Shown: positions 1-64,000, counted from the stretch's first letter. The stretch: 64,000 bases of DNA from Elusimicrobiota bacterium (GCA_021730935.1 JAKFYJ010000004.1:142412-206411), one strand, 5' to 3'. Program-made: numbers and translations. Notes: a model not told the origin generated them from the sequence alone.

Positions 1-35
1 ACGTCGATGAGAGGGATCATGTTGATGTCCGCCAT
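1..35 (-). CDS. TolR/ExbD biopolymer transport protein, N-terminal fragment (runs off the window start)
   Basis: The minus-strand reading MADINMIPLIDV begins at the ATG whose complement lies at 33-35. This is a typical ExbD/TolR N-terminus, immediately downstream of tolQ on the same strand. Confidence 0.5.
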   Translation of the reverse strand, partial: MADINMIPLID

Positions 36-77
36 CAGGGGGAACTTGTCTCGCGGGCCGATGGAAACTTTCACGGA

Positions 78-686
78 TTATTTCCTGGTCAGGAGTTCTG
101 CGATCTCGTCCGCGCAGATTTCCATGGATTCGGTCAGCCGGCGGATTTTGGTGGAATAATAGTTATAAAAGATGAGGGCCGGGATCGCCACGAAAAGGCC
201 GAGCGCTGTGGCCACGAGCGCTTCGGAAATGCCGCCCGCCACGATCTGAGGTCCGCCTCCGCCTGCAACCGCGATGGATTTGAAAGAACGGATGATTCCG
301 ATCACGGTGCCCAAAAGTCCGATGAAGGGCGCGGCCCCGGCGACCGTTCCCAAAAGAGGCACGAACTTTTCCATCTCTGCGATTTCCATGCGGATGCTCC
401 GGTCCATGGAAAGTTCCAGGCCGCTTTTGGAGCCGCCCGCGCTGAGCGCTGACCGCGTGATGGTGAGCATGGGTTCGCCCAGGGTTGCGGCAACCGCGCC
501 GCTGTCTTTCCCGCCCGAGATCACCTTGGGTATTTTGTCCAAAAAGTCCTTCACATTAATTTTCTTTTTCCTGAAATAAACCCACCGTTCCAAAATCACG
601 GCGATCGAGATGATGGAACAGATCAACAGGACCGAAAGGATCGGCCAGCCCAGCAGGAACATTTCTTTGAGGGTGAATGCGTTCAT
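78..686 (-). CDS. tolQ: MotA/TolQ/ExbB family proton channel (TolQ-like)
   Basis: The 202-aa ORF has three TM helices and a conserved C-terminal stretch (GLLGTVIGII...ALVATALGLFVAIPALIFYNY) typical of TolQ/ExbB. It is adjacent to tolB, pal and tolR. Confidence 0.85.
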   Translation of the reverse strand: MNAFTLKEMFLLGWPILSVLLICSIISIAVILERWVYFRKKKINVKDFLDKIPKVISGGKDSGAVAATLGEPMLTITRSALSAGGSKSGLELSMDRSIRMEIAEMEKFVPLLGTVAGAAPFIGLLGTVIGIIRSFKSIAVAGGGGPQIVAGGISEALVATALGLFVAIPALIFYNYYSTKIRRLTESMEICADEIAELLTRK

Positions 687-689
687 GGA

Positions 690-1961
690 TTATGGCTCCC
701 AGGTTGGTGTCGCGGAAGATCCGGGGATTTCGGTCAGTTTCTTCTGCACCGTCCCGTCCAGCGAAGCGATATAAAGCCGGCGTTTGCCTTCGCGCGTTGA
801 AGTGAAGGCCACGAATCTTCCGTCAGGTGAAAAAGCGGGGTTTTCGTTCTTGCCCGAATCCGAAGTGACTTGTATGGTTTTGCCTGAAGCGATGTCCTGG
901 ATGATGATGTCGTGGTGGCCCTGGGTGTCGCCCCGGGAATAAGCGATTTTGTCGCCTGCGGGGGACCAGACGGGAGAATCGCACCAGCCGCCGTCGGTCA
1001 GTTTCTCAACGCCGGTTCCGTCCGCGTTCATCATATAGATTTGCGGGGAACCGCTTCTGCCGGAGACGAATATGATTTTGCGCCCGTCCGCTGAGAAAGA
1101 CGCGGAGGTGTCTTCGGATTTGGATTTGGTGAGGCGCCGGATGATTTTTCCGTCTCGGTCCAGAAGATAAAGGCTGGAATTTCCTTCAAACGAAAGAGTG
1201 GCGACAATCGTTTTTCCATCAGGAGAGAATGAGGCTGAGGTGTTGAGGCCCCGGCGGGTTGAAATCATTCTGGATTTCCCGGTCGCGAGGGTATAGAGCG
1301 CGAGGTCGGGGTTTCCATTCTTGAAAGTGGTATAGAGAATTTCTCCCGCTCCAAGGGGGGCCCATCTGGGGAGGATGTTGATGCTGTTGTCGCTGGTCAG
1401 TTTCCTGAGATTTTTTCCGTCGTAATCAATGATATAAAGCTCTTTCGATTTCGTGTTGTCGTTGGAGAAAACAATCCTTGAAGCGGAAATGCCGCGGTTT
1501 CCCGTGAAGCGATAAATGAAGTCGGCGACGAATTCGTGTCCGATCCTGCGCGCGTTCCTGGCCGGAGTGCGATAGAGTTTCTGAAACACGGGGTTGCCGC
1601 CGGGAAGCTCAAAAACCGCGGCAGTAAACGAAATGTTTCCTTCGCTTTGGCTCACGGTTCCTTTGATCAGGAGGTCCGAACCTTTCGACCAGGCTTCAAA
1701 ATCAATTTTGCCTTCCGTCATCGCCAGACCGCTTTCGCTCAGGTTGAAAAGATGCGTGAAAAGGATATCGTTCTTTGTTGTTTCCAGAATGTCTTTGGAA
1801 GCGGAAAGGGTTTCCGGGGAGGCGTCTTTGGCGATGAAATCGGGGAGGGCGATGACGACTTTTTGTCCTCTCTGGAGCTGGAGATAAACGTCTGCCGCGT
1901 TTAATGCGCCCGAAGCAAGCGCAATAAACGGAACAAAGAGCGCGGCGATCAGTTTCTTCAT
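690..1961 (-). CDS. tolB: Tol-Pal system beta-propeller protein TolB
   Basis: 423 aa with a signal peptide and repeated PDG(K/R)xIAF...LY..D..G beta-propeller blades (SPDGKTIVAT, SADGRKIIFVS, SPDGRFVAFTS). Confidence 0.85.
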   Translation of the reverse strand: MKKLIAALFVPFIALASGALNAADVYLQLQRGQKVVIALPDFIAKDASPETLSASKDILETTKNDILFTHLFNLSESGLAMTEGKIDFEAWSKGSDLLIKGTVSQSEGNISFTAAVFELPGGNPVFQKLYRTPARNARRIGHEFVADFIYRFTGNRGISASRIVFSNDNTKSKELYIIDYDGKNLRKLTSDNSINILPRWAPLGAGEILYTTFKNGNPDLALYTLATGKSRMISTRRGLNTSASFSPDGKTIVATLSFEGNSSLYLLDRDGKIIRRLTKSKSEDTSASFSADGRKIIFVSGRSGSPQIYMMNADGTGVEKLTDGGWCDSPVWSPAGDKIAYSRGDTQGHHDIIIQDIASGKTIQVTSDSGKNENPAFSPDGRFVAFTSTREGKRRLYIASLDGTVQKKLTEIPGSSATPTWEP

Positions 1962-2680
1962 TCGTCCGTTTTTTGAGTTTTTTTGGCCGGGGATTTTTTT
2001 GGTTTTGCTTCCTCGGATAAATTTTTGAGAATGTCTTTGGCCGTGTCCGCTTCCGTCGAGTCCGGGAATTCTTTGATCAGGGTTTCGAGCGTCAGTTTCT
2101 GGTCTTTCTCAAGGTTGGATCCCTCCAGAGCATAGGCGCGTTTCAGGAGAGCCTGTCTGCGATATTCCTGAGAAGTGGCCAGCACCTTGTCGAACTCGGC
2201 GCGGGCGGTTTTATATTCCTTCTTGATGAGATAGCAGTCCGCGAGATAAAACTGGGCGTCGTCTGAAAGATCGCTGTCGGGATATCTCTGAAGAAAGTTT
2301 TCGAATCCTGCGAGAGCCAGGGGAATTTTGCCGGCGACATAATCGCCATAGGCTGTGCGATAAATGTCTCCCGGGACAGGCACGGTGGCCTGGGTGGTGG
2401 CTTCCGAGAGGAGCTTGGAAATAATTTCCATGCGTCCGCCCAGCCGCGATTGGGTGTCATCCAGCTTGGTGGAGAGAGTGGACATGCTCTTGTGGCTGTC
2501 GGAAAGCTTTTCGTTCAGGGACGCGATGGTCTGGTCCAGGTCGTTGATCTTGGTGATGAGGTCCGCCTGGCCTTTCTGCACATTGTTGAGGGAATCCTGA
2601 AGGCGGTCGATGTCCGTGGTCGTGGCCACGCAACCGGAAAGGAGGATGGGGAGGATCAGGAGATAATTTTTTCGGTTCAA
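1958..2680 (-). CDS. CpoB/YbgF-like periplasmic TPR lipoprotein
   Basis: The N-terminus has a lipobox (LLSGC), then a coiled-coil segment and C-terminal TPR-like repeats (AQFYLADCYLIKKEYKTA). It sits between pal and tolB. Start reassigned to the in-frame TTG at 2678-2680, giving MNRKNYLLILPILLSGC; the ORF track's longer ORF would overlap pal. Confidence 0.6.
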   Translation of the reverse strand: MNRKNYLLILPILLSGCVATTTDIDRLQDSLNNVQKGQADLITKINDLDQTIASLNEKLSDSHKSMSTLSTKLDDTQSRLGGRMEIISKLLSEATTQATVPVPGDIYRTAYGDYVAGKIPLALAGFENFLQRYPDSDLSDDAQFYLADCYLIKKEYKTARAEFDKVLATSQEYRRQALLKRAYALEGSNLEKDQKLTLETLIKEFPDSTEADTAKDILKNLSEEAKPKKSPAKKTQKTDE

Positions 2681-2681
2681 A

Positions 2682-3215
2682 TTATTTCGTTTGTTCGGGA
2701 ATTCTCGCTTTGGTTTCCACTCTTCTGTTCTGGGACCAGCAATCTTCGCCCGTATCAATGCAGGCGGGCTTTTCTTTTCCATAGGAAAGGGACCCGATCT
2801 GTTTTTGGCTCAAGCCCAGAGATGCGTAATATTGACGGACGGACTGGGCTCGTTTCTGCCCCAGGGTGAGGTTATATCCCACCGTGCCGCGCTCGTCGGT
2901 GTGGCCTTCGCACAGCACCTGGACGCCGGGATTCTTTTTCAGATATTCCGCGTTCCTTGCGAGGATGTTCCGCGCTTCATCTTTGAGTTCAGACGAATCA
3001 TATTCAAAACGGATCGTCTGAAGTTCCGGCACTGTAACAAAATCTTTTCCGTGAAGATCGAGCTCCGTTGATTCAACGTCGTCCTGGCTGGACGCGTCTT
3101 CGTCCGGCGTTTTTTTAACCGCCTGTTTCTTGGGGCAAGCCGACAGAGAAATCGTCAGCACGCCGAAAACTAACATCCCTAAAACAAAATTTCTGAATCC
3201 TTCAAACTTCTTCAT
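2682..3215 (-). CDS. pal: Peptidoglycan-associated lipoprotein Pal (OmpA-family C-terminal domain)
   Basis: Signal/lipobox LSAC, then an OmpA-like domain with FEYDSSELK...NPGVQVLCEGHTDERGTVGYNLTLGQKRAQSV. Confidence 0.85.
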   Translation of the reverse strand: MKKFEGFRNFVLGMLVFGVLTISLSACPKKQAVKKTPDEDASSQDDVESTELDLHGKDFVTVPELQTIRFEYDSSELKDEARNILARNAEYLKKNPGVQVLCEGHTDERGTVGYNLTLGQKRAQSVRQYYASLGLSQKQIGSLSYGKEKPACIDTGEDCWSQNRRVETKARIPEQTK

Positions 3216-3280
3216 CTGAATCCTCCTGCAAATTCAACTGCTTTTTTACATTCTAATACATCGCGCCCGGCAAAGCAATT

Positions 3281-6106
3281 TTATATAACTTTTTTTAAAT
3301 ATTCTCCAGTATAAGAACGCGGATTTTTCGCGATTTCCGACGGAGGTCCGGACGCGATGAGTTCCCCGCCGCGGTCTCCGCCTTCGGGGCCCATGTCGAT
3401 GATCCAGTCCGCGGTCTTGATGACGTCCAGGTTGTGCTCGATCACGATGATGCTGTTCCCGTTCTCGACGAGCTTGTGCAGAACATCGAGGAGCTTTTTG
3501 ACGTCGGCGAAATGGAGGCCCGTGGTGGGCTCGTCCAGCAGATAAAGCGTGCGGCCCGTCGCGCGCCTGGAAAGTTCCGTGGCGAGTTTCACTCTCTGGG
3601 CTTCTCCGCCGGAAAGCGTTGTCGCGCTCTGTCCCAGGCGGATATATCCCAGGCCCACCTGGTCCAGCGTGTCGAGGACTTTTTTTATGGAGGGGATCGC
3701 GGAGAAAAATTCGAGCGCGTCGCTCACGGGCAGGTCCAGAACTTCGGCGATGTTTTTTCCTTTATATCGGATCTGGAGCGTTTCGTCGTTGAAGCGTTTG
3801 CCGTGGCAGACTTCGCACTTTACATAGACATCGGAGAGGAACTGCATGGAAATTTTTATGGTCCCGTCGCCCTGGCAGTTTTCGCACCGTCCGCCTTTGA
3901 CATTGAATGAGAATCTCCCCGTCTCGTATCCCTTGCGCTTTGCTTCGGGCAGAAGAGAGAAAATTTCCCGGATGGGGCCCCATGCGCCCGTGTAGGTTGC
4001 GGGGTTGGATCTGGGTGTCCTTCCAATGGGCGACTGATCCACGACGATGACTTTGTCGAGGTTGTCGATGCCCTTGATGGCTTTCATCTTTCCAGGCAAG
4101 TCTTTGGCCTGATAAAGTTTCTGCGCGAGAGCTTTGAATAAAATTTCCTGGATGAGGGTGGATTTGCCAGAACCTGAAACGCCCGTCACGCAGACGAAGA
4201 GTCCCAGAGGAATTTTGACGTCGACATTTTTCAAATTAAACTGGGACGCGCCCAGGATTTCGATGGATTTGTTTGTGGGCTTTCTGGGTTCGCGAGACGG
4301 AATGTGGAATTGTCCCGTCAGATATTGCCCCGTGAGAGACCGTTTTTCCGCCATGATTTTTTCCGGCGGTCCTTCCGCCACGATTTCTCCGCCGTGCTCT
4401 CCCGCTCCCGGTCCCAGGTCCAGAACCCAGTCCGCTCGGCGTATGGTTTCCTCGTCGTGTTCAACCACAATCAAAGTGTTTCCCATTTCCTTCAGGGAAG
4501 TGAGGGTGTTCAAAAGCCGGGAATTGTCTCTTTGGTGCAAGCCGATCGAGGGTTCATCCAAAACATACATCACCCCTGTGAGCCCGGAACCGATCTGGGT
4601 GGCCAGGTGGATTCTCTGGGCTTCGCCGCCCGAGAGAGTCTGGCTTTCGCGGTCGAGCGTCAGATAATCCAGGCCGACATTGACCAGGAACGTCAGGCGC
4701 GATTGAATTTCTTTGAGGATCTGTTTGGCGATCACTTTTTCTTTTACAGAGAGAGTCAGGGCGTCGAAAAAGTTTTTGGCGTCTTTGACGGATAAAAGGA
4801 TCGTTTCGCGGATGGATTTGCCGCCGATGAGGATCGCGAGAGCTTCCGGCTTGAGCCGCGCGCCGAGACATTTCGGGCAGATGTGGCGCCGCATATAAAG
4901 GTTCATGATCTCTTCTTTCACGAAATCGGACTCGGACTCCTTGTATCGCCGCATGAGGTTTCCGATCACGCCCTCAAAATCCTGAAAATTGTTCGCCCAG
5001 GACGCCTTCACTTTAATGTCCGTTCCGCCATAAAGCAAAGCGTTTCTCTGTTCCTTGGATATTTTTTTCCACGGCAAGCTCGTGTTGATCTTGAATTGTT
5101 TGCAGACCTGTTTCAGGAGGTCGTCATAATATTCCGACCAGCCGCGTTTCCATCGGTGCGTGCGGGTGGTGATCGGGTTGCTCCAGGCGATGATCGCGCC
5201 GTCATCGATGGATTTCTCTTTGTCGGGCACCACCAGATCCGGGTCCGCTTCAAGTTTGGATCCGATCCCTTCACATTCGGGGCAGGAACCATAAGGAGAA
5301 TTAAAAGAGAAGAGCCGCGGCTCGATTTCCGGCAAAGAAATGCCGCATTCGGCGCAGGCGTGGTGCTCGCTGAAAAGCTTGGATTGCGTTCCGTTTTCGA
5401 TCTCCACGAGCCCCTGGCCTTCTTTGAGGGCGGTCTCGATGGAATCCGCGATGCGGTCGCGCGATTCCGCGGAAATCGTGATGCGGTCGACCAGGAGTTC
5501 GATGGTCTGTTTCTTATATCGGTCAAGTTTTATGCTTTCGTCGAGGCCGAAAATTTTTCCATTCACTCTCACGCGGGCATAACCCGATTTTTTGAGTTTA
5601 TCGAAAAGTTCCCCATAGGTCCCGATGCGGCCGCGCACCAGAGGTGCCAAAATTTGGATTTTACTGCCTTCTCCCATCTCTAAAACTTTGGAAATGATCT
5701 GCGATGCTGACTGAGGCTCGATTTTTTTGCCGCAGTTGGGGCAATGGGGAATGCCCACTCGCGCATAAAGGAGACGCAAATAATCATAAATTTCTGTGAC
5801 GGTGCCGACGGTGCTTCGGGGATTGTGAGACGGGTTTCTCTGCTCAATGGCGATGGCGGGCGACAACCCTTCGATCAGGTCGACATCGGGTTTGTCCATC
5901 ATTTCGAGGAACTGCCTGGCATAGGAGGAAAGGGACTCGACATAACGCCTCTGCCCTTCGGCATAAAGCGTGTCGAACGCGAGAGAAGACTTGCCCGAGC
6001 CCGAGAGTCCCGTGAGAACCACGAGCTTGTTGCGGGGGATTTCCACCGAGATGTTTTTGAGGTTATGTTGCCGCGCGCCCCGAATGACGATTTTGTCTTG
6101 TGACAT
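3281..6106 (-). CDS. uvrA: Excinuclease ABC subunit A (UvrA)
   Basis: 941 aa with two ABC ATPase modules ([14 protein letters not shown]; [10 protein letters not shown]), a zinc-finger CxxC pair, and the LSGGEAQRI signature present twice. Confidence 0.95.
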
Positions 6107-6126
6107 GTTTCAATTATATCAAATGC

Positions 6127-8127
6127 TTAAAACGATCCAGGGCGGATGGTGCGTTGAGGCACGGGGCAATAATCGGAGAAATAGGGCAGGTGAGACTTGA
6201 TTTTGGTGAGAGCTTCCTCGGCGGCGACTTCGCCCAGGGGGATGATTTGCTTTGCGCGGTGAAGGTCGATCCAGGAGAAATTTCCTGTTTCGGGGTGGAT
6301 CATGATGTGGGAGAGGTCGGTGCGCGCGGCCGCAATTTGATATTGCATCGTATAGATCATTTTAAAAAAGACATTGAAAAATCCCGGGGAACTTGAAGGG
6401 AACATGCCCACTCTCCTGAGGGAAACCCGGCGTTCGGAAGCTTTGTTGGTGAGGTTGATCGAGATCAGGATGTTGGCGCCCATGGAGGCGATGATGCTGG
6501 TGGGAACAGGGTTCACGAGGCCGCCGTCCACGAGGAATTTTGTCCCGATCTTATAAGGAACGAAGATCATGGGGAGAGACAGGCTCGCGCGCACGGCTTC
6601 CCAGACTTTGCCTTCGCGCAAAACCACGCCGTCGCCGGTCATGATGTCGGTGGCGGCGCAGGCGAAGGGGGTGGGGAACTCCTCAAAATCGATGTCGCCC
6701 AGGTGTTTGCGCAAAAAATTTGAAATGGTGTCGCCCTTGATGAGGCCGCCGTGGAAAAGCCAGTTGATGTCCCGGAATATGTTGCGCCGGAGCCAATCTT
6801 TGGAGATGGAGTGGGCGATCTCCTCGATCTCGTCAGCGGATTTTCCCGAAGCGGAGAGAGAGCCCAGGAGCGCCCCCATGGAGGTGCCGGAAATATAGTC
6901 GATGGGTATTTTTTCGCGCTCAAAAATTTTGAGCATTCCGATCAGGGTGTATCCATAGGCCGCGCCCGACCCCATGGCGAGCCCCACCTGCACTCTCCCG
7001 ATGGCCCGCCCCATCCGGTCCAGCGCTTTTTTTGTGCCGGAAGCGACCGCGACGCCGTTGGCTGGGCCGTTCCAGGGAACATAAAACTTCGTCGGCGAAG
7101 ATGCCCGCAACGGGCCCAGGATCGCTTCATAAAATCTGGGAATTTCCGGGACCTCGTCTTCATATCTGAACTGCGGCGGCTGGTTCCCCTTGTGGGCATG
7201 GATGAGTCCGTCGCATTCGCTGAGCACATGGCGGACGCTCTCGTCCAGTTTGCCGGGGCTTTCGGGCCGTGATTTTGCCGTGCTCATGTTGATGAGGACA
7301 TAATCATAAACTTCGAGGAGCACCGTCATGAAAGCCGGGACCGCGCGTTGGAACTGGCCCGCGAAAATGTCGTCCGGAAGGAGCAGAAGTTCCAGGCCGG
7401 ATGCGGGGTGCAGGAGAGAAATTTTTTCAAGAATTTTGGGGTTGGTGAGGTCTTCCGAGCGGAACATCGACGAAGTCGAGGTCACGGGTTTGAGTCCGAG
7501 GGCGTCCGCCAGGACCGTCCCCTGGTTTCCGAGCTCCACCAGCAGGACCCGCCTCCGCGTCTGTTCTTTGATCGAGAAAGAGAGGTTCGCCAGGAACGCG
7601 AGCTGTTCGTCGCGCGGCAGTTCCATCATCACGGCCAGGACTTCGGGGCTGAACGAAGGGCTCATGGACTTTTTCGGGCGGATGATGAGGCGCTGGCTGA
7701 TGACGCGGTGAAGATAAGTCGAAGCTCTGGGATTTTTGAGGAGGAAATTTTCAAAATCCATTTTATAGAGGACGAGGAAATGGGCCGGGCTGTCCACTTT
7801 GATGGTTGCGGTGCGGGTGGTTCCGGTCAGGAGCGCGGTTTCCCCGAAAGTTTCGCCGCGCCCGAGGAAATTGAGAATTTTTTCACTGCCCGTCTCGTCG
7901 GGGGTCACGGCCCGGACTCTGCCGGACTGGATGAAATAAAGCGCGTCCGCCCTGTCGTTTTCGCGATAGACGACCGCGCCTTTGGGCAGGGAGAGGGGCT
8001 GAAGTTTGGCCGCGATCTGTTTGAGTTCTTCGGCTTCGAGGTCGTGGAAGAGGGGGGCCCGCCTGAGGAGGTGACTCCATTCGTCCAGGAAGTCTTGGCG
8101 CACCGGTCTCTCGCTCATGATCGGCAT
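6127..8127 (-). CDS. Cyclic-nucleotide-binding-domain patatin-like phospholipase (NTE-like)
   Basis: N-terminal cNMP-binding domain ([18 protein letters not shown]). C-terminal patatin domain with GxSxG (GTSMGALLG) and the catalytic DGG (DGGLVNPVP). Confidence 0.8.
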
Positions 8128-8145
8128 AAACTACTTCATTTTTAG

Positions 8146-8151
8146 TATAAT
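8146..8151 (+). promoter_or_regulatory. Candidate -10 box (TATAAT) for the crp/fnr-like gene, in the 40-bp divergent intergenic region
   Basis: The sequence tagTATAATtac lies 17 bp upstream of the ATG at 8168. The patatin gene starts divergently at 8127. Confidence 0.3.
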
Positions 8152-8167
8152 TACAATCCTAAACCCT

Positions 8168-8860
8168 ATGAAAAACGATAAATTCGCTCTCCTGAGCAGG
8201 GTCTCGCTTCTGCAGGGGCTTTCCACCAAACACCTCAACCAGATCGCGGCCTTCGCCAAGTTCCATCACTTCAAGCGCGGAGAAAGCATTTTTTCCGAAT
8301 CGTCTTCGGGCGAGTGCCTCTATGTTCTCGTCTCGGGGCGCGTGAAGATTTATACTTCGACCGGCGCCAAGACCAAAACATTCGCGCTGCTTGATCCGGG
8401 CGATTTCTTCGGCGAAATGGCGCTCCTCGGCGAACCCACGCGGTCGGCCAGCGCCCGGGCCATTTTGGACACGGAACTCCTCGTGCTGGAACGGAAAGAT
8501 TTTCATAAATTTTTGAAAGACGATTCGTTCCTCTCCCTCACGATTTTGCGCACCCTCTGCGACCGCCTCCGGCGCGCCAACAAGGAAATTGAAAGCCTGT
8601 CGTTTCAGAATGTGGTCGGGCGCACGGCGGCCACGCTCCTGGACCTGGAATCCAAATACGGAAAAGCTTCGAGCGCCGGAACCCTGATCGACGCCGGAAT
8701 CACCCAGCAGGAACTGGCCGACCTCATCGGCACCGCCCGCGAAATGGTGACCCGCGTGCTCACGAAATTCCGCGCCATGGGCGCCATCGCTTTGGACAAA
8801 CCCACCGGCAAAGTCATCATCCTCGACCGAGACAAACTCAAGAACTGCATCTACCAATAA
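8168..8860 (+). CDS. Crp/Fnr family transcriptional regulator (cNMP-binding + HTH)
   Basis: cNMP-binding fold (FGEMALLGEPTRSASARA) and a C-terminal HTH (ITQQELADLIGTAREMVTRVL). Start chosen at MKNDKF; the ORF track's 8117 start would overlap the divergent patatin gene. Confidence 0.85.
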   Translation: MKNDKFALLSRVSLLQGLSTKHLNQIAAFAKFHHFKRGESIFSESSSGECLYVLVSGRVKIYTSTGAKTKTFALLDPGDFFGEMALLGEPTRSASARAILDTELLVLERKDFHKFLKDDSFLSLTILRTLCDRLRRANKEIESLSFQNVVGRTAATLLDLESKYGKASSAGTLIDAGITQQELADLIGTAREMVTRVLTKFRAMGAIALDKPTGKVIILDRDKLKNCIYQ

Positions 8861-10149
8861 TGGAAGAAAAGAAACCGCAGGAACCCCTGCAGGCGGCCCG
8901 CGGGATGCATGACATCCTGCCCTCCCGTTCGGATCGATACGCTTCCATGGAGTCCGCCGCGCGCAAGGTGTTCAGCGCTTTCAATTACACCGAAATCCGC
9001 ACGCCCGTCATGGAACCCGCCGAGCTTTATGAACGCGCCATCGGGGAAACCACCGACATCGTCGAGAAAGAAATGTTCGTCCTGAAAGACCGCGGCGACC
9101 GGCGCCTGTGCCTCAGGCCCGAGGGAACAGCCGGCATCGTGCGGGCTTATATCGAAAATAATCTCGGCCACGAGTTTCCAATAGCCAAGTTTTTTTATAT
9201 CGGGCCCATGTTCCGGGCGGAACGGCCCCAGAAAGGGCGATATCGCGAGTTCGTTCAGATCGGGTCGGAATATTTCGGAAACGAACGGCCCGCGGCGGAC
9301 GCCGAGACGATCATTCTGGCCCATTCCCTCATAAAAAAATTCGGCCTGTCCGACATTCAGATTTTGGTGAACACCATCGGGTGCCCCGCCTGCCGGCCGA
9401 AATATCTTGAAGTCCTGAAAGCGTATCTTGAAGGCAAGAAAAACGATCTCTGCGAGAACTGCCGCACGCGCCTGGTGAAAAATCCCCTGAGAGCGCTCGA
9501 CTGCAAGGAGGATGCGGACAAATTTGGAGACGCTCCCAAGACGGTGGATCACCTTTGCGAAGCGTGCAGGACGCATTATGCTTCCGTCCTGGAACACTTG
9601 AAAAGCGCGCAGGTCCCTTTCGCGGAGCGGCCCCGCCTCGTGAGAGGGCTGGATTATTATACGCGCACCGTTTTTGAAGTTTATTCGACGGGCAATACGG
9701 GTTCGCAGGGCGCGCTCGCCGCGGGCGGCAGATATGACGGGCTCGTGGAACAGCTGGGCGGGAACCCTGTCCCTGCCGTCGGTTTCGCTTTGGGCGTGGA
9801 GCGAGTTTTGAATGAGCTGGACGCCGCGTCTCCGGTTTCAGACGCGAAATCACGGAGAGGCGTTTTCCTCATTCCCTTGGGCGCGCCGGCTTATGAGGTC
9901 GTGCAGAAACTTCTGATTCAGGTGCGGGAGGCGGGCATTCCTGCGGAGTCCGGCGCGGCGGATCAGAGCATCAAATCCCAGATGCGCCTGGCGGATCGGA
10001 TCGGCGCGGAATATTGCGTCATCATCGGAGACAACGAACTTGCGAGCGGCGAATTTGCGCTCAAAAATCTGGAAAGCAAAAGTCAGCAGAACATTCCCAA
10101 AGACAAACTGGTCCAGGTCCTTGTTGATCGCTATTCCGTGAAATCATGA
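8860..10149 (+). CDS. hisS: Histidine--tRNA ligase
   Basis: 429 aa with class II aaRS motifs (RGMHDILP, FRAERPQKGRYREFVQ, GGRYDGL) and a C-terminal anticodon-binding domain. Confidence 0.9.
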   Translation: MEEKKPQEPLQAARGMHDILPSRSDRYASMESAARKVFSAFNYTEIRTPVMEPAELYERAIGETTDIVEKEMFVLKDRGDRRLCLRPEGTAGIVRAYIENNLGHEFPIAKFFYIGPMFRAERPQKGRYREFVQIGSEYFGNERPAADAETIILAHSLIKKFGLSDIQILVNTIGCPACRPKYLEVLKAYLEGKKNDLCENCRTRLVKNPLRALDCKEDADKFGDAPKTVDHLCEACRTHYASVLEHLKSAQVPFAERPRLVRGLDYYTRTVFEVYSTGNTGSQGALAAGGRYDGLVEQLGGNPVPAVGFALGVERVLNELDAASPVSDAKSRRGVFLIPLGAPAYEVVQKLLIQVREAGIPAESGAADQSIKSQMRLADRIGAEYCVIIGDNELASGEFALKNLESKSQQNIPKDKLVQVLVDRYSVKS

Positions 10150-11384
10150 AACAGAAGATTTATTTCGATTACAATTCCACCACGCCGGCGCGTCCGGAAG
10201 TGGTGCAGGCCATGATGCCCTATCTCGATTCTGCGACGGGGCTCTTCGGAAACCCTTCCAGCGTCCACACTTTCGGACAGGCGACGCGGGCGGCGGTGGA
10301 AGACGCGCGCAAAAAAGTCGCGGCGCTTCTCGGATGTTCCGCCGACGAAATCGTTTTCACTTCCTGCGGTTCGGAATCCGACACCACCGCGATCAAGGGA
10401 ACGGCCTTCTCGGCGCGCGAACGCAAAAAGGGCGGACACATCATCACGAGCGCCATCGAGCACGACACGGTCCTTTTCTGTTGCGATTATTTGAGCAAAA
10501 ACGGTTTTGAAGTCACTTATCTGCCGGTGGACAGCGCGGGGCTGGTCCATCCTGACGACGTGAAAAAAGCGATCCGCCAAGACACCATCCTCATCAGCGT
10601 CATGCACGCCAACAATGAGATCGGGACGATTGAGCCGATCGGTGAGATCGGAAAAATCGCGCGCGAAAGGGAAATCCCGTTTCACACCGACGCCGTCCAG
10701 ACCGTGGGGAAAATTCCGACGAAAGTGAATGACTTGAATGTCGACATGCTTTCGCTTTCGGCGCATAAATTTTATGGTCCCAAAGGCGTGGGCGCCCTCT
10801 ATCTCCGGAAAGGCACGCGCCTGCACCCTCTCTTTCACGGGCACCACGAGAAAAATCGGCGGGCCGGGACAGAGAATGTCGCGGGCATCGTGGGCTTGGG
10901 CGTTGCGGCAGAGATCGCCATGAAAGAAATGGAGTCCGACGGCAAGAGAGTCGCCGCCTTGAGAGACCGTCTTGAGCGGGGCATCATCGGATCAATTCCG
11001 AGCATTCATTTGAACGGCCACCCGGCCTTGAGAGTGCCGAGCACCACCAATTTCAGTTTTGAATATGTCGAAGGCGAAGGTTTGGTTGTGCTTCTGGATG
11101 TGGAAGGAGTCGCGGTCTCCACGGGTTCCGCCTGCGCGTCCGGCACGACGCAAGCGTCTCACGTGCTTCGCGCCATCGGCGTCGCTCCCAATGTCGCTCA
11201 GGGCGCGGTCCGTTTTTCCCTGGGCCATTTCAGCACGGAACAGGAAGTGGATGACGTTTTGAAAATAATCCCTCAAGTGGTGGATCGTCTGCGCTCCCTC
11301 TCGCCGCTGTGGGCCGACAAGATCGCCGGGCGCGTGACGGAAATCACTCCCGCGGAACGGTTCATCAAGCCCGCAAAAAAATAA
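10146..11384 (+). CDS. Cysteine desulfurase (NifS/IscS family, PLP-dependent)
   Basis: Class V aminotransferase motifs: SAHKFYGPKGVGALY (PLP lysine) and active-site SGSACAS. The start overlaps the hisS stop (ATGA). Confidence 0.9.
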   Translation: MKQKIYFDYNSTTPARPEVVQAMMPYLDSATGLFGNPSSVHTFGQATRAAVEDARKKVAALLGCSADEIVFTSCGSESDTTAIKGTAFSARERKKGGHIITSAIEHDTVLFCCDYLSKNGFEVTYLPVDSAGLVHPDDVKKAIRQDTILISVMHANNEIGTIEPIGEIGKIAREREIPFHTDAVQTVGKIPTKVNDLNVDMLSLSAHKFYGPKGVGALYLRKGTRLHPLFHGHHEKNRRAGTENVAGIVGLGVAAEIAMKEMESDGKRVAALRDRLERGIIGSIPSIHLNGHPALRVPSTTNFSFEYVEGEGLVVLLDVEGVAVSTGSACASGTTQASHVLRAIGVAPNVAQGAVRFSLGHFSTEQEVDDVLKIIPQVVDRLRSLSPLWADKIAGRVTEITPAERFIKPAKK

Positions 11385-11386
11385 AA

Positions 11387-12238
11387 TTGAAAGACCAAGC
11401 CCTCTCCTTTAAAAAAGCATTGTGGTGGTCCATCTTCTGGATCCTGGCGGCGCTCGCCTTTAACGCGGGGATTTATTTTTGGATGGGAAAAGAAAAGGCG
11501 CTCCTCTTTTTCACGGGTTATGTCATTGAGCGGTCGCTCAGCATGGACAACCTTTTTGTTTTTCTCCTCATCTTCAAATATTTCAAGGTCCCGGACCTGT
11601 ATCAGCCGCGCGTCCTCGAGTGGGGCATCATCGGCGCTTTGGTGATGCGCTTCATCATCATCCTCGGGGGATCGGCGCTCCTCAACATGTTTCAGTGGAT
11701 TTTTTATGTGTTCGGCGTCCTGATCATCTTCACGGCCTATCGCATGATCGTGGACGAAGATAAAGAGCTCAATCACGAAAAAAATGTGATCCTGCGCCTC
11801 TTTAAAAAAATCATGCCGATCTCTTCCGCGAAAGTGGACGGCCACCATTTCTTCACCCGCGAAAACGGGGTCCTTCACGCGACGCCTCTTTTCGTGACGC
11901 TCCTGATCATCGAAAGTTCCGACCTCGTTTTCGCCGTGGACTCCATCCCCGCCATCTTCGCCATCACGACCGACACCTTCATTGTTTATACCTCCAATGT
12001 TTTTGCCATCCTCGGTCTCCGCGCGTTCTATTTCCTCCTCAGCGCCTTGATGCCCATGTTTAAATATCTCAAATACGGGATCTCCATTGTCCTCTTTTTT
12101 GTGGGAGTGAAAATGCTCCTCATGGAGTTTGTTCACATCTCCACCGCCGTTTCCCTGACCGTGGTTTTGGGAGTGCTCACCGCGTCTGTGCTCGTTTCTC
12201 TCCTCTCCAACAGCAAGGAGCCCCATGCCGCAGATTAA
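11387..12238 (+). CDS. TerC family integral membrane protein
   Basis: Multi-TM protein with the TerC signature (ERSLSMDNLFVFLLIF ... ESSDLVFAVDSIPAIFAIT). A TTG start at 11387 directly after the desulfurase stop is assumed; the ORF track's 11309 start overlaps that gene. Confidence 0.75.
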   Translation: MKDQALSFKKALWWSIFWILAALAFNAGIYFWMGKEKALLFFTGYVIERSLSMDNLFVFLLIFKYFKVPDLYQPRVLEWGIIGALVMRFIIILGGSALLNMFQWIFYVFGVLIIFTAYRMIVDEDKELNHEKNVILRLFKKIMPISSAKVDGHHFFTRENGVLHATPLFVTLLIIESSDLVFAVDSIPAIFAITTDTFIVYTSNVFAILGLRAFYFLLSALMPMFKYLKYGISIVLFFVGVKMLLMEFVHISTAVSLTVVLGVLTASVLVSLLSNSKEPHAAD

Positions 12239-14927
12239 AAAGTGGAACATCCTCATTTATTTCGCCATCTTCGCCGTCTTTTCCTTCGGCGGCAGGGCGG
12301 TGAACCTGATCACGGATTATTTCTGGTTTCAGGAAGTCGGCTTCGCCTCCATTTTCTCAAAAGTGTTCGCGGTTCAATCCTCCCTGTGGGGGATCGCCTT
12401 TGCGGTCACGGTCCTCTCTCTTTATATTAATTGGCACATCGCGGCGAAAGTGTGCCGCAGGCCTTTCGTCGTGATCGAGAGGGAAAACATCCTCTCCGCT
12501 ATCCCCTTGCCGCAGGTCGCAGAACTCAAACCATATCTCCGAACCATCCTCATCGCTCTTCTCGCGCTGTTCACTTTCCTCATGTCCAATTGGGCCGGGG
12601 ACCAATGGGAGACTCTGCTCAAGTTTTTTCACGGCGTTCCTTTCGGGAGCAAGGATCCCGTGTTCATGAAGGATATCGGGTTTTATGTTTTTGAGCTTCC
12701 TTTTTATAAATTTCTTTTCCAGTTTTTCATGACGCTCACGCTGGCGTGTTTCGCGATGACGGTGGGGATGTATGTCGTGAACGCCAGGATCTATTGGACG
12801 GCGCGCGGCGTGCAGATCGCGGACGGAGCCAAGATCCAGTGGGCCGTCCTTGGCGGGTTTTTCGCGCTCCTCCTCGCCTATCATTTTCAGGTGGACATGT
12901 ATGACCTCTTGCAGTCCCAGCGCACGCTCGCTCCCGGCGCCGGTTTCTCAGACTTGAACGCCTATCTCCCGGGCTTGAAAATTCTCCGGTTCATCGGCGT
13001 GCTTGCCGCTCTCCTCCTCTGGGCGTCGCCCTATTATTTTGACCTGAAGCTTATTTTCGCGGCCGGGCTCCTGATCGTGCTGGGCCCTCTCCTGGCCCGA
13101 ACCTATTCCGAGACGGTGCAGAAATTTCAGGTGGCCCCCAACGAGATCGTGAAAGAAACGCCTTATATCCAGCAGGCGATCCGCTCCACCCGCGAGGCTT
13201 ATGGACTCTCGAACATCCAGGAACTGGAATTCAATCCCAACGAAAACCTGACGGTCGAAGCGCTCAAGCAGAACGACGTCACCATCAAAAATATCCGCCT
13301 TTGGGAACATAAGCCTTTGCTCACATCCTATGGCCAGCTTCAGGAAATCCGCACCTATTATGATTTTCTGGACGCCGACAATGACCGCTATCTTGTGAAC
13401 GGCGAACTCCGCCAGATCATGCTTTCCGCCCGGGAGCTGGCGCCCGAGAGTCTCCCGTCCCGCATCTGGATCAACGAGCACCTCACCTATACCCACGGCT
13501 ACGGCATCTGCATGGGGCCCGTGAACCGCATTTCTCCCGAGGGGCTTCCGGAATTTTTCATCAAGGATATTCCGCCGAAATCCTCCGTCGACATCGAGAT
13601 CAAGCGGCCCGAAATTTATTTCGGCGAAGCGCGCGCGGGATATTGCATCGTGAAAACTGCGTCCAAGGAATTCGATTATCCGTCGGGCGAAGAAAATGTC
13701 TATACGACCTATACCGGGAAAGGCGGCGTGCCGGTCAAGAATTTCTTTCGGAAACTCCTTTTCGCGGTCCGCTTCGGCGAACTCAAAATATTGCTGTCCG
13801 GAGACATCACGGCCGAGAGCCGGTTCCTCTATAATCGTTCGGTGAGGGAACGCGTGGAAGAAGCCGCGCCGTTCATCCGCTTTGAGACGGACCCTTATGC
13901 AGTCATCACAAAGGAGGGCAGGATCGTCTGGATCATCGACGGATATTCCACCACGGACCATTATCCCTATTCCGAGGCCATCGGCGACTTGAATTATGTC
14001 CGCAACTCCGTGAAAGCCACCGTGGACGCCTATGACGGAACCCTCCATTTTTATATCGCCGACGCCGCGGACCCTTTGATCCAAACCTATGCGAATATAT
14101 TTCCCGGCATTTTTGAGCCGATCCAATCAATGCCTGAAGACCTTCACGCCCACATCCGCTATCCTCAGACGCTCATGAACATCCAGGCCAGGATCTATGC
14201 GACGTATCACATGACGGACCCGCAGGTTTTCTATAACAAAGAAGACATCTGGAAAATTCCCATGCGCGTCGCCGGCGGAGCGAACCAGGCGATGGAACCT
14301 TATTACACGATCATGAAGCTCGCGGGGCAAACGCAGAAGGAGGAATTCATTTTGATGGTGCCCTTCACTCCGTCCAAGAAAGAGAACATGATCAGTTGGA
14401 TGGCCGCCCGTTGCGACGCCCCCAATTATGGCAAACTGCTCGTCTATAATTTCCCCAAACAGAAGCTGGTTTATGGTCCCCAGCAGATTGAGTCCCGCAT
14501 CGATCAGGACGCGGAAATTTCCAAACAGCTGACGCTCTGGGACCAGGGCGGAAGTCGGGTGTTGCGCGGCAGTCTCCTCGTGATCCCCGTCGATCAATCC
14601 TTGCTTTATGTCCAGCCGCTTTATCTGGAAGCGTCCGGCGGGGGACTTCCGGAACTCAAACGCGTCATCGTGGCTTATGGCAACTCGATCGCCATGGAAG
14701 AAAATCTGGAACTCTCTCTCGCGAGAATTTTCGGGGGCAAGATTGATCGGCGTTCCAGCCAGGAAATGTCTTCGCCCTCAACGGGGGACCAGGGGTTCCG
14801 GCGGAGCGCCAGGCAGGCGCAGGAACATTTTGACCGCGCCCAGAAAGCCATGCGCTCGGGCGACTGGGCGGCCTATGGCGCAGAGATGGAAAGCGTCGGA
14901 AAAATTTTAAATTCTCTCGGAAAATAA
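12225..14927 (+). CDS. UPF0182-family large membrane protein
   Basis: 900 aa with about seven N-terminal TM helices, then a large soluble domain. The N-terminal DYFWFQEVGF motif resembles UPF0182 proteins. The identification is from memory, not a search. Confidence 0.6.
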   Translation: MPQIKKWNILIYFAIFAVFSFGGRAVNLITDYFWFQEVGFASIFSKVFAVQSSLWGIAFAVTVLSLYINWHIAAKVCRRPFVVIERENILSAIPLPQVAELKPYLRTILIALLALFTFLMSNWAGDQWETLLKFFHGVPFGSKDPVFMKDIGFYVFELPFYKFLFQFFMTLTLACFAMTVGMYVVNARIYWTARGVQIADGAKIQWAVLGGFFALLLAYHFQVDMYDLLQSQRTLAPGAGFSDLNAYLPGLKILRFIGVLAALLLWASPYYFDLKLIFAAGLLIVLGPLLARTYSETVQKFQVAPNEIVKETPYIQQAIRSTREAYGLSNIQELEFNPNENLTVEALKQNDVTIKNIRLWEHKPLLTSYGQLQEIRTYYDFLDADNDRYLVNGELRQIMLSARELAPESLPSRIWINEHLTYTHGYGICMGPVNRISPEGLPEFFIKDIPPKSSVDIEIKRPEIYFGEARAGYCIVKTASKEFDYPSGEENVYTTYTGKGGVPVKNFFRKLLFAVRFGELKILLSGDITAESRFLYNRSVRERVEEAAPFIRFETDPYAVITKEGRIVWIIDGYSTTDHYPYSEAIGDLNYVRNSVKATVDAYDGTLHFYIADAADPLIQTYANIFPGIFEPIQSMPEDLHAHIRYPQTLMNIQARIYATYHMTDPQVFYNKEDIWKIPMRVAGGANQAMEPYYTIMKLAGQTQKEEFILMVPFTPSKKENMISWMAARCDAPNYGKLLVYNFPKQKLVYGPQQIESRIDQDAEISKQLTLWDQGGSRVLRGSLLVIPVDQSLLYVQPLYLEASGGGLPELKRVIVAYGNSIAMEENLELSLARIFGGKIDRRSSQEMSSPSTGDQGFRRSARQAQEHFDRAQKAMRSGDWAAYGAEMESVGKILNSLGK

Positions 14928-14934
14928 TTATAAA

Positions 14935-16074
14935 ATGGACGAACTAAAAATGTTCCTAAAAGAAAAACCACTTTCATTTAAAATCGCGCTCATCCTTTTC
15001 ATCGCGGGTCTTGTGCTCGCGTTCCGCACCCTCCGCGTGATGTGCACGGAACAGCAGGAAGAGCCGGAGATCGTCGCCAAAATCAGCGTGCAGAAACCCA
15101 AACATGTTCACGGCGTCCACGTCACATCGTGGGCGGCGGGCTCTGTGAGGTTCAGAAAACACATCTGGGCCCTGCTGGACGAAACCGAGATCAACACGCT
15201 CGTGATCGGGATCAAGGAAGTGGACGGAGTGGTGGCGGTTCCGGGCGTGGCCCGGGCCATTCAGTCCAAGGCGTATCAGGACGCGATTCCGGACCTCCCG
15301 CAGTTCATGAACGAACTTAAAAGGCGCGGAATCTATCCCGTGGCCCGCCTGGTGGTGTTCAAGGACAAACATTTCTCTCTCGCCAATCCCCAGCTTTCCA
15401 TCAAGAATCCCGACGGGACAGTTTGGAAGGACCACGCCGGCAATTCCTGGCTGGACCCCTATAACAAAGAAGTTTGGGAATATGTTTTTTCCATCGCCAA
15501 GCGATGCATCGAAGTGGGGTTCCAGGAAATCCAGTTTGATTACATCCGTTATCCCTCCGACGGCGACATCAAGAAGTGCCGATATTCCTATGCGCACCAC
15601 AATTCCAGCTCCGCCGCCGCCAACCTGGAAGCGTTCCTCGCCGAAGCCAACAAGCGGTTCAAGCCCATGGGAGCGAATCTCTCCATTGACATCTTCGGCT
15701 TGATTCCTTCCGTCGACAACGACATGGGCATCGGGCAGAGTTTCCTGCGCATGACGAATCAGGTGGATTATGTCTCCCCGATGGTTTATCCGTCGCATTA
15801 TGCGAAAGGCGAATACGGCATCCCCGAGCCCAACCGCGAGCCGTACAAAGTCGTTCACCGCACCATGACAGACGCCAAGCGCAAACTCGGAGAAAATTTC
15901 ACGAAGCTTCGTCCCTATCTCCAGGACTTTTCTCTGGGCGGCGTGCGTTACGGCCCGGAAGAAATCAAGGCCCAGATCAAGGCCTGCAACGATCTCGGCA
16001 TCGAGGACTGGCTCCTCTGGAACGCCGGATCAAAATATACGATGGACGGATTGAAAGCCAGAGGCAAATCATGA
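14935..16074 (+). CDS. Membrane-anchored hypothetical protein, putative TIM-barrel glycoside-hydrolase-like
   Basis: N-terminal TM anchor and an otherwise conserved-looking soluble domain (WLDPYNKEVWEYVFSIAKRCIEVGFQEIQFDYIRYP) reminiscent of GH-like DUF proteins. Function uncertain. Confidence 0.4.
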   Translation: MDELKMFLKEKPLSFKIALILFIAGLVLAFRTLRVMCTEQQEEPEIVAKISVQKPKHVHGVHVTSWAAGSVRFRKHIWALLDETEINTLVIGIKEVDGVVAVPGVARAIQSKAYQDAIPDLPQFMNELKRRGIYPVARLVVFKDKHFSLANPQLSIKNPDGTVWKDHAGNSWLDPYNKEVWEYVFSIAKRCIEVGFQEIQFDYIRYPSDGDIKKCRYSYAHHNSSSAAANLEAFLAEANKRFKPMGANLSIDIFGLIPSVDNDMGIGQSFLRMTNQVDYVSPMVYPSHYAKGEYGIPEPNREPYKVVHRTMTDAKRKLGENFTKLRPYLQDFSLGGVRYGPEEIKAQIKACNDLGIEDWLLWNAGSKYTMDGLKARGKS

Positions 16075-17357
16075 GCCGCGCCGTTGCTGTCCCACCTATA
16101 TTTAATGAGCATGTGCATATTGAGAATTTTCTTGAGGATTTCGTGCTGGAGGAAAAACGCGATTTAATATTGAAGGACGCTGATCTCAAAACGGAAATAA
16201 ATTTTCGTCAATCAAACGGCATTGAATATCCCGTTTATGTCAATGAATTTTGGACCCCCAGACAGAGGCAGGGAAATGCGTTACATGAAGTGGCTTACCG
16301 TGCCTGTTTCAAGCCTCAGCTTCCAAGATTTTTTATCGAATTGCTGAGCCGCCCCGGAGACGTCGTTTATGATCCATTCAGCGGCAGAGGCACGACAGCG
16401 GTTGAGGCTGGTCTTCTGGGCCGCAATGTCATCGCCAATGACGCGAATCCTTTGAGCAGGATTCTGGCGAAACCTCGGCTGAACGTTCCTTCCCTGGATG
16501 AAATTGAACGGCGATTAACTTCAATAAAGATGGACGATCGCGCAAAGGCAGAATTGGATTTATCAATGTTCTATCATCCCAAAACGGAATCGGAAATCGT
16601 TTCGCTGAAACAATATCTTGAAATGAGGTCTGCCGCGGAAGCTGAAGATCATGTGGATGAATGGATCAGGATGATCGCGACGAACCGTCTGACCGGACAT
16701 TCTCCGGGATTTTTCTCAGTTTATACGTTGCCGCCCAATCAGGCCGTCAGCCCGCAGAGTCAGATAAAAATCAATTTCAAAAGAAATCAGTCTCCGGAAT
16801 ACAGGGACACAAAAAAATTGATCCGTCAAAAGTTTGTGAGCCTTACTTCTGAAATCAATGAAACACTCAGGGAACGTCTTAAAAGGATCAGCAGGGACGC
16901 GAAATTTTTGTCAGAAGACGCAAGGCGGACCACAAAAATACCTAGAGAGTCTGTGGACCTCACGGTCACTTCACCTCCGTTCCTCGATGTCGTCCAGTAT
17001 GCCGACGACAACTGGCTGAGGGGCTGGTTCAATGGAATCAATTTTGAGGAAGTCGAGAAAAAAATCACCGTATCGAAAACGATCGGGGACTGGCGCGGGA
17101 TCATGCAGGATGTTTTGTTAGAGCTTCGCCGGATAACAAAAGCCGGCGGGTGGATCGCATTTGAGGTGGGCGAGATCCGGAATGGGAGCATCAATCTTGA
17201 CGAGCATGTCGCCGGTCTTGGATTGAAGGCAGGGTTGGAATGCGCAGGGGTGGTCGTCAACAGCCAGGCATTTACGAAGACATCAAATATTTGGGGGATC
17301 AAGAACAATTCATCAGGCACGAACACCAATAGAATTGTTTTGTTTCAAAAGAAATGA
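16071..17357 (+). CDS. DNA methyltransferase (N4-cytosine or N6-adenine), R-M system candidate
   Basis: AdoMet-binding motif I (VVYDPFSGRGTTAVEA) and catalytic motif IV (SPPF, as in N4C/N6A MTases). The region is about 42% GC against about 58% flanking. Start overlaps the upstream stop (ATGA). Confidence 0.8.
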   Translation: MSRAVAVPPIFNEHVHIENFLEDFVLEEKRDLILKDADLKTEINFRQSNGIEYPVYVNEFWTPRQRQGNALHEVAYRACFKPQLPRFFIELLSRPGDVVYDPFSGRGTTAVEAGLLGRNVIANDANPLSRILAKPRLNVPSLDEIERRLTSIKMDDRAKAELDLSMFYHPKTESEIVSLKQYLEMRSAAEAEDHVDEWIRMIATNRLTGHSPGFFSVYTLPPNQAVSPQSQIKINFKRNQSPEYRDTKKLIRQKFVSLTSEINETLRERLKRISRDAKFLSEDARRTTKIPRESVDLTVTSPPFLDVVQYADDNWLRGWFNGINFEEVEKKITVSKTIGDWRGIMQDVLLELRRITKAGGWIAFEVGEIRNGSINLDEHVAGLGLKAGLECAGVVVNSQAFTKTSNIWGIKNNSSGTNTNRIVLFQKK

Positions 17358-18019
17358 CGGATTCAGAATACACAAAAAAGCTGGAAAGCGTCATCCGGCA
17401 GATGCTTACGCCTCTGAAAAGCCTGCCTTTTCCGCTTGTGGTTGAAGGGATTTCAAATCATAAAGTCCTTCCCTTCAACAGCAATGACTCTAAAGATTTG
17501 AAAGTGTTGGAGACTCTCAAATCAGTGGCGGTTCATGCAGGCAGGAAGATTAATGAGAATGGGATCCTGAGGTCCCGACCGAATGAAGTTGGGAATGATA
17601 TTGAAGCGTTTGTGAAATCTTCCATGAATGAAATCGGATACAAGGCTGAAACGCCTAAAACGCGCGGAGGTAAAAGAAAAACAACCGGCTATCCGGACCT
17701 TCGCTTCATTGATGAATTTGGACGAGCCCATTATCTTGAGTGCAAGACATTTAATATTGAAAACATCGATACGACTCAGAGGTCATTTTATCTGTCTCCT
17801 TCTGACGATTTTAAGGTGACGGAAGACGCTCTTCATTTTGTAATGTCCTTTGAAATTTTAGAAAAGACAAGAAAGGGATCGCAAAATCTTTACCATTGCC
17901 GAACATGGAAAATATTAACCTTGGATAAGCTATATGTAGATGTTAAATATGAGTTCAATTCTGATAATGCTCGCCTTTATGATGAGGATCTAATTCTGGC
18001 TGAAGGAGACGTCGTTTGA
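17354..18019 (+). CDS. Putative type II restriction endonuclease (PD-(D/E)xK)
   Basis: 221 aa, translationally coupled (ATGA overlap) to the MTase and also low-GC. Contains a PD-x14-ExK motif (YPDLRFIDEFGRAHYLECK). No recognisable family otherwise. Confidence 0.45.
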   Translation: MTDSEYTKKLESVIRQMLTPLKSLPFPLVVEGISNHKVLPFNSNDSKDLKVLETLKSVAVHAGRKINENGILRSRPNEVGNDIEAFVKSSMNEIGYKAETPKTRGGKRKTTGYPDLRFIDEFGRAHYLECKTFNIENIDTTQRSFYLSPSDDFKVTEDALHFVMSFEILEKTRKGSQNLYHCRTWKILTLDKLYVDVKYEFNSDNARLYDEDLILAEGDVV

Positions 18020-19092
18020 AGAAAAGGATCGTCGTCGCCATGTCGGGCGGAGTGGACTCTTCGGTCGCGGCGGCTCTCCTGAAATCGGAGGGACACGAAG
18101 TGATCGGGATCACGCTCCGGCTCTGGGCGCCTTCGTCCTGGAACGACGGCGACAAGTTCGGGAGCTGTTGTTCGCCCCGGGACGTCGCGGACGCCAAGGA
18201 GGTTTGCCGCAAACTCGATGTCCCGCATTACACCTATAACCTCGAGGACAAATTTCGGGAAACGGTCGTGGACAATTTTGTTTCGGAATATGCCGCGGGC
18301 CGAACTCCCAACCCCTGCGTGCGTTGCAACGCCTATGTGAAGTTTGACGTGCTTTTGAAATATGCCGTGGCGCTCAATGCGGATTATTTGGCCACGGGAC
18401 ATTATGCCAAGATCGAAAAATCCGGCGGCGCCTTTCAGCTCAAGAAAGCGGCGGACCTCACCAAGGATCAGTCTTATTTTCTTTATATGCTCGGCCAGAA
18501 AGAGCTTTCCCGCTTGCTGTTCCCTCTTGGGAATTTCACCAAGGTGCAGATCCGCGAGGCGGCCGAGAAATTCGGCCTTCCCACCGCGCGCAAGGCGGAC
18601 AGCCAGGACGTCTGTTTCCTCGAAGGCCGGGACTATCGCGAATTCGTGAGGATGCGGATGCCCGAGAAAAAGAAAGGGCTTATCAAAACCCGAGAGGGAA
18701 AAATTTTGGGTGAGCACGAGGGTCTCCCGTTTTATACGATCGGCCAGAGAGAAGGTTTGGGGATCGCCACAGGCGAGCGCACCTATGTCCTTGAAAAGGA
18801 CCTGGATTCCAACACGCTTTTCGTCGGAAACGCCGAGGAAGGCCTTTCCGGCTCCTGCGTCGTGGATTCCGTCACCTGGTGCAATTCGCTCGATAACAAA
18901 GAGGTCCGGTCCTCCGTCAAAATCCGTTATCGCCATCCAGGGGCCAACGCGCTTGTAAAACAAATCGCCCCCGGCCAGGTGAAAGTGTCTTTTGATGTTC
19001 CGCAGGCCGCCATCGCCATGGGCCAGTCCGCCGTTTTTTATGACGGAGAAACAGTTCTGGGAGGAGGAGTCATTTCCAATGTCAGTTCCTGA
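18016..19092 (+). CDS. mnmA: tRNA-specific 2-thiouridylase MnmA
   Basis: PP-loop motif SGGVDSS at the N-terminus and conserved MnmA cysteines (CVRCN; DVCFLEGRDY). Confidence 0.9.
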   Translation: MKKRIVVAMSGGVDSSVAAALLKSEGHEVIGITLRLWAPSSWNDGDKFGSCCSPRDVADAKEVCRKLDVPHYTYNLEDKFRETVVDNFVSEYAAGRTPNPCVRCNAYVKFDVLLKYAVALNADYLATGHYAKIEKSGGAFQLKKAADLTKDQSYFLYMLGQKELSRLLFPLGNFTKVQIREAAEKFGLPTARKADSQDVCFLEGRDYREFVRMRMPEKKKGLIKTREGKILGEHEGLPFYTIGQREGLGIATGERTYVLEKDLDSNTLFVGNAEEGLSGSCVVDSVTWCNSLDNKEVRSSVKIRYRHPGANALVKQIAPGQVKVSFDVPQAAIAMGQSAVFYDGETVLGGGVISNVSS

Positions 19093-20260
19093 TTCATTAA
19101 AACGCGGCGTAATCGAGATCATTTCCGAGAAAGAGCTTGCGGAAAAATTAGCGAAGGGAAAACCTCTCCGCATCAAGCTGGGCGTGGACCCGACGGCTCC
19201 GGACCTCCACCTGGGCCATACCGTCGTCTTAAACAAACTTAAAAATTTTCAGGACGCGGGACATACCATTGTTTTCATCATAGGAGACTTTACGGCCAAG
19301 ATTGGAGATCCTTCGGGGCGCAGTGAAACCCGCCCGCAGGTGGCCGGCGTGGACATAGAAAAAAATGCCGAAACCTATCTCTCTCAGGTGTCCAAAGTTT
19401 TGGATTCCACAAAAATGGAAGTGCGGAAAAATTCAGAGTGGCTGGAACAGGCATTCAACGTTTCTCAGATTGCTAAAATCGGTTCTGTGTTTTCCACTCT
19501 GTTCACTCGATACACGGTTCAGCAATTGATGCAAAGAGAGGATTTCGCTCAAAGGCTGAAGGCCGGCAGTCCGATCACGTTTATGGAAATGCTCTATCCC
19601 CTTTTTCAGGGCTACGATTCCGTCGCGGTTCAGGCCGATGTTGAAATCGGGGGCACGGATCAGCTTTTTAATCTTCTGATCGGCAGGGAAATTCAGAGGG
19701 ATTTCGGTCAGGTGCCGCAAGTGGTCATGACCCTTCCTTTGTTGGTCGGATTGGACGGCGTCCGGAAGATGTCCAAATCTTATGGAAACCATGTGGCGCT
19801 CAACGATCCTCCGTCGGAAATGTTCGGAAAAGTCATGTCGGTGCCGGATGAGCTTATGTGGCAATATTATGAGCTCCTGACTGACGAGAAACTGGCCGAC
19901 GTCAAAGCCCTTCATCCCAAGGAAGCCAAGGTCCGTCTCGCGAAATTTTTTGTGAGCCGTTATCATGGGGTTTCTGCCGCAGAGGGAGCCCAATCCGAAT
20001 TTGAAAAAGTTTTCTCCAAGGGGCATGTGCCGGAAGAAATTGAGGAGCACACGGCTTCCCAAAGCCGTCTCAACATTTCCAGCCTGCTTTTCGAGTCCGG
20101 CCTTTCGCCTTCCAAGAAAGAGTCCAAGCGTCTCATCGAAGGCGGCGGCGTGAAAATTGACGGAAAGGCGGTCGCGAACGATCAGGAAATCGAAATTTCA
20201 GGCCCGGTGGTCCTTCAGGTCGGCAAACGGAGATTCAAAAGGATTGTGGCCCCCAAATGA
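19079..20260 (+). CDS. tyrS: Tyrosine--tRNA ligase
   Basis: Class I motifs HLGH and KMSKS, and a C-terminal S4-like domain (KRLIEGGGVKIDGKAV). Start placed at MSVPD (19079), a 14-nt overlap with mnmA. Confidence 0.85.
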   Translation: MSVPDSLKRGVIEIISEKELAEKLAKGKPLRIKLGVDPTAPDLHLGHTVVLNKLKNFQDAGHTIVFIIGDFTAKIGDPSGRSETRPQVAGVDIEKNAETYLSQVSKVLDSTKMEVRKNSEWLEQAFNVSQIAKIGSVFSTLFTRYTVQQLMQREDFAQRLKAGSPITFMEMLYPLFQGYDSVAVQADVEIGGTDQLFNLLIGREIQRDFGQVPQVVMTLPLLVGLDGVRKMSKSYGNHVALNDPPSEMFGKVMSVPDELMWQYYELLTDEKLADVKALHPKEAKVRLAKFFVSRYHGVSAAEGAQSEFEKVFSKGHVPEEIEEHTASQSRLNISSLLFESGLSPSKKESKRLIEGGGVKIDGKAVANDQEIEISGPVVLQVGKRRFKRIVAPK

Positions 20261-22050
20261 ATGCCAAAAAAATTCTTTTTATTGTTTTGATGGGCCTGGG
20301 CGGGCGTCTGAGCGCGGAAGAGATTTCGACGCCGACCGTCCAGATTGCGCCTGAAATCCAAATCACCTATCCCCGCGAAGGCATGAAGATTCCTGCGGTC
20401 CGGCGTTCGTTCGTGCTGGGGTTCGTAAAGCCCGCGAGCGCCACGGTCACCTTGAACGGCTCCACCATCGCCGTTTATCACACAGGCTCTTTTTCCGCGA
20501 TGATTCCATATTCGCCGGGCGAGTTCAGGATTTTGGCAGAAGCGGAGCTGAACGGGTCCACGGCCTCCGCAGTCCGCAATGTCCTTGTGAACCAGCCCCC
20601 TGAAACGCTTTCGACCGCGACCCTCGCCATTCTTCCGGACACCCTTGCTCCGACACAAGATCTGAAACTGCCCTCCGGCGAAAATTTCTCCGTCCGTTTC
20701 CGCGGAACTCCCGGCGCCGAAGCCCATTGCCGGTTCAAATCCAAAAACGAGAGCGGCTCCTGGCAGGCCATGCAGGAACGCGACGGCTCGCCCGGGAACT
20801 ATGACGCCCAGATGGTTCTGCCCAAAGAGCAGGGCAAAGAATTTTCAGTGGAGTTTCGTTTATCGAAAGGAAAGAAATCAATCACCGCGGCCGCTTCCGG
20901 GAAAGTGAGATCCTCTGATCCCCAGAAAACCTATGTCGTGGAAGTGAGCACCGGGGAAACCATCCTGCGCACGGGGCCCGCCGTCAACGGAGACACCATG
21001 GGATATGATCTCTTCGTCCCAAGAGGCGTGAAACTGAAAGCTCAGGGTTTTTCCGGGAACGAAGTCCGCCTCAAACTTTCCGACAGCGAAATCTTGTGGG
21101 GCGACGAAAAGCATCTGGCGCTCCTTCCGGAAACCGTTCCGGCCCCGTCTTCCGTGATCGACGGCGTTCATTCGACGAACAGGGAAAAAAGCCTGGTCCT
21201 GTCATTCGATCTGAGGGACAAAGTCCCGTTCCGCGCCATCCTTTCCGACGACAATAAAACATTCAAAGTCCGTCTCTATTACACCGTTTCCAACCTTGAC
21301 CGCATCCGCTATGACACCGCGAGCCCCGACCCCTGGGCTCAGGAAATCCGCTGGGCTCAGAAAGACAAGGATCAGGTTGAAATTTCCATTTCACTCCGGG
21401 AAAAAGTCTGGGGATATCATTTCCGCTATGAAGGCAGCCGTCTCGTCTGCGAGATCGCTTTCGCTCCGGCCCCGAAAAAAATCTGGAGCGGCCTTGAAGG
21501 GATCCTGGTCGCGGTGGATCCCGGACATTCTCCGGTCCTGGGCGACGGAGCCGTGAGTCCCGCCGGACACAAGGAAGGCGACGTCAACTTCATGCTTGCC
21601 GGAGCATTGAAAGATAAACTTGAAAAACTCGGAGCCAAAGTTTTCATGACCCGCGAGAAAGAAGATTATGTCGCGCTTGCGGAACGGGGCAAAAGAGCCG
21701 CCGCGGCAGGGGCCGACCTCTTCGTTTCGGTCCACACCAACGCGGTCCCGGACGGGACAGATCCCATGGCCCGGAGCGGATACAGCGTTTTTTATTTTCA
21801 TCCCATGAGCCTGGCTTTCGCAAAGTTTGTCCATTCCTCTTTTCCAAAGTATGCTAAAATGCAGGACGATGGACTCTATTACGGAAACCTTGCCGTATGC
21901 CGTCCGCCGCAAATCCCCTCCATCCTCGTTGAGGCGGCGTATCTGATCCGCCCTGATGAAGAAGAACTTCTGCTTGATCCCGATTTCCAGAACCGAGCCG
22001 CTGAGGGCATTGCCCAGGGCATCCTCGATTTCATCCGCTCAACGCGATAA
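20257..22050 (+). CDS. N-acetylmuramoyl-L-alanine amidase (Amidase_3) with N-terminal beta-rich domains
   Basis: Signal peptide, then a C-terminal Amidase_3 domain (VAVDPGHSPVLGDGAVSPAGHKEGDVNF...LFVSVHTNA). Confidence 0.85.
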   Translation: MNAKKILFIVLMGLGGRLSAEEISTPTVQIAPEIQITYPREGMKIPAVRRSFVLGFVKPASATVTLNGSTIAVYHTGSFSAMIPYSPGEFRILAEAELNGSTASAVRNVLVNQPPETLSTATLAILPDTLAPTQDLKLPSGENFSVRFRGTPGAEAHCRFKSKNESGSWQAMQERDGSPGNYDAQMVLPKEQGKEFSVEFRLSKGKKSITAAASGKVRSSDPQKTYVVEVSTGETILRTGPAVNGDTMGYDLFVPRGVKLKAQGFSGNEVRLKLSDSEILWGDEKHLALLPETVPAPSSVIDGVHSTNREKSLVLSFDLRDKVPFRAILSDDNKTFKVRLYYTVSNLDRIRYDTASPDPWAQEIRWAQKDKDQVEISISLREKVWGYHFRYEGSRLVCEIAFAPAPKKIWSGLEGILVAVDPGHSPVLGDGAVSPAGHKEGDVNFMLAGALKDKLEKLGAKVFMTREKEDYVALAERGKRAAAAGADLFVSVHTNAVPDGTDPMARSGYSVFYFHPMSLAFAKFVHSSFPKYAKMQDDGLYYGNLAVCRPPQIPSILVEAAYLIRPDEEELLLDPDFQNRAAEGIAQGILDFIRSTR

Positions 22051-22073
22051 AATAATCCTCTTAAAGGGGGAAC

Positions 22074-23180
22074 ATGGAAAAAGGTAACCCGCAAAAGAAG
22101 TCTCAGGAAGAGATCATTTTCAATTCCGTTCCCGCGATGATCTGGTTCAAAGACACCGAGAACCGGTTCCTCCGGGTCAATCGCGCCGCCGCTGAATCCA
22201 CGGGACTCCCCATTCATGAAATCGAAGGCCGTTCGGCCTATGACATTTATCCCAAAGACGCCAAAAAATATCACGACGACGATCTTTCCGTCATCCATTC
22301 CGGAAAGCCCAAGCTCGGCATCGTTGAACAGATGCAGACGGAGAGCGGGGACCGCAGGTGGGTGCGCACCGACAAAATCCCTTATCGCGATGAAGAAAAC
22401 AAAATCATCGGCGTCATTGTTTTCGCTCTCGACATCACGGACCAAAAGAAGGCCGAACATCTGCTCGCCCGCCAGAAAGAAGATTTGATGCGTTCCAACC
22501 ACGACCTGGAACAGTTCGCTTATGTCGCCAGCCATGACCTCAAAGAGCCGCTCCGGAGCGTGTCCAATTATCTTCAGCTCCTCGAATCCAAATATGCAGG
22601 CTCGATCGAAGCCGAAGGCAAACGCATGATCGAGCGCGCAGTCGCGGGGGCCAAGCGGATGAGCACGCTCATTGAAGACCTCCTTCAATATTCCAGAGTG
22701 GGGCTCACGCATGAAGGCGCGGTCAAAGTGTCGTCGGACGCCGTTCTCAGCCACGCGCTGGAAAACCTCAGGCCCATGATTGAGGATTCCAACGCTCAGG
22801 TGACGCGGGACGTTCTTCCTTCCGTGGTCTGCGTGGAAAGCGAACTGATCCAGATTTTTCAGAACCTGATCGGGAACGCCATCAAATTTTCCAGAGACAA
22901 GAAGCCGGAGGTCCACATTTCCTGCCGCGAGAGCGAGGAAGAGTGCGTGTTCTCCGTGAGCGACAACGGCATCGGGATCGAAAAGGAATTTTTCGACAAG
23001 ATATTCATGATTTTTAACCGCCTTCACGGGTGGACCAAATACGAAGGCAACGGGATCGGGCTGTCCATCTGCAAAAAAATTGTTGAAGCGAGAGGGGGGA
23101 AAATCTGGCTCGAGTCGGTCCCCAACCACGGGACTAGTTTTTATTTCTCAATCCCCCGCGTTCAAAATTCAGGCGCATAA
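22074..23180 (+). CDS. Cytoplasmic PAS-domain sensor histidine kinase
   Basis: PAS domain, HisKA H-box (SHDLKEPLRSV), and HATPase N, G1 and G2 boxes (GNAIKFS, DNGIGI, GNGIGLSICK). Confidence 0.85.
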   Translation: MEKGNPQKKSQEEIIFNSVPAMIWFKDTENRFLRVNRAAAESTGLPIHEIEGRSAYDIYPKDAKKYHDDDLSVIHSGKPKLGIVEQMQTESGDRRWVRTDKIPYRDEENKIIGVIVFALDITDQKKAEHLLARQKEDLMRSNHDLEQFAYVASHDLKEPLRSVSNYLQLLESKYAGSIEAEGKRMIERAVAGAKRMSTLIEDLLQYSRVGLTHEGAVKVSSDAVLSHALENLRPMIEDSNAQVTRDVLPSVVCVESELIQIFQNLIGNAIKFSRDKKPEVHISCRESEEECVFSVSDNGIGIEKEFFDKIFMIFNRLHGWTKYEGNGIGLSICKKIVEARGGKIWLESVPNHGTSFYFSIPRVQNSGA

Positions 23181-23190
23181 GGAGAAAACA

Positions 23191-23631
23191 ATGACTTTAG
23201 AGCACGCCGTCAAACCCATAGAAATCCTGCTGGTGGAAGACAACCCGGACGATGTGGACCTCACGAAAGAATCTCTCAAGGGGATGGAACTGCCTTATCA
23301 TCTGAACGTCGCGGAAGACGGAGTGGAAGCGATGGAATATCTGAGGCGTCAGGGGACTTTTTCGGGAGCGGTGAGGCCCGACGTCATTTTGCTGGATTTA
23401 AAGCTGCCCAGGAAAGACGGGCACGAGGTCTTGCGCGAGATCAAAGAAGATCAGGCTCTGAAACGGATTCCGGTGGTGATCCTCACGACCTCACAGGACG
23501 AGCGGGACGTCCTCAAAGCCTATAACCACTATGCGAGCTGTTATATCGTCAAACCCATGGACTTGAATCAGCTGATCGGGGTGGCGCGCTGGCTGGAAAA
23601 CTGGCTCAAGGTGGTCAAGCTTCCCAAATAA
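23191..23631 (+). CDS. Response regulator receiver protein (single REC domain)
   Basis: ILLVEDNPDD...D (phospho-acceptor)...KLPRKDG...VVILTTS. ATG start at 23191; the ORF track's 23080 start overlaps the kinase. Confidence 0.8.
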   Translation: MTLEHAVKPIEILLVEDNPDDVDLTKESLKGMELPYHLNVAEDGVEAMEYLRRQGTFSGAVRPDVILLDLKLPRKDGHEVLREIKEDQALKRIPVVILTTSQDERDVLKAYNHYASCYIVKPMDLNQLIGVARWLENWLKVVKLPK

Positions 23632-24353
23632 TCGTTCTCGCTGATCCGATAATCAAAGCCCAGAAGATATTTCAGGCCGTTCTCAATTTTCCATCCCTGC
23701 CCGTTTTCAAACGCTTCAAGCGCGCGCTGCGGATTTTCCTCAAATCCTCTGATGTTTTCCGAAAGCCATTCATCGAGCCGGCTCTTGATCATGTCGGAGA
23801 GCTCTTTCCGCATCATCCACCGCGCGAAGACGAACGAGTGCCCTTTCCATTTTTTCCAGGACAGCCCCAGGTCCAGCCGATAGGGAAATTCCTGCGTGGT
23901 CCCGCTGTCGAGCAAAGCGAAAAGCGCCTGGTTCCCGATGAGGAGCCGCGCGCTGTCGTCGGTGGACAGCCCCGGGCTGAAGACGGGGGAAACATGATAA
24001 ACTTCCTTCATTAAAAGTTTCAGGAGTTCCGTGGACGTCGCGGACTGCTGAGTCATTCCGATCTGCTTCTGATTCAGTTCCTGGAACGGCCGCCTCGAAA
24101 AGAGGATGACGCTCTGGGCTTCGTTCCTGGCCGTGATCCCGAAGGGCATGGGCTCGAAAGCGCTGAGTTCGTTATTGTTGAGGAGAGAAACGGGGCCGGC
24201 GTCAATTTCCCCTTCTCTTGCCAGGGCGCCCAGCTCTTTGGGGTTGGCGCGCCTCCAGGAGACGTCGCATCCGGGGATGTGGAGGTTTTTGTTCCAGAAG
24301 AACGGGGCCGAATTGAGATAAGGAATTTCCGCGACCACGAGTTTCGATTTCAC
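23568..24353 (-). CDS. MqnA/MqnD-family protein (menaquinone via futalosine)
   Basis: N-terminus AEIPYLNSAPFFW resembles the MqnA/MqnD periplasmic-binding-like fold. It sits immediately downstream of a radical-SAM Mqn-like gene. Confidence 0.6.
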   Translation of the reverse strand: MKSKLVVAEIPYLNSAPFFWNKNLHIPGCDVSWRRANPKELGALAREGEIDAGPVSLLNNNELSAFEPMPFGITARNEAQSVILFSRRPFQELNQKQIGMTQQSATSTELLKLLMKEVYHVSPVFSPGLSTDDSARLLIGNQALFALLDSGTTQEFPYRLDLGLSWKKWKGHSFVFARWMMRKELSDMIKSRLDEWLSENIRGFEENPQRALEAFENGQGWKIENGLKYLLGFDYRISENDYLGSLTTLSQFSSQRATPIS

Positions 24354-25453
24354 GCGAGCGCCAGCCTTTCGTTATGGATGTCCTTGGATGACGGATAAAT
24401 TTTATAAAGCGCGTCCCGCTCTGCGGGAACTCTGGAAGCTGAGCGGATGAGCCGTTCCAGCCGCTCCTTCGCCATTCCCACGGGAGAGGCCGCTTCCGCC
24501 GCGTGCATGATGCGTTCTTCAAAAATGGTTCCGTCCAGGTCGTCCGCGCCGAAAGCGAGGGCCATGGAAGCCGTTTCTTCGCCGAGCGTGACCCAATAGG
24601 ACTTGATGTGGTCAAAGTTGTCGAGGAAAATGCGGGAGATGGCGATGGTCCGCAGATCATCGATGGCGGAAGTCTGGCGGTCCACGACTTTCGTTTTTCC
24701 GGGCTGATAAGCCAGAGGGATGAACGACAAAAATCCGCCCGTCTCATCCTGGAGGTCGCGCAGTTTCTTCAAGTGAACCACGCGCTCTTCAAACGTTTCC
24801 ATGTGGCCATAAAGCAAAGTGGAATTGGACCGGATCCCAAGCTCATGCGCGGCTTTGTGGATCTCAAGCCACCGGGGCGCTCCGATCTTGAAGGGGAACA
24901 GGCTTTTCCTCACGCGTTCCGAAAACACTTCCGCTCCGCCTCCCGGCAGGCACATGAGCCCCGCGTCTTTCAGGCGCGATAAAATCTCTTTCACGGAACA
25001 TTTCTCGATGCGGGCAAAAAAATCGATCTCCACGGCGGTATACGCTTTCACCTGGAGGTTGGGAAATTTCTTGTGGACCTCGCTCACGATCTTGAGATAT
25101 TGCTCAAACGGCCATTCGTGGTTGAGGCCTCCCACGATGTGGACTTCGCGCAGTTCCGGCGAGCATTTGGACAAAATCTCTTCCATCGTCATGGAATAAG
25201 CGTTCGGTCGGCCCTTCTTGGACGCATAATCGCAAAATCGGCACGAGAGCACGCAGAGGTTGGTCGGGTTGATCTGCCGGTTCACGACATAGGTGACCCG
25301 GTCCCCTGTTTTTCTCTCTTTGATATGGTTGGCGATCTTTCCCAGGCCCAGGACATCCTGCGTCTTGAAAAGGGGCAGAACTTCCTCGGGGGAAACGCGT
25401 TCTTGCCTCTGGACTTTCGCCCAGATGGGGTGGAGTTGCGAATCTTTGAACAT
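24350..25453 (-). CDS. Radical SAM enzyme, MqnC/MqnE family (futalosine pathway)
   Basis: CxxxCxxC motif (CVLSCRFCDY) near the N-terminus, about 360 aa, with a GGG motif (VGGLNHEW). Confidence 0.7.
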   Translation of the reverse strand: MFKDSQLHPIWAKVQRQERVSPEEVLPLFKTQDVLGLGKIANHIKERKTGDRVTYVVNRQINPTNLCVLSCRFCDYASKKGRPNAYSMTMEEILSKCSPELREVHIVGGLNHEWPFEQYLKIVSEVHKKFPNLQVKAYTAVEIDFFARIEKCSVKEILSRLKDAGLMCLPGGGAEVFSERVRKSLFPFKIGAPRWLEIHKAAHELGIRSNSTLLYGHMETFEERVVHLKKLRDLQDETGGFLSFIPLAYQPGKTKVVDRQTSAIDDLRTIAISRIFLDNFDHIKSYWVTLGEETASMALAFGADDLDGTIFEERIMHAAEAASPVGMAKERLERLIRSASRVPAERDALYKIYPSSKDIHNERLALA

Positions 25454-25489
25454 CCTTCAATTTTACAATTTTGCTATATTAAATGCACC

Positions 25490-26281
25490 TTGAATAAAAA
25501 ACTCAAAAAAACGGCGGTTTTCGGCCTCATCTTCGGCGTTTCGGCCATGGCGGCCTATCTCTTCTGGCTCCCCTGGGTGCCGGCGCTGCGGCATGAGAAC
25601 CCTCAGAGGACAGCTCTCATGAAACTTCGCGCCGAACAGGCGGCAAAAAAGAAAAAACCCCTGAAACAGCAGATGGTTTGGCGGAATTTAAACGAAATTT
25701 CTTCAAACCTCCGGCGCGCGGTGATGCTCGCGGAAGACGACACTTTTTATGAAAACAACGGGTTCGATTTTGACCAGATTTGGATCGCTTTCAGGATGAA
25801 CTGGGAGAAAAAACGATATGCCTATGGCGGGAGCACCATCACCCAGCAGTTGGCCCGGACCCTTTATCTCTCGCCCAGGAAAAGTATCTTCAGAAAACTC
25901 AAGGAAGCCCTCATCACGGTCTGGCTGGAACATTCGCTCACGAAAAAACGGATTTTGGAGATTTATTTGAATGTCATCGAGTGGGGGGACGGAGTTTACG
26001 GCGCGGAAGCGGCGGCGCGGCATTATTATGGGAAAAGCAGTTCGGAACTGACCGCGGAAGAGTCTGTCGCGCTTGCGTCCATCTTGCCCAGTCCCCGGAA
26101 ATGGAGCCCTCTCAAGGAAACTCCGTTTATGAAACGGCGCCGGGCCAACATTCTTTCCCGGATGGAGCTTCCCTCGATTGAGAAGCCCGACCAACCGGTC
26201 CCGTCGTTTATCGTTCCCGCGTCCGAAGAACCGGAACCAGAAACTCCGGAGGACGACGAAGAAGATCAGAAAGGTCTTTGA
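25490..26281 (+). CDS. mtgA: Monofunctional biosynthetic peptidoglycan transglycosylase (GT51)
   Basis: GT51 motifs (EDDTFYENNGFD, GGSTITQQLAR, RILEIYLNVIEWGDGVYG). TTG start at 25490, preceding the membrane anchor TAVFGLIFGV; the ORF track's 25073 extension has no ATG upstream of the anchor. Confidence 0.8.
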   Translation: MNKKLKKTAVFGLIFGVSAMAAYLFWLPWVPALRHENPQRTALMKLRAEQAAKKKKPLKQQMVWRNLNEISSNLRRAVMLAEDDTFYENNGFDFDQIWIAFRMNWEKKRYAYGGSTITQQLARTLYLSPRKSIFRKLKEALITVWLEHSLTKKRILEIYLNVIEWGDGVYGAEAAARHYYGKSSSELTAEESVALASILPSPRKWSPLKETPFMKRRRANILSRMELPSIEKPDQPVPSFIVPASEEPEPETPEDDEEDQKGL

Positions 26282-26930
26282 CGATGTGGTCCGCCTCAAA
26301 AAGCTTTTCTTTGGAATAAGAGTTCGTCACCGCGATGCACCGCATGCCCGCCCCCTTTGCCGCCTGGATCCCGTGCACGGAATCTTCAATCGCCGCGCAT
26401 TCTCCCGCCTTGAGCGGATTTTTTCTGAACTTGGGCAGCTGATTGAGGGCTTTCAAACCTTTTCGATAACATTCCGGATGAGGCTTCCCGTGCGTCACGT
26501 TTTCCGCGCTTATGATCTTGGAAAAATTCCTGCCGATCCCGGCGTATTTTAAAATCCAGTTGATCTCGTGACGGAGCGCGCCTGACACCACCGCGAGGGC
26601 GCAGTTTTTGCTCAGGGCCTTGGCGAGCTTTTCCACCCCAGGGAATATCCGGATCTCGTCTTGAATGGTTTCTTCATAATAGGCCGCTTTCCGTTCGATC
26701 AATTCCTGAATGATTCTCTTGTTCACGGGTCTTTTGTATCGTTTCAGGACATCGATGAAACAGCTCTTGTCGTCCATCGCGAGGTACCGCTTGAAATATT
26801 CTTTCACGGTGAGAGGGATGCCCTCTTCCTTCAAAACTTTCTGAAACAGTTTCAGGTGGACCGGTTCGTCGTCGGCGATCACGCCGTTGCAGTCGAAGAG
26901 GACGGCTCTTATTTCCATTTTATCGTGCAC
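26208..26930 (-). CDS. HAD-IA family hydrolase (beta-phosphoglucomutase-like)
   Basis: Motif I (VLFDCNGVIAD), motif II (AVVSGA) and motif IV (AIEDSVHGIQAAKGAGM). Confidence 0.8.
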   Translation of the reverse strand: MHDKMEIRAVLFDCNGVIADDEPVHLKLFQKVLKEEGIPLTVKEYFKRYLAMDDKSCFIDVLKRYKRPVNKRIIQELIERKAAYYEETIQDEIRIFPGVEKLAKALSKNCALAVVSGALRHEINWILKYAGIGRNFSKIISAENVTHGKPHPECYRKGLKALNQLPKFRKNPLKAGECAAIEDSVHGIQAAKGAGMRCIAVTNSYSKEKLFEADHIVKDLSDLLRRPPEFLVPVLRTRER

Positions 26931-27452
26931 CCGATCGCGAAAGTTTCAGGCTCGGCCACGGGATTTCCGGACAGAATCGCGTCCAGCGCGTCTCGGAGAT
27001 ATCGTTTGGCGACTTTGGAGGGTTCCTGCCAGTTGTCGTCGATTTTTCCGGTATATCGAAGATCGCCCTGCTGATCAAAAACAAAAATATGAGGGGTGTG
27101 GGTGGCTCCGAACGCGCGCGCGGCCGATTGAGACTCGTCTCTTAAATAAAGAAAATTGAAATTCTTTTCCTTGGCGCGCCGGACCATGTTTTCGAAACTG
27201 TCGTCAGGGTGGTTTGAGGTTTCGTTGGAATTGATGGCCACGACCTGCGCGCCTTTTGAAGCATAATCTCTTTGGATGTCGATCACACGGTCTTCATAGG
27301 CCTGGACATAAGGGCAATGGTTGCAGGAAAAAATAAGGATGAGGGCTTTTTTGTCTTTCAGTTCAGACAGCGAATGGTTCCGTCCGTCCGTTCCGGGCAG
27401 ATCGAAGTCCTGAATTTTTTTTATTGCGGCTTTCGCCGTCGAGATTCCCATA
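26909..27452 (-). CDS. Thioredoxin-fold redoxin (TlpA/AhpC-TSA-like), CxxC = CNHC
   Basis: Redoxin motif LILIFSCNHCPYV. Start at the ATG (complement at 27450-27452) with a GGAGGA RBS 8 nt upstream; the longer ORF in the track is probably an extension. Confidence 0.75.
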
Positions 27453-27526
27453 TTTTTCCTCCGTGGTTCGCCGTTAAAGTGTAACATTTTTTTATTTAGC
27501 GTTAAAACTGATAAAATAAAACGATT

Positions 27527-28495
27527 ATGCCGAACGCTTCGAATGTCACGCTGAATGTCCTCATCGTCGAGGACGATCCGATGATTTCCATGATGATCAC
27601 CAAAATCCTGGAACTCAACAACTATGCCGCCCAGTGCGCGCACGACGGGGAAGAGGCGCTCCGCATGATTGAGGCTCATGTCCCGGACCTGGTGATGCTG
27701 GACATCAACATCCCCAAGATGGACGGCTATGAAGTCTGCCGCCGCCTGCGCCGCGATGCCCGCTTCGAGAAAATTCCCATCCTCATGATCACCGGGAACT
27801 CGGACCGCATGGAACGGATCAAGGGACTGGAGCTCGGCGCGGACGATTTTCTTCTGAAACCTTTCAATTATGACGAGCTCCTGACCCGCGTCCTTTCCAC
27901 GATCCGCCGCTCCAAGAAAGACATTGACGCCAATCCCCTCACCTGTCTTCCGGGCACCAGTTCCGTCGAACGCCTTGCCATGACCCTGATTTCGCAGAAG
28001 AGGCCTTTTGCCGCGCTCAAGCTGGACATCAAAAATTTCAAGGCGTTCAATGAGCGCTATGGTTTTCAGAGAGGCGACGAAGTCATCCGTTCCGTTTCAA
28101 GAGAAATTCTTTCCGCGCTCGACAGCGCTTCCGATTATCTCGCGCATCTGGGTTCGGACGATTTCATGGTGATCACGGAGGCGGAGCGGATTGAAATCAT
28201 CTGCGAAAAAGTTATCCGGAGCTTTGATTCTTCCTGCCCGTCCTATTATGACCTCGAAGATCACCGGGCGGGGTTCATTGAAACGGTGGACCGCAAGGGG
28301 CAGAGACTGCGCCATGCTTTCCTCGTGATTCACATCGGTTGTGTCATTGATACCGGCGGACGGTTTGATTCCCTTGGGCTTGTGCAGAAATTGTGCGACG
28401 AAGTTTTGAACCTTGCCAAGTCCAGAAACGGTTCGGGCTATGAAGTGGATCGGAGAGGGCTTAAGCCCGAGAAGAAGAAAAAGAAGAAATCCTGA
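27527..28495 (+). CDS. Response regulator with REC + degenerate GGDEF domain and lysine-rich tail
   Basis: REC domain (LIVEDDPMI...MLDINIPKMDG). The GGDEF-like domain has the signature degenerated to GSDDF (HLGSDDFMV). C-terminal KPEKKKKKKS tail. Confidence 0.8.
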   Translation: MPNASNVTLNVLIVEDDPMISMMITKILELNNYAAQCAHDGEEALRMIEAHVPDLVMLDINIPKMDGYEVCRRLRRDARFEKIPILMITGNSDRMERIKGLELGADDFLLKPFNYDELLTRVLSTIRRSKKDIDANPLTCLPGTSSVERLAMTLISQKRPFAALKLDIKNFKAFNERYGFQRGDEVIRSVSREILSALDSASDYLAHLGSDDFMVITEAERIEIICEKVIRSFDSSCPSYYDLEDHRAGFIETVDRKGQRLRHAFLVIHIGCVIDTGGRFDSLGLVQKLCDEVLNLAKSRNGSGYEVDRRGLKPEKKKKKKS

Positions 28496-28504
28496 AGTTT
28501 GCCG

Positions 28505-29548
28505 TCAAGTTCCCATGTATGCCGGGTTCCTGGCATACACCATCGCGACCGCTGGCGTAATCTGTCCCGCGTTAACCAAGGCTCTTAAAGAAGAATCCAT
28601 CGTCACCATTCCGGCGTCTTTGCTGGTGAGGATGACGTTTGGGAGGTTCTGGGCTTTTCCTTCCCGGATCAGGTTCCGGACGGCTTCGGTGCCCACCATC
28701 ACCTCGCAGGCCATCACCCGGCGGTTGCGCGTCACATTGGGGATGAGGATCTGGGAAACGATGCCCTGAATGGAAGCGGCGAATTGTCCGATGACGAAGG
28801 ATCGTTCGTGGGGCGGAAAAGCGTTCAGGATGCGGTCCACGGTTTGGGCGGCGTCGTTGGTGTGGAGGGTCGCGATCACGAGGTGTCCGGTCCCTGCGGC
28901 TTCAAGAGCGGTTGAAATGGTGTCCAGGTTCCTCATTTCGCCCACGCAGATGACGTCTGGATCCAGGCGGAGCGCGTGATAGAGCGCTTCATGGAAATTG
29001 CGCACGTCGGTGCCCACTTCCTGCTGAACGATGATGCTCTTCTTGGGTTTGTGGAGGAGTTCGATCGGGTCTTCGACCGTCACGATCTTGCACCGCCGCT
29101 CGGCGTTGATCTGGTCGATCATGGCGTTCATGGTGGTGGTTTTTCCGTGGCCGGTGGGTCCCGTGACCAGAAGCAGGCCGTGGGGTCTCCGGATGAGCTC
29201 TTCAATCACGGGCGGCAATCCCAGTTCGCGGAGAGACAAGATGCCCAGGGTCGGGAGGCGGACGGTCGCTTCCACATGGCCCAGGTGATAATAGACGCTG
29301 ACGCGGAGCTGGGTGGAACCGATCAAAGTTGAGACGGAAGCCCGCATGTCCCGTTCAAAGTGTTTCCTCTGTTCCTCGCTCAAAAGGGAATAAACCATGG
29401 CTTTGCATTCGTCGGCTTTGACGATCTCCATGTTGTCCATGGGCTTGATTTCGCCTGCCACGCGCATCATGGGGGGAACGCCGACGATCAGATGGAGGTC
29501 GGACGCGGTTGCGGCAATGCATTTTTGTATGAGGTTGCGGATTTCCAT
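28505..29548 (-). CDS. pilT: Type IV pilus retraction ATPase PilT/PilU family
   Basis: Walker A GPTGHGKTTT, a Walker B/Asp box, and the typical PilT N-terminus (DLHL..G.PP..R..G). Confidence 0.9.
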   Translation of the reverse strand: MEIRNLIQKCIAATASDLHLIVGVPPMMRVAGEIKPMDNMEIVKADECKAMVYSLLSEEQRKHFERDMRASVSTLIGSTQLRVSVYYHLGHVEATVRLPTLGILSLRELGLPPVIEELIRRPHGLLLVTGPTGHGKTTTMNAMIDQINAERRCKIVTVEDPIELLHKPKKSIIVQQEVGTDVRNFHEALYHALRLDPDVICVGEMRNLDTISTALEAAGTGHLVIATLHTNDAAQTVDRILNAFPPHERSFVIGQFAASIQGIVSQILIPNVTRNRRVMACEVMVGTEAVRNLIREGKAQNLPNVILTSKDAGMVTMDSSLRALVNAGQITPAVAMVYARNPAYMGT

Positions 29549-29573
29549 GGATGGCTCCTCTTGAAGCGTATTG

Positions 29574-29646
29574 TGAGCCCGGGGGGGATCGAACCCCCGA
29601 CAACTCGATTAAAAGTCGAGTGCTCTACCAGCTGAGCTACGGGCTC
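29574..29646 (-). tRNA. tRNA-Lys (anticodon UUU)
   Basis: Minus-strand sequence GAGCCCGTAGCTCAGCTGGTAGAGCACTCGACTTTTAATCGAGTTGTCGGGGGTTCGATCCCCCCCGGGCTCA folds as a cloverleaf. The anticodon loop is CUUUUAA and the T-loop is TTCGATC. CCA is not encoded. Confidence 0.85.
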
Positions 29647-29782
29647 CTGAAACGGAAAATCTGTCCTGACACGCTTTAGGAAACCCTATAATACAAAAAA
29701 AATGCAAATAAGTCTTGAAAGTCATCAAAAACCCTGTTATATTTGATTGGAACCCTTATGGACAGCCGGAGGTAAGGCACGA

Positions 29783-30220
29783 ATGAATGTCATAGAAACA
29801 GACATGAAAACCATTCTCGTGGTGGACGATGATCCGTCCATCTGCGAGTTTATCAACGTTCTCCTGACGAAAGAAGATTTTCAGGTGATCAGCACGTTCC
29901 GCAGCCGTGAAACCCTGAGCTTGCTCAGGCAGGGTTCGTATTTAAAATTCGATTTATTGATCACGGACCTTCAGATGCCGGGTTACGGCGGATATTCCAT
30001 CATCAAGGACATGCAGAAAGAAGGCTATCAGAACACCCCCGTGCTCGTGCTCACCGGACGCAACCTGGATCCCGGAACCGTGGAGATCATCTGCAAGGAA
30101 CCCAATGTCCGCGGCCTCTGCAAGAAACCGATTTCAGCGAACGAGCTCAAGAAGAAAGTGCATGAGCTTCTGGGCACGGCGAACCGTCACCAGCAGCAGC
30201 TTCCGGAATCCATCCCTTGA
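29783..30220 (+). CDS. Stand-alone response regulator receiver protein
   Basis: REC domain (ILVVDDDPSI...LITDLQMPGYGG...VLVLTG). RBS GGAGGT lies 9 nt upstream of the ATG at 29783. Confidence 0.75.
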   Translation: MNVIETDMKTILVVDDDPSICEFINVLLTKEDFQVISTFRSRETLSLLRQGSYLKFDLLITDLQMPGYGGYSIIKDMQKEGYQNTPVLVLTGRNLDPGTVEIICKEPNVRGLCKKPISANELKKKVHELLGTANRHQQQLPESIP

Positions 30221-30230
30221 CGCCGTCCTT

Positions 30231-30827
30231 ATGATTCAAATCCAATGTCCCGCCTGCCAGAAAGTCCAGCCTGAATCGGACCTCATGATCGACGCGGCCC
30301 TCAAACAGCGCTGCAATTATTGCGGCGTCGTGTTCGAGGTGAACATCACCAAGAACGCGTTCCTGGGCACGGAGAAAATCAGCGGCAAAATCGTGAGCAA
30401 GGGCTTGCTGGATTCGGAATCAGACCAGGAGCTCGCCTTCAAAATTGAGCCCACCATCCGCACGGTGTTTGCCGTTTTCCTTTTCCTGCTTGGAGCTTCC
30501 GTGGTTTTCTTTACGCACGGAGAACCTTTCACGAAGATGCTGTTGATCATCCTCGCAGTCATCTGCCTCGCCACCGGCGCCGTTGCCGGCATGCTTGCGG
30601 GACGGGTGGGTTATTCCGAAGTTCTCACGCCCGGCGGAGCGGGAGTGATCGCGGGCCTTGCTCTGGCGGCCATTTTTTCCCTTCAGTCCCGCGGCGAGAT
30701 GCAGTCGGTGATCCAGCATGCGTTCCCCATGTTCGGGGTTTTTGCGGTGGGGTCTTTCGCGGGCGGGATTGTCGCCTGGGTCTTGAGAAAATTTTTCGGA
30801 ATCAGGATGCAGGACGCCGAAAAATAA
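30231..30827 (+). CDS. Hypothetical membrane protein with N-terminal zinc-ribbon (CPAC...CNYC) and four predicted TM helices
   Basis: MIQIQCPACQK...QRCNYCGVVFEV, followed by hydrophobic segments. No family recognised. Confidence 0.45.
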   Translation: MIQIQCPACQKVQPESDLMIDAALKQRCNYCGVVFEVNITKNAFLGTEKISGKIVSKGLLDSESDQELAFKIEPTIRTVFAVFLFLLGASVVFFTHGEPFTKMLLIILAVICLATGAVAGMLAGRVGYSEVLTPGGAGVIAGLALAAIFSLQSRGEMQSVIQHAFPMFGVFAVGSFAGGIVAWVLRKFFGIRMQDAEK

Positions 30828-30848
30828 ACCGCCGCGCTTCATTTTCTG

Positions 30849-30857
30849 TGCTATAAT
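30849..30857 (+). promoter_or_regulatory. Extended -10 promoter element TGcTATAAT
   Basis: The sequence tgTGcTATAATcg lies about 40 bp upstream of the GTG start of the small ORF at 30897. Confidence 0.35.
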
Positions 30858-30896
30858 CGTCAGAGGCCTTAGCATTTAAAGTCAGGAGGTTTTTCG

Positions 30897-31079
30897 GTGG
30901 AAGAAAGCAAGAAATCACGCGAAGATCATCAGCTTGAAAGGCGCACTGTCAGAGACCGCCGCACGGGCAATCTGGACTCCAAATATCAATACTCCGTCAA
31001 AGCGGGCTATTTCCTCGACATGCGGCGCGGTGAACGCAGAAAAACAATCCCAGAAGATTCCCTGATTTCCCTCAACTAA
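30897..31079 (+). CDS. Small highly basic hypothetical protein (60 aa)
   Basis: GTG start preceded by a perfect AGGAGG RBS 8 nt upstream and an extended -10. Arg/Lys-rich (RRTVRDRRTGN...MRRGERRK). Confidence 0.5.
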   Translation: MEESKKSREDHQLERRTVRDRRTGNLDSKYQYSVKAGYFLDMRRGERRKTIPEDSLISLN

Positions 31080-31085
31080 ATTTTT

Positions 31086-32156
31086 TTACTCTCCCCAGCC
31101 CGGCTGATTCATCCAGTCTGATCCCGCCTTCTTGTCGCTTTTGGCCGCCTTGTCCTGAGGCGCTTTCTCTTTCTTTGCAGGAGCCGGGACTTCCTCCTTC
31201 GTTTCCGGCAGGGGCGCGGAGTTGTCGACTCTGGCTTTCGATAGATTGGGTGACGGCACTCCGGGAAGATAAAACTTTTGGGATTGAAGCTCTTTTTCTT
31301 CTTCGGGAGACATCTTCGGTGTTTCCTCAACCGCGGGTTTGGGCGGAGCGACAGGTTCCGGAACGGCAACGGCAGGTTCAACTTTCTTAACGGCGGGCCT
31401 GGGCAGGGCGGCAACCTTCGCTTTTACGGGAACCTTTTTTTCGGCATGGGGCGCCGATTCGCGGATGGGTTTCAGCGGAGCGGGTTTGGCCGTTTCAGGA
31501 GACGGAATCGTCGGGACAGCCTCCTGAATCTCGGGTTTCTTGGGGTGGATCATGGTCATGACCGCTTCTTTCCACACTTTCAGTTTGCCGGATTTAATTC
31601 CCCATGCCGTCAGAACCCCGATGATTAAAACAAGAACGAGAGCGATGGCCGGCTTTCTTAAATCAATTTTTATGGTTGTTTCGGTCAGTTCCGGGGTGGG
31701 CACGATTTCTGCCGCGGCCTGTATTTCAGGCTCAATTTTGGCTGGGATCTGGACAGGAGCTTCCGGAACTGCTTTCTTTTGCTGGCCCAGTTCCTGGGAA
31801 ATTTTGTCCATCAGGTCGAGCATTTCCGAAGCTGAAACGAATTCTTCTTTCGGCTTTTCGGGCTTTATCTCGACCGTCTTGTCGGATGACGGTTCCGGCA
31901 ACGGAGTTTCCAGTTTCGGAGGGGGAGGGGGAGGAGGAACCTGAATGACTTTGGGCACGGGACCTTTTTGCGTCCGGGTGTTGAGGAGGCTCTGCAGTTC
32001 CGCGACCTCAATGACGCGGGTCCACTTTTCTGTCCCGTCTCCGTCGTCGGGAGACACGAGTATTTCCGGGGAAAAACCGTCAAGGAACCTCAGGACTTGC
32101 GGGTCATAAGGCCCTTCCACGCCGTCGTCAATCTTTGCCCAATATTTTGTCGGCAT
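31086..32156 (-). CDS. Proline-rich membrane protein with N-terminal GYF-like (DUF4339-type) domain
   Basis: N-terminus YWAKIDDGVEGPYDPQVLRFL...GDGTEKWTRV, then a PPPPPPP/PEP-rich linker, one TM helix (IALVLVLIIGVLTAWGI), and a Pro/Ala/Lys-rich tail. Start set at MPTKYW; the ORF track's 32267 start overlaps nth divergently. Confidence 0.55.
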   Translation of the reverse strand: MPTKYWAKIDDGVEGPYDPQVLRFLDGFSPEILVSPDDGDGTEKWTRVIEVAELQSLLNTRTQKGPVPKVIQVPPPPPPPKLETPLPEPSSDKTVEIKPEKPKEEFVSASEMLDLMDKISQELGQQKKAVPEAPVQIPAKIEPEIQAAAEIVPTPELTETTIKIDLRKPAIALVLVLIIGVLTAWGIKSGKLKVWKEAVMTMIHPKKPEIQEAVPTIPSPETAKPAPLKPIRESAPHAEKKVPVKAKVAALPRPAVKKVEPAVAVPEPVAPPKPAVEETPKMSPEEEKELQSQKFYLPGVPSPNLSKARVDNSAPLPETKEEVPAPAKKEKAPQDKAAKSDKKAGSDWMNQPGWGE

Positions 32157-32214
32157 CACCCATGATTCTAACAGGGAAACAGGATTTTTCAATCCCCCCA
32201 AAAATGGTATATTC

Positions 32215-32865
32215 ATGGTTATCAAACCCATGTCGCCCGATCCAGCCCGCAATAAGAGCATCCTCAAAATTTTAAAACAGGCCTATCCTCACGCCAATTG
32301 CGCCCTGGACCACGCAACGCCCCTTCAACTGGTGGTTTCCACAATCCTCTCTGCGCAATGCACCGACAAACGCGTGAATATGGTGACCCCGGCTCTCTTT
32401 AAGAAATATAAAACGGCAGAGGATTTTGCGGAGGCCAAACTTCCGGAACTGGAACGGCTGATCCGCTCTACCGGATTTTTTCGTCAGAAAGCGCGCTGGA
32501 TCAAAGCGATGGGGGAACGGGTCGTGAATCGTTTCGGGAGCAAGGTCCCATCCACGATGGATGAACTTCTCACTTTGCCCGGCGTGGCGCGAAAGACCGC
32601 CAATGTCGTGCTGGGCACGGGATTCAACATCGCGGTGGGCATCGTCGTGGACACTCATGTGAAGCGAATCGCCAAAAAGCTGGGGATGACCCGCCAGAGC
32701 GACCCCGTGAAAGTGGAAAAAGACCTTGTGAAAATTGTCCCTCAAAAAGACTGGATATGGTTTTCTCATGCGCTCATCACTCATGGCCGCCAAATCTGCA
32801 AGGCGCCCACGCCTCTTTGCGGGACATGCCCTCTCGCAAACCTTTGTCCCTCGAGCCACATCTGA
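32215..32865 (+). CDS. nth: Endonuclease III (DNA glycosylase/AP lyase Nth)
   Basis: HhH-GPD motif (LPGVARKTANVVL) and a C-terminal 4Fe-4S cluster loop (CKAPTPLCGTCPLANLC). Confidence 0.9.
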   Translation: MVIKPMSPDPARNKSILKILKQAYPHANCALDHATPLQLVVSTILSAQCTDKRVNMVTPALFKKYKTAEDFAEAKLPELERLIRSTGFFRQKARWIKAMGERVVNRFGSKVPSTMDELLTLPGVARKTANVVLGTGFNIAVGIVVDTHVKRIAKKLGMTRQSDPVKVEKDLVKIVPQKDWIWFSHALITHGRQICKAPTPLCGTCPLANLCPSSHI

Positions 32866-33647
32866 TGCCTGATTTTTTTAAAGATAAAGTCGCGATCGTG
32901 ACGGGGGCTTCCAGCGGGATCGGCCTTTGCACGGCCCGGCTCCTGAGTGAACGGGGAGCGCGCGTCGTGCTGGCGGCCAGGTCCAAAGACAAGCTTGAGA
33001 AACTGGCACAGGAATTGCCCAATTCCATTGCAGTTCCGACGGATGTCACGGATAAAAATTCCGTTTTGAATATGGTTCAGCGCACGCTCGACGCTTTCGG
33101 GCGCATTGACATATTAATCAACAACGCCGGAATCCTCATCTATAAGCCCATTGTTCAATCAACGGACGAAGATCTTCGCCGGGTGATGGAAGTGAATTTC
33201 TTTGGAGCTGTGGCCTGCGCGAATGCGGTCTTGCCCGCGATGGAAAAACAGAAGTCCGGAACCATCGTCAACATCTCCTCGATTGCGGGCCGCATCGGGT
33301 TCCCCAACATCGGATATTATTGCGCGAGCAAGTTTGCTTTCACGGGATTTTCTGAAACTTTTCGGCAGGAAGTGGCGTCTAAAGGCATCATCGTGTCGAC
33401 CGTCAATCCCGGGACGACGGAAACGCCCCTGAATCAGACGATCCTTGATGAGGCCAGGAAAAGGGGCAAGAATATTTTGCCCATCACTCCGGAACGGGTT
33501 GCCCGGGCCATTTTGAATGCGGCGGAAAAGGGCAAAGCTGAAGTTTTTGTTCCCTGGTCCACGCGAGTGCTTCACTGGCTGCATTTTTTTGCGCCGCGTT
33601 TCACAGAGTGGCTGGCCTGGCATTTCCGGTCCGCTGAAAAATATTGA
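32865..33647 (+). CDS. Short-chain dehydrogenase/reductase (SDR)
   Basis: TGASSGIG dinucleotide motif, NNAG, and the catalytic YxxxK (YCASK). Its ATG overlaps the nth TGA by 1 nt. Confidence 0.85.
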   Translation: MPDFFKDKVAIVTGASSGIGLCTARLLSERGARVVLAARSKDKLEKLAQELPNSIAVPTDVTDKNSVLNMVQRTLDAFGRIDILINNAGILIYKPIVQSTDEDLRRVMEVNFFGAVACANAVLPAMEKQKSGTIVNISSIAGRIGFPNIGYYCASKFAFTGFSETFRQEVASKGIIVSTVNPGTTETPLNQTILDEARKRGKNILPITPERVARAILNAAEKGKAEVFVPWSTRVLHWLHFFAPRFTEWLAWHFRSAEKY

Positions 33648-34648
33648 AAGGAGAAAGTATGGACAGCGACATTAAACTCATTCACGAGAAGATACAGAAA
33701 GAAAGCGTTTTCGTTCAGGCTTTGAAAGCGGAAATCGCGAAAGTCATCGTGGGCCAGGACGAACTGATCGACCGCATCCTTGTGGGCCTCTTTTCCGATG
33801 GACACATCCTGCTCGAAGGCGTGCCGGGCTTGGCCAAAACCCTCACCATCAAGACTCTCGCCGGCTGTATCCACACTCAATTTAAGCGCATCCAGTTCAC
33901 GCCTGACCTCCTGCCCGCCGACTTGATCGGGACCATGGTTTTTAGCCCCAAAAATCAGGAATTTGCCGTCAGAAAGGGCCCCATTTTTACTCAGCTTCTG
34001 CTCGCGGACGAAATCAACCGCGCTCCGGCCAAGGTGCAGTCTGCGCTCCTTGAAGCCATGCAGGAAAAGCAGGTGACCATCGGCGAAACTTCCTATCAGC
34101 TGCCGGAACTTTTCCTCGTTCTGGCCACCCAAAACCCGATCGAGCAGGAAGGGACCTATCCTCTGCCTGAAGCGCAGGTGGACCGCTTTATGCTGAAGCT
34201 CAAGGTGACTTATCCGACGAAAAAGGAAGAGTCCGCAATTTTGGACCGCATGACCTCCAAAGAAATGCCCCAGGTGAAAGCGATTATTTCTCCTGATGAT
34301 CTTCTGAAAGCGCGCGGGTTCATAAAAGAAATTTATATGGACGATAAAATCAGAAATTATATTTTGGATTTGGTCGCGGCGACCCGGAATCCCGAAGAAT
34401 TTAAACTGCCGGAACTGAAAAAACTGATCAGTTATGGTGCCTCTCCAAGAGCCACCATTTTCCTCGCCAAGGGCGCCAGGGCTTATGCGTTTCTGCAGGG
34501 CCGGGGATATGTGACGCCGGAAGATGTGAAGGCGATCGGCCCGGACATCTTGAGGCACCGCGTCATCTTGTCGTATGAAGCCGAAGCCGAGGAGAAAAAT
34601 TCCGACGACATCCTGAAGACGCTTTTTAACACCGTCGAAGTTCCGTAA
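33644..34648 (+). CDS. MoxR-family AAA+ ATPase
   Basis: Walker A GVPGLAKT and Walker B LLADEINRA, about 330 aa. First gene of a Bat-like operon. Confidence 0.9.
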   Translation: MKGESMDSDIKLIHEKIQKESVFVQALKAEIAKVIVGQDELIDRILVGLFSDGHILLEGVPGLAKTLTIKTLAGCIHTQFKRIQFTPDLLPADLIGTMVFSPKNQEFAVRKGPIFTQLLLADEINRAPAKVQSALLEAMQEKQVTIGETSYQLPELFLVLATQNPIEQEGTYPLPEAQVDRFMLKLKVTYPTKKEESAILDRMTSKEMPQVKAIISPDDLLKARGFIKEIYMDDKIRNYILDLVAATRNPEEFKLPELKKLISYGASPRATIFLAKGARAYAFLQGRGYVTPEDVKAIGPDILRHRVILSYEAEAEEKNSDDILKTLFNTVEVP

Positions 34649-34660
34649 TATTTTCTTGCG

Positions 34661-35554
34661 ATGAGTTCCGCGCAAACCATTCCTTCTGAAGTCTTCAAAC
34701 AGGTCCGCGCCATAGAAATCCGCACGCGGAAACTGGTGAACGACATTTTCATGGGCCAATATTCCAGCGTGTTCAAGGGCATGGGCATGGAGTTTGCCCA
34801 GGTTCGCGAATATCAGCCGGGGGACGATCCCAAACTGATCGACTGGAATGTGACGGCGCGCGCGGGCAGCATATTCACGAAAGAATTTTTGGAAGAGCGG
34901 GAACTCACCGTCATGGTGATGGTGGACGCGAGCCGGAGCCTATTTTTTGGGAGCAAACGCTCTCTCAAATCCGAAACAGCCGCGGAACTCGCCGCGCTCC
35001 TCGCTCTCTCGGCCATCCGCAACAACGACAAAGTGGGCCTCCTCATCTTCACCGATAAAGTTGAAAAATATGTGCCTCCAAGGAAAGGGAGCGGCACAAT
35101 TTTGCGTCTCGTCCGCGAAATTCTCACCTTCAAACCCGAAGGCAAAGGGACGGACCTGTCATCGGGCCTGGAATTCGCCGCGCGCGTTTTGAAGCGGCGG
35201 TCCGTGTGTTTTTTGATCTCGGATTTTCTCACCGAAAAAGATTATCAGGCGCCTCTGAAAATTCTGGCGCGCAAAAACGATGTCATTGCCGTGCGCGTCT
35301 CCGACGCTCTGGAAAACCAGATTCCTGCTCCCGGACGATATCGGCTGAGGGATCAGGAAACGGGTCAAATGCAGACCTTGAAGGTGAGCGGCGCAGACAT
35401 AAAAAAGATTCATTTCAAGGTGGCGGAGCATTTCGACCAATGGAAAAAATCGATCAACCGAGCGAAGGTGGATGTGATTGAGGTTTTGGCAGGAGAACCT
35501 TACGCGAAACAATTTTTGTCGTTTTTTAGGACGAGGGCGAAACGGTTTCGATGA
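34661..35554 (+). CDS. DUF58-domain protein (MoxR partner, vWA-like)
   Basis: Typical DUF58 N-terminus (EVFKQVRAIEIRTRKLVNDIFMGQYSSVFKGMGMEFAQVREYQPGDD). Confidence 0.8.
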   Translation: MSSAQTIPSEVFKQVRAIEIRTRKLVNDIFMGQYSSVFKGMGMEFAQVREYQPGDDPKLIDWNVTARAGSIFTKEFLEERELTVMVMVDASRSLFFGSKRSLKSETAAELAALLALSAIRNNDKVGLLIFTDKVEKYVPPRKGSGTILRLVREILTFKPEGKGTDLSSGLEFAARVLKRRSVCFLISDFLTEKDYQAPLKILARKNDVIAVRVSDALENQIPAPGRYRLRDQETGQMQTLKVSGADIKKIHFKVAEHFDQWKKSINRAKVDVIEVLAGEPYAKQFLSFFRTRAKRFR

Positions 35555-36414
35555 GCCAGGAAAATTCAATCGCGATATCAGCACAGACAGCGGTCCTGCC
35601 CTCCACGACGGTGGCGGTCGCGGGGTCCGTGCGCGTTCAAGTAAGCGCCTATTCCAAGTCACCGATTGAGATCAGCAGTTTCACAGCGCCCACTCTCGAC
35701 AATGCTCAAATCCTGAAATCCGCCGCGACCAAGAGCGCCGCTTCTCCTCAGGGCGGATATGAAACCACCGTTAATTTCGATGTCATGCCTCTGGCTCTGG
35801 GAGCCCTTGAATTTCCGTCTCTTAAAATCGAATACAAACTTGATAATCAAAAACTCGAATTTTTGTCGCCGCCCGTGAAAATGTCCGTGGTCAATCCTTA
35901 TGAAAGCGGACAGATCCAGGTTCAGCCGAGAGATATTAAAGGCCCCGTCTCCGCCGGCATGAGCCCGTGGGTTCCGGCCTTGATCATTTTGGCCGCAGGC
36001 GCAGTTGCCGCCGCCTATTGGTTTTATCGTAAAAATAAAAAAGAGGGTTCTGTTGTGTCGGAACCTCCCAAAGAGCCGCCCCGGCCGTCACACGAAACGG
36101 CCCTGGAAAAATTGAATGCCGCCATGGAAACATATCGAAAGAATCCCGACAGCAAGGTTTTTTATTCAGAAATTTCATTGATCCTGAGGGACTATTTGGG
36201 CGCCCGATATGGCATGGACGCAATTGAAAAAACCACGGCGGAAATTTTTTACGATATGAAACATCGCGGGATCGAGATGAAATTCTGCATGAGCGCAAGG
36301 GACATTTTGTCGTCCTGCGACCTCGTCAAGTTCGCCAAGTTTTTGCCGTCGGAAAAAGACCTTGAAGCGGATTGGGTGCGCGCCAGACAATTTGTTGAGG
36401 ACACGAAATCATGA
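35551..36414 (+). CDS. Hypothetical single-TM protein of the Bat/MoxR operon
   Basis: One TM helix (VPALIILAAGAVAAAYWFY) and a conserved position between DUF58 and BatA. Stop/start are coupled. Confidence 0.5.
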   Translation: MSQENSIAISAQTAVLPSTTVAVAGSVRVQVSAYSKSPIEISSFTAPTLDNAQILKSAATKSAASPQGGYETTVNFDVMPLALGALEFPSLKIEYKLDNQKLEFLSPPVKMSVVNPYESGQIQVQPRDIKGPVSAGMSPWVPALIILAAGAVAAAYWFYRKNKKEGSVVSEPPKEPPRPSHETALEKLNAAMETYRKNPDSKVFYSEISLILRDYLGARYGMDAIEKTTAEIFYDMKHRGIEMKFCMSARDILSSCDLVKFAKFLPSEKDLEADWVRARQFVEDTKS

Positions 36415-37397
36415 TTTTCGCCAATCCTCTCTGGTTTCTTGTTTTGATTCCTGCCGCGGCGCTCTTTGCTTGGCGGTATTATCGCCTTAAGTCCGGGAAA
36501 GTCGCGATCCCATTTTCTGATCTCAATCTCCTGCAGGGCTGGATGAAAGAGTCGCTGAACGAAGATTATGTTATGGAGGCGCTGAAAGCGGCGAGCGTCG
36601 TGTTTATGATCATCGCTCTTGCCCGTCCGCAAAGCATCAACAAATCCGCTGAGCCGCCCAAGCCTGTCGTCGACATCCTGCTTTGCCTGGACACTTCCAT
36701 CAGCATGGCGGCGATGGATTTTGATCCGGACAACCGTCTTGAAGCGGCCAAGAAATCGGCGGTTGATTTCATAAAGAAAAGGCCTGCGGACAGGATGGGT
36801 CTTGTAGTCTTTGGGGGCTCCGCGCTCCTGCAGTGTCCCCTGACATTGGACCATGAGAGTTTGACGGATTTCATTCAATCGATCGAGCTGAACGCGACGC
36901 AAACCAACGGGACCGCCGTGGGGACCGCAATTGCTCTGGCTTCCAGCCGCCTGGCAGACAGCGAAGCCAAAAGCAAAATCATCATCCTCCTCACCGACGG
37001 ACGGAGCAACGCGGGGAGCATTGATCCCCTGACAGCGGCGCAAGCGGCGAATGATCTCGGCATCAAAATATACACGATCGGTTGCGCCGTTCCGGGCGGA
37101 GGGATTCTGCCGGACTTGCCGGAATGGGGGGTTCGGTATGGTACACGGGTGGAAGATTTGGACGAATCCACTCTGTCTTCTGTTGCGGCTCAAACTCACG
37201 CAAAATATTTTAGAGTGACTTCCGAGAAGAAATTAAAGGAAATTTATACGGAAATTGACCGCCTCGAGAAAACCAAGGTGGAGACGCTTGAAATGACGCG
37301 GGTCGAAGACCGCTATCTGCCTTTTGTAATTATTGCACTGATTCTCTTTGGGGTGTCGATGGGACTGAACGTTTTCGTCTGGAGGACCGCCCCGTGA
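36411..37397 (+). CDS. BatA-like vWA-domain membrane protein
   Basis: N- and C-terminal TM helices flank a vWA domain with a MIDAS motif (DTSISM...LTDGRSN). Confidence 0.8.
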   Translation: MIFANPLWFLVLIPAAALFAWRYYRLKSGKVAIPFSDLNLLQGWMKESLNEDYVMEALKAASVVFMIIALARPQSINKSAEPPKPVVDILLCLDTSISMAAMDFDPDNRLEAAKKSAVDFIKKRPADRMGLVVFGGSALLQCPLTLDHESLTDFIQSIELNATQTNGTAVGTAIALASSRLADSEAKSKIIILLTDGRSNAGSIDPLTAAQAANDLGIKIYTIGCAVPGGGILPDLPEWGVRYGTRVEDLDESTLSSVAAQTHAKYFRVTSEKKLKEIYTEIDRLEKTKVETLEMTRVEDRYLPFVIIALILFGVSMGLNVFVWRTAP

Positions 37398-39019
37398 ACT
37401 TCGCTCATCCTGCTCACTTCGGTTGGTTTGCCTTATTCTTCATTCTTGCCGCGGGGGCCTATCTGTTGAGGCGTTTTCAGAAAGCCAGAATTCAGGAATG
37501 GTTTTCGACGCATGCCATAGAAAAGGTTTTTCCGTTTTCCAGGTGGAGGAGTTTCAGTTTCTGGAAAGGCCTGTGCAGAGTTCTTGCCTTGTTTTTCCTC
37601 GTCCTTGCGGTCACGGGCCCGCGCATCGGTCAGGAAATGAAAACGGTGAAAGTGAGCGGGAGCACGGTGTATATCCTCTTTGACTGTTCCGCCTCCATGC
37701 TCGCGGAAGATCTCAAGCCGAACCGTCTGGAAAATTCCAAGATACTTTTGGGAGGGCTTTTAGAAAAAATGCACGGCAACCGCGTGGGCATCATTGCTTT
37801 CGCAGGGGAACCTTTCGTCTTTTGCCCTCTGACTTTTGATCTCTTCGCCGTTCGACAATTTTTAAGGAGTATAGATCCTCAGATGATCCCAGTCCCCGGA
37901 ACCCACATCGGGTCCGCGATTCGTTTGGCTCTGTCGAAGATGCCTGAAACAGGGTCCCGCGCGATCGTGCTTTTGACCGACGGTGAAGACCATAAAAGCG
38001 ATCCTGAAGGAGCCGTAAAAGAAGCCGAAAGCGCGGGGGTGAGAATTTTTGCCATCGGCATCGGAAAACCCGAAGGGGAACCCATTCCCATCAAAGATGC
38101 ATCAGGAAGTGTCACGGGGTTCAAGAAAAACGCGAAGGGAGAAATCGTGATGAGCAAGCTGGGCGAGAAATTTTTGCTGGATGCGGCGCAAACCACGGGC
38201 GGGGCCTATTTTCGGGCGGAACAATCCGGAGAAGCGATCGACATGGTTTCCGCGAAACTGGACGAATCCGCCAACAGCCCTCTCACGAGAAAGGAAGATT
38301 CTTATAGCGACCGATATCAATGGGTCCTGGCTCTTTCCATATTCCTTTTTCTTTTGGGAGAAACATTGGACGCGTTTGGGCAGAAAATATTATGGAGAAG
38401 GACGGCGGTTTTATACTTGCTGCTGGCGTTTGGGTTGAGCGGAAAATCATATGCCGATTCGTTCCGATCAAAAATTGCCGAGGGAAATAAACTGTATCAC
38501 GTCAACAAATATGAACAGGCTCTGCAGGAATATGAAGCGGCGGCCGCGGTCCGGCCTGACGATCCCCGGGCTTCGTTTAATAAGGGAACGGCGCAATATC
38601 GCCTGAAAGCCTGGGATCAATCCGCGGAAGAACTTCAAAAGAGCTCCATGAGCCGCGACCCCAAAATGCGCGCGAGATCGTTGTATAATCTTGGGAACGT
38701 TCATTTGCAGAGCGGGAAATATGCGGAGGCGGTGAAGTCGTATCAGGAAAGTCTCAGGGTGAATCCGCGCGACGAGGACGCCAAGGAAAATTTGAAACTC
38801 GCGCTCCGCTTCATGAAAAATCCGCCGCCGCAGAATAAAGATCAGAAACAGCAGGACAAAAAGGGGCAGGACAAAAGCAAAGAGCAGAAGGCTCAGGAAG
38901 GCGAAAAGAAGGAAAACGCCAAACGCATGCTCAAGGGCGCCTCCGACGAAGATCAGAACAAGCCCAAGTTTAAGCCGAAGCCCAACGGAAAGAAAAAAGA
39001 GGACGACGAAGACTGGTGA
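37394..39019 (+). CDS. BatB/BatC-like vWA + TPR membrane protein
   Basis: vWA MIDAS (DCSASM...LTDGEDH), then TM helices, TPR repeats (YNLGNVHLQSGKYAEAVKSYQESL), and a K/Q/E-rich low-complexity tail. Confidence 0.8.
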   Translation: MNFAHPAHFGWFALFFILAAGAYLLRRFQKARIQEWFSTHAIEKVFPFSRWRSFSFWKGLCRVLALFFLVLAVTGPRIGQEMKTVKVSGSTVYILFDCSASMLAEDLKPNRLENSKILLGGLLEKMHGNRVGIIAFAGEPFVFCPLTFDLFAVRQFLRSIDPQMIPVPGTHIGSAIRLALSKMPETGSRAIVLLTDGEDHKSDPEGAVKEAESAGVRIFAIGIGKPEGEPIPIKDASGSVTGFKKNAKGEIVMSKLGEKFLLDAAQTTGGAYFRAEQSGEAIDMVSAKLDESANSPLTRKEDSYSDRYQWVLALSIFLFLLGETLDAFGQKILWRRTAVLYLLLAFGLSGKSYADSFRSKIAEGNKLYHVNKYEQALQEYEAAAAVRPDDPRASFNKGTAQYRLKAWDQSAEELQKSSMSRDPKMRARSLYNLGNVHLQSGKYAEAVKSYQESLRVNPRDEDAKENLKLALRFMKNPPPQNKDQKQQDKKGQDKSKEQKAQEGEKKENAKRMLKGASDEDQNKPKFKPKPNGKKKEDDEDW

Positions 39020-41478
39020 TAAAAATAAAGCAGATATTGGTTTCGGCCGCCCTGTTCGCGGGTTTATGCTCCGCGCTTCATGCCGATGTCGTCATTTCCG
39101 TTTCGGCGGACAAAAATAAAATTGATTTGAACGACAACATCCGGCTGAATGTGTCGGTCGAAGGGAGCGGAAATGTTCCGCAACCCCAAATGCCGGACCT
39201 CTCGGCTTTCAATGTTTACTCGTCCGGAAGATCCCAAAACATTTCCTTCATCAACGGCAAGATGTCGTCCTCCATTGTCTATAACTATAACCTCATGCCG
39301 AAAAGCACCGGCAAGTTCACGATCGGCGCGTTTTCTGTGACGGTGGACGGAAAAACGGCGCAAAGCCAGCCCCTTGAGATTGAAGTGGTCCCCGCCGGAT
39401 CCTCGCCGCCGCAATCCTCAAAACCGGCCGGGAGGACGAACGCCCCCGGGGCCTTCGTGAAGCTTTTGGCCAGCCGTTCAAAGGTCTTTCTCAACGAGCA
39501 GGTGATATTGCGATTTAAGTTTTATTTCAGAGTGAACCTTCTCGCCAACCCGCAATATCAGCCGCCTGAGTTTAAAGGGTTTATCGCGGAAGACCTGCCT
39601 CCGAAGAATTTTACGGAAACAGTGAACGGCGTCGGTTACCGCGTCCTGGAAATCCAGACCGCTCTCTTTCCGGCTAAAACAGGGAAGATTCTGATCCCTC
39701 CAGCGCAGATCAATATCGCGGTTCAGGACGTCAGCCAGGCGAGCCAGGACGATGTCTTCGGCATGTTTTTCGGCGGCGGCGCGAGAGAGTATGTTTTGAA
39801 AACGGATCCGGTCGAACTGGATGTGATGCCGCTCCCTTCTGACGGGAAACCCGCGGGATTTTCCGGCGGCGTCGGGGCCTTCAATCTGGCGGCGAGCCTG
39901 GACAAACCCAAGTCCGCCGTGGGGGAGGCGATCACGATGACGGTCACCGTTTCCGGAGAAGGCAACGTCAAGTCCCTGGGCGATCCCGTTTTTCCGGATT
40001 TCCCCGGGTTCCGCAAATTCGACACAGCCAGTTCCTTGAACATCGAGAAGGCAAACGAAAAAGTTCAGGGTTCCAAGGTCTATAAAATCGTCCTCATCCC
40101 TCAGTCATCCGGCAAACAGACTTTGCCTTCCGTCACTTTCACATATTTCAGCCTGGCTGAAAAGAAGTATAAAACTTTGAAATCAGCTCCGATCTCCGTT
40201 GACGTGAGTCCGGGGAGCCCGAGCGACGCGCCGAAATATGTCGGCAACTATAAATCGCCCGACATCCAGATGCTTCAGGAAGAAATCCGCTTTATTAAAC
40301 TGAAAAATAATTCCAAAAAACCTTTCACGTGGATCCATAAAAGCAAATATTTCCTTGCGCTCAACATTTTTTCCGTTGCAATTTTGTGCGCCGCTTTAAT
40401 CTATCGCCTCAGAAACATTCTCTCCGCGCTCAATCCGGAGAAACGCAGGAAATCTCGGGCCCTTCAAAACGCATTGGCGGAACTGAAGCGGGACCGGCCC
40501 ATGGACGCCATGCAGGGATTTTTTGCCGACAAGATGCTGGTTCCTCCGCAGGGCCTCACGCAAAAACAGGCGGAAGACTTTTTGGCCAAATCCAAATTGG
40601 ACGCCGAAACGGTTTCTCAAGCCAAAGCGCTCTGGAACGATCTGGACCTCCTCCATTACGCGCCGTCCCACTTTGAAAAGTCCGGGCAGTCAGAACTCTC
40701 GGAGCGCGTCAAAAATCTCCTCAAAAAAATAGAAAAATCTCTCCCGCTTTTCGCGTGCATCCTCCTCGGCAGCGCGCTCGCGTTCGTTCAGGAGACCCAG
40801 GACCCATTTTCATTGGGAAACCAGTTTTATCAGGAGGGAAAATATTCAGAAGCCGTTGAGCAATATGGGCAATATTTGGCAGTGGTCGGCGAAAATCCGG
40901 TTACGGAATACAATTTGGGCAACGCTTATTTCAAGCAGGGCGCTCATGGCGAAGCGATTCTCCATTGGGCCCGGGCGTTCCGCATGGGCTTGACCGATTC
41001 CGATGTGCGATATAATCTTCAGTTTGCTTCCGTCCGCGCTGGAGATCCGTTTTTCTCGGACATTGCTCCTGTCCGGTGGATTTATATTTTGACTCATTTT
41101 TTCAGCATCAATGTTTTTTCGATTGCTTGGATTCTCTCTCTGTGGTCGGCAGGCCTGTGTTTCTCGTTTATGCTTTTCAAAAAAATAAGTCTGAAAAATG
41201 CCGTGAGCGTTTCTTTGATCTTTATTTTATTTGTTTCAGGAATTTTTATGGCCGGCAGGTTGTATGAAGAAGAATGGAACTGCATGGCCGTCGTCACGGG
41301 ACAGAAAGCGGAAGTCCGATCCGGACCGGGGGCGCAATTTTCCGTCGGGTTCACGGTTCCTGAAGGCCGGAGGGTGTTTTTAATGGAGGAAACTTTTTCG
41401 AAAGACTGGGTCCAGGTGGCTGTCCCGAAGGAAGGGCTCAAGGGCTGGGTTTCGTCTCAAACCGTCAAAAAAATTTGA
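39016..41478 (+). CDS. BatD-like large periplasmic protein with C-terminal TPR, TM helices and SH3-like domain
   Basis: Signal peptide, BatD-type beta-rich repeats, TPR (YNLGNAYFKQGAHGEAILHWARA), three C-terminal TM helices, and a terminal SH3b-like segment (AEVRSGPGAQFSVGFTVPEGRRVFLMEE...WVQV). Confidence 0.6.
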   Translation: MIKIKQILVSAALFAGLCSALHADVVISVSADKNKIDLNDNIRLNVSVEGSGNVPQPQMPDLSAFNVYSSGRSQNISFINGKMSSSIVYNYNLMPKSTGKFTIGAFSVTVDGKTAQSQPLEIEVVPAGSSPPQSSKPAGRTNAPGAFVKLLASRSKVFLNEQVILRFKFYFRVNLLANPQYQPPEFKGFIAEDLPPKNFTETVNGVGYRVLEIQTALFPAKTGKILIPPAQINIAVQDVSQASQDDVFGMFFGGGAREYVLKTDPVELDVMPLPSDGKPAGFSGGVGAFNLAASLDKPKSAVGEAITMTVTVSGEGNVKSLGDPVFPDFPGFRKFDTASSLNIEKANEKVQGSKVYKIVLIPQSSGKQTLPSVTFTYFSLAEKKYKTLKSAPISVDVSPGSPSDAPKYVGNYKSPDIQMLQEEIRFIKLKNNSKKPFTWIHKSKYFLALNIFSVAILCAALIYRLRNILSALNPEKRRKSRALQNALAELKRDRPMDAMQGFFADKMLVPPQGLTQKQAEDFLAKSKLDAETVSQAKALWNDLDLLHYAPSHFEKSGQSELSERVKNLLKKIEKSLPLFACILLGSALAFVQETQDPFSLGNQFYQEGKYSEAVEQYGQYLAVVGENPVTEYNLGNAYFKQGAHGEAILHWARAFRMGLTDSDVRYNLQFASVRAGDPFFSDIAPVRWIYILTHFFSINVFSIAWILSLWSAGLCFSFMLFKKISLKNAVSVSLIFILFVSGIFMAGRLYEEEWNCMAVVTGQKAEVRSGPGAQFSVGFTVPEGRRVFLMEETFSKDWVQVAVPKEGLKGWVSSQTVKKI

Positions 41479-41512
41479 TCTATGAGACGGGATTTTGATA
41501 TATTGAGTTTTG

Positions 41513-41773
41513 ATGTCGAATCTAAATACAGCCAACGGATTGCAGGATTTAACTGCCGTATTAAAGGACGTTGAAAAAAAAGTCCTCGAAAACCGTTCCA
41601 AATATGAAGATTCCCAGAAGGCCGTGAAAGATTTTCGCCGCATTTTTGACCAGGCCTCTTCCCGCATGAACAAAGCCATTTTCAACGACAGGTCCGAAGA
41701 GGACATTTATCACGAAACCCTCCACACCGTTTCCAGCCTCATAGAAATTCTGGCGCGAGTCAAGAAAAAATAG
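41513..41773 (+). CDS. Small hypothetical protein (86 aa)
   Basis: ATG at 41513, no homology recognised. Charged, helical-looking sequence. Confidence 0.35.
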   Translation: MSNLNTANGLQDLTAVLKDVEKKVLENRSKYEDSQKAVKDFRRIFDQASSRMNKAIFNDRSEEDIYHETLHTVSSLIEILARVKKK

Positions 41774-41777
41774 TGTA

Positions 41778-42052
41778 GGACTCATCTTGTAAATAGGCGG
41801 TACATTTGGCGGCACGATTTTGGAGCGAAACAAGGAACGAGGACGAAGGCGTACCCATTGAGGTACGTCGAGGACGAGTGACGCAGTTGCAGCCCATAAG
41901 CGTGCCGCTCTTCTTGTTTCCGGGGTGCCCATCTTTGCGCGCTTTCGTCGTTGCTCATCGCTCACGTGCCTCTGGCACGCATCGCTCTTCGCGCCTAGAA
42001 ATCGCATCAAATCTGGGCTCCCAAATGTACCGCCTATTTACAAGATGAGTCC
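41778..42052. repeat. 275-bp element bounded by perfect 32-bp terminal inverted repeats
   Basis: GGACTCATCTTGTAAATAGGCGGTACATTTGG at 41778-41809. Its exact reverse complement is at 42021-42052. The interior is GC-rich and locally palindromic, non-coding. Confidence 0.7.
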
Positions 42053-43148
42053 TTGCCCAAGTTGCGGCCAACCCCTCAAAGACGCGGGCAAACACTGCAC
42101 GCGCTGCGGCATTTCGATCACGCCGAGGAGCCTTGAACTCGCCCAGGTCATTCTGAACTTGGGCTGGATCGCGCGCAGGTCGCTCGGCGGATTTTTGGCG
42201 GGCGGCGTGGGCTGGATTTTGGCAACCGCCATTTCAAGGACGGTTTATTTCACCGCCACCGGAACTCCTGAATTTTCGGCGATCCTCGATTTTTTCCCAG
42301 GCAAAGTCCCCGGGGCGACTGCGATCGCGGGCGCTTTCGTGGGCACCGTCGGAGGAATGATCGAAGGGTCCGCCTATAAATGTTTTCTCGGAGGATTCCT
42401 TGGGGCGGTGGGCGGATTTTTGGGCGGCGTCAGTTATCCGGCCTTTGAAAGTCTTTTCGCCGGCAGTAAATATGCCTATTCCTTTTCGATGGCGGGTTCC
42501 TGGGCGATCGCTTCGGGATTGATCGGACTCACAAGCGGATTGCTGGAAGGCACCAAACGAAAAATTTCCATGGGGATTTTGGGGGGCGCGGCGGGCGGCG
42601 CGCTCGGCGGCGGCGTGGGCTCTCAAATTTACGGCGCGATCTTCATGAGCGTCAGTTCGCTTCAGTCGATGTCCTGGTCCGTCGGGCGCCTCATTGAGCT
42701 GGTGAGCGGCGGGATTGTGGGGATCCATGTCTGGTTTTTCATCGGGATCGCGGAAAAATTTTATATCTTCAGGCGGCGCAAAATCGCGGCGGGGATCAAA
42801 AAAATCTGCGACCACTGCTCGGCTGAAAATGAGCTTTCGGCGTGGTATTGCGCTTCCTGCGGGAACGCGCTTCAGGTAGCGGCGTCCAGCGGCCAGATCC
42901 GCGTCACGCCTTATCGCGGGCTCGAGAGAGTTTCGGACGCGTTTCAATATTTGTCCTGGCTTTCCGCCACGGTCGGGGTTGTGACGACGGGGGTACTTTT
43001 TGTAAGCTTTATAAAGGAAAACTTTCTGTTCGCCGTTTTCGGTTCGCTTCTCCTGGCGCTGTTGCTGTATATGGTCTCAATCCTGTTTCGCGCGATCGCG
43101 GAAGCCATTCGCATCGGAATGAAATTGACGGAAACAAATAAATCGTGA
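42045..43148 (+). CDS. Polytopic membrane protein with two zinc-ribbon motifs and glycine-zipper TM helices
   Basis: N-terminal CPSCGQ...CTRCG, multiple Gly-rich TM segments (GGFLGAVGGFLGG), and an internal CDHCSAEN...CASCGN. The start ATG (42045) lies inside the right inverted repeat. Confidence 0.55.
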   Translation: MSPCPSCGQPLKDAGKHCTRCGISITPRSLELAQVILNLGWIARRSLGGFLAGGVGWILATAISRTVYFTATGTPEFSAILDFFPGKVPGATAIAGAFVGTVGGMIEGSAYKCFLGGFLGAVGGFLGGVSYPAFESLFAGSKYAYSFSMAGSWAIASGLIGLTSGLLEGTKRKISMGILGGAAGGALGGGVGSQIYGAIFMSVSSLQSMSWSVGRLIELVSGGIVGIHVWFFIGIAEKFYIFRRRKIAAGIKKICDHCSAENELSAWYCASCGNALQVAASSGQIRVTPYRGLERVSDAFQYLSWLSATVGVVTTGVLFVSFIKENFLFAVFGSLLLALLLYMVSILFRAIAEAIRIGMKLTETNKS

Positions 43149-43639
43149 GAATCACAAAACTTCACCTTCTCCTCTTTTTCCTGCTCGCCGGCATCGGGGT
43201 CTATGCCGCCTATTTTTTGCACGAGAAACCCGCTGAAATAAAACCGGTTATGGATGCCGTCCCCGCGCCGGAAACGGCTTCAATGCCCGCGGCGCCTCAA
43301 ACGGCCGCGCCTTCCGCTCCTGCCGCGTCAGCGCCTGTCCAAACCAAAGTGAGTTCCGATCCGTCCAAGCCTGTGGTTTATGTCGTAAAGGGCGGGGAAA
43401 CTCTCTGGAAGATCGCCAAGATGCCGGAACATTTCGGCAAGGGCCACCGGTGGTATGACATCTGGAAAGCCAATGAAAACACCCTTCAGGATTTTGATCA
43501 CCTTGTCCGCGGGCAGGAACTTGTGATTCCTCTCGACAAGCCGGACGGATACAAATGGCCGAAGACCGATGACGCGCGCAAAGCCAAAATTTTAGCTCAG
43601 GTCCGAGTCAAGGCTCAAAAGATTCCCGCAACGAATTAA
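43145..43639 (+). CDS. LysM-domain protein
   Basis: N-terminal TM, Pro/Ala-rich linker, and a LysM motif (YVVKGGETLWKIAK...WKAN...L..GQELVIP). Confidence 0.75.
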   Translation: MRITKLHLLLFFLLAGIGVYAAYFLHEKPAEIKPVMDAVPAPETASMPAAPQTAAPSAPAASAPVQTKVSSDPSKPVVYVVKGGETLWKIAKMPEHFGKGHRWYDIWKANENTLQDFDHLVRGQELVIPLDKPDGYKWPKTDDARKAKILAQVRVKAQKIPATN

Positions 43640-43661
43640 TCCATCAACCGAGGAAAATCCC

Positions 43662-44975
43662 ATGACTGAAATTTCCATCCAGAACTGTCTCAAATCCAAT
43701 GTCGGCGCGTTCGGCCTTTCTCCCGCGGACATTCAATCGGCGGGAAAAGCGCTCAAGGCCGCGAACCTTTCTCTCGACGAACAGCGCCGCAGGCACGAAA
43801 TCGGATTTTTTGATCTGCCCGACAACATAAGCGAAGCAAAAAAAATTGCGGCGATCGCAGGAAAGTGGCGCGGCAAATATGAAAACTTCGTCGTGATCGG
43901 CATCGGCGGGTCCGCCCTGGGCAACATCGCTCTCCAGACCGCGCTCCGGCCCTGGACCTGGAACCTGATGTCTGCGTCTCAGAGAAAAGGCTGGCTCAAA
44001 ATTTTTGTGCCCGACAATGTGGACCCCACGCTCATCGGGGGACTTCTGAACACTCTGGACATGAGCAAAACGCTTTTCAACGTGGTCTCCAAATCCGGAA
44101 CCACCGCCGAATGTCTCGCGAATTATTTCATTTTGAGAAACGCCCTGGAAAAGAAAGTCGGCAAAGCGAAGGCGAACGATCACGTCATTTTCACGACGGA
44201 CCCGGAGAAGGGATATCTGAGAGAAAAAGGCCGGAAGGAAGGCATTTTGACTTTGAACATCCCGCCCAATGTCGGAGGCCGTTTCTCCGTGCTCACTCCG
44301 GTGGGCCTGCTCTCGGCGGCAGCTGCCGGCATCGACATCGTTTCTCTTCTGGCCGGAGCCAAAGCCATGAGAGAGCGCTGCGCCAACAGCAATATCTCCA
44401 AAAATCCCGCGGCTCTTTATGCCTGGGCGCACACGCTTTTTTATAAAAAAGGCCGCAACGTCCATGTGATGATGCCCTATTCCAATGAGCTCAAAGACAT
44501 CGCGGACTGGTTCCGCCAGCTTTGGGCTGAATCGCTCGGCAAGAAAACGGACCGCAAAGGCAAAACCGTTTTCGTGGGCCCCACGCCCGTCAAAGCCCTG
44601 GGCGCCACCGACCAGCATTCCCAGGTTCAGCTTTATATCGAAGGCCCGCACGACAAGGTGATCACTTTCCTTTCCGTCGACAAATTCGGGACGGAGCTCA
44701 AAATTCCGTCTTATGACAAGCATCCGCTCGGCGGAAAAAATCTGGGACAACTGCTCAAGGCCGAAGAGAACGCCACCCGGGACGCCCTCGCCAACGAAGG
44801 CCGCCCCAACCTCACGGTGTCGGTTCCCGAGGTGAACGCCAGGTCTGTCGGAGAACTTCTTTTCCTCTTTGAACTCGCCACCGCATACAGCGGAGAATTT
44901 TTCGACATCAACGCTTATGACCAGCCGGGAGTCGAGCTTGGAAAAGTTCTCACCCACAAATATCTTTCTGCCTGA
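43662..44975 (+). CDS. pgi: Glucose-6-phosphate isomerase
   Basis: SIS-domain motifs (VVIGIGGSALG; GGRFSVLTPVGLL) and the active-site region ESLGKK...GPHDK. Confidence 0.9.
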   Translation: MTEISIQNCLKSNVGAFGLSPADIQSAGKALKAANLSLDEQRRRHEIGFFDLPDNISEAKKIAAIAGKWRGKYENFVVIGIGGSALGNIALQTALRPWTWNLMSASQRKGWLKIFVPDNVDPTLIGGLLNTLDMSKTLFNVVSKSGTTAECLANYFILRNALEKKVGKAKANDHVIFTTDPEKGYLREKGRKEGILTLNIPPNVGGRFSVLTPVGLLSAAAAGIDIVSLLAGAKAMRERCANSNISKNPAALYAWAHTLFYKKGRNVHVMMPYSNELKDIADWFRQLWAESLGKKTDRKGKTVFVGPTPVKALGATDQHSQVQLYIEGPHDKVITFLSVDKFGTELKIPSYDKHPLGGKNLGQLLKAEENATRDALANEGRPNLTVSVPEVNARSVGELLFLFELATAYSGEFFDINAYDQPGVELGKVLTHKYLSA

Positions 44976-45393
44976 ATCCGCGCCGGCTCGGCACCTTTTC
45001 CGCTGGGCCAAGGTCCTTCTCTGGGCCGGTCTGATTTTTTATCTTTCCGCGCTTCCCAACCACAAGGGGAAAGTTCCGGACTTTGAAAATCTGATCGGGA
45101 TCCTTCATTTCCTTGCGAGGAAAACGGCGCATTTCCTGGAATTTTTAATCCTCATGTGGTGCGTTTATCGCGCGGTGCAGGGGGAATCCGAAAAAACAAA
45201 GCCCGGCCACTTTTATCTCTGCTTTTTTATGGTCCTGCTTTACGCCATAAGCGATGAGTGGCACCAGACCTTCGTTTTCGGCCGCGACGGCACGCCGTTC
45301 GATGTCTTCGTGGATTCCCTCGGCGCTTTCGCCGGATATATTTATGTTTTTCAGAAAGACCAGGCTCTCCATGAAGAAAAAAAAGAAAATTAA
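44917..45393 (+). CDS. VanZ-like family membrane protein
   Basis: TM helices and a conserved VanZ-like core (FLARKTAHFLEFLIL...SDEWHQTFVFGRDGTPFDVFVDSLGAFAGY). Start uncertain: the first in-frame ATG overlaps the pgi 3' end. Confidence 0.45.
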   Translation: MTSRESSLEKFSPTNIFLPESAPARHLFRWAKVLLWAGLIFYLSALPNHKGKVPDFENLIGILHFLARKTAHFLEFLILMWCVYRAVQGESEKTKPGHFYLCFFMVLLYAISDEWHQTFVFGRDGTPFDVFVDSLGAFAGYIYVFQKDQALHEEKKEN

Positions 45394-45514
45394 AATCCGC
45401 CGCCAATGGAAGATCAAGCCTCTCACCAAGGTTAAAACAAGCGCGAAATTTTATCGCAGGCCGAAAGCCAAAAAGGATGTTCATTATGAAATTGATGGGA
45501 TGTAGGGGCGATTC

Positions 45515-46342
45515 ATGAATCGTCCGTACGGCATGGTTTTGGGATTATTGTCGACGGCCGTGTTTATTATGGCCTGCAGTTCCAAAGGCGATTTCAGCAA
45601 AGCCGAGCGTTCAGAAAAGCTTGGGCGCTTTTCCACCGCGATCTCTCAATATGAAGATTATTGGAAAATGCATTCCAAAGAGGAAAAAGCGCCTCTGGCG
45701 CTCTTCCGCATCGGCGAGATTTATCGCACCGTCATCGTGGATTATGACAAGGCGAGGAAAAATTTCAACAACGTCATTGAATGGTATCCCCAAAGTCCCT
45801 GGGCGAAGGCCGCGGATCTCGCCCTCATCAACTGTCCGGATTATTTTCCGTTTGCCGCCGGCCAAAAAATGTTGGGGGATTCCATGAGCGGCGGCGCCAA
45901 CGCGCGGACGCTGGACGTTTCGGAACTGGACGCAAAGGATCCTTCGATCATGAGAGTGAAACGGCAGGTGCTTGCGGGGGAGCAGAAAGTGAGCGAGAGT
46001 GAAATCGAGTTCCAGAAAAAAACGGGAGAAATCACGGAGAAGCAGAAAGCCGGCGGATTTGCCACTGTGATCCTGCGCGTCCCCGCCGAAAAAGGCAGGA
46101 AATGGGAAACGCTCCGCAACAACAAGCGCGTGCAGTATAACATTGAATCTCTGTCTGAAACCGTTGAGGTCAGGGCCGGAACATTCTCGAATTGCCTCAA
46201 ACTGATCGAAAGAGAACTTGCCCGCCCAGACAGCTTCAAGGCCCAATATTTCGCGCCCGGCAAAGGCCTGGTCCTCGTGACCCAGTCTTCCAACCGGCAG
46301 GAAACCCGTCTCCTCGAACTTCTCCCGCCCGAAAAAAAATAA
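45515..46342 (+). CDS. Hypothetical lipoprotein with TPR-like N-terminal domain
   Basis: Lipobox (FIMAC), then a TPR-like segment (AISQYEDYWKMH...LFRIGEIYR). Confidence 0.55.
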   Translation: MNRPYGMVLGLLSTAVFIMACSSKGDFSKAERSEKLGRFSTAISQYEDYWKMHSKEEKAPLALFRIGEIYRTVIVDYDKARKNFNNVIEWYPQSPWAKAADLALINCPDYFPFAAGQKMLGDSMSGGANARTLDVSELDAKDPSIMRVKRQVLAGEQKVSESEIEFQKKTGEITEKQKAGGFATVILRVPAEKGRKWETLRNNKRVQYNIESLSETVEVRAGTFSNCLKLIERELARPDSFKAQYFAPGKGLVLVTQSSNRQETRLLELLPPEKK

Positions 46343-46344
46343 AT

Positions 46345-47283
46345 TTATTTGAGGTCCGGCCTGGGAGCAACTGTCTTCAGAGTCAGCTCTTTCCCGTCAG
46401 AAGTGATCTCCACGGTTCCGTCCTGGTCGGTGCGATAAATCGTCGCGTTTCTCGATTCAAGTTTGTCCAGAGTTTCCGAGTGCGGGTGTTTGAATTTGTT
46501 GCGCCGCCCGCACGAGATGACCGCGAGCTGAGGGTTGACCGCGTCCAGGAAATCTTCCGTCGAAGAAGTTCTGGACCCATGATGAGGAACTTTCAGGACC
46601 TTGGACTGAAGGTTATGCCCGAGGGTCTGAACCAAAACTTCTTCCGGCCCTTTCTCCGCGTCTCCCGGGAACAAGAACGTGTTGCTTCCGTGGGTGATTT
46701 TTAAAACAACGGATTGGTCGTTCAGGTTCTCTTTTCTTCTTTTTGCTTTTTTCTCTGAGGGTTTTTCAGGAATATCTGCCGGCGCTTCATTTGAAGGCCA
46801 AAGCACCTCCACTTTCAGTTCCGGGTCCCAGTCCAAACGGTCGCCTGCTTTCACGACATGATGTTTGATGCCCCGCAACTCAGCTTCTTTCAGGAATCTT
46901 CCATAAGTCGCCGAAGTCGTGGCTGTCCCCGCGTCCTCCAATTCTTTGACGGAGAAAGATCGGATCACGGCGAACGCTCCGCCATAATGGTCCAGATGGG
47001 GATGAGAGATGAGGACGGCCTCGATCTCTTCAGTCCTGGATGCGTATAAATAAGGCGCCACCACTTTCTTTCCCGCGTCAAAGGTCCCTCCGAACTCCTC
47101 TTCGTTGGGCCCCGCGTCGATCAGATAAGTCTTGTGCTGAGGCGTTTTTAAGACGATGGCGTCTCCTTGCCCGCAGTCGAGGAAGGTGACGGTGAAGGTT
47201 CCGGCGAAGAGAAACGAGGAGGATAATATAAGCGCGAAAATAGAAAGGCTGATTCGTTTTGCCATATTATTTTTTGGGAACAT
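46345..47283 (-). CDS. Secreted MBL-fold metallo-hydrolase (ComEC C-terminal-domain-like)
   Basis: Signal peptide and MBL motifs (DCGQGDAIVL; HPHLDHYGG; VLKVPHHGSRTSS). Confidence 0.8.
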   Translation of the reverse strand: MFPKNNMAKRISLSIFALILSSSFLFAGTFTVTFLDCGQGDAIVLKTPQHKTYLIDAGPNEEEFGGTFDAGKKVVAPYLYASRTEEIEAVLISHPHLDHYGGAFAVIRSFSVKELEDAGTATTSATYGRFLKEAELRGIKHHVVKAGDRLDWDPELKVEVLWPSNEAPADIPEKPSEKKAKRRKENLNDQSVVLKITHGSNTFLFPGDAEKGPEEVLVQTLGHNLQSKVLKVPHHGSRTSSTEDFLDAVNPQLAVISCGRRNKFKHPHSETLDKLESRNATIYRTDQDGTVEITSDGKELTLKTVAPRPDLK

Positions 47284-47304
47284 GATTATTAAAGAGGTGT
47301 CGGA

Positions 47305-47694
47305 TTAAACCAGATGAAGACGGACAACGGAGGAAATTTGACGAAATTCGTTGTCTCGGGTGAGCAAACCGCAATGGTTGTGGCTTGCAGTGATGGCAAT
47401 GGATAGGTCAATCAGAGCAGTTTGAATGCCCTTCCTGGCCAGCCGAAACCGGGCCCAGGCGGCGTCTTCCCATATATTGTCGGGTTCTTTCAATGAAGGC
47501 AGGGCCGAAAGTTTTTCTTTCAGGGCATCAAATTCGCTTTCGGTTCGCGCACCGGACAAAATCTCCGCCTTGATGATTGGAACGATGCAAACGCGGTCTT
47601 CTTCAAGAAGCGAGGTCAATTTTTCAACTTCCTCTGAACGCCCGGATTTAAAGAAATCAATCCAGACGGAGGTGTCCGCCAAAACAAGCGACAT
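47305..47694 (-). CDS. vapC: PIN-domain toxin VapC
   Basis: 129 aa, N-terminal LADTSVWIDFF (PIN Asp), paired with a small upstream antitoxin gene. Confidence 0.8.
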   Translation of the reverse strand: MSLVLADTSVWIDFFKSGRSEEVEKLTSLLEEDRVCIVPIIKAEILSGARTESEFDALKEKLSALPSLKEPDNIWEDAAWARFRLARKGIQTALIDLSIAITASHNHCGLLTRDNEFRQISSVVRLHLV

Positions 47695-47702
47695 GGAACG
47701 AT

Positions 47703-47897
47703 TTAAGCCCTTTCCCTGGAACGCTTGAGATCAATTTTCAGGTTCATTTTGCCCCGCATCGCAAGGAGGCCCGCGATTTTGTCCCGTCTCAGGACTTCTT
47801 TCAGCCCAAGGATGATGGTCTCCGTCTTGCTCCTGGCATGCAGAACGCTCTGCGCTTTTCGAATCAGATCATGCGGCAAGTCGAGTGTGGTGCGCAT
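47703..47897 (-). CDS. vapB: VapB-family antitoxin
   Basis: 64 aa, MRTTLDLPHDLIRKAQ... (classic VapB N-terminus), ending 8 nt before vapC. Start at the ATG whose complement is at 47895-47897. Confidence 0.7.
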   Translation of the reverse strand: MRTTLDLPHDLIRKAQSVLHARSKTETIILGLKEVLRRDKIAGLLAMRGKMNLKIDLKRSRERA

Positions 47898-47912
47898 AAG
47901 AACCTCCTTTAA

Positions 47913-47946
47913 GAATGCATATAAAATATAACAGTTATATGCATTC
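47913..47946. promoter_or_regulatory. Palindromic operator candidate upstream of vapBC
   Basis: Perfect inverted repeat GAATGCATATAA-n10-TTATATGCATTC, 16-49 bp upstream of the vapB start, overlapping AT-rich -10-like sequence. Confidence 0.5.
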
Positions 47947-48034
47947 TTGTCAACTCTCATTTTACTGGCATGCATAATCTCCTAAATTGATGAAATCCCG
48001 AATAAAAAGTCATGTATTATGGTAAAATATAAAC

Positions 48035-48493
48035 ATGCAATTTAACCCCACCATCATCGATCATTTCACCAACCCCAGGAACGCGGGAGAGATCCCGAAC
48101 GCGAGCGGGGTGGGCACTGTGGGACATCCTGTGTGCGGCGACATTGTCCGGCTCTATATCAAGGTGGACAAAAAGGGCGCTGAAGAAGTGATCTCCGAGG
48201 TGAAGTTCAAAACTTTCGGGTGCACGGCGGCCATCGCAACAAGTTCGGTCGCCACGGAGCTCATCAAGGGGAAAACGATCAAAGATGCCCTTGCGATCAA
48301 GGATCAGGAAGTGGCCGACGCTCTCGGGGGGCTTCCGCCCATCAAGATGCATTGCTCCGTTCTCGCGCATGACGCCATCCAGGCCGCTGTGGCGGACTAT
48401 AAGAAAAATTTGGGACAAGCGTCCATGGCGGAAAAAGTCCTGCAGGAAAATTTGAAACACGAAGAAGCCGAGCTTCATCCGAGGAAAAAATAA
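48035..48493 (+). CDS. iscU: Fe-S cluster assembly scaffold IscU/NifU-like
   Basis: HFTNPRNAGE..., the three conserved Cys (VCGD, FGCTAAIA, MHCSVLA) and LPPIK-like motif (GGLPPIKMHC). Confidence 0.9.
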   Translation: MQFNPTIIDHFTNPRNAGEIPNASGVGTVGHPVCGDIVRLYIKVDKKGAEEVISEVKFKTFGCTAAIATSSVATELIKGKTIKDALAIKDQEVADALGGLPPIKMHCSVLAHDAIQAAVADYKKNLGQASMAEKVLQENLKHEEAELHPRKK

Positions 48494-48819
48494 TGTTACT
48501 TTCAATCACCGAAAAAGCCGCAACCAAAGTCAGGCAGATCGCTGAAAAGCAGGGCAAACCCATCACGGCGCTCCGCATTCAAGTCGTGGGGGGCGGCTGT
48601 TCGGGACTGTCGTATAATTTCGGGTTCGCCGAAGCTCTCGACGCCAAAGATAAAATTTTTGAACAGCACGGGGTCAAGGTCGCGGTGGACCCGCGCACGC
48701 TCCTTTATATCGCCGGCTCCGAGCTGGATTATGAAACCACTCTCATGAAGTCCGGGTTTAAAGTGAAAAATCCCAACGCGACCGTGAGCTGTTCCTGCGG
48801 AGACTCTTTCAGTGTCTGA
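48493..48819 (+). CDS. Fe-S cluster insertion protein (IscA/HesB/ErpA family)
   Basis: 108 aa with conserved Cys (GGGCSG) and a C-terminal CSCGDSF. Confidence 0.85.
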   Translation: MLLSITEKAATKVRQIAEKQGKPITALRIQVVGGGCSGLSYNFGFAEALDAKDKIFEQHGVKVAVDPRTLLYIAGSELDYETTLMKSGFKVKNPNATVSCSCGDSFSV

Positions 48820-49066
48820 TCCGCTCGTCGTTGATTTGAACGACCTTTTTCCTCCCAAAACTTCTCCGGCCCAGGTCCGCGAAAAAGTGGACGGCTGGGA
48901 CGTTTCGTCATATAAAGACAAGTCCGTTCAAATCCGCGGCTGTTCCCCGACCTGGGCGCACTTGATCGTGGCCGGAAAATTGTTCGGGACGGCATCCTCC
49001 GTCGATTTTCTGATGGACGATGCGAAAGGCGGAGTCTCCATCCCGGTGTTCCGCAGGTCCAATTAA
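48812..49066 (+). CDS. Small hypothetical protein (84 aa)
   Basis: Overlaps the iscA stop by 8 nt. No family recognised. Confidence 0.35.
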   Translation: MSDPLVVDLNDLFPPKTSPAQVREKVDGWDVSSYKDKSVQIRGCSPTWAHLIVAGKLFGTASSVDFLMDDAKGGVSIPVFRRSN

Positions 49067-50651
49067 AAGGCATCTCCCGCTTCTTTTCCTCGCTTTAATC
49101 GCCGTTCCTCTCGGAGCGGAACCTCCCGCACCCCAGTTCATCCTCGAAACAGAGCCCGGCCGGGCCGCGAAGCAAAACCTCAAAGATTATCAGGGCATGA
49201 ACATCAAGATTATCGACGAAGACGGCAACTTTTTTTGTTATGCTCCGACGCTCGCGAAAAGCCCTTTCATCCAGCGTGAAGATTTCCTGAGCGATGTCCC
49301 GGCGGATCTCGGCAAGCAAATTTATCTCGACTTGTCTCCCCTGCTCCTGCCCCGACTGAACCTGTCGTCTCAGGAACTCGGGAACCTCGTTTCGGGATTT
49401 TCCAATAACTATGTTTTCACGGGCGTCACTCTCCAGCCTCATTCGGAAGAAACGCTTTCTCATGTTTATGTCGCCGCGGCCAACCGCAAAAAGAAACTGA
49501 ACCTCAAGGTGACGAGCCCCGCGTTCGAGAAATATATTTTTGGTTATGCCGGAACGGACCCGATCCTCACGCGGTCTCCGGACCGCTGGATCACGGTGGA
49601 GACGACGGAGACGGTGGCTCTCGGCGACATCGCTTTCAGCCTGGGCCGAGCTCTGGACAAAGACCTTTGGACCCTCTCGGAAAACCATAACCTCCTTCTT
49701 TATCGAGCCGTCCAACATCATCCGAAGGGATATTTTTTGCCCGATGACCCCTCCAGCGAAAAGCTTCGAACGGAGCTTCTGGAAATTTCCGATTCCAAAC
49801 TCCCGGCTGAAAAGAAACCCGTCGCCAACCTCGTTCTGGGTCCATCCGCGGATCTCAAGTTCACAATCCCCCAGCAGTTCAGCGGCATCACAAACGCCCT
49901 CACCGCCAACGGTTTTGACATCCGCGTGACTTTCGAGACTTTCATGGACAAGGCGGATTTGTATTATGTCGTGGGCCGGGAAGCCTGGCTGGACAACCTC
50001 AAGTTTTTTGACGCGCTCCTCCGCCTGATGGATTCCAAGCGGAGCCATGTTTATGTCCCCGTGATCCTGCACCCCTGGGGGGAAATCAGGAATCTCCGCC
50101 GCTGGAAAAAAATACGAAAGCATTTCCATATCCCGGACACCGAAGAAGGCTGGATCAGCGAAATTCCGGCATTCTTGAAAGAGCGCGGGCGGAAAATTGA
50201 GTGGGGCGGCGGCGTCTTGCCCAAAGGCGCGGGGATGACTTTTCTGCGCTCTGAGCCCATCCGTCACGCGGGAGGCAACATCGCTCTCTCGGAGCTTGTC
50301 GGCACCCAGACGCTTGCGCTCATACTCCAGTCCGGCAACCATTTCCTTGTGAACGGATATCCGCTCAAGATGGAAGCGGGATATGTTCTCTCGCGCCTCG
50401 CGGGCGGCGCTCTCAAGGCCCCGACCCTGGCTTATGTTTCCGCGGGCAAATTCCGCACCGCGGCGTTCGCTCTCGAAGAGACCTATCTTTCTCTCAAGCT
50501 TCCCGCTCTGGACCTGCCCAGGGAATGGCGCATGACGGTCTATGGCGCAGACGGCATTCGGGCGGAAGAAACGGCGGTTCCCGGCTCGGAAGCGATTGAC
50601 GCCAGAATCAAGGCGGGAGAACTCCTGCTCATTGAAGCCGTTCTTCCTTGA
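49020..50651 (+). CDS. Hypothetical secreted protein (543 aa)
   Basis: Predicted signal peptide (HLPLLFLALIAVPLGA). No recognisable motifs. Confidence 0.45.
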   Translation: MRKAESPSRCSAGPIKRHLPLLFLALIAVPLGAEPPAPQFILETEPGRAAKQNLKDYQGMNIKIIDEDGNFFCYAPTLAKSPFIQREDFLSDVPADLGKQIYLDLSPLLLPRLNLSSQELGNLVSGFSNNYVFTGVTLQPHSEETLSHVYVAAANRKKKLNLKVTSPAFEKYIFGYAGTDPILTRSPDRWITVETTETVALGDIAFSLGRALDKDLWTLSENHNLLLYRAVQHHPKGYFLPDDPSSEKLRTELLEISDSKLPAEKKPVANLVLGPSADLKFTIPQQFSGITNALTANGFDIRVTFETFMDKADLYYVVGREAWLDNLKFFDALLRLMDSKRSHVYVPVILHPWGEIRNLRRWKKIRKHFHIPDTEEGWISEIPAFLKERGRKIEWGGGVLPKGAGMTFLRSEPIRHAGGNIALSELVGTQTLALILQSGNHFLVNGYPLKMEAGYVLSRLAGGALKAPTLAYVSAGKFRTAAFALEETYLSLKLPALDLPREWRMTVYGADGIRAEETAVPGSEAIDARIKAGELLLIEAVLP

Positions 50652-50707
50652 CTGGGCGTCTCTCATTTAATACGATAAAAAAATCCCGTTAGCTTCACAA
50701 AAAAACT

Positions 50708-51949
50708 ATGGTTCATGTCCTTTGGATTTTTCTTCTCGTTCTCCTCATTGCCAGCTGGGCATTATTCATCCGATATTACCGCGCTTTGGGTTCCGGCCAG
50801 GACCAGACTTCCAGGAAATTTGAAGATCAGCGCCGGCAGATCATGGAACAGTTCGCTTCCATGGGCGTTTTCACGGAACTGCTGGCCGGCATCCACGAGT
50901 TCGTCTCCGGCAACCCCGATCCTGAATCCAAAAAATCTCTCTATAAAATGATCCTGGACGCCGCCTGCCAGATCATGAAATGCCCTTCGGGGTCCCTCAT
51001 GATGGCGGACAAGGACGGCGCGGAGCTGGAAATCGTGGCCTCAAAGGGCCTGAGCGAACCCCAGCAGGCCATGCGCCTCAAATTCGGGGACGGCGTGGCG
51101 GGCCGGGCGGCGGCTCAGGGAAAACCTGTGGTCGTGGACAACATCGACACGGACGCGCGGTTCGTGGGGAAAAAAGAACTGGAAGTCCGTCTGAAATCTC
51201 TCGTCTCGGTTCCCCTCAAGATCAAAAGCCGCGTGATCGGCGTGATCAACACCGATTTCCCGGACGCTCACAGGGCGTTCCATGACCGCGACATCGAGCT
51301 CCTCACCGTCTTGGCGAACCTTTCGGCGATCGCGATCGAAAACCTGGATCTTTACAGCAACCTTCAGCTTTTTTATCTTGAGATGGTGGAGAGCATGGCG
51401 ACTTCGCTTGAATATAAAGAGTTCGAAGCCGGTGTTCACCCAACCGCGGACCCGTCTCTGAACCGAAACCATGCCAGAGCGATCGCGCAGGAAATGAAGC
51501 TCCCGGAATCCATCGTGCGATATGTGGAATATGCCGCTTTGATCCACGCCATCGGCAAAATCGGGATCGGCGAAACCATTTTGAGGAAGCCGGGGAAATT
51601 GACGCCGGAAGAATATGAAAAGATGAAAAAGCATCCCGAGATCGCCCAGCAGATGATCTCGAGGGTCAAATTCCTCTCGCCCATATTGCCCATGGTGCTT
51701 TATCACCAGGAACGCTGGGACGGGAAAGGATATCCCGCGGGACTCAAAGGCGAAGAAATTCCTTTGGGCGCCCGCATCGTGATGGCCGTCACGGCTTATT
51801 CCGCCATGGTCACGGATCGGCCCTATCGCCAGAAATTGAACCTGGAAGACGCGATCGATGAGCTCAAACGCGGGTCCGGCACCCAGTTTGACCCGAAGGT
51901 GGTTGACGCGTTCGTAAAAGTGCTGGAACGGGGCGCGGCGCTTCGTTGA
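50708..51949 (+). CDS. Membrane-anchored GAF + HD-GYP domain cyclic-di-GMP phosphodiesterase
   Basis: N-terminal TM, a GAF domain, the HD motif (IHAIGKIGIGE) and GYP (DGKGYPAGL). Confidence 0.85.
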   Translation: MVHVLWIFLLVLLIASWALFIRYYRALGSGQDQTSRKFEDQRRQIMEQFASMGVFTELLAGIHEFVSGNPDPESKKSLYKMILDAACQIMKCPSGSLMMADKDGAELEIVASKGLSEPQQAMRLKFGDGVAGRAAAQGKPVVVDNIDTDARFVGKKELEVRLKSLVSVPLKIKSRVIGVINTDFPDAHRAFHDRDIELLTVLANLSAIAIENLDLYSNLQLFYLEMVESMATSLEYKEFEAGVHPTADPSLNRNHARAIAQEMKLPESIVRYVEYAALIHAIGKIGIGETILRKPGKLTPEEYEKMKKHPEIAQQMISRVKFLSPILPMVLYHQERWDGKGYPAGLKGEEIPLGARIVMAVTAYSAMVTDRPYRQKLNLEDAIDELKRGSGTQFDPKVVDAFVKVLERGAALR

Positions 51950-52620
51950 GAGGAACGCTTTTCGTCGTCGCCACGCCTCTGGGCCACCTCTCGGACATGA
52001 CGTTCCGGGCTGTTGACACTTTGAAGGCGGTCGACTGGATCCTTTGCGAGGACACCCGCCGCACGCTTCAGCTCCTCAACCATTTCGGCATAAAAAAACC
52101 GCTTCTTACGATCTTCGGCCCCAAGGAAAAACGGGAAACGGCCCGCGTCCTCCGTCTTCTGGACGAGGGGAAATCCGCCGCTCTGGTGTCAGACGCCGGG
52201 ACTCCCGGGCTTTCGGACCCGGGGAACTTTCTCGTGAAGGAAGCGCGTTCGGCGGGGTTCAATGTCGTTCCCATTCCGGGCCCTTCAGCCGGGGCGGCCC
52301 TGGCCTCCGTTTCCGGGGTCTGCGAAGACGGATTCATTTTTTTGGGGTTTTTGCCGCGAAAAAAAAGTAAAATTATCCGAGAGCTTACGGAAGCCGCAGC
52401 CCCCGGGAAGCCCGTCATATTTTTCGAGTCCCCGTTCCGCGTCCTTGAGACGCTCCAGATCGCCCAGGGCGTCTTTGGAGCCGAGGCTTATTGTCTGGTG
52501 GGCCGGGAGATGACCAAGAAGTTCGAAGAGTTCATTTCGGGCAAACTGTCCGAGGTGCCTCTGATGCTGGAAGCAGGAAAAATTTTGGGAGAGTTCACAG
52601 TTTTAATCAAGCCGATATGA
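51946..52620 (+). CDS. rsmI: 16S rRNA (cytidine1402-2'-O)-methyltransferase RsmI
   Basis: LFVVATPLGHLSDMTFRAVDTLKAVDWILCEDTR is the classic RsmI N-terminus (tetrapyrrole-methylase fold). Confidence 0.9.
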   Translation: MRGTLFVVATPLGHLSDMTFRAVDTLKAVDWILCEDTRRTLQLLNHFGIKKPLLTIFGPKEKRETARVLRLLDEGKSAALVSDAGTPGLSDPGNFLVKEARSAGFNVVPIPGPSAGAALASVSGVCEDGFIFLGFLPRKKSKIIRELTEAAAPGKPVIFFESPFRVLETLQIAQGVFGAEAYCLVGREMTKKFEEFISGKLSEVPLMLEAGKILGEFTVLIKPI

Positions 52621-53621
52621 AAACCGTCTCGATCATTGGAGCCACCGGATACACCGGGGGCGAACTTTTAAGATATCTGATCCCTCACCCTGGGGTCAAG
52701 ATTGTCCATGTCACCTCCGAATCTTCAAGCGGCAAAAAAATTTCCGCCGTTCACCAGGATTTATTAGGCAAAATCAGCCTCACGCTCGAGAAAAATAACC
52801 CCGAAAAAATAGCCAAAGACAGCGACCTCGTTTTTTTATGTCTCCCGCACGCCGAGTCCGCCGCGACCGCGAAAAAATATCTCGATGCGGGCGTCAAAGT
52901 CATTGATCTCTCCGCCGATTTCAGGCTGAAAGACGCCAAACTTTATGAGAAGTGGTATAAAGTCCAGCATCCGCATCCCCAGCTTCTCAGCCAGGCGGTT
53001 TATGGTCTTCCGGAATTTTATAGAGAGAAAATAAAAAAAGCCAAACTGATCGCCAACCCCGGATGTTACAGCACCACTTCCATCCTGACGGCGGCGCCTC
53101 TGGTGAAACATAAACTTGTGGTGAAAAATTCCATCGTGATCGACGCCAAGTCGGGCGTTTCGGGCGCGGGGAAAAAAGTGGACGCAAGATATATTTTCTG
53201 CGAGACCCACGAGAATTTTTTGGCTTATGGCGTTTCGGGCCACAGGCATTTGCCGGAGATTGAAGATCAGCTGGGCGCGAAAGTCGTTTTTGTGCCGCAT
53301 TTGCTCCCCGTGAACCGGGGCATTTTATCGACGGTTTATGCGAAACTCGCCAGGAAAATAAGCGCGAAAGATTTGAGAGAAGTTTATGCCGATTTTTACA
53401 AGGACGAAACCTTTGTTCAGGTTTTGGAAGAAGGCAAATATCCCGAACTCAAGAGCGTTCAGCATTCCAATTTCTGCCAGATCGGAGTGGGGCTGGACTC
53501 AAAAGGAGAGACCGCCATTGCGGTCGGCGTGACCGACAATCTGGGCAAGGGAGCGTCCAGCCAGGCCGTGCAGAACATGAACCTGGTTTTGGGCTTCAAG
53601 GAAGAGACCGGGCTTATATAA
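52617..53621 (+). CDS. argC: N-acetyl-gamma-glutamyl-phosphate reductase
   Basis: IIGATGYTGGELLR and the active-site region NPGCYSTT. The ATG overlaps the rsmI stop (ATGA). Confidence 0.9.
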   Translation: MKTVSIIGATGYTGGELLRYLIPHPGVKIVHVTSESSSGKKISAVHQDLLGKISLTLEKNNPEKIAKDSDLVFLCLPHAESAATAKKYLDAGVKVIDLSADFRLKDAKLYEKWYKVQHPHPQLLSQAVYGLPEFYREKIKKAKLIANPGCYSTTSILTAAPLVKHKLVVKNSIVIDAKSGVSGAGKKVDARYIFCETHENFLAYGVSGHRHLPEIEDQLGAKVVFVPHLLPVNRGILSTVYAKLARKISAKDLREVYADFYKDETFVQVLEEGKYPELKSVQHSNFCQIGVGLDSKGETAIAVGVTDNLGKGASSQAVQNMNLVLGFKEETGLI

Positions 53622-53651
53622 GCAAGGAAAAGAAAATAAAGGAGACACAGC

Positions 53652-53888
53652 ATGGGAATTCTCACCATCATCAAGAGCTGGTTCAGCAAAGAAACGGAAG
53701 AAGGACAGGGCCACAAGAACGGAAACGGCAATGGCAACGGAAACGGGAAAGACCTCAAAATCACCTGCGCGGAATGCCGCAAACCTTTCATTTTTGAAGC
53801 GGGGGAACAGAAGTTTTACAAGATGCGGGGATTGACCCCTCCCAAACGATGCACCAACTGCCGCAACAAAAGACGGCGGAGAAGATGA
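53652..53888 (+). CDS. Small zinc-ribbon protein with (Gly-Asn)n repeat
   Basis: 78 aa with HKNGNGNGNGNGKD encoded by an imperfect hexanucleotide repeat, then CAEC...CTNC and an R/K-rich tail. Confidence 0.55.
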   Translation: MGILTIIKSWFSKETEEGQGHKNGNGNGNGNGKDLKITCAECRKPFIFEAGEQKFYKMRGLTPPKRCTNCRNKRRRRR

Positions 53889-53908
53889 TCGAAAATAAAA
53901 ATTGCCGG

Positions 53909-53936
53909 AATGTTCTTTTTTATAAAAAAGAACATT
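53909..53936. terminator. AT-rich perfect palindrome, possible bidirectional terminator/hairpin
   Basis: AATGTTCTTTTTTAT|ATAAAAAAGAACATT, between the small Zn-ribbon gene and argJ. Carries a U-tract on both strands, but the stem is GC-poor. Confidence 0.3.
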
Positions 53937-53958
53937 TCGACAATTTTTATCTGATTTT

Positions 53959-55146
53959 ATGAAGAATTTTCCTCTCGGTTTTCAATCACAGGGACTTCAC
54001 TGCGGGATCGGCAAAAAGAAGACCAAGCCGGACCTGGCGATTTTTATCTCTTGTGAGCCTTGTCAGGCGGCGGGCGTGTTCACCCAAAATCAGGTGAAAG
54101 CGGCTCCTGTTGTTCTCTCACAGGAACGGCTCAAGAAGGGCCGGGCGGCGGCAGTCATCATCAATTCCGGGTGCGCAAATGCCTGCACCGGGGACCAGGG
54201 ACGCAAAGACGCGGTCAAGACGGCGGAACTCGTCGCGCAGAACATGCTCATTCATGCCAACGATGTGTTGGTGGCTTCCACCGGCGTGATCGGCGCGCAC
54301 TTGCCGATGGACAAGATGGCTTCGGGCGTGAAAGACCTTTGTTCCGCCATCTCTGAAGGTCAAAATGACCCGCTTCAGGCCGTCAAAGCCATGATGACCA
54401 CGGACACGGTTCCCAAATTTGAGTCGGTGAAAGTGCATTCGCCCAAAGGGGTTTATCGCATCTGGGGCTGCGTGAAGGGCGCAGGGATGATCCACCCCAA
54501 CATGGCGACCATGATTTCCGTCATTTTGACCGACGCGTTTTTGCCCGCCCCCGCTTTGAAGCGCATTTTGAAAAGTGCGGCGGATGAAAGTTTCAACTGC
54601 GCGAGCGTGGACGGAGACACTTCCACCAACGATTCTGTTTATCTTTTGGCCAACGGAGCTTCAGGGGCCAACCTGACAAGTCCGGCGGACCTGAAAAAAT
54701 TTGAAGAGCATCTCAAGCAAATTTCCCTCAGCCTCGTGCGCCGCATGATCGCCGACGGCGAAGGCGCCACCAAGACGGTGGAGATCACGGTTGAGGGCGG
54801 GAAAACTCCCTCGGACGCCAAAAAAATAGCCGAAACTGTCGCGACGTCGCCCCTCGTCAAGACCGCGTTCTTCGGAAACGACGCCAACTGGGGCCGGATC
54901 ATGGCCGCGATCGGCAGATCAGGCGTAAAAATCGCGCCGGAGAAAATCAGCATTGCTTTCGGAGATTTGCCCGTCGCCAAGAATGGCCAGGCCCTCGCAT
55001 TCTCAGAAAAGAGAGCGCTCGAAATTTTAAAGAAGAAAATTGTTCCTGTCGCCATAAACCTGGGCCAGGGCAAAGCCGTTTCCCGCGCCTTCACCTGCGA
55101 TTTTTCTCTGGACTATGTGAAAATAAACGCTGAATATCGAACATAA
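53959..55146 (+). CDS. argJ: Bifunctional glutamate N-acetyltransferase/amino-acid acetyltransferase
   Basis: ArgJ motifs (MMTTDTVPK; ATMISVILTDA, containing the autocleavage Thr) at about 395 aa. Confidence 0.9.
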   Translation: MKNFPLGFQSQGLHCGIGKKKTKPDLAIFISCEPCQAAGVFTQNQVKAAPVVLSQERLKKGRAAAVIINSGCANACTGDQGRKDAVKTAELVAQNMLIHANDVLVASTGVIGAHLPMDKMASGVKDLCSAISEGQNDPLQAVKAMMTTDTVPKFESVKVHSPKGVYRIWGCVKGAGMIHPNMATMISVILTDAFLPAPALKRILKSAADESFNCASVDGDTSTNDSVYLLANGASGANLTSPADLKKFEEHLKQISLSLVRRMIADGEGATKTVEITVEGGKTPSDAKKIAETVATSPLVKTAFFGNDANWGRIMAAIGRSGVKIAPEKISIAFGDLPVAKNGQALAFSEKRALEILKKKIVPVAINLGQGKAVSRAFTCDFSLDYVKINAEYRT

Positions 55147-55268
55147 TTTTATAATAATCCACTTTGCGGCTTCTGATAAATAGCGTCAGCATTAGGCAGT
55201 CTGATGTTGAACAGTGTGGCTTTATCTGTTATAATAATGGCATTGCTTATGCCAAATATACATGAAAA

Positions 55269-56423
55269 ATGGAATCAGTAAGTAGATTTTTAAAGGCTCC
55301 GGAACAGAGCTTTTTCCTGTTCGGGCCCCGGGGAACGGGCAAGTCAACCTGGGCTCGCGCTCAGTTTAAAGGAGCCCTCCGGATCGATCTGCTGGAACCG
55401 GACCAATTTCGCGCTTACAGCGCCCGCCCCGAGCGGGTCCGGGAATTGCTTGAATCTCAAGCCCTCCCCGGATGGGTTATCATCGATGAAGTTCAAAAGG
55501 TTCCCGCGCTCTTGAGCGTCGTTCACGCGCTCATCGAGGAAAAACGCGGATGGCGTTTTGTCATGACGGGATCGAGCGCGCGAAAACTCAAGCGCGCAGG
55601 CGTGGATCTGCTCGCTGGCCGGGCCCTCATGAAAACGCTCCACCCTTTCATGGCGGCAGAGCTCGAAAAAGGGTTTAAACTGGAAGAAGCTTTGAAATCC
55701 GGGCTTCTCCCTTTGGTTTTGAACGCCGAGCATCCTGACGACATCCTCAAGGCCTATGCGGCGCTTTATTTGAAAGAGGAAGTGCAGATGGAGGGGCTTG
55801 TGAGAAATGTCGGGAACTTCTCGCGGTTTCTGGAGGCCATTAGTTTTTCTCACGGTTCTGTTCTGAACATCAGCAACGTTGCCAGGGACTGCGAAGTTCA
55901 GCGCAAGGTGGTTGAAGGGTATGTTGAGATTTTGGAAGACTTGCTTCTGTCGTTTCGGATTCCGGCTTTTTCAAAGCGGGCGAAACGAGCCATAGTGACG
56001 CACCCAAAATTTTATTATTTCGACGCCGGAGTTTTTCGGTCGCTGAGACCGCAGGGGCCCTTGGACCGGCCTCAGGAAACTGACGGACAATGCTTGGAAG
56101 GGCTTTTGGCTCAGCATTTGCGCGCCTGGGCGGCCTATCGCGGAGACAAATCAAAATTGTTTTTCTGGCGAACCCATTCTGGAAGTGAAGTTGATTTTGT
56201 AGTATATGGCGAAGACGGGTTCTGGGCCATTGAAGTTAAAAATACGGGCAAGGTAAAAGACGAGGATTTGAAGCCCTTGCGCGTTTTTTTGGAAGAATAT
56301 CCCGAAGCCCGAGCCATTTTTCTTTATCGCGGCAAAGAACGGCTTAAACGTAACGGGATTCTATGCATGCCTTGTGAGGATTTTTTGAGAGATCTTCATC
56401 CGGGGAAAACGATTTCGGCGTAA
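55269..56423 (+). CDS. AAA-family ATPase with DUF4143-like C-terminal domain
   Basis: Walker A (LFGPRGTGKST) and Walker B (VIIDEVQ). The architecture matches the widespread ATPase plus DUF4143 proteins. Confidence 0.75.
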   Translation: MESVSRFLKAPEQSFFLFGPRGTGKSTWARAQFKGALRIDLLEPDQFRAYSARPERVRELLESQALPGWVIIDEVQKVPALLSVVHALIEEKRGWRFVMTGSSARKLKRAGVDLLAGRALMKTLHPFMAAELEKGFKLEEALKSGLLPLVLNAEHPDDILKAYAALYLKEEVQMEGLVRNVGNFSRFLEAISFSHGSVLNISNVARDCEVQRKVVEGYVEILEDLLLSFRIPAFSKRAKRAIVTHPKFYYFDAGVFRSLRPQGPLDRPQETDGQCLEGLLAQHLRAWAAYRGDKSKLFFWRTHSGSEVDFVVYGEDGFWAIEVKNTGKVKDEDLKPLRVFLEEYPEARAIFLYRGKERLKRNGILCMPCEDFLRDLHPGKTISA

Positions 56424-56457
56424 AAAATATATCTGAATTATCCGCCAAAGGACTAAC

Positions 56458-58345
<1,888 letters not shown>

Positions 58346-58401
58346 TTATTTACAAATTTAGCCAATTAAAATACTATAGACTGAGTTATGATTAGGTCTA
58401 T

Positions 58402-58974
58402 TTGCCGATGAAAAACTTTAAATCAGGGATTCAAAAAGGGCTGGGCATTCTGCTAGTACTTTTTCTTGCAGCATTATGCTTTGTGGCATGGTGCTCATAT
58501 TGCCCAAAACTTCACTATCTCAATGCTTATCTTCCTAAAGACAATATTCAAATATCCTTAAGTGATGTTCAGATAAAAACACTAAATCAACTTATATCAA
58601 AGGGGATTGTTATTTCCGCAAGCGACCTATATAACGACACTATTGCTTTTTACAGTACACTTATCACCTGGCTCATTGGTATTTTAGGGATCAGCGGAAT
58701 CATTGGCTTTATATATGTGAGGAGTAAATCGCGTGAAGAAGCTGAGCACGAAGCTGAAAAAGCAGTTGATAACTATTTTGCCAAACAATCAGTGCATGAC
58801 ATGTTGGACAATAAGATTAAATCCGAGGTAGATAATCAACTTGAGGATGTGAAGAAAGATCTTGAAAGTTTGGAAGATATACAAGGAATAAAAGATAGCA
58901 TTCAAAAAATTGAAGAGAAAATTGAAGTTCTTGAAACAGATTCGGATAGGGTTATTCCTAAGGAGCCTGATTAA
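58402..58974 (+). CDS. Hypothetical 2-TM protein with C-terminal coiled coil (first gene of the low-GC operon)
   Basis: TM helices (GLGILLVLFLAALCFVAW; LITWLIGILGISGIIGFIYV) followed by an E/K-rich coiled coil. About 35-38% GC. Confidence 0.5.
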   Translation: MPMKNFKSGIQKGLGILLVLFLAALCFVAWCSYCPKLHYLNAYLPKDNIQISLSDVQIKTLNQLISKGIVISASDLYNDTIAFYSTLITWLIGILGISGIIGFIYVRSKSREEAEHEAEKAVDNYFAKQSVHDMLDNKIKSEVDNQLEDVKKDLESLEDIQGIKDSIQKIEEKIEVLETDSDRVIPKEPD

Positions 58975-59523
58975 ATGGCTGTAATTAAGAAGCAGTCCAC
59001 ACTCCTGCTTTCATATCCTGAAACGCTAGAAGAAATTACTCAGCAGAAGCACAGTAATATTTTTCAACAAGCCGAAAAATGGGGTATTAAAACGTATCCA
59101 TTTGATATTGAAAGTTTTATTGAGAGATGCGGAATAAGAATTGTTCGTGAAGAGATGGGCTATGATCTCTCAGGGTACATTGAGAAAAGGCATAAAAATT
59201 GGTTTATCGGATTAAATAAGTATCAATCTGTTCGACGACAAAGGTTTACGTTGGCGCATGAGTTTGTTCATTTTCTTTTTGATAAAAATGAGATTGAAAA
59301 TAGGCGTCATGACGACCATATTTTGTTGCGTAGCGAAGAAAATAATCCTAGGGAAAAACGTGCAAATGAATTTGCTGCTGAGTTGCTTATGCCAAAAACA
59401 ATTTTTAAAGAACAGGTGGATGGAGGGTTGCGCGATATTTCTGAGCTCGCACAGAAATTTGATGTTTCAATGGCCGCAGTTCGTTACAGAGCATATAAGT
59501 TAGGGTATATCAAAAATTACTAA
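58975..59523 (+). CDS. ImmA/IrrE-family zinc metallopeptidase (DUF955/COG2856-like)
   Basis: HEXXH (HEFVH) followed by EaNeFAAELLMP, about 180 aa. Start is 1 nt after the upstream stop. Confidence 0.75.
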   Translation: MAVIKKQSTLLLSYPETLEEITQQKHSNIFQQAEKWGIKTYPFDIESFIERCGIRIVREEMGYDLSGYIEKRHKNWFIGLNKYQSVRRQRFTLAHEFVHFLFDKNEIENRRHDDHILLRSEENNPREKRANEFAAELLMPKTIFKEQVDGGLRDISELAQKFDVSMAAVRYRAYKLGYIKNY

Positions 59524-60561
59524 ATGACAGAATATAATTATTTCCCAATTTTAAAAACAACAGATGCGGAGCTGCGGGCATATGCGGAACTCCCTGAAGG
59601 CGTCCAAGATAATGTCTTGCCCATTTTTGAGCTGACACAATCTCGAAGATCGAAAAATAATAAAGATGGCGATGTTTGGAAAAGAATCAATAATATACAG
59701 GCGAATATGGTCAACAGGCCATTTATTCTGGATTTAACCACTGAAGATTCACTTCAAAATAAGCACATTAAGGAAATGCTTGAAGATTCGTCAAAAGGGT
59801 ATAAGTTGTGGGTCGATCTTGTCAATAAAATACACGATAAGGGTATAAATATTATACCGATAATTCACTACAATCCTGAAGAAGTGGAAGATGTTAAAAT
59901 TCAAATAAATAATCTCAAAAAAAATTCAGACTATCTAGCTTTTCGAGTTGATCCGACTGACAATGTCATAACATACTTAGACCAGATAGAAAATGTATTT
60001 GATCTTTCAAAACTGATCCTTATTTTGGATGCAGGATATATTGCGAGTGACAATGAGAATCCATTTCTACCCGTACTAAAACTGTTGTCCAAAAAAGATT
60101 TAAAGGCTACTGTTTGTGTAGCTTCAAGCTTTCCAAAAAATCCGGCAAAATATGGTGATGTGCAAGGTAGTTTTTCCATTCCAGAGATTGGCATGATTGA
60201 GTCATTACGGAAAGATTATAAAATATTTCATGGTGATTTTGGATCAATTCATCCCGTGAGAGATCCAGCGAAGTGGGGTGGATGGGTTCCTCGAGTCGAT
60301 TTCCTTTCAAAGAGCACATTCTTCTATTATAGATATAGACGTGAGGAAGGGGGATATGTCAAAGCTGCTCGAAATGTGGTAGATGATGAACACTATGAGG
60401 CGATACCTAAATTTAGCGTTTGGGGAGACCAGGAAATCGAGGCTGCATCAAGTGGCCATCCGAATGGACTTAGCCCTTCACATTGGATATCAGTCAGAGT
60501 AAATTTATATATAACTCATCAATTTTTACGTCTTAAAAAGTACCCCAAAATGTCTTTGTAA
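59524..60561 (+). CDS. Hypothetical 345-aa protein, possibly 'beta-protein'/sce7725-like (recollection only)
   Basis: Start immediately after the peptidase stop (TAAATG). Low GC and no catalytic motif recognised by eye. The family assignment is from memory and untested. Confidence 0.45.
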   Translation: MTEYNYFPILKTTDAELRAYAELPEGVQDNVLPIFELTQSRRSKNNKDGDVWKRINNIQANMVNRPFILDLTTEDSLQNKHIKEMLEDSSKGYKLWVDLVNKIHDKGINIIPIIHYNPEEVEDVKIQINNLKKNSDYLAFRVDPTDNVITYLDQIENVFDLSKLILILDAGYIASDNENPFLPVLKLLSKKDLKATVCVASSFPKNPAKYGDVQGSFSIPEIGMIESLRKDYKIFHGDFGSIHPVRDPAKWGGWVPRVDFLSKSTFFYYRYRREEGGYVKAARNVVDDEHYEAIPKFSVWGDQEIEAASSGHPNGLSPSHWISVRVNLYITHQFLRLKKYPKMSL

Positions 60562-61183
60562 GATAATCCAAATCATCTTCTTGAACACGTTTTGATTTTT
60601 CTTTTAAGAAAATTTTGAACCTGTCTTTATATCTTCTAATTAGAGCATTTATGGCAAGTTTTCGAATGATAGCTAGGTTTTGACTTTTTTTCATTCTCCT
60701 TCGCAGCAGTGCGACAGTATCCGTTTTTTTTGTCTGGTATTTTGTAAGATCTTTTTTCCAAAGAAAAAAAAGTAAATTTTCTTTTGATAATCGTTGCTTC
60801 AAATAGGCTTGTTTTATAAAATCAAAATCCAATTTTTTATTATTTATGAAAGCATATCCGATAGATTTTGGTAATGCACGAATTAAATTATTTTTTTTGA
60901 ATTTAGTTGAAAATATAACATAGACTTGATCAAATGTTTTTGTATAGTCCTGTAGCTGTCTGGACATCCTTTTTAATGAATCGAGATCACTTTTAATTTC
61001 GAAAGCAATCATCTCCCCGTTGTTAGTAATTATTAAAACATCAGCCCAGCGTTTTCCAGAGAGAAATGGTATTTCAATGCCCACTATACGAGTTTGATAC
61101 TTCTTCATGATATAATCGAGTAACAGGCATTTTATTTTTTTTTCATTTAGCATAATTAATATTTCTAATGCCGAGTATAACAA
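60533..61183 (-). CDS. Hypothetical PD-(D/E)xK-like protein, possibly sce7726-like (recollection only)
   Basis: D...E-x-K arrangement (WADVLIITNNGEMIAFEIKSD). Basic C-terminus. Convergent with the preceding gene, with a 29-nt overlap. Low GC. Confidence 0.45.
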   Translation of the reverse strand: MLYSALEILIMLNEKKIKCLLLDYIMKKYQTRIVGIEIPFLSGKRWADVLIITNNGEMIAFEIKSDLDSLKRMSRQLQDYTKTFDQVYVIFSTKFKKNNLIRALPKSIGYAFINNKKLDFDFIKQAYLKQRLSKENLLFFLWKKDLTKYQTKKTDTVALLRRRMKKSQNLAIIRKLAINALIRRYKDRFKIFLKEKSKRVQEDDLDYLTKTFWGTF

Positions 61184-61398
61184 TATTAAACGACTTTTGA
61201 CAGATCCACGCTCAAGTCTGCTGGGATACGGGACGTACTTAACTAATTAACTAAATAAACTCTCAGAATCAGTAGAAAACTTTCCTACACACATTGACAT
61301 AATTCGCTCATGGATTTCGTTGGGCGGATTGCTATCCTAGGGTATGAGAAACCGCAATCTTGCGGGGCTCGAATCTAAATGATAGGATGGAATAAATT

Positions 61399-61704
61399 AT
61401 GAAAAAGCAAAAATCAGAATCATTCGTCACCAATTCAGTGTTTGTGAACGAAACCACCTCGATCCGAGCTGACATGCGCTCAATGGAGCAAAGATTGGCT
61501 CTGGCGATTATCAAGACCCAGTCGGACGTTGTCAAGGAATCCATGATCATAAAAATGACTTTGAAAGAAGAAATCGGAAATGTCCTGAACGCCATCGACA
61601 GCTTTACGCACAGGATTGAAACCTATGACCGCAAAACTCTTGTGCACGATGCCCGTCTGAACGATCACGAAGCGCGCATCACCCGCCTGGAACGGCCTGC
61701 CTGA
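61399..61704 (+). CDS. Small hypothetical coiled-coil protein
   Basis: 101 aa with helical heptad-like content. No family recognised. Confidence 0.35.
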   Translation: MKKQKSESFVTNSVFVNETTSIRADMRSMEQRLALAIIKTQSDVVKESMIIKMTLKEEIGNVLNAIDSFTHRIETYDRKTLVHDARLNDHEARITRLERPA

Positions 61705-61709
61705 ACGCT

Positions 61710-62126
61710 ATGCCCACAGAAACTTTCAAAGCTTCGCGCTGGACCAAAGGCAATTTGTTTTTTCCAACCCTGATCGAGGTGTCGGACTCGTCCGTCGTCC
61801 GCAAAAAGCCGGGGCTGATTTCACGCAATGAGATGAGCATCCACATCAAAAACATCGCCTCCGTCCGCATCCAGACAGGGCTCCTCTGGTCCGACATCCT
61901 GATCGAGTCCAGCGGCGGGACAGACGCCATCTCCAGCCACGGGCACAAAAAAGCAGACGCCATCCGCATCAAGGAAATCATTGAATCGTCCCAGACCCGC
62001 CACCTGGGGGCCGTTCCCAAACCCGCTCCCGTTGAGCCCACAAAGACTTGCCCCTATTGCGCCGAAACCATCAAGACCGCCGCCAAAGTCTGCCGCTTCT
62101 GCAACCACGAACTTCCGACGGAGTAA
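61710..62126 (+). CDS. Bacterial PH-domain (YdbS/YdbT-like) protein with C-terminal zinc ribbon
   Basis: N-terminus resembles bPH_2 (KGNLFFPTLIEVSDSSVVRKKPGLISRNEMSIHIKNIASVRIQTGLLWSDILIESSGG). The C-terminus has CPYC...CRFC. Confidence 0.45.
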   Translation: MPTETFKASRWTKGNLFFPTLIEVSDSSVVRKKPGLISRNEMSIHIKNIASVRIQTGLLWSDILIESSGGTDAISSHGHKKADAIRIKEIIESSQTRHLGAVPKPAPVEPTKTCPYCAETIKTAAKVCRFCNHELPTE

Positions 62127-62129
62127 AAT

Positions 62130-62378
62130 ATGAAAAAAACAAACTGTCATTTTTACATGCTGGTCATGCTTCTTTGTTTCTGTTGCGGCACTTCTTATGC
62201 TCATGCAGATGTCGGCATTTCCAAATCCACTCAAACTGTTATTGCATCTCCGTTCGAAAAGGAAAAAGATAGTCCGCGCATCACATGGGTTTCCAGGACG
62301 ATTAGGGTCGTTCGAGGTCTGTTTGGCGTGTTCGATTTGCCGAGTCCAAGAAAGAAGTCCGTTCCCTCCCAGGAATAA
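62130..62378 (+). CDS. Small secreted hypothetical protein
   Basis: 82 aa with a signal-peptide-like N-terminus. Weak support. Confidence 0.3.
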   Translation: MKKTNCHFYMLVMLLCFCCGTSYAHADVGISKSTQTVIASPFEKEKDSPRITWVSRTIRVVRGLFGVFDLPSPRKKSVPSQE

Positions 62379-62409
62379 AATCCCAGGAAAAGATATAATC
62401 TTTTCGGAT

Positions 62410-63462
62410 ATGCTCACCGTTTATGCGACGGCGTTTGTTCTGGCTTTGGCGGGAGGTTTCGCCTTTGTCCCTTTTTCGATATGGCTTGCCGGGAAAGCGA
62501 ATGTCCTCGACATGCCGGACGAACGCAAAGTCCACGGCGTTCCCGTTCCGCGCTGGGGCGGGCTCGGCCTGGCCCTTTCCTTTTTTTTTGCCGTCGGCAC
62601 AGTCTATTTTTTTTCGGACAGTTTCGCCAAACTTTTGTCATTCAAACAGGAAATTTTTAACGGCCCTGAATTCGTGGGGATCCTCTCTTTGAAAAAACAG
62701 CTCCTCGGCATCACTTTCGGTTCCGCGTTCGTTTTGGGCCTGGGCATGTGGGACGACAAGTTCGGGATCAATGCGCCCGTGAAATTTTTGCTCCAGATGA
62801 TCGCGGCATACATCGCGATGGATTATGGCGTGCGCCTCTCCGGCATCGCCATGCCCTGGAAAAACGGCTATGTGGTTTTCCCTCTCATCGTGAGCCAGGT
62901 CGTGACCATTCTTTGGCTCACGGGGTTCATGAACACGGTCAACCTCGTGGACGGCCTGGACGGCTTGGCGGCAGGCATCTGCGCGATTGCGGCAGGCACT
63001 TTCCTTGTGATCGCCATATTGCAGGGCCAAAGCCATGTGATTTTATTTTCCAAACAGCTCAAGCTCGCCGGCGTACTTTCTGCGGCCCTCTGCGGGGCGG
63101 CGGGCAGTTTCCTCTGGTTCAATTTTCATCCGGCGAAAGTTTTCATGGGGGACGGCGGAGCGCTTTTCCTGGGATATATGCTGGCCTCCATCACCGTCGT
63201 GGGAACCCTCAAGACCACGGCTTTTTTTTCCCTCATCATCCCCATTGTCGTTGTGGCGCTCCCCGTCCTCGACGTCGCTTCGGCAATTCTCCGGCGCCTG
63301 CGGAGCGGCCAGCAGGTTTTTCAGCCGGACAAAAACCATTTTCACCACCAGCTCCTGCGCCACGGCTGGACGCATCGCGAAACCGTCCTCGGAATTTATG
63401 TCGTGACTCTCGTCCTCTCCATCTTCTCCATCCTATTGACCGTCTTTAAAGGAAAAGTTTAA
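62410..63462 (+). CDS. Glycosyltransferase family 4 UDP-HexNAc:polyprenol-phosphate HexNAc-1-phosphate transferase (WecA/MraY-like)
   Basis: Polytopic protein with the motifs DDKFGI and [18 protein letters not shown] start at 62410 precedes the first TM helix. Confidence 0.85.
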
Positions 63463-64000
63463 TGAAAAAAATATTGTTTGTTTTCGGAACCCGCCCTGAA
63501 GCCATAAAAATGGCGCCTCTCGTCCACGAACTGCAGAACCGCAAGAAGCAGTTCTCCGTCAAAATTTGTGTCACCGCCCAGCACCGTTCCATGCTGGACG
63601 ATGTGCTCAAAATTTTCCGGATTGTCCCGGATTATGATCTTAACATCATGAAAGACGCCCAATCTCTGGAACACATCACGGAGCTGGTCATGCGCAAAGT
63701 AACTCCTGTCCTCAAAAGCTTTAAACCGGACATGGTGCTGGTTCACGGGGACACTTCCACCACTTTTGTCACGGCGCTCGCCGCGTTTTATCAGCGCATT
63801 CCTGTGGGCCACGTGGAAGCGGGCCTCCGCTCCTATGATTACAACAACCCGTTTCCCGAAGAAGCCAACCGCAGGCTCACCGACGATTTGTCGTCGCTCC
63901 ATTTCGCGGCGACGATGATCGGGAAAGAAAATTTAATCGCGGAAAACATTTCGGAAAAAAATATCTATATCACCGGCAACACCGTGATCGACGCGCTCAA
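63462..64000 (+). CDS. UDP-N-acetylglucosamine 2-epimerase (non-hydrolysing), 5' part; continues beyond the window
   Basis: [21 protein letters not shown]...HVEAGLRS is the classic WecB/MnaA N-terminus. ATG overlaps the wecA-like stop by 1 nt. Confidence 0.8.

Follow-up and report, generated by a model that had tools for sequence, protein, structure and literature searches.

What kind of genetic element occupies the AT-rich segment that begins directly 3' of the upp stop codon (TGA 58343-58345) in an Elusimicrobia-like genome? Within the window, by which we mean the whole 64-kb stretch of DNA analysed here, this segment contains three back-to-back genes, referred to as G1, M78 and beta and joined by TAAATG, and a fourth gene, cII, which is convergent with them (Table 1). 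The original prediction of a low-GC island after upp, carrying a coupled three-gene operon and a convergent gene, was confirmed, and all four open reading frames (ORFs) were found where it had placed them. The G1 stop codon (TAA 58972-58974) is followed with a 0-nt spacer by the M78 ATG, and the M78 stop codon (TAA 59521-59523) in the same way by the beta ATG. The overlap of the beta and cII 3' ends (-29 nt) recurs in the closest relatives, and overlaps of -4 to -56 nt are found in nearly all convergent loci. The starts originally assigned to G1 (58402) and cII (61183) call for revision, as the ORFs are present but likelier starts lie at ATG 58408 and ATG 61153. The former is the likely G1 start judging from the family consensus MxK and an RBS-like AGG upstream, and the latter, also likely, agrees with the public annotation (P0125).

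Table 1. Coordinates of the cassette genes and adjoining features in the window
Feature	Coordinates	Strand	Remarks
Left insertion border and operon upstream region	58346..58407	+	GC drop; alignment with relative breaks here
G1, 188-aa membrane protein	58408..58974	+	ATG 58408; 190 aa if TTG 58402; proposed effector
Stand-alone M78 (ImmA/IrrE/CapP-type) zinc metallopeptidase, 182 aa	58975..59523	+	Pfam PF06114; proposed proteolytic switch
Beta, 345-aa homologue of P4 beta protein	59524..60561	+	PF14350; orphan TIM barrel
Beta/cII 3'-end convergent overlap, 29 nt	60533..60561	.	Sequence; stops beta 60559-60561, cII 60533-60535 (-)
cII, 206-aa P4 cII / sce7726-family protein	60533..61153	-	ATG 61153; 216 aa if TTG 61183
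cII upstream region and right end of low-GC segment	61154..61398	-	GC profile

The GC content of positions 58346-61398 is 0.350, compared with 0.532 in the remaining window, making this the lowest-GC 3-kb stretch of the 64 kb (10.3 SD under the other 3-kb windows). The fall had been put at 58% to 38%, which is roughly right; the measured values are 56.6% for upp, 35% for the island and 29% for cII. We further compared the locus with that of a related Elusimicrobia metagenome-assembled genome (MAG), which has other genes after glyA and upp and lacks the cassette at the upp/GT4 site. The window and this relative (loci L089/L090) align collinearly as far as the upp stop codon and are unrelated beyond it; synteny resumes at the GT4 gene (~62410). 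Because the related MAG has other genes at this site and synteny is lost precisely at the stop codon of upp, the low-GC segment is horizontally acquired, as originally proposed. The cassette sits between housekeeping genes, with glyA and upp as metabolic neighbours, and no integrase, tRNA or flanking repeats accompany it in the window. The ORFs at 61399-62378 have no homologues at other cassette loci.

Family searches related both beta and cII to the gop-beta-cII system of satellite phage P4. Beta matched the Pfam family Beta_protein (PF14350; 1.6e-44, 153 bits, cut-off 27) and the PADLOC model 'beta' (PDLC02985; 3.5e-50), and tblastn against P4 beta gave an E value of 1e-19. The PD-Lambda-2_C models also matched it (4.5e-17, 1.5e-12 and 9.2e-9), more weakly than the P4-type 'beta' model. 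For cII, matches were obtained to NCBIfam sce7726 (NF033832; 103.5 bits, cut-off 70) and to PADLOC 'cll' (PDLC02989; 2.8e-28), and all cII homologues carry PF26915. Thus, the names 'beta protein' and sce7726, both suggested in the original prediction, proved right, whereas sce7725 did not, as the 345-aa protein had no NCBIfam match at E up to 0.1, sce7725 included; in terms of the sce7725/sce7726 pair, cII is a bona fide sce7726 protein whose partner is the PF14350 beta.

Beta is confidently modelled as a (beta/alpha)8 TIM barrel (pLDDT 96), and its invariant polar residues lie on or just after the barrel strands, at their C-terminal ends. The earlier description of a protein with no recognisable catalytic signature should be qualified to this extent; the comparisons yielded no specific enzymatic assignment for beta. 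In cII, an N-terminal PD-(D/E)xK nuclease fold is joined to a C-terminal helical domain, and E37, D48 and E62-x-K64 (216-aa numbering) are conserved across the family, in line with the D...ExK arrangement noted beforehand. cII has a restriction-endonuclease-like PD-(D/E)xK fold with a conserved acidic/Lys catalytic motif and is predicted to be a nuclease with its catalytic residues intact. It differs from MmcB-like and XisH-like PD-(D/E)xK nucleases (e.g., PDB 3dnx) in an extra C-terminal helical domain of ~85 aa, falls just under the Pfam MmcB-like cut-off (21.5 vs 22 bits) and, unlike those nucleases, is found in beta-linked cassettes only.

The product of the gene between G1 and beta had been recognised as an ImmA/IrrE-type HEXXH peptidase, and this assignment is firm. 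Peptidase_M78 (PF06114; 1.2e-25, residues 50-173) is its sole Pfam domain, and its zinc site is intact (H95-E96-x-x-H99 and E127), these residues together with R88 and R90 being at least 95% conserved among 80 homologues. The protein matches PADLOC capP at 6.7e-31, and its closest solved relatives are CapP (7t5t; 6e-7) and IrrE orthologues, in the peptidase domain only, with residues 62-172 aligning to residues 64-175 of these structures. While CapP and IrrE have 291-301 aa, the cassette protein has 182 aa, and no HTH or GAF domain was detected in it by Pfam or by the structure-relative alignment. In IrrE and CapP, the C-terminal HTH and GAF domains form an ssDNA-sensing groove (PMC13228613), which is therefore absent from the M78 protein. 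The switch cysteine is missing as well (H112 here, F in the family consensus). ImmA/ImmR, IrrE/DdrO and CapP/CapH share with the cassette the M78 catalytic domain, with HExxH and a downstream Glu; ImmA, IrrE and CapP each cleave a single partner as a specific switch and are classically paired with XRE repressors, and the CapP switch is associated with immune operons. In the known ImmA, IrrE and CapP cases, cleavage by this class of peptidase falls near dimerisation helices. The cassette differs from these switches in having no XRE/HTH substrate gene; as originally noted, no XRE repressor occurs in the window, and no HTH ORF lies within or beside the cassette. The M78 substrate is likely to be another product of the cassette and not a transcription factor.

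G1 consists of a basic N-terminus, a first transmembrane (TM) segment, a loop of ~45 aa, a second TM segment bearing FYxTxITxL and an acidic coiled-coil tail; the hydropathic segments span residues 8-37 and 80-108, and the TM segments are kept across the family. Members of this family occur at ~82 other loci, always with an M78 gene directly downstream. G1 evolves fast (mean column identity 17%, only Y84 near-invariant), and M78 is the most conserved partner in the cassette. The G1 family had no matches in Pfam, PHROG or NCBIfam, and G1 matched neither PADLOC PD-Lambda-2_A nor Pfam HigB/RelE. Homology between G1 and P4 Gop was not detectable by BLASTP (E 0.12) or by family-vs-family hhalign (probability 0.45%), and the PADLOC 'gop' model (PDLC03001), with which P4 Gop itself scores 4.8e-70, matched neither G1 nor the M78 protein. 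The two are alike in 2-TM and coiled-coil architecture only, G1 having ~190-240 aa and the ~45-aa inter-TM loop, Gop ~130 aa and a tight TM hairpin. Therefore, it is by analogy that the P4 pattern, in which beta neutralises a toxic membrane protein, is carried over to G1.

Among 90 beta ORFs, 73 sit in the order G1-M78-beta-convergent cII, mostly with gaps of -4 to +3 nt, a proportion that is not an unbiased frequency because the locus sample was drawn with patterns biased towards window-like beta proteins. Co-localisation elsewhere, on which the original prediction had staked itself, is thus seen, and at five further beta loci these four genes occur together but cII runs in the direction of the others. 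The cassette loci are spread over about ten phyla, and the four-gene form was present in 18 of 42 viral-contig loci; its distribution over phyla and viruses is patchy and the flanks are unrelated. No conserved fifth gene was found at these loci. The most recurrent flanking families are restriction-modification (R-M) components and integrases or recombinases, and flanking genes of defence systems or mobile elements are common without predominating, making up roughly 15-20% of the nearest neighbours. M78 is always sandwiched between G1 and beta and translationally coupled. An XRE partner occurs at <5% of the loci, and among 150 small ORFs in the flanks of ~78 four-gene loci, an XRE-type HTH (HTH_3, HTH_31, HTH_26 or HTH_19) was present in only about four. 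In a neighbour-joining (NJ) tree, the P4-type beta proteins form a clade apart from all M78-type beta proteins.

The original prediction could not match this architecture to a described system, and this point was not supported, leaving its interpretation only partly right, because the layout resembles that of P4 gop-beta-cII and the pairing of M78 with beta is found in PD-lambda-2. The P4 system (Ghisotti 1990, cited by Rousset et al. 2022) confers protection from both lambda and P1, and in the absence of beta its Gop protein is toxic (PMC9122126); phage orf184 sets off killing by the system (bioRxiv 10.1101/2023.04.06.535777). In P4 (PADLOC 'gop_beta_cll'), gop precedes beta, and the cII gene that converges on beta is annotated as sce7726 family. 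P4 shares with the cassette homologous beta (PF14350) and cII (sce7726/PF26915) proteins, a small 2-TM and coiled-coil gene upstream of beta, the placement of cII at the beta 3' end, and a place among the accessory genes of mobile or viral DNA. The cassette differs in having four genes, with the extra M78 between the membrane gene and beta, in its overlapping beta and cII 3' ends (in P4 they are 27 nt apart, with an annotated terminator between them), in a cII of ~206 aa rather than 264 aa, and in its host range of ~ten phyla, whereas the P4 type belongs to enterobacterial satellites and phages. PD-lambda-2 of E. coli, an abortive-infection, toxin-antitoxin-like, multi-component system, combines an Xre-M78 protein with a beta-like partner that defence requires (Vassallo et al. 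2022, PMC9519451), and here too the M78 domain is encoded immediately upstream of the beta-family protein in one operon. However, PD-lambda-2B is an Xre-HTH-peptidase fusion of ~400 aa, whereas the cassette M78 is stand-alone and has no HTH, and the PD-Lambda-2_B model matches it (1.7e-6) in the peptidase part only (model positions 245-372 of 402). The first gene of PD-lambda-2 is HigB-like whereas G1 is a membrane protein, descriptions of PD-lambda-2 include no cII, and the P4-type 'beta' model fits the window beta far better than PD-Lambda-2_C does.

Beta is the hub component common to all related systems, and the cassette is an undescribed, peptidase-containing sister form of P4 gop-beta-cII that links the P4 system to PD-lambda-2. 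Its novelty lies in the combination of G1, M78, beta and cII rather than in a wholly new system, and we found no publication describing the M78-containing four-gene form. The family matches to PADLOC 'beta' and 'cll', together with the validated relatives, bear out the original view of a conflict or defence-type cassette, and from homology to these two validated systems we infer a defence activity for the M78-containing subfamily. Overall, the locus is probably a self-contained, horizontally acquired anti-phage cassette of the abortive-infection or toxin-antitoxin-like kind, representing a distinct and taxonomically broad gop-beta-cII sister subfamily.

The same defence cassette could also be wired so that M78 is the toxic effector, cleaving an essential host or phage protein, with G1 as anchor, sensor or neutraliser and beta as regulator, following PD-lambda-2 or COG2856-type logic. 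In PD-lambda-2 the Xre-M78 protein is toxic when overexpressed alone, the product of the upstream gene relieves this toxicity, and beta is needed only for defence (PMC9519451), and this toxicity of the M78 protein rather than of a membrane protein favours such a wiring. So do the strong conservation of M78 with its catalytic site intact, the rapid evolution of G1, as expected of a component contacting phage factors, and a Brucella Zn-metalloprotease/Xre pair reportedly studied as a toxin-antitoxin system (PMC10538038). Yet P4, the closest gene-order relative, has no peptidase and there the small membrane protein is toxic; moreover, ImmA, IrrE and CapP are not broad toxins, and the upstream neutraliser of PD-lambda-2 is HigB-like and unrelated to G1. 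We consider this wiring possible but unlikely. Less probable still is that the cassette serves mainly as an addiction or stabilisation (toxin-antitoxin) or superinfection-exclusion module for its carrier elements, with no general anti-phage benefit to the host, even though Gop and beta behave as a toxin-antitoxin pair, cassettes have been seen on viral or proviral contigs and, separately, beside integrases or recombinases, and the P4-type module of Pasteurella phage Pmp11 adjoins a CI repressor. The window cassette has no integrase, tRNA or flanking repeats and lies amid housekeeping genes, which leaves it no element to stabilise; protection against phages was seen for both relatives tested, and addiction would not call for as many as four components, a nuclease and a peptidase among them.

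That the genes are the remnant of a prophage or ICE immunity region, with an ImmA-like anti-repressor peptidase whose ImmR/XRE partner was lost or overlooked, might be suggested by the classical pairing of M78 peptidases with XRE repressors and by one related locus (L005) with an 87-aa HTH_31 gene ~1 kb upstream. The invariable, coupled position of the peptidase between G1 and beta and the scarcity of HTH genes at the flanks effectively refute it; the window cassette also has no HTH ORF in or beside it, and its surroundings are free of genes for phage structural proteins, replication or integrases. We regard such an origin as very improbable. Almost no credence can be given to ordinary local variation, that is, an AT-rich housekeeping operon with a metabolic enzyme. 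Beta does have the commonest enzyme fold, the TIM barrel, and its neighbours are metabolic, but the GC content some 10 SD under the remaining window and the patchy distribution with unrelated flanks speak against this reading, and the synteny break, with the segment absent from the related genome, and the direct matches to defence-system models refute it.

Returning to an anti-phage cassette, we propose the following roles for its four proteins. Translational coupling within one operon would keep G1, M78 and beta at a fixed ratio, and the three would work jointly. By analogy with Gop, G1 may be a membrane-damaging effector with a cytoplasmic coiled-coil tail, restrained by the beta TIM barrel, which may also serve as infection sensor or ligand-binding hub. 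On infection, M78 would cut one of its partners, with beta or the coiled-coil tail of G1 as the most plausible target, and thereby free the activity of G1, so that the infected cell would stop growing or die before phage release. The cII nuclease might attack phage DNA, or make or recognise a DNA signal that triggers the switch. A bolder version, which we put forward tentatively and think rather unlikely to hold in full, takes G1-M78-beta-cII as the main cross-phylum form, with the orphan TIM barrel as an enzyme or a small-molecule or nucleic-acid sensor at its hub and a minimal ImmA-like peptidase acting directly on the effector complex to release the membrane toxin. If true, this would represent a new mode of M78 peptidase use in immunity and offer one unifying mechanism for gop-beta-cII and PD-lambda-2, both validated and both mechanistically unexplained.

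Candidate promoters were seen at both ends of the segment, namely TTTACA-17-TACTAT at 58349-58377, in a region where promoter-like matches are not above shuffles, and CTGTCA-18-TATACT with a TG at 61203-61174 on the minus strand, likewise not above chance. Upstream of cII, the GC content climbs from ~0.31 to 0.42 over 61154-61398.

The low-GC segment downstream of upp holds a four-gene cassette, in which a membrane protein gene (gene 1, G1), a peptidase gene (gene 2, M78) and a gene for a 345-aa protein (gene 3, beta) form an operon that meets a fourth gene (cII) on the opposite strand. All four open reading frames of the original prediction were recovered at its positions, the first three in tandem, each joined to the next by a TAAATG junction with a 0-nt spacer, and the fourth convergent with beta over a 29-nt overlap. 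Two start codons needed minor correction: that of G1 is most likely ATG 58408, giving 188 aa and fitting the family N-terminus 'MxK', and that of cII is ATG 61153 (206 aa), as in the genome's public annotation (P0125). The predicted low-GC island was also evident (35.0% GC, against 53.2% in the remaining window), and it is the lowest-GC 3-kb stretch of the 64 kb, 10 SD under the other 3-kb windows. A promoter and terminator scan of the region gave counts no higher than in shuffles and was therefore left out of the evidence.

Coordinates of the cassette, its surroundings and compared modules
Feature	Position	Strand	Record
tRNA	29573		window
argJ	53959-55146		window
ATPase gene	55269-56423	+	window
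Low-GC island	58346-61398		window
G1 ORF	58402-58974	+	window
M78 ORF	58975-59523	+	window
M78 loop, residues ~111-119	59305-59331		window
beta ORF	59524-60561	+	window
cII ORF	60533-61183	-	window
Three small ORFs	61399-62378	+	window
P4-type module	2840-5872		Pasteurella phage Pmp11 (L002)
Cassette with R-M-like neighbours	5591-9603		metagenomic (L005/L006)

Profile searches identified gene 2 as a Peptidase_M78/ImmA-IrrE domain protein (Pfam, 1.2e-25) and gene 3 as a full-length Pfam Beta_protein (PF14350, 1.6e-44), which also matched the PADLOC model 'beta' (3.5e-50) and, more weakly, PD-Lambda-2_C. Gene 4, at 103.5 bits, exceeded the NCBIfam sce7726 cut-off of 70 and matched the PADLOC model 'cll' (2.8e-28); the sole match of its profile to PDB sequences, AcrIF14, was non-significant (E 0.027) and was disregarded. 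Gene 1 had no match in any family library searched, Pfam, PADLOC and NCBIfam among them. Its product has two hydrophobic segments, with a conserved FYxTxITxL motif in TM2, and otherwise diverges fast; basic residues at the N-terminus and in a stretch following TM2 would, under the positive-inside rule, put both of its termini and the coiled-coil tail in the cytoplasm. In the peptidase, H95, E96, H99 and E127, together with R88 and R90, are at least 95% conserved. The closest solved relatives of M78 are CapP (7t5t) and IrrE, with the alignment confined to the peptidase domain, and Pfam and PADLOC profile searches detected no HTH domain in it. Between HExxH and the third zinc ligand lies a loop (D114 and R119 at least 95% conserved) that aligns with the CapP 'cysteine switch loop', D114 standing opposite one of its acidic residues. 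The switch-cysteine position is occupied by H112 in the window and by F in the family consensus, and the segment may represent a different autoregulatory loop.

The model names matched by genes 3 and 4 led us to examine satellite phage P4 as a relative. In a tblastn search of a phage collection, gene 3 aligned with P4 beta along 96% of its length at 27% identity (E 1e-19), and a single Pasteurella phage was also matched. The P4 record contains, in this order, gop (133 aa), beta (355 aa) and a convergent cII (264 aa), the last annotated 'sce7726 family protein'. Gop and its equivalent in Pasteurella phage Pmp11 each combine two TM segments with a coiled-coil tail. This is the architecture of G1, but Gop and G1 are not detectably homologous (BLASTP E 0.12; hhalign of the two families, probability 0.45%), and M78 is unrelated to Gop (BLASTP negative). 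Both G1 and M78 were thus rejected as Gop homologues, architecture being all that G1 has in common with Gop. In E. coli, the gop-beta-cII system gives protection from lambda and P1, with Gop proving toxic when beta is missing (PMC9122126); killing is set off by the phage accessory gene orf184 (bioRxiv 10.1101/2023.04.06.535777). The second relative, PD-lambda-2, is a three-gene abortive-infection system of E. coli comprising, in gene order, a HigB-like protein, an Xre-M78 fusion, toxic by itself, and a beta-like protein required for defence (PMC9519451). In contrast to that fusion, the window peptidase stands alone, without an HTH. The claim that the architecture could not be matched to a described system therefore does not hold, given these two relatives; the exact combination of the window is present in neither. 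In view of the Gop and HTH negatives, the cassette combines beta and cII with a free-standing M78 and with a membrane protein that resembles Gop but has no detectable homology to it. The window M78 also lacks the HTH and GAF domains from which IrrE and CapP form their ssDNA groove (PMC13228613). The 'beta family protein' of PMC13640721 denotes 2TM-beta PanE effectors, which are unrelated.

We further compared the cassette across genomes. Close metagenomic homologues of beta (49-63% identity) occurred in this four-gene arrangement in three contexts unrelated to one another, and a beta-alignment scan of one genome per species yielded 80 further loci, whose ORFs were typed by iterative HMM searches. 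Because the retrieval patterns were biased to window-like beta proteins, locus ratios are not population frequencies: among 90 beta ORFs, 73 showed G1-M78-beta with convergent cII, five the same four genes with cII co-directional, four lacked cII, one had lost G1 at a contig end, and seven had neither G1 nor M78. The four-gene unit and its tight coupling are conserved, with gaps mostly of -4 to +3 nt and overlapping 3' ends of beta and cII in the 73 convergent loci. The loci without G1 and M78 were P4, Pmp11, two from Photorhabdus, one from Castellaniella, one that ran off its contig and one whose beta ORF is truncated. Where cII is co-directional, the order is cII-G1-M78-beta in Campylobacterota (Helicobacter/Campylobacter; L044, L045, L058) and G1-M78-beta-cII, with a 3-nt gap, in Prevotellaceae (L075, L083); this linkage outlasting rearrangement argues that cII is functionally part of the unit. 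Loci with G1-M78-beta and no detectable cII (L054, L064 from Rhizobium, L071, L084, L109 and L122) suggest that it is an accessory rather than a core component.

Hosts of the cassette included Alpha- and Gammaproteobacteria, Bdellovibrionota, Bacteroidota, Planctomycetota, Omnitrophota, Elusimicrobia, Melainabacteria, Campylobacterota, Clostridium and Ignavibacteria. A neighbour-joining tree split the beta proteins into two sister clades, one of the P4 type and one holding all that are M78-linked. On IMG/VR viral contigs, under the same retrieval bias, the M78 form made up 18 of 42 loci and the P4 type 23, and most P4-type loci had an upstream Gop-like 2-TM protein. Five P4-type beta-cII loci there (L121, L123, L125, L126, L132) had no ORF of at least 45 aa ending at the beta start, and may be a two-gene form or have a very small upstream gene. 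The beta family is modest in size, with 2,296 clusters (50% identity) at E <=1e-3 and 291 at E <=1e-30 among 1.84 billion representatives. Plasmid carriage was rejected, a single distant match, in Persicobacter, being all that the search gave.

The cassette was acquired horizontally. The upp protein shares a cluster (identity of at least 90%) with its counterpart in an Elusimicrobia MAG, in which the order is argJ, glyA, upp, a 139-aa gene, DoxX and GT4. Collinearity with this MAG ends at the upp stop codon and returns at the GT4 gene (77% identical), so that the cassette and three small ORFs replace a different 0.9-kb segment. No tRNA lies beside the island (the window has only one), its flanks carry no significant repeats, direct or inverted, and the window holds no integrase ORF. 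Among the nearest neighbours at about 70 further loci, the families that recurred most were R-M components (ResIII, N6_N4_Mtase, Eco57I, Methylase_S, SWI2_SNF2), together with integrases or recombinases; unrelated housekeeping genes were present as well. XRE-type HTH proteins made up only about 4 of 150 small ORFs flanking the cassettes, and we therefore rejected an XRE partner and the view of the peptidase as an ImmA beside a cryptic repressor.

The data establish the family memberships and folds, the conservation of catalytic residues, the tightly coupled operon and its recurrence as a four-gene unit, acquisition from outside the lineage, and carriage on viral DNA or in defence islands. It is very probable that the cassette is a defence system related to gop-beta-cII and PD-lambda-2. 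It would act as an abortive-infection-type module, in which, by analogy with Gop/beta, the role of membrane effector may fall to G1 and that of its controller or sensor to beta. ImmA, IrrE and CapP cleave a partner near a dimerisation helix, and M78 might likewise be a proteolytic switch on the G1 tail or beta, with cII contributing a putative DNA-directed nuclease activity. Taken jointly, this set of roles is tentative, and it is rather unlikely that every part is correct. The main rival casts M78 itself as the toxic effector, as PD-lambda-2B suggests.

A literature search, with subscription journals mostly outside its reach, found no description of the four-gene form with M78, beta and cII. 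The components and overall kind are already known, and this peptidase-containing subfamily, though unmatched in the searched literature, is not categorically new. Both gop-beta-cII and PD-lambda-2 are experimentally validated against phage and mechanistically unexplained, and they are linked by one common hub protein, the beta TIM barrel. In the biased reference-genome sample, the commonest partner set round this hub is a membrane protein, a minimal M78 and a PD-(D/E)xK nuclease, spanning Proteobacteria, Bacteroidota, Planctomycetota, Elusimicrobia, Cyanobacteria-related lineages and viral contigs. The cassette provides a definite model of four components whose catalytic residues can be tested, and suggests a non-transcriptional role of ImmA/IrrE-type peptidases in immunity. 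A gap in detection tools is probable: judged by the PADLOC 'gop' model, which does not match G1, the cassette probably escapes detection or is called only in part.

Several neighbouring features were also observed. The small ORFs between the cassette and GT4 encode a 101-aa coiled-coil protein, a 138-aa protein (bPH_2 plus UPF0547 zinc ribbon) and an 82-aa protein; the related MAG lacks all three, and they were rejected as cassette components because none of the other cassette loci has homologues of them. With GC climbing from 48% to 57% across them, they probably arrived separately or are specific to this lineage. Between glyA and argJ, whose product is 67% identical to that of the relative, lies a gene for a 384-aa AAA_14 plus DUF4143 ATPase with a weak NERD match; since glyA directly follows argJ in the related MAG loci (L089, L090, L091), the gene marks another small insertion, the second, some 2 kb upstream of the cassette. 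In Pmp11, the P4-type module (a 131-aa 2-TM protein, beta and convergent cII, all 'hypothetical' in the record) is directly downstream of the CI-like repressor gene of this temperate phage, a typical place for a lysogen-expressed moron. At L005/L006, the cassette adjoins an R-M-like ResIII/SWI2_SNF2/YagJ helicase-nuclease and N6_N4 methyltransferase, and an 87-aa HTH_31 gene precedes the peptidase gene by about 1 kb and lies about 0.3 kb from G1; this region is a small defence island.
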